The notes: generated from the sequence alone by a model not told the origin. Counted from the stretch's first letter, positions 1 to 64,000 are shown. The stretch: DNA of 64,000 nucleotides from Octopus bimaculoides (GCF_001194135.2 NC_068995.1:33305218-33369217), one strand, 5' to 3'. Made by a program: numbers and translations.

Positions 1-10
1 GTCAACATCC

Positions 11-365
11 TCTCTTTTACTCTTTTACCTGTTTCAGTCATTTGACTGCAGCCATGCTGGAGCACCACCTTTAGTCGAGCAAATCAACCCCCAGGACTTA
101 TTCTTTGTAAGCCTAGTACTTATTCTATCAATCTCTTTTGCCGAACCGCTAAGTTACGGGGACATAAACACACCAGCTTCGGTTGTCAAGCGATGTTGGG
201 GGGACAAACACAGACACACAAACACACACACATATATATATACATATGCATATATACGATGGGCTTCTTTCAGTTTCTGTCTACCAAATCCACTCACAAG
301 GTTTTGGTCGGCCCAAGGCTATAGTAGAAGACACTTGCCCAAGGTGCCACGCAGTGGGACTGAAT
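11..365 (-). mobile_element. SINE family B (5'-truncated)
   Basis: Reverse complement of the family seen at 9055 and 24322; tail TGACTGAAACAGGTAAAAGAG. Confidence 0.88.
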
Positions 366-368
366 CCA

Positions 369-545
369 TTGACAAAGTTGCAAAAGCAACAAAAATTTTG
401 GAAAGAAAAAATATAAATAATAAATGAGTGGAAATTGAACTGGTGTGTGTGTTAGATATTACGGCAGTATGACTCTCCCTAGACAACAAAATTTGTTCAA
501 CACATAATTTCACATAAAGGATCTTGAAAAACAGATACAAAAACA
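369..545. repeat. Diverged solo arm of the 790-1119 foldback element
   Basis: Aligns by eye with the reverse complement of 790-977. Confidence 0.7.
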
Positions 546-789
546 ATATGCCAACGCTAGGCCGAAACAGCTGTAAGTTTCTGTTTATTCTCAAATTCCT
601 AATGTACTTTATATTTGTAACCTCGATTGTTAATATAACATGGTATGTCATAAGCATTTGTATATTGTGGTTTTTGTCATTTTAGTTACAAATTAAGTTA
701 ATTAATTCAACAGAATGCACTGTCTACAAGTCGATGGGTACCGCATATTCTCCTCCATTTTCTAATTGCTATATATATATATATATATA

Positions 790-1119
790 TTTCGTTTTGG
801 GATTTGGTTTGCAAGATTCTTTATGTGAGTTTGTGTGTTGAAGCATATTCTGTCATGTCTGGGGGGAGTCATTCTCTTTTAGTACCTTATAATTTAACAC
901 ACTCACCAGTAATATTTCTACTCATTTCCTTCTTTATTTTTCTAAAATTTTCGTTGCATCTTGCAACCTTTTCAATAGTTGTTGAGAGTCAATAACTATT
1001 GAAAATGTTGCAAGACGCAACAAATTTTAGAAAAATAAAGGAAATGAGTAGAAATTTTACTGGTGAGTGTGTTAAATTATAAGGCACTAAAAGAGAATGA
1101 CTCTCCCCAGACACAACAG
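790..1119. mobile_element. Foldback/MITE-like element between (TA)n runs
   Basis: Inverted arms about 850-980 and 994-1119 around a 13-nt centre. Confidence 0.8.
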
Positions 1120-1153
<34 letters not shown>

Positions 1154-1794
1154 TTATGCTTACAATAACTTGTGTAACTGATAGTAAGATCAGAGAATGT
1201 TATCAATAAAGTTATATGTGTAATATGTACAGTTACTCTTCCAAACTTTAAAAAAATAGCTGAAAAAATCCATAAGATCAATACATATTTTATCTCTTAC
1301 TGTTTATCAATATATTTGAAATTCTGATTTATGTGTTAAAGTAGTTATTAATGACTTGTAGATTTGTTAGCAAAGGCATTCAGAAAAAGCAAAGCAAAGG
1401 CAACAAATTTATAAACATGGAAAATTCCAATAAATTTTATAATTAATACTAAGATCAGTATATATTATTGATAAAATTACACACATAATTAATATGCATA
1501 ACTTAAGTAGATGAATATTGCAAAAAAGGTTTATCTCTAGATGCATTCTTTATGACTGCAAGAACCACATGTTGAATTGAGCCAGGAATAATCAATTCAA
1601 AGATGGAAACTTGTAGTGAATTAAAATTCATTCTGTTAATGGCTGTGTAGTTAATAGCAATAATAAAAAATGATGAATAAAGCCACATCTTCATGAAAAT
1701 ATATTGGAATTTCCAAGATTTTATACTTATTCTAGACTTTTAAAACAACTTTGGTTGAGTAAAAGTTACATAGACATATAATCCCTTTGCTCTA

Positions 1795-2245
1795 TTATTA
1801 TTATTATTATTATTGTTCAGTAGTTTTATTTTTATAACGTGCTTTCACTTCACTACCGAGCGCAGCTCTGTGCGCCTTGGGCATGTGCTGTGGTTTGCTG
1901 TGGTGTTCTTATGGTTACTGTATTGAAAGTGTTTTGCGTAGGATGTGTGCTGTGCCCAGTAGTGCAATTTTCTGTATGTTATATATATTTGTAAGTCCTG
2001 GTGTTTTTGTTATGTATTTGTCTGAATATTTTTTTATTATACCTAAGGCACCTACTATAATAGGAATTGTTTCTGTTTTTAGATTCCACATTCGAGTTAC
2101 CTCTATTTCCAGGTCTTTGTATTTTGAAAGTTTTTCCATTTCTTTTAGAGAGACGTTGTCATCTGCTGGTATTGATACATCAATTAGAAAGCATTTTTTT
2201 TCTTCATGATCTTTGACAACTATATCTGGTCTATTTGCCTTGAGT
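1795..2245 (-). mobile_element. RLE-type non-LTR retrotransposon 3' fragment (R4/Dong-like), copy 1
   Basis: ORF 1915-2313 encodes RPDIVVKD…LIDVSIP…EKLSKYKDL…KIALLGTAHILRK (PD-(D/E)xK restriction-like endonuclease); (TAA)n tail at 1795-1814. Confidence 0.88.
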
Positions 2246-2699
2246 GAGAGAGCAGTGCTTGCCATCAAAGTGACTCTGGGGTACAAATATATGAAGCCTA
2301 ATATACCCATCATGACTACATATCCAGAAAGGGCACATCAGAAACATGCACCACATCCATATTCACATGATGTAGTGATCTCATATCAAGATAAACAGTG
2401 CATGACTTTGCAGATGGGGCCCTGTTAGAACTTTCTTCAGGTCAAGTTGCACATCCCACTGAAAAGGTCCCTGAATAAGGTTTAAGGATGATAAATGAAA
2501 CACCTGTATTTCCAGAGGTGTATTACTCAAACCCCAAAGAATTCCTCTCGACACATGGCTATGATGCTCCCCCACAACCTCTGCTTGTGATCAAAGATGC
2601 ACATATCATCAGTCACTTATGGACATGCTCTACTGGTTACGGTCAAGCAACTGCCAAGCAAATCTATGGTACTGAGCAGAATATTTGCTCAATAATATA

Positions 2700-3275
2700 T
2701 TATCATTATCACTATTTGATGAAAACTCTCAGCTTTTGCTGGGTATGATGGAAGGTATCAGCTGTCCACAGCCAGCAGACTAAGATGACACTGGCTTACT
2801 CGTCATGCTTCAAGAACCCTGCGAAGAATTCTTGCAGTTCCAAGCAATGCTGATTTTTGTAGGTATTCTACCTTTACATTTGTACCAGTTTTTTTGAGCG
2901 ATGTTAGTAGTTGAGTGCTGATACTCCCAAGGGTGCCAATTACTATTGGTATCACGTCTACTCTCCTCATTGACCACAACCTTCATATTTCCCACTTCAA
3001 ATCATCATAGTTGTTCAGTTTTTCTTCTTTCTCTTTGAACCTGTTGTCACCAGGACATGCTATGTCGATTATCATGCATGTTCTTTCTTTTTTATTCACT
3101 ACATCAGTGTCCGATTTCCAATGTCTAGTCAGATGATCACACCGAATCATTGCATCCCTCAGGATTTTGCAATTTTCATTCTTGGTAACTCCTCCTGGAA
3201 TTTTCTCATACCATGTCTTTGCTCTTTGTAGGCCGTGATTTCCACAGAGCTCCCAATAGCTCATTCTTGACACAT
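2700..3275 (-). mobile_element. RLE-type LINE 3' fragment, copy 2 (frameshifted)
   Basis: KTWYEK…KIL.D…CMIIDIACPGD…YDDLKWEI, then in another frame KSALLGTARILRRVLEA* with the stop at 2803-2805. Confidence 0.85.
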
Positions 3276-3287
3276 TGTCATGTCATT

Positions 3288-3525
<238 letters not shown>

Positions 3526-4420
3526 AATACGCTAGAGCATGCTAATTCAGTTCGGTATTTTATTTTGAGGTTTGGTGACAAGTCTCCTCAAATCTCAATA
3601 ATCTTCCTTCAGATTCTTTCAGAATATAGGATGGTACTTTTCCACAGGTCAACAATGTGCATTTCAATTCCAATCTCTTTCAGTCTTTTAGGTAGCATTT
3701 TGGGTGTTGTGCCAGGTGTACCAATTACTACAGCAATAATTGTTGTCTCGATCTTCAACAGTCTCTTCAGCTCTGGTCAGATCCTTACATTTCTTATTTT
3801 TACAATTTTTTTTAGTATTAACTCTGTTATCATAGGGCATTGCAAAATCTACAATCTTACACTGTCTATTTTGTCCTCTATGATCATATCTTCTTTCCTT
3901 AATTGTATGGTCAGTCTTTGTGGGTAAATCCCACAAGATCTTGAAACTCTCATTTTTATCACAGCCTCTGGCTTGTGTTCATACCCCTTTTCTGTTGTTT
4001 TGAAGCCACACACTTGGCTAACGTTCCAATACACTCTTTTGCCTCCACTATCATGTCTGTACTCATACGCCTTTTTGTGCTAGTATACAGCACTCACTCA
4101 AAAGGCGATTGATACTTTTATTTCCTTTCTGCAGATTATACATCTGCTGTCTGACTGAGTTTAAACTTTATTTACTTTTATCAGATTTGTTCTAAGGGTT
4201 TGTTCCTGAGTGGCTATAATTAGTGTTTCTGCCTCTCATTTCAAGTTCCTGTCCGTCTGCCAGAGCCAGCAATCTTTACTTCCAATATTCTTGGCTTGTT
4301 GCATGAATTGGCCATGTAGTTCCATTTCTTTCTATTTGTTTGTTCCTCCTTTTCTCTTTGAATTTTCCTATCGTTTCAGTCACTTTTTGGGTATCTCTGG
4401 CTCCTCATAGTATTCTTTTT
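3526..4420 (-). mobile_element. RLE-type LINE 3' fragment, copy 3 (decayed)
   Basis: Remnants LHGQF…W…AETLIIATQEQTLRTN, YWNVSQVCGF…EHKPEAV, WDLPTKTDHTIKERR; abuts the microsatellite tail. Confidence 0.8.
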
Positions 4421-4549
4421 TTACTCTGCCCAACATAGATTTTCAGACTCAGTATCACAGTAATAGCAGTGTCTTTTGTGTTTAGTAATCCTCTGCGATC
4501 TTCCTTTCTTGGTAGGTGGAGTTGGTCGGTATTGCTTGATGTTGATGTT

Positions 4550-5544
4550 GTTAATGCAGCAATGTGGCTGAATTGCTAGCACACTAGACAAAATGCTTAG
4601 CAGCATTTCATCCATCTGCACATTCTGAGTTTAAATTCCACCAAAGTTGCCTTTGCCTTTCTTCCTTTCATGCTCAATAAAATAAGTACTAGTTAAATAC
4701 TAGGGTTGATGTAATTAACTAGTCCCTCCCACAAAATTTCAGGCCTTGTGCCAGTAGTAGAAAGTTTCATTATTATTATTTTTATATTATCCAACACACT
4801 AATGATTCTGTCAGCTTGACGCTGGGAGAATCATTAGCACATCTGACAAAATGCTTAACAGCATTTCTTCTGGCTTTTCATTCTGAGTTCAAATACTGCT
4901 GAAGTCAACTTTGCCATTTATCCTTTCAAGGGTGATAAAATAAAGTACTGATAAAGTACTGAGATTAATGTAATCAACTTGCAACTTCCACTCAAAATTG
5001 CTGGCCTTGTGCCAAAATTAGAAAGAATTATTATTATTATTGATGTTGTTATTGTTATTATTATTAAGGTGGTGAGCTGATAGAATTGTTTGAGTGATGT
5101 AAAAAATATTCCTTGTGATATCTGTTCCAACTCTTTACATTCTTAGTTCAAATCACCATGAAGTTAACTTTGTCTTTCATACCTTCAGGGTCGATAAAAT
5201 AAAGTACCAGTCAAGTACTGGGACCAATGGTATAGACTAACCACCTACCCTGAAAACTCTTAACCATGTGCCTAAATTAGATACCATTATTATTATTATT
5301 GTTATTATTATTATTATTATTATTATTAATAAGGTGACGAGCTGGCAGAATTGTTAGCACACTAAATGAAATGCTTACTGGTATTTTGCCTGTTGCTACA
5401 TTCTGAATTCAAATTCCACCGAGACTGAATTTGCCTTTCATCCTTTTGGGGGTTGACAAATTAAGTACTAGTGAAACATTGATGTCAGTGTAATCAACTA
5501 GTCCATTCCTCCAAATTTCAGGCCTTGTGCCTATAACAGAAAGA

Positions 5545-5592
<48 letters not shown>

Positions 5593-5821
5593 GCTGCTGT
5601 TGTTGTTGTTGTTGTTGTCATTATTAAGGCAGTGAGCTGGCAAAATGCTTAGCGGCATTTCGTCCATCTTTACATTCTAAGTTCAAATTCCATCCGCTGA
5701 GGTCAGCTTTGCCTTTTATCCTTTTGGAGTCAATGAAGTCAGTATTAGTTATGCACTGCAGTCAATATAATCAACCAGCCCCTCCCACAAAATTTCAGGC
5801 CTTGTGCCTTTAGTAGAAAGG

Positions 5822-5913
<92 letters not shown>

Positions 5914-6410
5914 GGCAGTGAGCTAGCAGAATCAATAGCACACCAGGCAAAATGCTTTGCACCATTTTGTCCATCTTTACATTCTGAGTTCAAATACTGC
6001 CGAGATCGATTTTGCTTTTCATCCTTTCGGAGTCAATTAAATAAGTACCAGTTATGCACTGGGGTCGGTGTAATCAACTTAATCCCCTCCTCCAAGCTGC
6101 CCTTGTGGCAAAAATTTGAAACCGTTGTTGTTGTTGTTGTTTAAGGTGGTGAGCTGTCAGAATTGTTAGCACACTGGGCAAAATGCTTTGTGGCATTTTG
6201 TCCATCTTTATGCTCTGAGTTCAAATTCAGCCAAGGCCAGCTTTGTCTTTCATCCTTTCAGGGTTGATAAAATATGTACCAGTGGAGCACTGGAGTTCAT
6301 GTAATCAACTCACTCACTCCCCCAAACTTGTTGGCCTTGTGCCAAAACTTGAAACCATTTTTTTGTCATCATCATCATTATCATCATCATTATTATAATC
6401 GTCATCATTG

Positions 6411-6460
<50 letters not shown>

Positions 6461-6730
6461 ATCATCATCATTGTTATTATCATTATTATTATTACTATTA
6501 AGACAATGGATTGATAGAAACATCAAGGCATCAGACAGAATGTCTGGCAGTGTTTATTCAAGCGCTTAACATACTGAAGTCAGCTTTGCCTTTCATCCTT
6601 CCAGGGTCAATAAAATGATGTACCATTTTGTATTCAGAGGGAATGATAATCAGCTTACCCACCCCGTCTCCCACTTCATGCTAAATTTTAGACCTTTGGC
6701 CATTTTAGGAGCAATTATTACTATTATTAC
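4550..6730 (+). mobile_element. Head-to-tail array of eight tRNA-derived SINEs (family A) separated by (ATT)n/(GTT)n
   Basis: Copies start near 4555, 4812, 5066, 5331, 5626, 5912, 6143 and 6500. The better-preserved copies carry an A-box-like GAGCTGGCAGAA head, a B-box GAGTTCAAAT and a GGCCTTGTGCC end; copies 1, 2 and 8 are more diverged. Confidence 0.9.
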
Positions 6731-7359
6731 TATTATTGTAGTGATCAATAAGATAAGACGTAATAGAGCATTATTACATAACCATACAGTAAAAATCAAT
6801 AAGTTAATGGATCTATATTAATTTTATCGATGAACATTCAGTCATTTGAACTTCTTGCTTCATATGAGTGTATCAGTGGTTGTGTATTCCATGGACATGT
6901 GTCCCATATTAATGGTTCTTATGTCTATGCAGAATTAGAATGACACATTGTGTGATAAGTACAATCCCTCTGATAGGCTTCTGCATAGTTTTCTTCTACC
7001 TAATTTCAATCACTAAGGTTAGATCAATCTGAAGTTGTGGTAGAAGAAGCTATGCTGTGGGACCAATCCCAGAACCTTATGATTGCGAGATGAACTTTGT
7101 GACCATTCAGACCTACTGTGTCCCTAATGGAAATAATAATCAACAGATATACTGTGTGGCACAACACACATGCAAACACACACACTCACATATATGCACA
7201 TAGTATAAGCATATCAAATAATAATACTAATTTATTCATTTTCCTGTAAAGACATTACAAACATGATAAACAAACAAGATATGATAATACATTATGTTTC
7301 ATATATAGCCACACTAACATAATTATATAATCAGAAGAAATTATTCACCATATATTGAT

Positions 7360-7572
7360 TTCAAATTTTGGCACAATGCCAACAAGTTTAGGGTAAGGAA
7401 TAAGTTAATTACATCGACCCCAGCATTCAACTAGTACTTATTTTATTGACCCCAAAAAGACGAAAGGCAAATTCAACCTTAACAGAGTTTGAACTCAGAA
7501 TGTAAAGACAAATGAAATGCTTCTAAGCATTTTACCTGGCATGCTAATGATTCTGCCAGCTCACCACCTTAA
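7360..7572 (-). mobile_element. SINE family A
   Basis: Reverse-complement match to the array unit. Confidence 0.85.
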
Positions 7573-8393
7573 TATTTCATCTAATATCAATCAAAATTTT
7601 AATTACTGAAAATAGAAAGATTTATTCTCTACATATGAGGTTCACATTTTTGTTTATGACAGCATAGTATAGACAACAATAACTTATGCTATTATAGTTA
7701 GCAATAACTTTAAGAGACTGTGTGTCTATGCATTTATTCTGTGTGAACAGTTTATATTTGTTATTTTGCTTTGCTTTTTCTACAACAGGCTTCATTTTTC
7801 ATAAACCTATATCTCAGTCAATATCATTGCATACCGAAGAGAATTGTACTGTCTACATATCTCAATAACTTGCTGCTAAAATAGAAAAAAATTGAAAAAC
7901 AAAACTGTTTATTATTGTTTCGCCTAGCAATTAGTTATAAAACATTTTGACTTCTCAATGGATTATAAGAAACTAGATAAAATACTAAGGTAATAAATCA
8001 GTGAAGCAAACAAATGGAATAAGAACATTGGTGAACGCATCTGTTGGTGATTGGTTATGTCAGATGGAAAGAATGAGGGTATAGATGCACAATTATGGAG
8101 ATGTTTATAGATGTATAAGCAATAGTATATAAGCTTTAATAACTATATAATTACATTTTTACATAGGTGTAGCCAGGATTTCAACTAATGGAGTCTTCAG
8201 TTGTTGAAATGGATTCACCATTAGCCATCTAATTCACTAAAAACACAAAATTAAAATTTATTAGATGATAATAATATCTGTTTGGAGGTGTAGTGGTATT
8301 CATTCAAACATGTCTACCTCCCTGCTAGCTGCATATATTCATCTGTTTAACATTCATTTAACATATTTTACCACGCTGACATTGGTTGGACCG

Positions 8394-8705
8394 ACATGCA
8401 TGCATACATGTATGTATGTATGTATGTATGTATGCATGTATGCATGCATGCCTCTGTGTGTGCATGTGTATCTATGTGTGTATGTGTGTGTATGTGTGTG
8501 TATGTATGTATGTATGCCTCTCTGTGTGTGTGTGCATATGCATATGTGTGTGTATATGTATGTGTATGTAGGCATGTATGTGTGTATGAACATATGTATG
8601 TATGTACTAAACATATCAAACTTGTCTGCTAGAGACACGTATGTGGTTACATAAATATTTGTAAACATATACATACGCACACATGTTTATATATTTATGT
8701 GTATT
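8394..8705. repeat. Degenerate (TG)n/(TGTA)n microsatellite
   Basis: Seen directly. Confidence 0.92.
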
Positions 8706-9054
8706 GTATTGGTGTTGCAATAACCACACCTGCTCCACATCATCACAGCAGGTCATACAATCTTAAAACTTCCTGCCAAAATATTTCTGTATTCTAGACA
8801 CTTCCACTTCATAATCGCATGGAAACAAATGCACATACTTACAGATGATGAATATAATTTTTTGTTTGGGGAGGGATTCCTATATAAAGATTGAAACATT
8901 TTGTAGCTACAAGACTTCTTCTTAAGCATAAGTAATTCAGAGAATACAATCATATTACAAGCTCCTGATTTGCAAATGTCAGATGAATAGGCATCAACGC
9001 CTTAAATTAATTTTACCCTTTTCTATGATGTAAATTTCCTAGTTTAAAGTGAAA

Positions 9055-9420
9055 TAGGTGCAGATGTGGCCATGAGGTAAGAAGTTTGCTTCCTAATTTC
9101 ATGGTTCTGTGTTCAGTACTGTGTGGCACTTTGAACAAGTGTCTTCTACTATAGCCTTAGACTGACCAAAGCTTTGTGAGTGGATTTGGTAGACAGAAAT
9201 TGAAAGAAGCCCATTGTGTGTGTGTGTGTGTGTGTCTTTTTGTTATTGATTGTCCCTTCACCACTACTTGACAACTGGTGCTGCTGTGTTTACATCCCCT
9301 TAACTTAGTGGTTTGGCAAACAATACCATTAAAGTACTAGGCTTAAAAAAATAAGTTTTGATGGCAGTGCCCCAGCATAGCCACAGTCAAAATACTGAAA
9401 CTAGTAAAAGATAGAAGATA
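9055..9420 (+). mobile_element. SINE family B, full length
   Basis: tRNA-like head GGTGCAGATGTGGC…GGTAAGAAG…GTTCAGT, (TG)n core, GAAACTAGTAAAAGA tail. Confidence 0.88.
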
Positions 9421-10393
9421 TAAACTTAAACTAACCACCAAAGTTTCATGTTAATTTACATTCCAGACACTAGCTTCATAATGATGAAGTTATTTTATTA
9501 AATCCTTAATTATCTTCAAAATTAATTGAAACAAAGGAAGAGTACCTCAACAGAAATATGGTAACCAAAGATTTAATGTTACACACATTCATACAAACAA
9601 CATCACTGTAGTTATGCACTGTTGGTTACAGTATACTTACTCTCTTTGTTTTGGCTTTCAAATTATGCTATATATACAGGCTAGGTGGGTAGAACAACAT
9701 TCCCCCTGAACAAGATGCCAATCTGTAGCAGGGTCAGTCATTTATGTGGACTGGAGCAACATGAAATGAAGTGTTTTGCCAGTCTCAGAGTCAAAATCAC
9801 AATCTTGTGATGATGAATGCAACACCCAAACCTCTAGGCCATGCCCCTTCACGCAAACAACATGAAATAGAGACAAATTTTCAGGAGACTAATGCTGGTT
9901 CCAAAGTATGTTTGAATTGCAGCTAAACCAGTTAATTTCACTTCTATATCATAGCTATGATTTCTGAACAGAGACTGGAGAATGACAGATTCTACCAGGT
10001 TGATTTAATCTTGACTCACTTACCTGAGGACAAAATCTTCAACAGTGAGTAACTCACAAAGGCTTACAGGATGTTTTTCTTTTCTTGCAAACAGGAACAA
10101 AGCTGAATGATTATTTTTAAAAAATGAAAGGTCAAGTCAGCCTGAAAGAATTCATCTCTGTCTTGTGTGTTATATCTAGAAAACATACATATGTATAATG
10201 GTAAGTGAAATGATCTAGCTCAACTGGGAATTAAACCTACATTGAAATCAACCTCAATTTGCTGAAAACTCAAAAACTTATAACCTCTGTATGTTGTTTA
10301 TATGAATCTGTAAATAAAATATAATAATCTGTAAATAAATTAAAGTATCAGTTAAGTACTATTCCCTCTCAACAAATTTCTAGTCTTGTATCT

Positions 10394-10559
10394 ATGAAGT
10401 AGTTGTATGCTGTCAACTTAATGTGACAGTCCCCTGAAGGGAATAACACAACTGTTGGTTAGACCTAGGAAGCTGCACTGCTTCCTAGGTCTAACCAACA
10501 GTAGTGTTATTCCCTTCAGGGGACTGTCACATTAAGTTGACAGCATACAACTACTTCAT
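10394..10559. repeat. Near-perfect palindrome, 80-bp arms and 6-nt loop
   Basis: 10394-10473 versus reverse complement of 10480-10559: 79/80 identical, loop TGCACT. Confidence 0.95.
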
Positions 10560-11294
10560 CGTATCACTACTGCATAAATCTCTCTGAGAGATTTAGAAAT
10601 GTATTATTTCTTGTATCTATGTTAGAAATTATAATTTTATCAATCCTAAGAATATGAAAAACAAAACTAAACTTAGACTGTAGAGGGATAAAATTAAAAT
10701 ATTAAAATTAATTTATTCCTGGACTCTGCTGTTCCTGTCACCCTGCAGTCTTTCTGTCTCTTATCTTAATTATAAGGGAAGGGTGTGCAATGTATGTCTG
10801 GAGTAAATCACAAACTGAGCTATATAGCAGAAGAATTATTAGAAATATCAGAATCAAAATACAATAATTGAAGATAAGGAAAACACTAGATATGTTTCCT
10901 GCCTGATATCATCCCGAAATTGGGCGACTTGCTGGTTGTTGTTGATGTTGTAGCTGCTGTTGTTGTTTAGCAGCAGAACAGAACTATGGACAAAAGACAT
11001 CTTAATCTTTTTTATATATCAAGTACTATATCATTATGGAAAGTGTTTTCCCTGTTTATGACAGTAAGGTATGATGTGATGGAAATTTAGCTGTTATTTT
11101 TAATAGATCGAACGACTACGTAGACGCTTTCTCGTTTGCAACTTGATGAGAACTAGAGCAAATAAATTAGGTAAGACATATAAAGCGTTTGTTTTAATAA
11201 GCTTGGTGCAAGGGAAACAACTCGGATAAATTTACTACTTAAAATGACGAATATACACAATACATTATTAGTGTGAGACAGTGCCAACAAAAAG

Positions 11295-11689
11295 GGGTAT
11301 TTTTTTGTTATCTCACCCCCATTAAAAACTTGGATTAACTCCCCCGTTTTATGAAAAATATCGATACTTTTGGTTATCTCCCCCACCTTAAAAAAATTGT
11401 TTAACCTTCGATAAAACAAAAAAATGAAAAAAAATCAATAAACATGAAAGTTGATAAAATTAATAAACAGGAAAGCTGAAAAAAATTAATCATCTTATTG
11501 AATATAATTAACATTTTTATAACAAATCATACCATGCCTATTGAGGAGGCTAAATGCCAACAATGTGTTGAAGCACTGAATCAAAAGGATCTAACACTTT
11601 TAATCCAATCTCTTGTCGCAACAAACTCAATTTTTTAGAAGGGAGGTAACACAATTTTTTTAATGGGGTGAGATAACCAAAAAGTACCC
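11295..11689. mobile_element. MITE-like element with ~34-bp terminal inverted repeats and repeated subterminal motif
   Basis: GGGTATTTTTTTGTTATCTCACCCCCATTAAAAA at left, TTTTTAATGGGGTGAGATAACCAAAAAGTACCC at right; no clear TSD. Confidence 0.6.
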
Positions 11690-11744
11690 AAAAAATTCAC
11701 ATAAAATTACCGAAGAAAAACTTTGCATAATAATAATCCTTTTT

Positions 11745-11906
11745 TAATTTTTGCATAAGGCCAGCCATTTCATGGCTGGAGTAAGTCGATTAAATTGACA
11801 CCAGTATTCAACTGGTATTTATTTTACCGACTCCGAAAGGAGAAGTCGCCCTCAACGGAATTTAAACTCAGAACGTAAAGACGAACGAAATGCCACTAAA
11901 CATTTT
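11745..11906 (-). mobile_element. SINE family A, cut by gap
   Basis: Reverse-complement match to family A. Confidence 0.8.
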
Positions 11907-12375
11907 NNNNNNNNNNNNNNNNNNNNNNNNNNNNNNNNNNNNNNNNNNNNNNNNNNNNNNNNNNNNNNNNNNNNNNNNNNNNNNNNNNNNNNNNNNNNNN
12001 NNNNNNNNNNNNNNNNNNNNNNNNNNNNNNNNNNNNNNNNNNNNNNNNNNNNNNNNNNNNNNNNNNNNNNNNNNNNNNNNNNNNNNNNNNNNNNNNNNNN
12101 NNNNNNNNNNNNNNNNNNNNNNNNNNNNNNNNNNNNNNNNNNNNNNNNNNNNNNNNNNNNNNNNNNNNNNNNNNNNNNNNNNNNNNNNNNNNNNNNNNNN
12201 NNNNNNNNNNNNNNNNNNNNNNNNNNNNNNNNNNNNNNNNNNNNNNNNNNNNNNNNNNNNNNNNNNNNNNNNNNNNNNNNNNNNNNNNNNNNNNNNNNNN
12301 NNNNNNNNNNNNNNNNNNNNNNNNNNNNNNNNNNNNNNNNNNNNNNNNNNNNNNNNNNNNNNNNNNNNNNNNNNN
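11907..12375. other. Assembly gap (N)
   Basis: Run of n. Confidence 0.99.
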
Positions 12376-12550
12376 CGCGCTAGCTAGTTGTGAGTGGTCG
12401 ATCCTAACCCTAACCCTATTCCTAACCCTAACCCTAACCTTAAACACGTATTCATTTGCACACGCGGGTTAGGGTTAGGATCGACCACTCAAGACTAGCT
12501 AGCGCGGACGCGCGACTGCGCGTTCAGGTCCGCGCTGCTTTAGTAGTACC
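12376..12550. repeat. Hairpin element with (CCCTAA)n/(TTAGGG)n and a GC-rich 3' stem-loop (Helitron/Helentron-like end)
   Basis: Arms 12376-12416 and 12466-12506 (39/41 match); second nested stem 12503-12534. Confidence 0.55.
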
Positions 12551-13079
12551 TCCTCTCACTTATTCTAAGCTACTAATACTCTTGGCAAATACATTTATAT
12601 CAAAATGTTTCATTCTCAACTTCGCTTAATAACAAGTAGCAACTGGAAGTTCTTGGTGTCTACACTAGTATTAAGTTTCTATTCAAAGTTGTAAATATCT
12701 TATTTTATGTCCATGTTTTATGCTCCTGAGAAAGGCAGGAACGTCACACAATTTCATTTCCGTTATTCGTATTTCAGAATTTCCTAATCTATTTACTATT
12801 GGGAAACTCTTGGGCAAGACTCCTGCCCGTCCCTCGCTCAAACCACCTGTAAAATTTTTTTTTCGACACAACTCCCCACCCACCCACTTTTCCACTACGA
12901 GGAGAACGAATCTGCAAAAAACTTAGCAAAAATCGACATTTCTAAATTACCACCCCTACCCCCATTTCCTTCCTTCATTTTTCCCTTTATCCAGAAATTG
13001 TTTTTTTTTTTTCAAAATATGCGGAAAAATACGGAGATTATGATTCGGACAAAAATTTCAAAATATTTCTGTACTTACG

Positions 13080-13123
13080 GTTAGGGTTAGGGTTAGGGTT
13101 AGGGTTTGAGTTAGGGTTAGGTT
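13080..13123 (+). repeat. Interstitial telomere-type (TTAGGG)n tract
   Basis: GGTTAGGGTTAGGGTTAGGGTTAGGGTTTGAGTTAGGGTTAGG. Confidence 0.9.
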
Positions 13124-13184
13124 TACCCTGTGGATCTATATAAAAACCGGGGGGAGGGGAATCGAAATTTTGAAATTGAGATTT

Positions 13185-13794
13185 NNNNNNNNNNNNNNNN
13201 NNNNNNNNNNNNNNNNNNNNNNNNNNNNNNNNNNNNNNNNNNNNNNNNNNNNNNNNNNNNNNNNNNNNNNNNNNNNNNNNNNNNNNNNNNNNNNNNNNNN
13301 NNNNNNNNNNNNNNNNNNNNNNNNNNNNNNNNNNNNNNNNNNNNNNNNNNNNNNNNNNNNNNNNNNNNNNNNNNNNNNNNNNNNNNNNNNNNNNNNNNNN
13401 NNNNNNNNNNNNNNNNNNNNNNNNNNNNNNNNNNNNNNNNNNNNNNNNNNNNNNNNNNNNNNNNNNNNNNNNNNNNNNNNNNNNNNNNNNNNNNNNNNNN
13501 NNNNNNNNNNNNNNNNNNNNNNNNNNNNNNNNNNNNNNNNNNNNNNNNNNNNNNNNNNNNNNNNNNNNNNNNNNNNNNNNNNNNNNNNNNNNNNNNNNNN
13601 NNNNNNNNNNNNNNNNNNNNNNNNNNNNNNNNNNNNNNNNNNNNNNNNNNNNNNNNNNNNNNNNNNNNNNNNNNNNNNNNNNNNNNNNNNNNNNNNNNNN
13701 NNNNNNNNNNNNNNNNNNNNNNNNNNNNNNNNNNNNNNNNNNNNNNNNNNNNNNNNNNNNNNNNNNNNNNNNNNNNNNNNNNNNNNNNNNNNNN
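13185..13794. other. Assembly gap (N)
   Basis: Run of n. Confidence 0.99.
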
Positions 13795-14689
13795 TGAAAA
13801 AAAATTTTCAGAATCGGAATCTCCATAGCCTAAACCGTGGGATTCCGTAAAAAAAAAAAAAAACAAGGGGGGAAAGGTTCAGATTACATATAGTCCATCT
13901 GGACCAATATTTTTATTAATCTTTTCCTCTTTTATCTGATTTATAAGGGATTAAACAATTATAAAACTGTCTTTGAAAGTTTATGGCAGTGTTCAACCCA
14001 TCTGATATTACAAAAGAAGTTTAAGAAATCATGATTTTATTTTGGCCAAATTTTCAATTAAGAAGTTATTTTTCTTGTCATGTCTTACTACTTACTGATC
14101 CAAGATTTATTTACCTCATATAATTACGAATACAGAATAAACATTAAAAGAAATTGCTCAAAAACACATTTGCATATAATCAACCTATTTATCACTATTT
14201 TTACGTAATCCCTGTTAGGAAGCACTGCTCTATTTTGTTATTGTCTAAAAGAACGTTTTACATTACACACGGGAGATAACTCAGCAGTTTCCCTAAATTT
14301 CTATGTTTTAATTAGAATTTCTATCTAGATCAAGTCACTTTCGTTTCTTTCCTGTTTGGTGGTATTTTTTGGGGTATTCTTTCAAGGAAAGATTTCATAT
14401 ATTTCTTCTCCTCGTACCATTTGTCTCCAATTTTTGCCTTTTTACAATAAGTATTTAGTGCCCATGCAGACTGTTGCTCGTCTCATTTAACTGTAGTGAT
14501 TGTTATTTAGAAATGAGAAATTTATTAATTCCTTTTTATGTCCACTTCTCCATACGAATATTAATGTGTTGGACTTTTTTTTTTTTTTTTGTAAAATTCA
14601 CAAAAAGAAAAAACAATTATCGATTCCTTTTAAATCTAACAAACAAATCCAGTATTTTATTTACTTTGATGACATCACATGTTTATAAA

Positions 14690-15530
14690 TTACAGTGTCT
14701 AAATTAATTTTACATATTGGTTCATCAGTTTTATATTTTCTAATACAGATACAGCAATGTGCATCAGTTTTACTTTTTGACTTAACTTCTGATGGCCTTG
14801 TGTCCCGTCCAGAAACAGAAGCTACTTGAACTTTGTATGTTGAGTCTCGACAAGTGATCAAGACTGTTGGCGATTTGTTGTGCTTGAGAAGAGATGTCAA
14901 GCTTAGTGAAATTATAGTTGTGGCCAGTGCTAGTGACACATAAAAGAATTCAAGCATCATACATTCTGCTCTTCACTCAGAGAGAGGAGTCTATATCACC
15001 AGCAGAAGTAATGGCACCCTAAACATTTTCTGCTCTGTTCTACTACTATGCTTTCAGAATATTGGTGATAAGGTCACCTTGTTAATAGGATCAGTCACCT
15101 ATTTCTATGGAGCCTTCAAGGCATTTGTAGAAACTCATTTAAAGCTGCTCTTACCGCCACCCAACTCCTGTACATTTGTTACATAGGAAATTTCTACCAA
15201 CTCCATTTCTACATTCCAAACATGACCACTTCCTACATGGCAGTAGAGTTCTGTGTTTTTCTTGCTTAGAGTTTTGTCTTTGCTTGATTTACTTTTAGAC
15301 CTCATGATTCTAGGCACTACTTTCTGGTTTTGAACTTTCCATTTAATTATTTTACTGATTTGACTATCAGAACGAGTTGATCAGCATATGAGGTCCCATA
15401 GACAGCCAGTCTTAAACTTCCGTTATGGCTTGGAGGACCATAAATAAACAGTAAAGAATTAAGAACTGAGCTCAGATGGACTTAACCTGTGTATTAAATC
15501 TGTAAATGGATTTTCCTGAAGTAATTTCAT
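14690..15530 (-). mobile_element. Decayed RTE-clade LINE reverse transcriptase fragment
   Basis: Across frameshifts: …LLFIMVLQAITE/FKTGCLWDL/YADQLVLI (YADD-like), LES*GLKVNQAKTK, KWSCLECRNGVGRNFLC (zinc finger-like insert), RVKSRMYDA. Confidence 0.8.
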
Positions 15531-16194
15531 TAAAGGTTTCTTTTGATTATTGTTGTCTCATTAAAAGTATTTTTCAGAATTCTTCATTTCAGAAGACACT
15601 TTGAATAAAAAGCTTAGGGAAAGTATTATCATTTTATTTTGATGAATGCCAAATTAGTGAAGAAGGTACATGTTTTCTTTGCTTAAGACAATCTAACTAA
15701 CACACCAGAATCCAAAGAAACCATCAAAGATCTACATCAGCAAACCGTAAGTACAATATGTTATAAATTATTTTTCCATGAGAAAAAGAGTAGTGTAAAG
15801 TTTTTGGATATAACCTTTTTGGCAAAAGGTTTTTATGAACTTTCTATACAAGAGATCTCATATACTTTTAAGGCAGTCCTCCAGCATGGCCACAGTCAAA
15901 TGGCTGAAACAAGTAAAAGAATAAGACAATTAATGTTAGACATTTGTGCAGTGTCCACAGTGTTACAAATTATACAAAATCAAGATGGTCTAATTCCCCA
16001 GTTCAATTTCAATTCATCTATTTTGACCATATAATTACAACAATTTGCAATGCATAAACAGACAATGCAGAAAAGAAAACATATGTGGTTGAAAGGCTGT
16101 GATAATGGTCAAATTTGCCTGCAGGATATCATGGCCCTTGTGATTCCTATAACTAAAGCATGAGCAATGATTTTTTTTATTAACTGATAATCCT

Positions 16195-16402
16195 TTCTAC
16201 TGTAGACACAAGACCTGAAATTTGGGGTAGGGGCTAATCAATCACTTCAACCCCAGTTTTCAACTGGTGCTTATTTCATCAACCCCGAAATGATGAAAGG
16301 CAAAGTGTGCCTTGGCAGAATTTGAGCTCGGAACATGAAGACTGAAGAAATTCCGCCAAGCATTTTACCCAGCGTGCTAATGATGCTTCTAGCTCACCCC
16401 TT
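16195..16402 (-). mobile_element. SINE family A
   Basis: Reverse-complement match. Confidence 0.85.
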
Positions 16403-16610
16403 TTTTAATATCTAATAATAAAAATACTAATTTACAAAGTAGTGATTTAACTGAAAGTAGTAATATTCAATGCTGTAAATAACAGTAACACTATAAAATT
16501 GAGGATTGTTTTATTGGTTTACAATGCTGAGTTTGATTTTTCAAAAAGGAAAAGTTACCAGCCATAAGCTAACATCTTCCAATCCAGCTAAGATTTATCA
16601 GCAGAATTCT

Positions 16611-17062
16611 AGTTTAAGCACGCCACATAACTCCTCATAGCTTTTTTTATTTTTTGAAATTTTCAGAAAATATTTTTGAATTTGTGTTCTACGTGTGGGT
16701 ATTCATACAATTATAAAAAAAAAATTTGTAATCCTAAAAGCTCCACTCTTTTTCGAATTTAAAGTAGAGTCAAAATTTTTTGCTTAAATGCCAACAATGA
16801 ATCACCATTCCATTAAATTTGTTTAAGGGGAAAAAAACATTGAAAATCATCACTACATGTCGGAGTGACAAAGAAACAAGGGAGGTATCAGGTGATCATG
16901 AGATGTGCTGAAAACAACAGCTAAGTCGCCCTTAAATCACACACAATTTTTTGTTTTCATAATTGTATCAATTCCTGTGCGTGGAACACAAATTTGCAAA
17001 AATTTTCTGTAAATTCCAAAAAATAAAAAAAGTTATGAGGGGTTATATGGGGTGCTTAAACC
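16611..17062. mobile_element. TTAA-flanked inverted-repeat element, ~115-bp imperfect TIRs
   Basis: 16611-16728 matches the reverse complement of 16945-17062; termini ttaa|gcac…gtgc|ttaa. Confidence 0.72.
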
Positions 17063-17449
17063 TTAATTCCGCCAATTTATCATCTATACATACTATAGAA
17101 ACAAGAATTAAATACCGACTGTGGGGTTTGTGGACGAAATAAAGATTAAGATGATGATCTCATTGTTTGTATAAAATATAATATAGAAAGAAAAAAAATT
17201 ATCATTATCTTCTTGATTTTGTTTTAATAATCGACAATGAAAAATTACTATTTCTACCTTTGGTCCAAAACAACTTTTGAGAAGATAGGATACTAATTTT
17301 ACTGCATACTGTTCAATCAGCATTTAGATATCTAATTATTTGGTAAATCTTGATGGGTGTACTTATAAAAATTTACTGAAGTGTTTTGTGACATATATTA
17401 AGAAACAGAAAAAAAAAAAATGGTTAATGTTTACAATATTACCCAGAAG

Positions 17450-17970
17450 CGAAAACAAAAAAAAAATGGTGCAATGGGTGTAAAAAAAATGTGTATGAAA
17501 TGAATATGAAAATAAAAATGCGCGCAAAGCAACGGGGTGGGGAGAGGACTTTCGGAAAATTCACAAGATCGGAAAGGATTTTTCCGACAAATTTCTTTAT
17601 AACTGTAATGTATGCCGTTTGAAAGATATTTATATAAAATTTCGTTTAAAAGATATCCATTTTCCTCAAAGTTATGGGCGAAAAAATCGGAACTTCTGAA
17701 TTTTCCGAAAGTCCTCTCCCCACTCCCTCGGAAAAGATTTTACCCACAAATTTCTTTATAATCGTAATCTATGCCATATGAAAGGTATTTGTACAAAATT
17801 TCATTTAAAAAAACCAATTTTCCTAAAAGTTATGAAGGAAAAACTCGGATCTTGGAAATTTTCCGAAAGTCCTCTCCCCACCTGCGCCCCCATTGCTTTG
17901 CGCGCGTGTTTGTTTTCATATTCGTTTCATACACATTTTATTTACACCTGTTGTACTTTTTTTTTTTCGT
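17450..17970. mobile_element. Inverted-repeat element with ~110-bp TIRs and an internal ~160-bp tandem duplication
   Basis: GTGGGGAGAGGACTTTCGGAAAATT at 17537 inverted at about 17700 and 17860; internal units 17575-17735 and 17735-17880. Confidence 0.75.
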
Positions 17971-18035
17971 TTCCGAGTAATATTGTAAACATTAACCAAA
18001 ATAATTTTTCCCGTGAAAATGGCGGGGGGGGGGCG

Positions 18036-18235
18036 NNNNNNNNNNNNNNNNNNNNNNNNNNNNNNNNNNNNNNNNNNNNNNNNNNNNNNNNNNNNNNNNN
18101 NNNNNNNNNNNNNNNNNNNNNNNNNNNNNNNNNNNNNNNNNNNNNNNNNNNNNNNNNNNNNNNNNNNNNNNNNNNNNNNNNNNNNNNNNNNNNNNNNNNN
18201 NNNNNNNNNNNNNNNNNNNNNNNNNNNNNNNNNNN
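18036..18235. other. Assembly gap (N)
   Basis: Run of n. Confidence 0.99.
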
Positions 18236-18255
18236 TCGCTAAAAAAAAAAAAAAA

Positions 18256-18418
18256 CTCGGATTTTTCGCGTGTAATCAACTACCCTGACATTAAGTGCCG
18301 CAAACCCCTGGTTTTCGTTCGGAAAAAAAAGGGTAAATTTTGATAAGTATACCCGCACGCGTTTCACTAAGAAAAAATATATACCTCGGATTTTTTGCGT
18401 GGAATCAAGTACCCTGAC
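18256..18418 (+). repeat. Two 34-bp imperfect direct repeats
   Basis: CTCGGATTTTTCGCGTGTAATCAACTACCCTGAC (18256-18289) and CTCGGATTTTTTGCGTGGAATCAAGTACCCTGAC (18385-18418). Confidence 0.85.
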
Positions 18419-18708
18419 CTCAACAATCATTATTACAGATACCTGAACATGAAAAATTCCTAAAATCGTTGCACTCTTAACTTATTGAATGTTTTGTATT
18501 TAAAAATAAAATTAAAATTTAGGTAATAGTAATAAAACTGATATTTAACAGATAATTAACGGCAATATTTTGGAATCGTCGTTGTGTAAATAAACAAAAG
18601 CATGAACACGTGTTTACGTGTATTAAAGTACAGTAAATACAGAATAATAAATAAATAGGGGAAAATATTTCTGAGAAAGTTTCTAAAACCCTTCACCGGA
18701 TGTGGATA

Positions 18709-18720
18709 GGTCACGTGACC
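18709..18720. promoter_or_regulatory. Perfect palindrome GGTCACGTGACC (E-box / CLEAR-type motif) 7 bp before the ferritin ATG
   Basis: Sequence seen directly; GTCACGTGAC is the MiT/TFE (TFEB) CLEAR consensus and also a USF site; function inferred. Confidence 0.4.
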
Positions 18721-18727
18721 AAACAGC

Positions 18728-19252
18728 ATGAACCTGAGGAAAATGTCTGCTCGACAGAATTATCATCACAATTGTGAGGAGATATTGAATGAATGCATCA
18801 ACGTATTACTCAAGTCAGCATACGTAAACCAATGCCAGGCTGCACATTATGACAGGAGTGATGTTGCTTTAAAGGGATTTCATCTCTTCTTTGAGAAATT
18901 AAACCGTCAACATCTTCACCAAGCAGACAAACTCATGGAGTACCAAAACAAACGTGGTGGACGCGTTGTTTTACAGAATATTGACGAACCCGAGATTTCG
19001 TTTTGGGACTCTGGTGCTTCTGCCATGGAATATTCACTTGTCGTTGAAAAAAACATCAACCAGCACTTTCTAAAGCTGGTTTTGTGTGCTAAAAAGAACG
19101 GAGATCCTCAACTCATTGGGTTCCTTAAGAAGATTGCCCTTGGAAAACAAGTTGAAAACATCAAGCAAATCTCTGATTACATTTCAAGATTGAACCAGTT
19201 GGGCGAAGGCCTCGGTGAATATATGTTTGATAAAGAAACACTTCAGCATTGA
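18728..19252 (+). CDS. Intronless ferritin-like protein (probable retrogene, divergent ferroxidase centre); real start may be the second ATG at 18743
   Basis: 174-aa ORF with ferritin motifs ARQNYH, DRSDVALKGF, KLMEYQNKRGGRVVLQ, EKNINQ and GEGLGEYMFDKETL; no introns, stops or frameshifts. Confidence 0.93.
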   Translation: MNLRKMSARQNYHHNCEEILNECINVLLKSAYVNQCQAAHYDRSDVALKGFHLFFEKLNRQHLHQADKLMEYQNKRGGRVVLQNIDEPEISFWDSGASAMEYSLVVEKNINQHFLKLVLCAKKNGDPQLIGFLKKIALGKQVENIKQISDYISRLNQLGEGLGEYMFDKETLQH

Positions 19253-20485
19253 GCATATTGCATTGTGTTGATGTTCTGTGGAAATAGTTCAAATATATAA
19301 TCTCAACAGAGAAATTATTATTTTGTAAGAATCTCAGCTAAAATGTATCTTCTAAAAACATGCTTATTATTAACGTAACTCCAGTATAGTTAGCTTGAAG
19401 GAAGAGGAACTCAAAAGTTTTCAAAAATCACAATAATTTAAACAGATTTAAAAGATTTTTTTCAAGGATCAAAATTTGTATTTCTTCCACGATTAAACGT
19501 TTTGTAATTTATATTTGTTATCTTAACTATTTTTTATCTTTAAACTATTTGCTGTATTCAATTCGTTAGACTCAATGTCTCGCTATGAATGGAATAATTT
19601 TTATGTTTCTTTCTAATCTTAATTGAAAATAATAGTCTGATATGATTTAGATAATTTGTTTTTTTAAAGTAATATTTGTTACACTGATAAACTATATCAT
19701 TATAAAGGTATCCTATTCCAAAGATGTTCCAACCTCGACCACCACTATCCATGTTTCTTAAGAGCAATACAACTATATTCATACCACAATCTATACGTGA
19801 TTATCTTTTATCTCGTCTCTTTTTTTCTTTTTAAATCAAAATCTTCTTCATTTCCCATCTTACCATTTTCTTTTTATTGAAAAGAACACATTGTATAGTA
19901 TAATGCAGAGTGCAACATGAAAAATAAAAGATGGAATGGTTATGGGTAGAATGCTAGGGGTCATAAGTCAACTGCATTGGAGCCAACCTGGTGCTAAACA
20001 ATGACGTTGTGACAGACTGACCCATTTTTAAATATTTTTCAGATATAACGTACATCAGACTACATTATCTGATGTGTCCCCTAAAATAAGTAATAAAAGA
20101 TAGTTGGGTTCTGATATCTAATAGCTTAATAATCTAATTATTGTGATTACTTAATAATATTGAAGATAGTAAATTGCATGCAGAAGATATTGGTTTAAAA
20201 AAAAGATGAGATGGTCACATCGGGAATGCAGGACGATCACAGAAGACTCTTAAAAAAGACCAGACAGTCTTCGTTGAAATGCTTTTAGAAAAGTGGGATG
20301 GTCACATATGGAATGCCTTCATAGAAAGATGAGCATTTTGAGTGAACTGCACATGCACATCAATGCATGTGCAAATGAATTAGTTGTGCTACTTTCCATT
20401 TTGAAATTTTTTTGGTTTCAGGTGTAGAACTACAGGATAACCTTTAGGTAGTAGGGTATGATATATATAATGTGTGTGTGTGAAA

Positions 20486-20772
20486 GCACATGGCTCAGTT
20501 AGTATCGGGCTTACAATTGTGAGGTTGTGAGTTTGATTCCCAGACTGGACTGTGTTCTTGAGCAAGACGCTTTACTTCACATTACTCCAGTTCACTCAAC
20601 AGTAGAAATGGTGCCAAGTTGTATCGATCTTGGTCTTTCCCTTGGACAACATCAGTGGTATGGAGAGGGGACACTGGTGTGTATGGACAACTACTGGTCT
20701 TCCTCAAACAACCATGCTCGAGGGGAACTTTCTAGGTGCAATACCATGGTCATTCATGACCAAAGGGGGTAT
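20486..20772 (+). mobile_element. SINE family C
   Basis: tRNA-like head GCACATGGCTCAG…GAGTTTGATTCC; end CCATGGTCATTCATGACCAAAGGGGG. Confidence 0.82.
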
Positions 20773-20774
20773 TT

Positions 20775-20830
<56 letters not shown>

Positions 20831-20844
20831 GTGCCACATAAAAG

Positions 20845-20990
20845 TATCCAGCACACTCTGTAGACTGGTTGGCATTAGGAAGGGCATCTAGCCATAGAAA
20901 CCATGCTGAATCAGACTGGAGTCTGCAGCTTGCCAGCTCTGGTCACATCATCCAACCCATGCCAGCATCACCAACAGACGTTAAATGAAT
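20845..20990 (+). mobile_element. RTE-associated 3' end fragment
   Basis: GGTTGGCATTAGGAAGGGCATC…CCCATGCCAGCAT…GACGTTAAATGA motif shared with 54094-54720. Confidence 0.75.
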
Positions 20991-21464
20991 CTTCTCCCTG
21001 ACATATGATAGATGACTCGCGCGCGCGTGTGTGTGTATATATATAATGTTACTTGGCTTTATGTTACATGTATTAGATTTAGCTGAATCAAATATTGATA
21101 GATTGTTATTTTTCACCTCATTCGGAAAATCTAAATAACTTTGTTGTTGTTTTTTTTTAATATTTATGCATTTTTTTTTTTTAAAGTTGTTTTTTTAACC
21201 CTTAAACTGGCTTTTATCAGAGATCTTTTTGTTGGAATCAGTCGTATGAAATTAAATGAAATAGAAAGCTGTTGTTCTTAAAGAAAAACTGAACCTCATC
21301 CTCCATCGATTCTGACCAGAAATAAGGAATTGTGCTGATATCATTGCTATAACTGTTTCTCAAGAAATATTCTGCTGGAAAATATTAATAGATTTACAAG
21401 TGATAATTGTTCTTAATGAAATAATTGAAAGAGGATGTACCTTCTGTTTATATTATAGGATGTC

Positions 21465-21665
21465 TAAGGCAGTGAGCTAGCAGAATTGTTAGTATGCCAG
21501 ACAAAATGCTTAGTGGCATTTCATCTATCTTTATATTGATTTCAAATTTTGCCAAGGTCAACTTTGCGAGGTTGATAAAATAAATACGAATCAAGCACTG
21601 GGGTCAATGTAAATGATTTACCCCCAGCCCAAGAAATTTGCCTTGTTTGGCAAGCTGTTACAGTT
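21465..21665 (+). mobile_element. SINE family A
   Basis: AAGGCAGTGAGCTAGCAGAATTG head. Confidence 0.82.
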
Positions 21666-21850
21666 TCTAGAATTAGGGTGAACATCCATCGTCTGTTGCT
21701 ACTGCGAGAAAAATAAGATGTTAAACCTTTTACAAAAGCGTCTAAATATAAGGAAAAATAAATATGCAAAATGTGCATATATATAAAGTTTCTTTATAGG
21801 CACTACTCAGAAGTGCTCAGATAAAAGACCTGAGACGCAAAGGTATAAAA

Positions 21851-22674
21851 AAATGTTAAGGAGAACTTCAGATAGGTTCAACAATTTAATTATACAGATA
21901 TTCTGCTATAGATCAATGCATATCAGTCTTTAAAATATACCACTGTATAAGTCGTTAAAATACTAAAACGTATTAAAAATTCATGAATTCACAAATATAT
22001 AAAAATCTAATATACGTATATAAATAGATGAGTGTAAGTAGGTTAGAACAACGTTGTAAAAATTATTAAGAATAAAAGTATGCCTTTACAAAAAGGTGAA
22101 TAACGTAGAATCGTCCAAAGAGCAAATAAAAAACAAAACATTGTCGCATTGAGGATGGAATATTTAAAAAAACATACGTAAATAATCCAAGAGAATAAGT
22201 AATGTTAAGGTAAAATGTTGATGGTAATCCTCTTATGGTCGTTTCAGGGGTTCAATAATCCATAGATTTTAAGGGTGTTTTCATTCTGAAAATTCGATAC
22301 TGCCTCCTTCATTAACATTTTATCTTAACAGCATTACTTATTCTCTCAGATTATTTACATGTTTTTTTAAATATTCCAACCTCAGTGCTATGATGTTTTT
22401 GGTTTTTTTCTTTATTTGCTCTTCAGAAGATTTTACTTTATTCACCTTTTTTGTAAAGGCATACTTTTATTCTTAATAATTTTTACAACACCGTTCTAAT
22501 CTACTTATCTATTTATATATATATATTTGATTTTTATATATTTGTGTATTCATAAATTTTTAATATGTTTTAATATTTTAATGACTGATCCAGTGCTATA
22601 TTTTTAAAGACTGATATGATAGAATATATGTATAAATAAATTGTTGAACCTATCTGAAATTTTCCTTAACATTT
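21851..22674. mobile_element. Large foldback element, ~370-bp arms, ~85-bp spacer, (TA)n at right end
   Basis: 21851-22223 matches the reverse complement of 22309-22674 along its length. Confidence 0.88.
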
Positions 22675-22689
22675 ATATATATATGCGTG

Positions 22690-22910
22690 TGTGTCTTTGT
22701 GTATGTGTTTGTCCCCACCACTGCTTAACAATTAGTGTTCATGTGTTTATGTCCCTGTAACTTAGCAGTTTGGCAAAACAGACTGATAGAATAAGTACCA
22801 AGCTTAAAAAGAAAATAAGTATTGGAGTAGATTCATTCGAGTAAAATTCCTCAAGATGGTGCCCCAGCATGGCTGTAGTCTAATGACTGAAACAAGTAAA
22901 AGATAAAAAA
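22690..22910 (+). mobile_element. SINE family B, 3' half
   Basis: Match to family B tail. Confidence 0.82.
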
Positions 22911-23854
22911 TAAATACACTTCACATATTATGCTGGTACACATGACATATTATCATATTCGATGATTGAGTTATTTTCAAGACTTTATTTGAGGGATGAA
23001 AAAAAGCCAGTTTGTAAACTATTTTCTGAATGTAAATCCTGAGACCCTGATAAATAAATGATAATAAAAAAAAATTTTTTAAACAGATTGACAGGGTGAG
23101 GGATCAGCATTGGCAGATCTGATATCAAGTAAAGTTTTCAAACACTTTGAAATATCATTGCTAACATTTGGACATGTTAAATGGAGAACAGTGAGCAGCT
23201 TTGACAAGAACATGATTGAAATTTGTCTCTTGACTGGTTTAGAAATTAAATTTTGACTAAGTAAAAAAGATAAGTAAAATATAATCTAATTATTGAATAG
23301 AGCATTGTAATTGTAAGAAAAACATCACTCACTAAGCTTGTACTTAGAGGCAGTGGAGTATCTACATTATTACACAACTCGCTTAAAATAACATCTGAAT
23401 TTCTATTAACAAACTTCCTACTGCCTATAAATGAGTATCATGTTAAATATCCTAGACAAATTGTTAAAATTATATTTTTTCCAGATTAATAACCTTTTAT
23501 TTGTGTACATCCACAGTGCTTCATCTAATTTGATCTCTAATTGTGATCATGTGTCTTATTACTGGATATGTACATGGTTTAAAAGTGAATTCAACAACTT
23601 TTATTTCTAAACTAAGAACAGTAATGTCCATATCCACTAAGCCAATAGCACATTTATGTTAAAGATAGAGTTGCAGAATTAATTCAGAGAGGGAAGAGCT
23701 GTTTTATTTCATTCAGGATCCTGTATTTCTGTATTCAAATCCTGCAAGATTAACTCTTTTGTCCTTCATTTCTGCTGAATTAGTAGAGGAGGTACAAATA
23801 ATATATCAAATCTTCAAAATAAATGGATTTTTATAGACTAATTGCATGAGGGTG

Positions 23855-24055
23855 GAGGCACATGGGAAAGTTGTTAGGGTGTAGGTCACATGATTGTATG
23901 ATTGCAGTTTTGATTCCTGGACCAGGTAATGCATTGTGTTCTTGAGCAAAACACTTCATTTCATATTGCTCCAGTCCACTCAGCTACTAAAAATGGATAA
24001 TCCTGTGATGGACTGATGTCCTGTCCAGGAGGAATATGTACACCAGAGAAACCAA
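23855..24055 (+). mobile_element. SINE family C, diverged
   Basis: GAGGCACATGGG…TTCTTGAGCAAAACACTT…CTCCAGTCCACTCAG. Confidence 0.7.
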
Positions 24056-24321
24056 CCATGTGATCTTTATAGAGTAATGTGGACTAGCCATACCACCAAT
24101 TACATGAGAGAAGGTAACTGCAATCAATACTGGAGAGCTAGAAGGTAAAAGTCAACTCTGACAGAGTTTGAATTTAGAAGAATGAATACTCTGGAATATT
24201 TTTGTCCAACAGTCTTTTGTTTCTACCAAATCTTTGTTAAATATCATTAAAGTATTTTATAAGAAGACAAAAACATTTTCTGCAAAGTTATATGTAATAA
24301 GTATTAGAAAAGCTTACATAT

Positions 24322-24692
24322 AGGTGCAGATGTAGCTGTGTGGTAAGAAGCTTGCTTCTTAATCACATGATTCCAGGTTCGGTCACAGGCAAGTGTCTTC
24401 TACTATAGCCTTGGGCCAACCAGAGCCTTGCTAGTGGGTTTGGAAGATGGAAGCTGAAAGAAGCTTGTCGTATGTATGTGTGTGTGTGTGTGTGTGCCTG
24501 TGTTTGTTCCCCACCACTGCTTGACAACCAGTGTTGGTGTGTTTACGTCTCTAACTTAGTAGTTTGGGAAAAGAGACTGATAGAATATGTATGAGGCTTA
24601 AAAATAAAAGTACTGGGGTTGATTCATTTGGCTAAAAATTCTTCTAGGCATGGCCTCAGTCTAATGACTGAAACAAGTAAAAGATAAAAGAT
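24322..24692 (+). mobile_element. SINE family B, full length
   Basis: GGTGCAGATGTAGCTGTGTGGTAAGAAG head and GAAACAAGTAAAAGA tail. Confidence 0.88.
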
Positions 24693-25523
24693 ACAAATCA
24701 CACATACACATTATGTTATAGAATAACATGTATACTTTATATGTAAATATTACCCCTGCAGGAAACCAGTGGTTCTCTGTCCTAACACTGGCATCTCATT
24801 ATCTACATTTTGGTCAAGAAGGTAGATTCCACTAAATATTCTCTGTGAGATCTGAATGTTGGATAGACCACCATACATACCCCTTGATGACACTCGAAAG
24901 CACCAAACTTCAAGAGGCTTAATTACAGCAATTTTGACAACCATAATATTTGTAAAAACTTTTACCATTCAAGTTGCCAAATTGGAAGTTCGAAGGAACT
25001 TCTAATTGCTAAACAGATCATTGTAACTGCAAGAATATGTTTACTAATGAAGTTAGTAAACATTTGGGAGCTGAATGACAAATGGTTTTCCTCATACTCT
25101 AAGAAGCTGCTGTACTCTAAGAAGTACAGTACTATTGCTGTCCCTTGGTGGGAAATCTTTTATCATACCAACACCAGCATGATTGACTCCATACCACACT
25201 GCTTATTGTTTTAAGTAATTACACCTACCTACACACTTAGCAAAAGCATAGTACAGGTTACCAAGCTATATTTGCTCACAAGTGACAGCTGGCTGTACTG
25301 TGCTCATTATATACAGTACATATGCATGCACACACACTATATGTGCGTGTGTGTATAATGAATATATATTGAGAGGCAAGCAGAAAGTTGAAATGCAGTA
25401 GTAGCTTCCCCCCCATCTCTCTCTCTCTCTCTCTTTGAAATAGAGGGAGATAGGAGAATGATAGTAATGACTGCGACAATTTGATAAATTGTATCAAAAC
25501 AGTGCTAAGTAATATCAGAGTTT

Positions 25524-26327
25524 GGACCTTTGTGGTTTGACGGGCAACATTTTTTTATGTAGTGTTTTTGGTACCGAAACACTTTCAAACTTCGTATACT
25601 TGTATATTTTGTGGTATAGAACAGATAATAAATTTTGTATTCGAAGTTATTTCACGTTAAAAATTGTCTTATTTCGATAATTTCAACTAATCACTGACGT
25701 CTATTCAGTTGAAAACAGTTAGCGCTGTAACGGTGTATATGGTATTAATCCCTGTTAGTTCTGACATTTCCGATTAACTAGACTGTTCATAAACAAAGGG
25801 GGAAAAGCCATCAAAATACTTGAATATTGCCTGCACTTGTTAGTTATTGGAGCTACCAGAATTATTAATGCACCTCCACCAAGTGCTTCATTTCCTAGAA
25901 ATAGCAGCCAAATCTTCTTCAAATCAAACTCTAGTTTAGGGTTAGGGTTCGGGTTTTAGAGTTAGGGTTGGGGTTAGGGTTATGAGTGAGGTTATGGGAA
26001 AAATATACACACACAGATACGCACAGCGTAATTTATTATATAAACAATATATGCGTATAAATTACGATTAAACCGGATGAAATATGTCACAGGGAATAAC
26101 ATTTTTATGACCGGCTGGCACCGACTGTATTCAGCTGAATAGACGTCAGTGATTGGTTGAAATTACAGAAATGCGACAACTTTAACATGAAATAACTTGC
26201 GATGTACAATTTTTTGTTAAGAAGGCTAAGAGAAAAAGTTGTTTTGTATGACACATTCTACCAGTGTCTCAAGTTTGAAAGTGCTTCGTTAAGAAAACAA
26301 GTGTTGCCCGTCAAATCACAAAGATCC
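25524..26327. mobile_element. Inverted-repeat element (~200-bp imperfect TIRs) with an internal TTAGGG-like tract at about 25935-25985
   Basis: TTTGACGGGCAACA and AATCACTGACGTCTATTCAG at left are inverted at 26300-26320 and 26128-26155. Confidence 0.8.
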
Positions 26328-26674
26328 CAGAGTTTTTCCCCTTTGATTAATTTACGAGTATTTCATAAACATCTCATGTTAAAAAAAATTATTTTAATTC
26401 AACAAGAGTTTATTCTACACATTGTTTAATTGTACACACTGACTTATTTTTTTATTATATATTTCCTTTCAGAATCCTATCCAGTATGCGCCTCTTTTTG
26501 ATATTCACATTGATTAGTGCTCCCTAGGTTAAACTTTTTTATGGAAATTACTAATGAAGATGATGACTTCGTAATGGATTTTGGTTTACCGTCAACAATG
26601 TTTCTGCTCACTAATAACATAATGTCCTATTCACATTTCCAACAAAAGTTTTTTGAAAATCTGTTTAAACTATA

Positions 26675-26955
26675 GCCGCAGGCGCGGATTTGGTTTGGCG
26701 GAAACTGAAAGAAACCCGTCGTATGTATGTATTATGCATGCGTGCGTGCTGTATGTGTGTGTGTGGAAACACGTGCACCTACCGCTTGACAACCGCTATG
26801 GTTTGTTTATGTCCTCCTGTGTTAGTTTTCTGGCAAAAGTGACCGATAAAATAAGTACCAGGCTTTTGAAAATATGTACTGGCTTGATTTGTTCGACTAA
26901 AACCATTCAAGGTGGTGCCCCAGCATGACCAAAGTCCAATGGCTGAAACAAATAA
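26675..26955 (+). mobile_element. SINE family B, truncated
   Basis: GGAAACTGAAAGAAACCCGTCGTATG…GGTGGTGCCCCAGCATG. Confidence 0.8.
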
Positions 26956-27535
26956 ATGATTATACTTGGGTAAATATTTTATTCCTAAACACCTAGTGGC
27001 CCACCTCATACAACCGACTTGACATTTGCTGCCCCTTCCAAGCTCACAATGCCGCTAATGTGACGCTACCATTCAAGTTTTAAAAAAACACCTATTTAAA
27101 TCATGCAGTGGAGGAAAAGACTACAGATTTATATTCACAGTAACATTAGATAACATACAATCATCAATACAAAATCGGTTTCTAAATTCCAATAATGTAT
27201 ATTTGAAGGGATTCCACAGGTTACTATTTACATGCATTTATTGATACATGTAAGACTCTGGTTAACTGAAATAGAAGAAACACACTTTGTTGTAAATAAT
27301 TTCTTAAGTGACCATTTAAATTTTTTTTTAAACTTCAAAGGGAATTTTATTTCCGTTGAAGTATCTTGTGGAAACTTGTTTGTATTATATTTTAATTAAT
27401 CCGTTATTGATTTGCACCAATCAAAAATTTTTATCTTCTGCATGGAGAATATTTTCCATGACAATTACTCCTGTAACAAGTCTTTCTACATTTGAGTGTA
27501 CACGAACATGTTAAAGTATATTATCGTCATATATA

Positions 27536-27805
27536 TAAGACTCCCTTCCGTCATGAATGACCATGGGATTGCACCTAGAAAGTTCCTCTCTGAGGCACAA
27601 GTCCAGACACGGTTATTTGTGGAAGACCAATGCACACCAGCCTTCCCTCTCCACGCCACCGATGTTATCCAAGACAAAGACCAATACAACTTGGCAGAGT
27701 GAACTAGAGTAACGTGAAATAAATTGTCTTGCCCAAGAACACAACACAGCATAGTCCAGGAATCAAATTCACGATTCTAAGCCCGACACTCTAACCAGTA
27801 AGCCC
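27536..27805 (-). mobile_element. SINE family C
   Basis: Reverse complement of 20486-20772. Confidence 0.82.
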
Positions 27806-28311
27806 TTAATATTATGACGTATTTCGTAACTTATTTGAAGATATTGCACACTCACGGGTAAAACTCAGAGTAGTAACAGAATGTCTCAACCTAAATAAAG
27901 TATGTTTTTAATCTCTAATAAGGTATCGAGTGCTCTTTTCTGCAACAGTCAACACTAAACGCGCGCACACACACACACGCACACATATGTAGTTGTCCAA
28001 TAAGTTTTCAAAAGTTGAGGAAAAAATACTAGGTATATTTTGTAAATTAACAATCATTGTACATGGCTGATTAGAAGAGTATAAGTTGGGATCTTTGTTG
28101 AAGGAGGCCTGAAATCTCCATCTGATTTATGAGTTGTCAGGGATGCAAAAACAAAAGTGGAATGAATCATAAGGATGAAAAAGACAGTTAAAACGCAGTA
28201 AAAAATTTTTTTATTCAAAGCTAGTTCTTAAGTCCACCAGAGTTACACCCCTTAGACTAATCTTTGATATTGTCCTGCACATCAGCATTCGAGTGGCAAT
28301 TGGGCACCCCA

Positions 28312-28530
28312 ATAAGGTGACGAGCTGGCAAAAACGTTAGCACGCCGGGCGAAATGCTTAGCGGTATTTCGTCTGTCTTTACGTTCTGAGTTCAAATTCC
28401 GCCGAGGTCAACTTTGCCTTTCATCCTTTCAGGGTTGATAAATTAAGTACCAGTTGCGAACTAGGGTCGATCTAATCGACTAGCCCCCTCCCCAAATATT
28501 TCGGGCCTTGTGCCTAGAGTAGAAAAGAAT
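28312..28530 (+). mobile_element. SINE family A, young CpG-intact copy
   Basis: Many CpGs retained; A-box TGGCAAAAACG, B-box GAGTTCAAATTCC. Confidence 0.9.
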
Positions 28531-28589
28531 TAGACACCCCAGTTTTTGTACATATGATTGTGGTATGAAGAAGAAGGATGAGGTGGAGA

Positions 28590-31500
28590 GGGTGGGGAAA
28601 GATAGAGATGGTGTAGAGAAATGGGGATGAGCTTTTGAAGGACAAATTTGGTTATATACATGTTTGTGTGAGCATTGACTGTAGAGGATTTGCAAGGACT
28701 AGGAACAAATGAAGTGAGCATGCTTCACTGAACGTGTAATGTTAATGTGCAGAAATGACAGAGTACAAATGAACTGAGAGAAAAGCTGGATATTAGAGGA
28801 CTCAGATGTAGTATGCAAGAGAGAAGACTACATTAGCATGAACATGTGATGCCTATAGATGATGACTAGTGCATAAATATGCAAGCACTTTTTATGCACC
28901 TATCATCATCTATATGCACTGACAAGAGAAAGACTCAAGATGTTGTGGAACAAAGTAATGACAACTAATCCCAAGATGCTGAACCTCACAAAAGAAATGA
29001 CAAGGTATTGCAATGATTGGTGACATGCAGTTCTAGAGGAGTCCTCTACTCCTGTGCAAGCTTGGCAACAGAACACTTAAACATTGGTGATGGTGGATGG
29101 GATGCTCTCACTGTACTCACCCTCTGTTTCCATTCCCAACTCTATGGCACCCTCCCTTCTACCTTTCTTTCACAGCTTCTTTGTCAATTCACTCTTTCAT
29201 CCCTCACTCTCTGTCCCCTTGCTGTGTCTCTTGCTGACCTCTCCTCATGGCTCACCAACTTCTCAACATTCTCTGTCTCCACCACCACTTACCCCTACTG
29301 ACCTAAATATCTGGGAGACAATCGCCAAAGACTGCCCAAAGCGGTAGTGTGTCATCAACAAGGGGACAGACCAGATGGAAAATAACAGACGTCAAGAGGC
29401 TGAGATCATTCATCAATGACATAGAGTAACTTCCTCATTCCCAGCCAAACCCCATCCCCTGCAATAAATGCCCCCAGCTCTTCTATACCATCCTTGGCCT
29501 GAACAGCTACCTCAGGCACCATCATTCTTTACACCCATCAGGATGAAGAGGCTCAATCACCCACTACAGATTAACTGCTCAGTTAATGTTACCACCGATG
29601 ACAAATGAAGGATAGCACTAGATCATCCCACTTCACATGTCCTTGTCATTTCTTCACTCTCTTACAAACCTCTAGCATTCATTTTTCTCTTCCATTACTT
29701 ACCCACACCACCCTCTCTTTAGTTATCCTCTCCTTTCTACTTTTTTGCAATAATATCCCATCATATCTCAACACTTCAATTTAAGCTCAGTTTATATCAC
29801 CATTCTCTCTTCCATTCTCCCTTTCAATCATGAAGACTTTCCAGTCCTAATGTCATGATAAAATTCATCCATACACTCTGTTAAATGGTTGATAAATCAA
29901 GAAGAGACACTGTATAGTTGAGAGGTTTTTTAGTCTTGCCAAGGGCATGACAACCTCTGTAGTACTGGTATCATGAGGAAATGCACCCAGTACACTCTGT
30001 AAAGTGGTTGGCGTTTGAAATGGCATCCAGCCATAGAAACTGGGCTAAAACTGAAATGACCAAGTGAAATGTGGTCCTCTGAATCATCTAACAGGATAGT
30101 AACTCTGAATAAGAACTGACTCAGGCCATAATGAACCATCCAACTCATACCAGCATGGAAAAGCATAGAAAATTATGATGACAAGGGGGAGGATCAAAAT
30201 ATCTGGTAAAGCAGTATTACTGATTAATGAATAGCTAATTAAGTAATAGAAAAAAACGTTATATCATATGACTGTCAAAGCAATATCATTCTAATCTGCT
30301 ACAAACTCAAAGGAAATGCATTTGAGAGAGGTAGTTGCAGAGACATGAAACTGTTGGACAAGGTTATGAAGGTTGTGGGAAGAATTAGAGCATAATTGAT
30401 CAGAAACAGAATTAACTAAGATGAAAGATAATCTGGTTTTATAGCTACAAGAATTACCACAGATTTCATCTTCCTAATGAAACAATAGCAGAACATTTTA
30501 GCCTAGCATTCAACCACATATTGCTCTGTAATCTGATAGTTACTAAAAGACTTATATACAGATGAATGGCTTGTGAGGGTTGTACAAACTATTTGCAAAG
30601 ATGCAATCAGCAAAGTGGGAGTCAGCAATGTCTTTAGCTTAATGGTAAAGTTCACCAAATCTCAGTCTTTAGATCCCTCCAATCCATTATAGTTCTAAAT
30701 GCCATCATGAGGAAATTTAAGAGCAGCTGTCTATAGATCCTTCTATAGCTGATGATGTAGTTCTTATTACTGAATCTATACTGGAATTAGTGAAAAAATT
30801 CCAGATGTGGAAGCAAATTAAGAGACATCAAGGTAAGCATAGCAAAGATTGAAATGTGAGGTAGGAAGAAGACAGGGCACTGTTACCATGAGGGAAGTGT
30901 TCTTACTCAAATGAAAGTTTAAGTTATGGATACACAAGAAGTGTTGTGAAATCACATGCAGACTAACACAGAAGACAGGTTTTATGAGTGGCAGATGCAC
31001 AGGAACATTAAACACTAAGAGTACACTGAAAATTGAGTCTCTTACTTTCCCAGAAGGTCCACTAGAAGCAGATGATACCTTCTGTTATCTACATGACATA
31101 ATTTGCAGTGGAGGCAGTTGTTCCATATGTATAGTAGCCAAAGTAGGAACAGACTGAGTAAAGTTCAGGGAACAATTACTTCTGCTGGCAACAAAGAACT
31201 TCTCCCTCAGGGTGAAGGGCAGATTGTATGATAGTTGTGTTCAAACTGCAAAGCTGCAAAGTAGTGAGACATGGGCCTTAAATTTAGAAGACTTGTGAAG
31301 AAAGAAATGAAGTAAGCATGTTATGTTGGTGGATTAATGTTTGCATGCATAAATATCAGTTGAAAACTAGAGGGAAAATTCCAAGGGTCTATAACTGAGA
31401 GGCCTAAAACTAAACCTAGCAATGATAAAAGTTTTTGTTAACAAAAAAGAATACAGACTCTAATTGTCATCTAAGAGATCACCATGCTTGATATGCAGAA

Positions 31501-31720
31501 AACGAGTACTCAAAGTTAACTGTAGGTGCACAAAAGATGCTGCGAGATCACAGAGAGACTGATAAAGAAGGACGTTGTGTGTAGCACAGCTTGGGTTGAA
31601 AAAGTCCAGGGAAATATCTCTGTTGGTAAGTAAGGGCTTCTCTCACCAAGTGAAGGACAGGTTGTCTGATACATGTGCACATAAGGTACTATTGTCTGAT
31701 GGCAAAAAAATGAGCATTGA
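28590..31720. mobile_element. Cluster of decayed RTE LINE fragments in both orientations
   Basis: + strand: STNELREKLDIRGLRCSMQERRL (~28760), C2H2 end PCNKCPQLFYTILGLNSYLRHH (~29455), DEWLVRVVQ (~30560), YADD-like ctatagctgatgat (~30744), VKGRLYDSCV…SETWAL (~31210). Confidence 0.78.
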
Positions 31721-32114
31721 ATGTGAAATATTTCTGAGGTAAATATGTTCTGCTGGATGTGTAACTGTAGCGGTCACAAATACTGAAGCTCAGATAAACT
31801 GAAAGAAAAACTGACATTTTTTCAAGCGTTACCAACCTAGTGAGAAGATTGATCTGGGTGGAGAAGTTATGTTAGTTCAAGTGAATAGAAGCTGTTGTAG
31901 TAGTGATAGAAGAGGTAGAGAGGAAACAGCATCTATCAGCTAGATTTTGGGACTGAATCATTGTCAATCAGTTGAATGGCTTTCTTTTGGATTCAGATGT
32001 TTGCGTACAGCACTTTCCAATGTGTTTGAGCAGGACTAGTGTGGGTTTCATTTGAGCTTAGTAAGTGATCAGGGCTCAAGTATTTTCTGAGAGGTAATAT
32101 TTATCCCCCACCTT

Positions 32115-32445
32115 CCGCTGAGGTCGACTTTGCTTTTCATCCTTTTGGAAGTACCAGTTGGACACTGGGGAGGTGAGGTAATCGACTTAGCCCTTTCCTC
32201 AAACTTACGGGCCTTGTGCCAAAATTTGAAATCAATATTTATCCCCACTAAAGTAGTGAGCTGGCAGAATTGTTAGCACACCGGGCAAAATACTTAGTGA
32301 CATTTCATCCATCTTTACATTCTGAGTTCAAATTCTGCCAAGGTCAACTTTACCTTCCATCTTTTCAGGGTTGATAAAATAAGTACCAGGTGATGTAATC
32401 AACTTACTCCTTCTCCCAAATTGCTGGCATTGTACCAAAATTTTA
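32115..32445 (+). mobile_element. Two adjacent SINE family A copies (first 5'-truncated)
   Basis: Units at about 32115-32235 and 32250-32445. Confidence 0.85.
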
Positions 32446-33728
32446 AAATTAATATTTATCCCTATTTAAAAGTGGATGTTCTGTTAGAACAAACTATACT
32501 GTGGTAGTTACCATGAGAGAAACTCTAATATTGGCTTTTGTTACAATGTGCACAGTTTATATCACAGTGAGAAGACAGATCCCCATTACTGAGACCACCA
32601 GATCACATGATTTCAACCTTCCTTGGTCTCATCAATGCACTCTCGTCAAGAACACAATTTGCACCAAAAGCCATGGCAACTACTGCAGTATAGTTTGCAT
32701 TAACAGAACATCCATGTTTAGGTATTATACTTCTCAGTATTAATACTGCATCTGTCGCTAATATATACTTTTTATCAAGTATTTCTATGTTCAAAAGATG
32801 AAAGCTGGAGATGTTTCATATTTAAGGTTGTCATGAAGCCTAGCATGTATTGACATTATCAAAATCTTTGGCTGTGCCTTGTATTGCAACCATTCTTTAC
32901 TTGAGAGTGCATGCATGATTTTTCATAATGCTGTAGGTATTAATACTAGTAGTATCAATACCTAGTAACTTTTCTGACAAACTTGAATAAAAATCATGAC
33001 AAATGAAATTTTTCCTGATTTCTGTAAAACCAGGAAACAATTTCAAACTAACCAGGATGCTGGCACTCTGGGACAATGCCGAATAAGACTGGGACGAGTG
33101 GCAACCCTGTTAATATGTGGCACTTTTCTATATCCACTGTGTTGTCTCTCTGAGCAAGAGCAACCCCATAACAACAAAAGCAACAATAACAATAAAACTA
33201 GAAACATTCCTAAGAAATTATGAAAATAAATTTGAAACGATTTAATGATTTTACCGAAGAGAATATTAAATTAGGCAATGATTCGGTATTAGTAGACGAC
33301 GTCATTCACCCATACAACCTTCCTTCATAAGGTAAAGAGGCGAAGCTGAAACAGAAGGTGAATGACATCGTTTCTTCATACTGACACTCTGGAGACCAAT
33401 ACCGAAGGATCGCTTTACATTAATATATTTCCATTTAACATTTAATAAGTGATTTAAACAGTTACATCTTCGTTCCACTTACTCTGAACACCCAAGCTTA
33501 TTTTCCCCAGATTGTTTAGTTTAATTTTTTTTAGTCCTGCAGATACATGTTCCTAAAAACCAAGGATCACCCATTTTATTAATACCGAAGATACATTTGT
33601 TTTGCTTGAGCAAATTGCTGCGGGATAGGGTGTCATCAAATGACAAAAAGAATATCACTTTTCGCGTAAACTTGATTAGGAAAGATTCAACTTCGTTAAA
33701 ACTGTAGACGGACGAAACGAGTCTAGTT

Positions 33729-33853
33729 CAATAGTTCCCAACATTTTCACTACCAAGGACCCCTTTTATTTAAATGAATTTTCCCACGGACCCCAGGATA
33801 TTGAAAGATCTGTCAGCTTAACATGCTCACGGACCAAAGGTTGGGAACTACTG
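33729..33853. mobile_element. hAT-type MITE, 125 bp, with perfect 8-bp TSD GTCTAGTT
   Basis: TIRs CAATAGTTCCCAAC / GTTGGGAACTACTG; TSD at 33721-33728 and 33854-33861. Confidence 0.92.
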
Positions 33854-34304
33854 GTCTAGTTCAACGCGGATGTTATTGATTGATTCATGATCTTTAAATA
33901 CGTTATGAAGACACTCGCTTTTTAAATCGTTGCGCCTTTTAAACATAAGTCTGTGGATAAGGACTAACGTGGTGCTACACAACGAAATTCAACATGGGGT
34001 TGAACTTTTTTCAGATCACACAAAAGCTATTTCGCACATCTTCCAGGAAAATTTTGTAGGCATTTATAAAAGGCTACCACTTTACTGAGTATCATTAATC
34101 AATAGCGACCGCATAACGATTCCCTTGTCGGCTCATACTTACAACCTTTAGAGATCGTTTGTTAAAATAGAAAACGTATCTTCAATTGAGAGATATATGA
34201 TCAACAAGAAAGTGTCTTCATAACATAGTATTCAACGTTGTACTTTTAGTGCCTTAAGTTACAACTGATTGTGCAATATTAGGAATTGACATTTAGTTTC
34301 GATT

Positions 34305-34440
34305 TTTTTATATGTAGAATTAAAATCCCGCTGAGGTTGACTTTTCCTTACATCCTTTACAATTAACTAGCGAAGGACTGGAGTCGATTTAGTTGGCTAT
34401 CCCAGATGGAAATTGAATTTCTTGAGCCTAGTTTCGAAAT
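34305..34440 (+). mobile_element. Degraded SINE family A fragment ~90 bp upstream of the TRIP4 ATG
   Basis: CGCTGAGGTTGACTTTTCC…CATCCTTT…CTGGAGTCGAT. Confidence 0.6.
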
Positions 34441-34525
34441 TGCTGAAATTCAACCATAAATTCTCATTATTCTTCCTCTTTGCAAGGAAGATCGTCTCCT
34501 CAAGGGCAGATAACTTATATTAAAC

Positions 34526-58657
<24,132 letters not shown>

Positions 58658-58905
58658 ATTGCTAACATCAGTAGTCATTCTATTATGCTTACAATCTCTG
58701 CTGACATTAACTGCATAAATGATATATATTGCATTCAGCCTTAAAAATTAAAACAACTGGGGATCTACATAAAAAAATACATTTTATTTTTGTATTCTAA
58801 TTATATTAAATTTATAGATCTCAAGTCTGGTTTCCAATGGTTACACTGTTTATATATTTGTTTTGTTTGTTTGTTTGTTGTTTTTCTGGCAATCCAAGAG
58901 ATAAA

Positions 58906-58911
58906 AATAAA
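58906..58911 (+). terminator. Candidate polyadenylation signal AATAAA for TRIP4
   Basis: First canonical AATAAA noticed about 250 nt after the stop codon; no transcript evidence. Confidence 0.35.
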
Positions 58912-59269
58912 TCTCAACTCTATACAGTTCAAACTGCCTGTTACATGAGGTCTTGACCAGTTATTTCTTGTTATTTTAGTTTAGTTTACTCATCTGTTTT
59001 ATAGATGAGTTTTGTATTGAAGAGGCTTTGCAGGTTTCTCTTAAACATTATAGTTCATTAAAGTATCACAGTTGTCATTACTCAATATTTAAATGGTTTT
59101 GTTAATGGTTTGTTTGCTATAAATGCCAAAGTTTAGATTTTAGCCAAAAAAATTGCTGTTCTTGAGAATTAATCCTAATACAATGAACCTATATTGAAAT
59201 ATGTTTCTGTAGATGTTTCTCAGTATTATTTGATTTCTTTGCACTTGAACACTGAGAAGGGGTATGCAT

Positions 59270-59810
59270 GAGTGATGGAAAGTAGGAGGCTGAATTAAAT
59301 TCTAGAATTACAGGTGCTGGCACAGTAATGCACCAGCTCCAGCATTCGATCTTCCAAATAAGGAGAGGTTGGTAAAAAATTCAAACTTGCTATCTTCAGT
59401 TCAGTTTTTGTCCTTATCCTCACCTATGTTCATGAATGTTGGGTACTGACCAAAAGAGTAAAGTCATGAATTCAAGCAGCCAAAATGGGGTTCCTCTAAA
59501 GAGTCTCTGGACTAATATTACTTGATAAGGTGCTTAACTCAGAGATCGAAAAGTTTCTCCAGGTTGAGCTGCATTGAGAGGTCACAGCTGCAGTGCTATG
59601 GACTTGTGATTAGAATGTCGCAAGATAGATTCTTCAAGCCCTAGCTAGAGATCTCGAGGCAGATCAAGAATGAGATGGTTGAATAATATCCATAGTCTCA
59701 GTTGGTTATACTTGGAAATCCAGTCAGAAAGTGTAATGACAGTTGTTTACTGATAGGACCCTATGAAGGAGTGTCTGAGGACCCTACCTCTACAGGTCTT
59801 CCATGAATAG
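59270..59810 (+). mobile_element. Decayed RTE LINE 3' fragment of a second subfamily (Expander/Rex3-like)
   Basis: ITGAGTVMHQL…FVLILTYVHECWVLT…IQAAKMGFL…IERSQLQCYGLVIRM remnants. Confidence 0.75.
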
Positions 59811-60822
59811 TGGATGGAGAAGGTGGGTGAATGGGCTTTACATTTGTCTGAAAACTTGAAAAATTTTCTTGGTTAAACATACTAAATTTAATGAAATCTA
59901 GTCACATTTCCAATGATATTGAATAAAAGCTGCTACTAAAACACACACATGAAATTCTGATATTTGCACAAAATTCATTAAAGCAATTCCAATATATGAA
60001 ACCTGTGATATTAACTTCTTAACACTCTAGAATTGATTTTTCAATTCTGTTCCAAAATTAGCCTAATCTAAACTTTGTCAAACTAGTAACTTCATAATCC
60101 ATATTATTGTATTTGATATTACATTCTATGTAGTCCAGTCTCTAATTACCTTAGGTGTACTCACCCCCCCTCCCTCTATTTATGTAGTTATTTGCTTTGC
60201 AGTCATGTCTAGAATTCAGTCCAGCTACTTCTTCCTACTAAACATCAACCTGAGCAATTCCTTGTAAGTGGTTGACAGAAGTTGTACGTGTGTGAATGTT
60301 GCCAGTTTCACTTCTTCACATGAGACCAGCTTAGGCAAATACAGTAATGCCACGTTTACACGGCCTGTAGCTCTAGCCTTTCAGAGTTTAGTTTAAGGGG
60401 AAAAAACGTTTCTTGGAAAACAGATAAGGGTTGGTGACTGGAAGAGCATCAGGTCATATAATACTATCTCAAATAAGTGTCAATTCAACTAGTCCCATTA
60501 TGGGAAAATAGATGTAAAGTGAACAAACAAATTCACATTTCCTTAAACTGGATTTGAATACGAAACAAAACATTTCATTCTAATGCTGTCATTCTTTGTC
60601 AAAAACAAAAAAAAACAAAAATTGGAAGATGAGCTTAATAATCAAAATTTTAAATTGTTGAAATAGCTTACCTCAGAAATAATTTAACTATAGAATTGTC
60701 TAATGAGGTAATATTTTTATTCCAAAGCCACCTTTTGGAGTTATTTGTCAGTATTCCAGTTCCTTAGTAATTGTCCTGGATATTATAAACAACAAAAAGA
60801 ACAACTGCCTCAGGCAGGTCTT

Positions 60823-61443
60823 TATATATAAGGGAAGTCAAAAATTATCCGCACTTCCATGTAATATATCTTCATAATTGTCACACTGCCTTCTGTGCAT
60901 GCGTGCTTACAGTTGGTACTATTATGATCATGTGACGGAAGTTTGAGCCTGATTGCATCATTTTTCTTTTTGGCTTTACAGTGTAAACATGGCCACTCCA
61001 CTAGCAATGTGCACCAAAGAAGAACAAAGAGCAGTAGTCCGAAAGATGGTAATGGTGAACCGGTTCAGCATTACCATCTCTCAATCTTGCTGAATCTTTA
61101 CGTCCTCTTCATGCGTCATGCTTGTCCAGCCACTTTTAAACGTCTCAGTCCACTCGTACACACTTCTAAATGGTAGTGCACTGTCCCTGTATTGTGTTAA
61201 AAGCCTCTGATGAATTTCAGCACATGGCTGGCACACCTTCTAACCAGAGAAATCAGATCACTGCTCTTTGTCCACATTGCTAGTGGAGTGGCCATGTAAA
61301 GCTAGAAAGAAAAATGGCGTGATCTGGCTCAAATTTCGATCATGTGACCACAATAGTACCAACTATAAGTAGGCATGCGCAGAAAGCAGTGTGACAATAA
61401 TAAAGATATTTTATGTCGAAAGTTTCTCCACCCCTATATATAT
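60823..61443. mobile_element. TA-flanked inverted-repeat element (Tc1/mariner-like MITE), ~180-bp TIRs
   Basis: About 60831-61020 matches the reverse complement of 61265-61435 (CATGGCCACTCCACTAGCAATGTG / CACATTGCTAGTGGAGTGGCCATG); TATA at both ends. Confidence 0.8.
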
Positions 61444-61489
61444 AAGTAATTACTTGAACCATTTTCTGATTCCCTCATTCATATGGCCC

Positions 61490-61645
61490 TTTATGTTTAG
61501 AGCTCCAATCTCCCTAAAATCATTTTTGCCTTTTACTCTTCCATGGCTGATAAAATAAAGTACCAGTTAAGTACTGGAGTTGATATAACCAACTACACCC
61601 TCCTCCAAAGTTGAGGACTTGTGCCTATAATTGGGAGTAGAAAGG
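61490..61645 (+). mobile_element. SINE family A, 3' part
   Basis: GATAAAATAAAGTACCAG…CTTGTGCCTATA. Confidence 0.7.
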
Positions 61646-62258
61646 AAATGTCAAACATTGTCTTTGGTTTTAAAATTAATATTTTTATCATAGGGTTTAA
61701 TTTTGAATCTTGTTTATTATCCAGTTCATTATTTCATTTTAAATCCAACTTTCTTAATCATAGTTGGATAATCGTAGCTAAAATTAATATTTTAGCACTT
61801 TATTTTTATCATCATATTTATTTATTTATTATAATTAAATTACTCCAAAATTTATATTTTTTATAACCAGCTTTTCTCATAAAAGATATATTGAACAGGA
61901 GAAAACCAATTTTTATGTAGCCATTTATTAACAAATAAATGTGTTAATGGCCTCTAAACAATAGTGTTTTTAATTGAAGTAACAATGAATCAATGTGCCA
62001 CATCTATTAATCAACATAACATTAAGATAATCTGTTTATCAATCTTTTCTTTAAGAGTTGAACTTATGACTTCATTGTGAGCTTTATTCCTCTTTTAATT
62101 AGATAAAAAATTTGGGGGGTTTTGATAGCATTAAACTTAAAACCAGCTTTTGTATTGGAGGAATGTAAGATTGAATTTCATTTTCCTACCCACAATCTCT
62201 AAAATAGCAAAATTAACAAAGAACTGTTGCTACAACTGTTTCTGTAGCATTAAAGACA

Positions 62259-62268
62259 NNNNNNNNNN
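62259..62268. other. Assembly gap (N)
   Basis: Run of n. Confidence 0.99.
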
Positions 62269-62811
62269 TCTCTCTTTTGATGATAAGTCCTCAGTTTATT
62301 ACATGTAACTTTCCCAAGTATTCTGGTACTTATTTCTTACATATTGGTGAACTGAGGCAAGCATAATAAATTATTGTGCTGAGAGACAAGTTCCCCCAGC
62401 AGACTACAATTTCTGACCAAAAGCTAATTGCTGAGCTCAGGTATTGAGCCAAATTGATGTAAAGTATTCTTTTATATATTTCAGCCTTGAGGCTGTGGCC
62501 ATACAAAAACCATTTTTTTTTTTTTTTTCAACTCTTTCCTTAATACTTTGATTTCACATTCTTTATTATAAAGAAGTGCTTGAAAAATTCACTCAGCTAT
62601 TTGTATTTTCATATTTGTGAAAAAGTGGGCAGTCAAGTAGGAGGAATGCTATATTGGTAATCTAAATGCTTTTTGTTTAGTTACATTCTGAGTTCAAATC
62701 TCACCAGCTTAAGTTCTGACTTTCATCTCTCTGGGCTTGATTAAAAAAAAAAAAGTACCAGTCATGGACAAGACTTCTTTCAATTATATCTCTTTTCTGC
62801 AAATTAGTGGA

Positions 62812-62995
62812 TATATAAAAAAAGGGTGCTGAAAAGTTCCTGGCTTTGGGTAAAATACGGGTGGATCAGTTAATTATGATTTTATTCAACATATTCACAT
62901 ACTTATTGGAGTCGTCTTTCAGTTTTTCTAAGCTCTGTAAAAAGAATTCAGGAAGTTGGACCTTCAACCAGGCTTTTCATGATACCCTTAAAGCC
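62812..62995 (+). mobile_element. Mariner-like terminal fragment
   Basis: TA…GGGTGCTGAAAAGTTCCTGGCTTT resembles mariner TIRs (recalled, not searched). Confidence 0.5.
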
Positions 62996-64000
62996 AGCAA
63001 TTTTTCTCCAACCCTCTGTAAAAAAGCATTACATTAATGTTAATATTATCCAAAAGAAATCTATATTTAAAACACAAATTTCATTGTATACATTTGCTTC
63101 CAGCCCAAATCAGTTACGTGAAACGTTATAAATTGTGGCTACACTAGACATAAATGTATAATAATGCAAATTTGTTGATCCTTCCAAAAGAAATTGTATA
63201 TCTGTGGCTGAATTTTTATCATGACATGTACAGTCCATATTGTATGTCATTGATTTGTGCTCCAAAACAGAACTGTATTCCAATAACCTCAATTTTATAA
63301 ACCAAAAATAGATACAATTTGCACTTTGTAACTGTCAATACATTCATTTTCTTCAATTCAAAACTCAAAATTTTAATTTTTATGAACCATTGATCCAGGT
63401 TGCCATTAGAAAATGGATGTTTTCTTCTATAGCAAGGCCCATGAAACTAGTCTCTCATGATCTCTGTTAGGTCTGTATGTCAGTGAGTTTGGCATTGTAT
63501 AGCAGCTTTTCCTAAGACCCACTGTTCCTAAAGATTATTAAACAAAATTGATTTTTTTTTTTTTTTTTACAGAACAAAAAGTAGGCCAAGTACCTACAAC
63601 ACCTGGAACCTGTCTATGAAATACAACTCACACTTAGATTGGTCTACCAAACTCATTAAATCATTTGCATAAAGAAAAAAAAATCATTGCTGTCTATTAT
63701 AATCCTTCTATGAAACTGAGTTGCCACTCTAACTCATCCCCCACATCAAAACAGCATCCATTTTTTTTGGATTTTTGCTATACTACTCCCATATTCTCTT
63801 GCTCCTGTGTCTGTGCTGTTCATATAAATCCTTTCTTAAAGCATGTTAAACATTTCTTATTTAAATCTACATTTCTCTTAGCCTCTGCAACCTGACTAAC
63901 CTACAATTTAGACTAGAACTTAATTATTTTGCTAATATTGGTCAGGTGTACTTAACATCATGTAATCTGTCTTACTTTTTGAAAACAAAAGTTTTTACAT

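Follow-up and report, generated by a model that had tools for sequence, protein, structure and literature searches.

A single-exon octopod ferritin, maintained by selection, with most of its canonical iron-handling residues replaced

The ObF1 gene of Octopus bimaculoides is a real gene, selectively maintained and not a pseudogene, whose product keeps the structural motifs of a ferritin subunit and is predicted from its residues neither to admit nor to oxidise Fe(II) in the canonical way. Our preferred reading, to which we give a probability of about 0.55, is that ObF1 arose by retrotransposition from a cytosolic ferritin gene, is specific to octopods and was then adopted in a new role. The gene lies in a stretch of 64,000 nucleotides that was analysed at its full length (hereafter the window), in which the following features are placed by counting from the first letter:

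18743 to 19252, + strand: ObF1 coding sequence, an atypical ferritin in a single exon, 169 aa plus stop, in the frame common to all orthologues
18728 to 18742, + strand: in-frame extension by five codons (MNLRK) that begins at an earlier ATG, as seen in the alignment and in the 174-aa database model
18688 to 18725, + strand: promoter-like block CCCTTCACCGGATGTGGATAGGTCACGTGACCAA, an ETS-like CCGGAT followed by the E-box palindrome GTCACGTGAC
18392 to 18742, + strand: upstream stretch lying under an RNA-run contig, to be read as a long 5' UTR, as read-through or as background
19253 to 19511, + strand: probable 3' UTR, the contigs of three probable-RNA runs ending at 19511
34502 to 34607, 40677 to 40835 and 48876 to 49382, + strand: exons of TRIP4 (ASC-1 complex), downstream of ObF1 (PF23134)

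The open reading frame runs uninterrupted from 18728 to 19252 on the + strand (174 codons plus stop), is the sole long genuine ORF of its neighbourhood, is intact in five genomes or assemblies and lies far beyond chance expectation. It matches the Pfam family Ferritin (PF00210) with E=1.8e-22 over profile positions 2-141 of 142, and its closest solved structures are invertebrate 24-mer ferritins, the best being 6lpe from Phascolosoma (E=6e-49). The original prediction of an intronless, uninterrupted ferritin ORF of 174 codons is thereby borne out, with one amendment to its start. The 174-aa form is the one held for O. bimaculoides in NCBI and UniRef; all orthologues of ObF1 (P0001, P0134, P0002), however, are 169 aa long with the N-terminus MSARQNYH, and the ATG at 18728 is absent in one sister species, an Octopus-like form (L001), so that the conserved start is the second ATG, at 18743, and the ATG at 18728 is probably not a functional start. 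Four residues precede the conserved RQNYH and nothing further lies upstream; with no N-terminal extension, a signal or targeting peptide was rejected, and the published SignalP likelihood is 0.00035 (PMC8395497 Table S1).

The protein, its class and its lost iron residues are already on record: Table S1 of Adameyko et al. 2021 (PMC8395497) gives ObF1 (XP_014786113.1) as atypical, with an IRE entry of 0, 39.9% identity to the human H chain and 11 substitutions, and lists its residues as V/G/K, L/N/Q/H/Q/E/Q and K/R/Q/H. As the window ORF has the same residues, and carries the motif KRGGRVVLQNIDEPE at positions 75-89 just as the published protein does, the window gene is ObF1. That study deals with ObF1 as a table row and a tree tip only, and among the papers of the literature library searched none cites the gene by accession; new here are the orthology, synteny, selection, intron loss, localisation of the charge shift and the candidate promoter motif. 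The atypical class was defined as ferritins without a signal peptide that have <49% identity to the human H chain or >5 replacements, counted over the channel, ferroxidase and nucleation sites, and nearly all of its members are without an IRE (PMC8395497). ObF1 belongs to it by its absent signal peptide, by identity and replacements and by its absent IRE, the class being an operational one and not a clade, with members that are independent in origin and differ in their substitutions. Comparable atypical ferritins come from a sea star (ApF1, 10 substitutions), a prawn (MnF3, 12), a box-jelly (AaF2, 10) and a sponge (HdF2, 8); the table has such degenerate ferritins for cnidarians and sponges, and the authors remark that the function of atypical ferritins 'deserves further research' (PMC8395497 and its Table S1). 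The same source records two conservative octopus paralogues, ObF2 (XP_014779712.1) and ObF3 (XP_014770938.1), of which ObF3 has an IRE (PMC8395497).

The loss of iron chemistry had been proposed from an alignment by eye, and an alignment by MAFFT of ObF1 with human FTH1 and 120 homologues reproduces the named residues exactly, the residue numbers of the 174-aa form being those of the mature human H chain. Five of the seven ferroxidase ligands are lost (E27>L, Y34>N, E61>Q, E62>H and H65>Q) and two, E107 and Q141, are kept, with which the published table agrees; the three-fold channel shows H118>V, D131>G and E134>K, E140 has become K and the carboxylates of the cavity are replaced, so that nine of the 11 scored channel, ferroxidase and E140 positions are replaced. 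By comparison, E27, E61, E62, H65, D131 and E134 are kept in 116 of the 120 homologues in the same alignment. The glutamate cluster that nucleates mineral in L chains was also said to be absent, and both the helix B alignment and the published table (PMC8395497 Table S1) have K, R, Q and H at those positions. ObF1 thus falls outside the catalytic H type both in its ferroxidase ligands and in the acidic residues of the three-fold channel (D131, E134; H118). The Argonauta orthologue differs from ObF1 in keeping E61 and in having A at 118; G131 and K134 are found in all four octopod sequences and K140 is invariant.

Substitutions and charge were surveyed by setting 216 canonical ferritins against the four octopod sequences. 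Structural motifs had been described as intact, and this stands, in that none of the four octopod sequences departs from the canonical residue at 62 of the positions that at least 80% of the canonical ferritins share. At 24 conserved positions all four share one new residue, and 18 of these residues are absent from the 216 canonical ferritins; the replacements include Q23C, E27L, Y34N, E62H, H65Q, D116K, D131G, E134K and E140K. The octopod clade retains the canonical residue at 80% of positions in the N-terminus, 75% in the AB loop and 83% in the DE turn and helix E, with the lowest retention (30-45%) in helices A, B and D, where the ferroxidase ligands sit and which form the lining of channel and cavity. 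About half of the residues of ObF1 have been rewritten: the clade is ~50% identical to all canonical ferritins, whereas these are 80-85% identical to one another across phyla, and such a difference points to a burst of substitution on the stem of the clade, followed by constraint. The octopod sequences have a pI of 6.7-7.7, whereas the canonical ferritins have a median of 5.09 and do not exceed 6.38, and the net charge of the subunit -1 to +1 against about -10; the change is mostly on helix D (+3 to +5 versus -3), which lines channel and cavity, and also on helix C.

The five-helix ferritin subunit fold is intact in an AF2 monomer model of ObF1 (pLDDT 89.6, pTM 0.84), which predicts helices at 9-37, 44-70, 91-118, 122-153 and 157-168, that is, a four-helix bundle with a short helix E, and which superposes on solved 24-mer ferritins with TM 0.93-0.96 and rmsd 1.1-1.5 Å. 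The earlier claim that the cage is kept is accordingly upheld by these pLDDT and TM values for the fold of the subunit alone.

A homology search returned two close relatives: a cluster at 94-95% identity, which holds the 174-aa ObF1, 'Soma ferritin [Octopus vulgaris]' and 'soma ferritin [Octopus sinensis]' (XP_029646262.1), and a 76% identical protein of Argonauta hians. With the Octopus-like species L001 added, orthologues come from four species besides O. bimaculoides. Those of O. vulgaris, O. sinensis and A. hians each consist of one 510-nt ORF without interruption. ObF1 lies upstream of the same TRIP4-like gene in the window, where the ORF at 48876-49382 matches PF23134 (TRIP4_3rd, E=1.8e-21), and in Argonauta, and from this shared position the two genes are orthologous. 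The suggestion that orthologues might be sought at the syntenic locus in other coleoids therefore holds for octopods, at the TRIP4 locus, but not for coleoids generally, as the matches come from octopods only. The clade gained no additional members from profile searches of 5.8 billion and 1.84 billion proteins, and the copy appears to be restricted to octopods and older than the Octopus-Argonauta split. The Argonauta locus also has tRNA or tRNA-like matches near or inside TRIP4 (L004 18948-19019, + strand, 60.5 bits, and 15006-15078, - strand).

Retention by selection, likewise predicted, is well supported. Nei-Gojobori dN/dS is 0.04-0.13 in every orthologue pair with dS > 0, neutrality is rejected at P<=1e-10 in the four orthologue pairs tested, and a dN/dS near 1 is ruled out; disabling mutations were sought in O. 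vulgaris, O. sinensis, L001 and Argonauta, and none were found. The raw ratios are too low, since synonymous sites have shifted from AT to GC and have raised dS: against O. vulgaris or O. sinensis the window has a dS of 0.52-0.54, ~5x the intergenic divergence (88-93% identity over ~20 kb), the differences are strongly biased from AT to GC, and GC3 is 0.41 in the window versus 0.56 in O. vulgaris and O. sinensis. Calibrated instead on intergenic distance, dN gives a ratio of ~0.2 (window versus O. vulgaris), and ObF1 is under clear constraint even so. Between the window and Argonauta the CDS alone aligns across 26 kb. Some 28 synonymous changes fall on the vulgaris/sinensis branch (window 18743-19252 versus L005/L006 10001-10510); GC-biased gene conversion, conversion by cDNA or a paralogue, and selection on codon usage are all possible sources of the excess dS.

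The exon layout of gastropod ferritin genes is that of vertebrate H ferritin. That canonical animal ferritin genes have introns was part of the original argument, and in the gastropods Haliotis and Patella such genes span 5-6 kb, with four coding exons and three introns, after about aa 34, 82 and 125. All three are missing from the ObF1 CDS in five species, the comparison genes here being gastropod ones and not the octopus parents. The IRE motif (C-N5-CAGWGN or CAGTG) was sought in five species over the ~500 nt that precede the ATG, and in the window over the 3' flank of ObF1 as well, and was found in neither; the Haliotis ferritin gene, serving as positive control, has an IRE 78 nt upstream of its ATG that folds as a textbook IRE, and the published call for ObF1 is also 0 (PMC8395497 Table S1). 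The joint loss of all introns and of the 5'-UTR element is the signature of a processed retrocopy, and the prediction of a retro-duplicated ferritin is to that extent supported in all species. Beyond the 3' UTR no species shows a poly(A) remnant or target-site duplications, as would be expected of an old event at a divergence where the flanks have ceased to align. A homology search with the best canonical-like match (P0006) returned no named cephalopod ferritin. Rfam was discarded as evidence on the IRE: it gives no IRE match on ObF1 at the gathering threshold or at E<=10, a result that is uninformative as Rfam 15 also misses the bona fide Haliotis IRE (L007 2923-2934) at both.

Upstream of the gene, a block with the consensus CCCTTCACCGGATGTGGrTAGGTCACGTGAyCAA is kept in all Octopus sequences, 18-55 nt before the ATG. 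Its E-box palindrome (18710-18719 in the window, 24-33 nt upstream of the ATG), which we take to be a class-B E-box of the USF/MITF-TFE/Myc-Max type, recurs 19-28 nt upstream of the Argonauta ATG (L004 9973-9982) in a flank that is otherwise unalignable. This 10-mer has a single occurrence in the 64-kb window, against none in 100 shuffled versions, and likewise a single one in the Argonauta locus of 20.5 kb. The E-box and ETS-like block is a candidate promoter element, which the retrocopy may have gained.

As to expression, the gene does not appear silent. In ten O. bimaculoides runs with a label of probable RNA, 96-100% of the words sampled from the locus are present, and in each of the four such runs whose contigs were aligned to the region ObF1 is covered by one genome-colinear contig, reaching from 18392 to 19511 in three and from 18589 to 19461 in the fourth; one must consider that this evidence consists of assembled contigs from runs whose type was guessed as RNA, in which low-depth intergenic contigs are present too. 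The colinear contig has 2-10x the depth of the flanking contigs and no splice joint within ObF1. An ATTAAA at 19492-19497, the sole poly(A)-signal hexamer downstream, is kept in Octopus and lies ~14 nt before the end of the three contigs that reach 19511, and a contig from a sister species (L003) begins only 46 nt before the ATG. Elsewhere upstream, RNA-run contigs differ from the genome by clusters of A>G changes on the + strand (16630-16669, 17029-17045, 17445-17515 and 17931), a pattern resembling A-to-I editing in some + strand transcript that lies before ObF1. Extreme RNA-run contig depth, up to ~4e5, occurs at 15670-16337, 20680-21013, 22684-23017 and 23686-24000; the dozens of apparent joints at these stretches were rejected as splice junctions, being chimeric and in TA/CA-rich repeats or low-complexity sequence.

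Under the preferred reading of an adopted octopod retrocopy, a processed ferritin mRNA would have given rise to the copy before the Octopus-Argonauta split, and a copy so made would have lost IRE control. It would then have gained an E-box/ETS promoter of its own and passed through the substitution burst that erased its iron machinery, followed by fixation in a new role and long purifying selection. As for that role, we propose tentatively, and at somewhat less than even odds, that ObF1 modulates ferritin by co-assembly. The product would still build into cages, as the strong conservation of its loop and helix-E segments suggests, and most likely into cages mixed with ObF2 and ObF3; there it would act as a non-oxidising subunit, presenting a lysine-lined channel and a de-acidified cavity face. 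Mixed shells would consequently admit and mineralise less Fe(II) per shell, and ObF1 would be an iron-independent tuner of ferritin activity, analogous to the L chain or FTHL17 by way of different substitutions. Against this, K134 in mixed channels would make ObF1 almost a poison subunit, which may be hard to square with long-term selection.

Three known systems help to place such a subunit. Firstly, the vertebrate L chain is a non-catalytic subunit with a ferritin fold, and so a model for how a dead subunit can be useful in heteropolymers. L chains keep D131/E134 and the nucleation glutamates E57, E60, E61 and E64, and the L gene has introns and an IRE; ObF1, in contrast, has a G/K channel, K/R/Q/H at the nucleation positions, no introns and no IRE, and without D131/E134 and the nucleation glutamates it is not simply L-like. 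Secondly, mammalian FTHL17 is intronless. Like ObF1 it is a ferritin paralogue that has been retained and expressed, though without ferroxidase activity, as is predicted for ObF1; it is X-linked and found in germline and ES cells. There is no orthology between them: in FTHL17 the inactivation is essentially due to E62K (plus E61D), the remaining residues of the centre being conserved (PMC7760355), whereas ObF1 has lost five of seven ligands and both carboxylates of the three-fold channel. The convergence with FTHL17 that had been suggested therefore stands only as a functional analogy, the set of substitutions being different and much larger. Thirdly, human mitochondrial ferritin, FTMT, illustrates how a ferritin copy without introns may end up as a functional gene. 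FTMT carries a mitochondrial targeting peptide. It also keeps ferroxidase activity (PMC7760355), and ObF1 has neither an N-terminal extension nor a catalytic centre.

A role unrelated to iron is possible, though we consider it doubtful: ObF1 would form a homopolymeric cage or another oligomer whose neutral-to-positive channel and cavity, with fixed Cys23, His40 and His62, serve phosphate or some other anion, a different metal (copper or zinc, for instance), nucleic acid or a protein partner. The wholesale change of charge is focused on helix D, lining channel and cavity; besides the invariant K134 and K140, residue 135 is also Lys in all four octopods; and C23, H40 and H62 are newly fixed there, C23 and H62 being absent at those positions among the 216 canonical ferritins. 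Regulation would also be independent of iron, given the missing IRE and the gene's own conserved E-box, and IRE-less, ferroxidase-dead ferritins recur in many phyla, suggesting a recurrent non-storage niche (PMC8395497). Set against these points, the net charge is about 0 and not strongly positive, and the surfaces for co-assembly with canonical subunits are also the best conserved. In its boldest form, which we regard as unlikely, octopods would have refashioned the ferritin cage to contain or scaffold a cargo different from iron (an anion, another metal or nucleic acid), the neutral or positive lining, the new Cys23, His40 and His62 and iron-independent expression from the E-box all belonging to that use; copper would be the obvious candidate cargo in a hemocyanin-based animal. 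Were this borne out, the widespread class of atypical ferritins would have its first assigned function.

It is distinctly unlikely that ObF1 is instead an ancient atypical paralogue, shared with marine invertebrates, lost elsewhere and stripped of its introns secondarily. The order of tips in the published maximum likelihood tree does set ObF1 beside the bryozoan BsF2 and not beside ObF2 or ObF3 (PMC8395497), a neighbour-joining tree made here does not place the clade reliably, and no poly(A) or target-site-duplication scar is visible. BsF2, however, keeps all ferroxidase residues and shares no derived states with ObF1 (PMC8395497), so that their grouping looks like long-branch attraction. No sequence lies between the octopod cluster, at 363-376 bits, and the single-domain canonical ferritins, at <=201 and <=182 bits in the two profile searches, the intermediate matches of 220-274 bits being longer and apparently two-domain proteins; and the absence of all three deeply conserved introns at once is most simply explained by retroposition. 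The neighbour-joining tree, which puts the clade on a long branch by Biomphalaria, Helobdella and Opisthorchis, was itself judged to show long-branch attraction and was not used.

There is little probability that ObF1 is still a storage ferritin, oxidising some iron at a residual H62/E107/Q141 site (with E61 in Argonauta) or mineralising it slowly in the manner of an L chain: two ligands, E107 and Q141, do survive, His62 might bind metal and Argonauta has E61, but E62K alone is reported to suffice to abolish the activity of FTHL17 (PMC7760355), whereas here E27, Y34, E62 and H65 are all replaced, the entry residues D131 and E134 have become Gly and Lys, and the nucleation glutamates K/R/Q/H. 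A processed pseudogene or neutrally drifting relic with an ORF open by chance, as an intronless gene without catalytic residues or IRE might suggest, is effectively refuted by selection and intact ORFs, the frame being open in five genomes or assemblies at a divergence where no flank aligns, with dN/dS of 0.04-0.13 (P<=1e-10), presence in RNA-run contigs and a conserved upstream motif.

ObF1, as a probable octopod retrocopy, offers a clean case for the ferroxidase-dead, IRE-less ferritins of many invertebrate phyla, with a history that probably runs from retrocopying through rapid change to long constraint. With it, the use of a ferritin cage without iron chemistry becomes open to experiment in a tractable animal, whose two canonical paralogues can serve as internal controls.

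Further observations concern other ferritins and the rest of the window. Two database proteins, P0054 (JGI) and P0090 (Logan), represent a ferritin lineage with an altered ferroxidase centre (K27, R62, Y141 and H140) and no relation to the octopod clade. Lingula, a sponge, an oyster, a coral and sharks have members of the ferritin family with 259-291 aa, against the usual ~170 aa (P0003, P0004, P0005, P0177, P0178 and P0180-P0185); many match both PF02915 and PF00210, they outscore single-domain ferritins, and they may be tandem fusions or annotation merges. Within the window, an ORF of 132 aa (…RPDIVVKDHEEKKCFLIDVSIPADDNV…) at 1915-2313 on the - strand has no Pfam match and, we presume, resembles the C-terminal part of invertebrate retroelement polyproteins.
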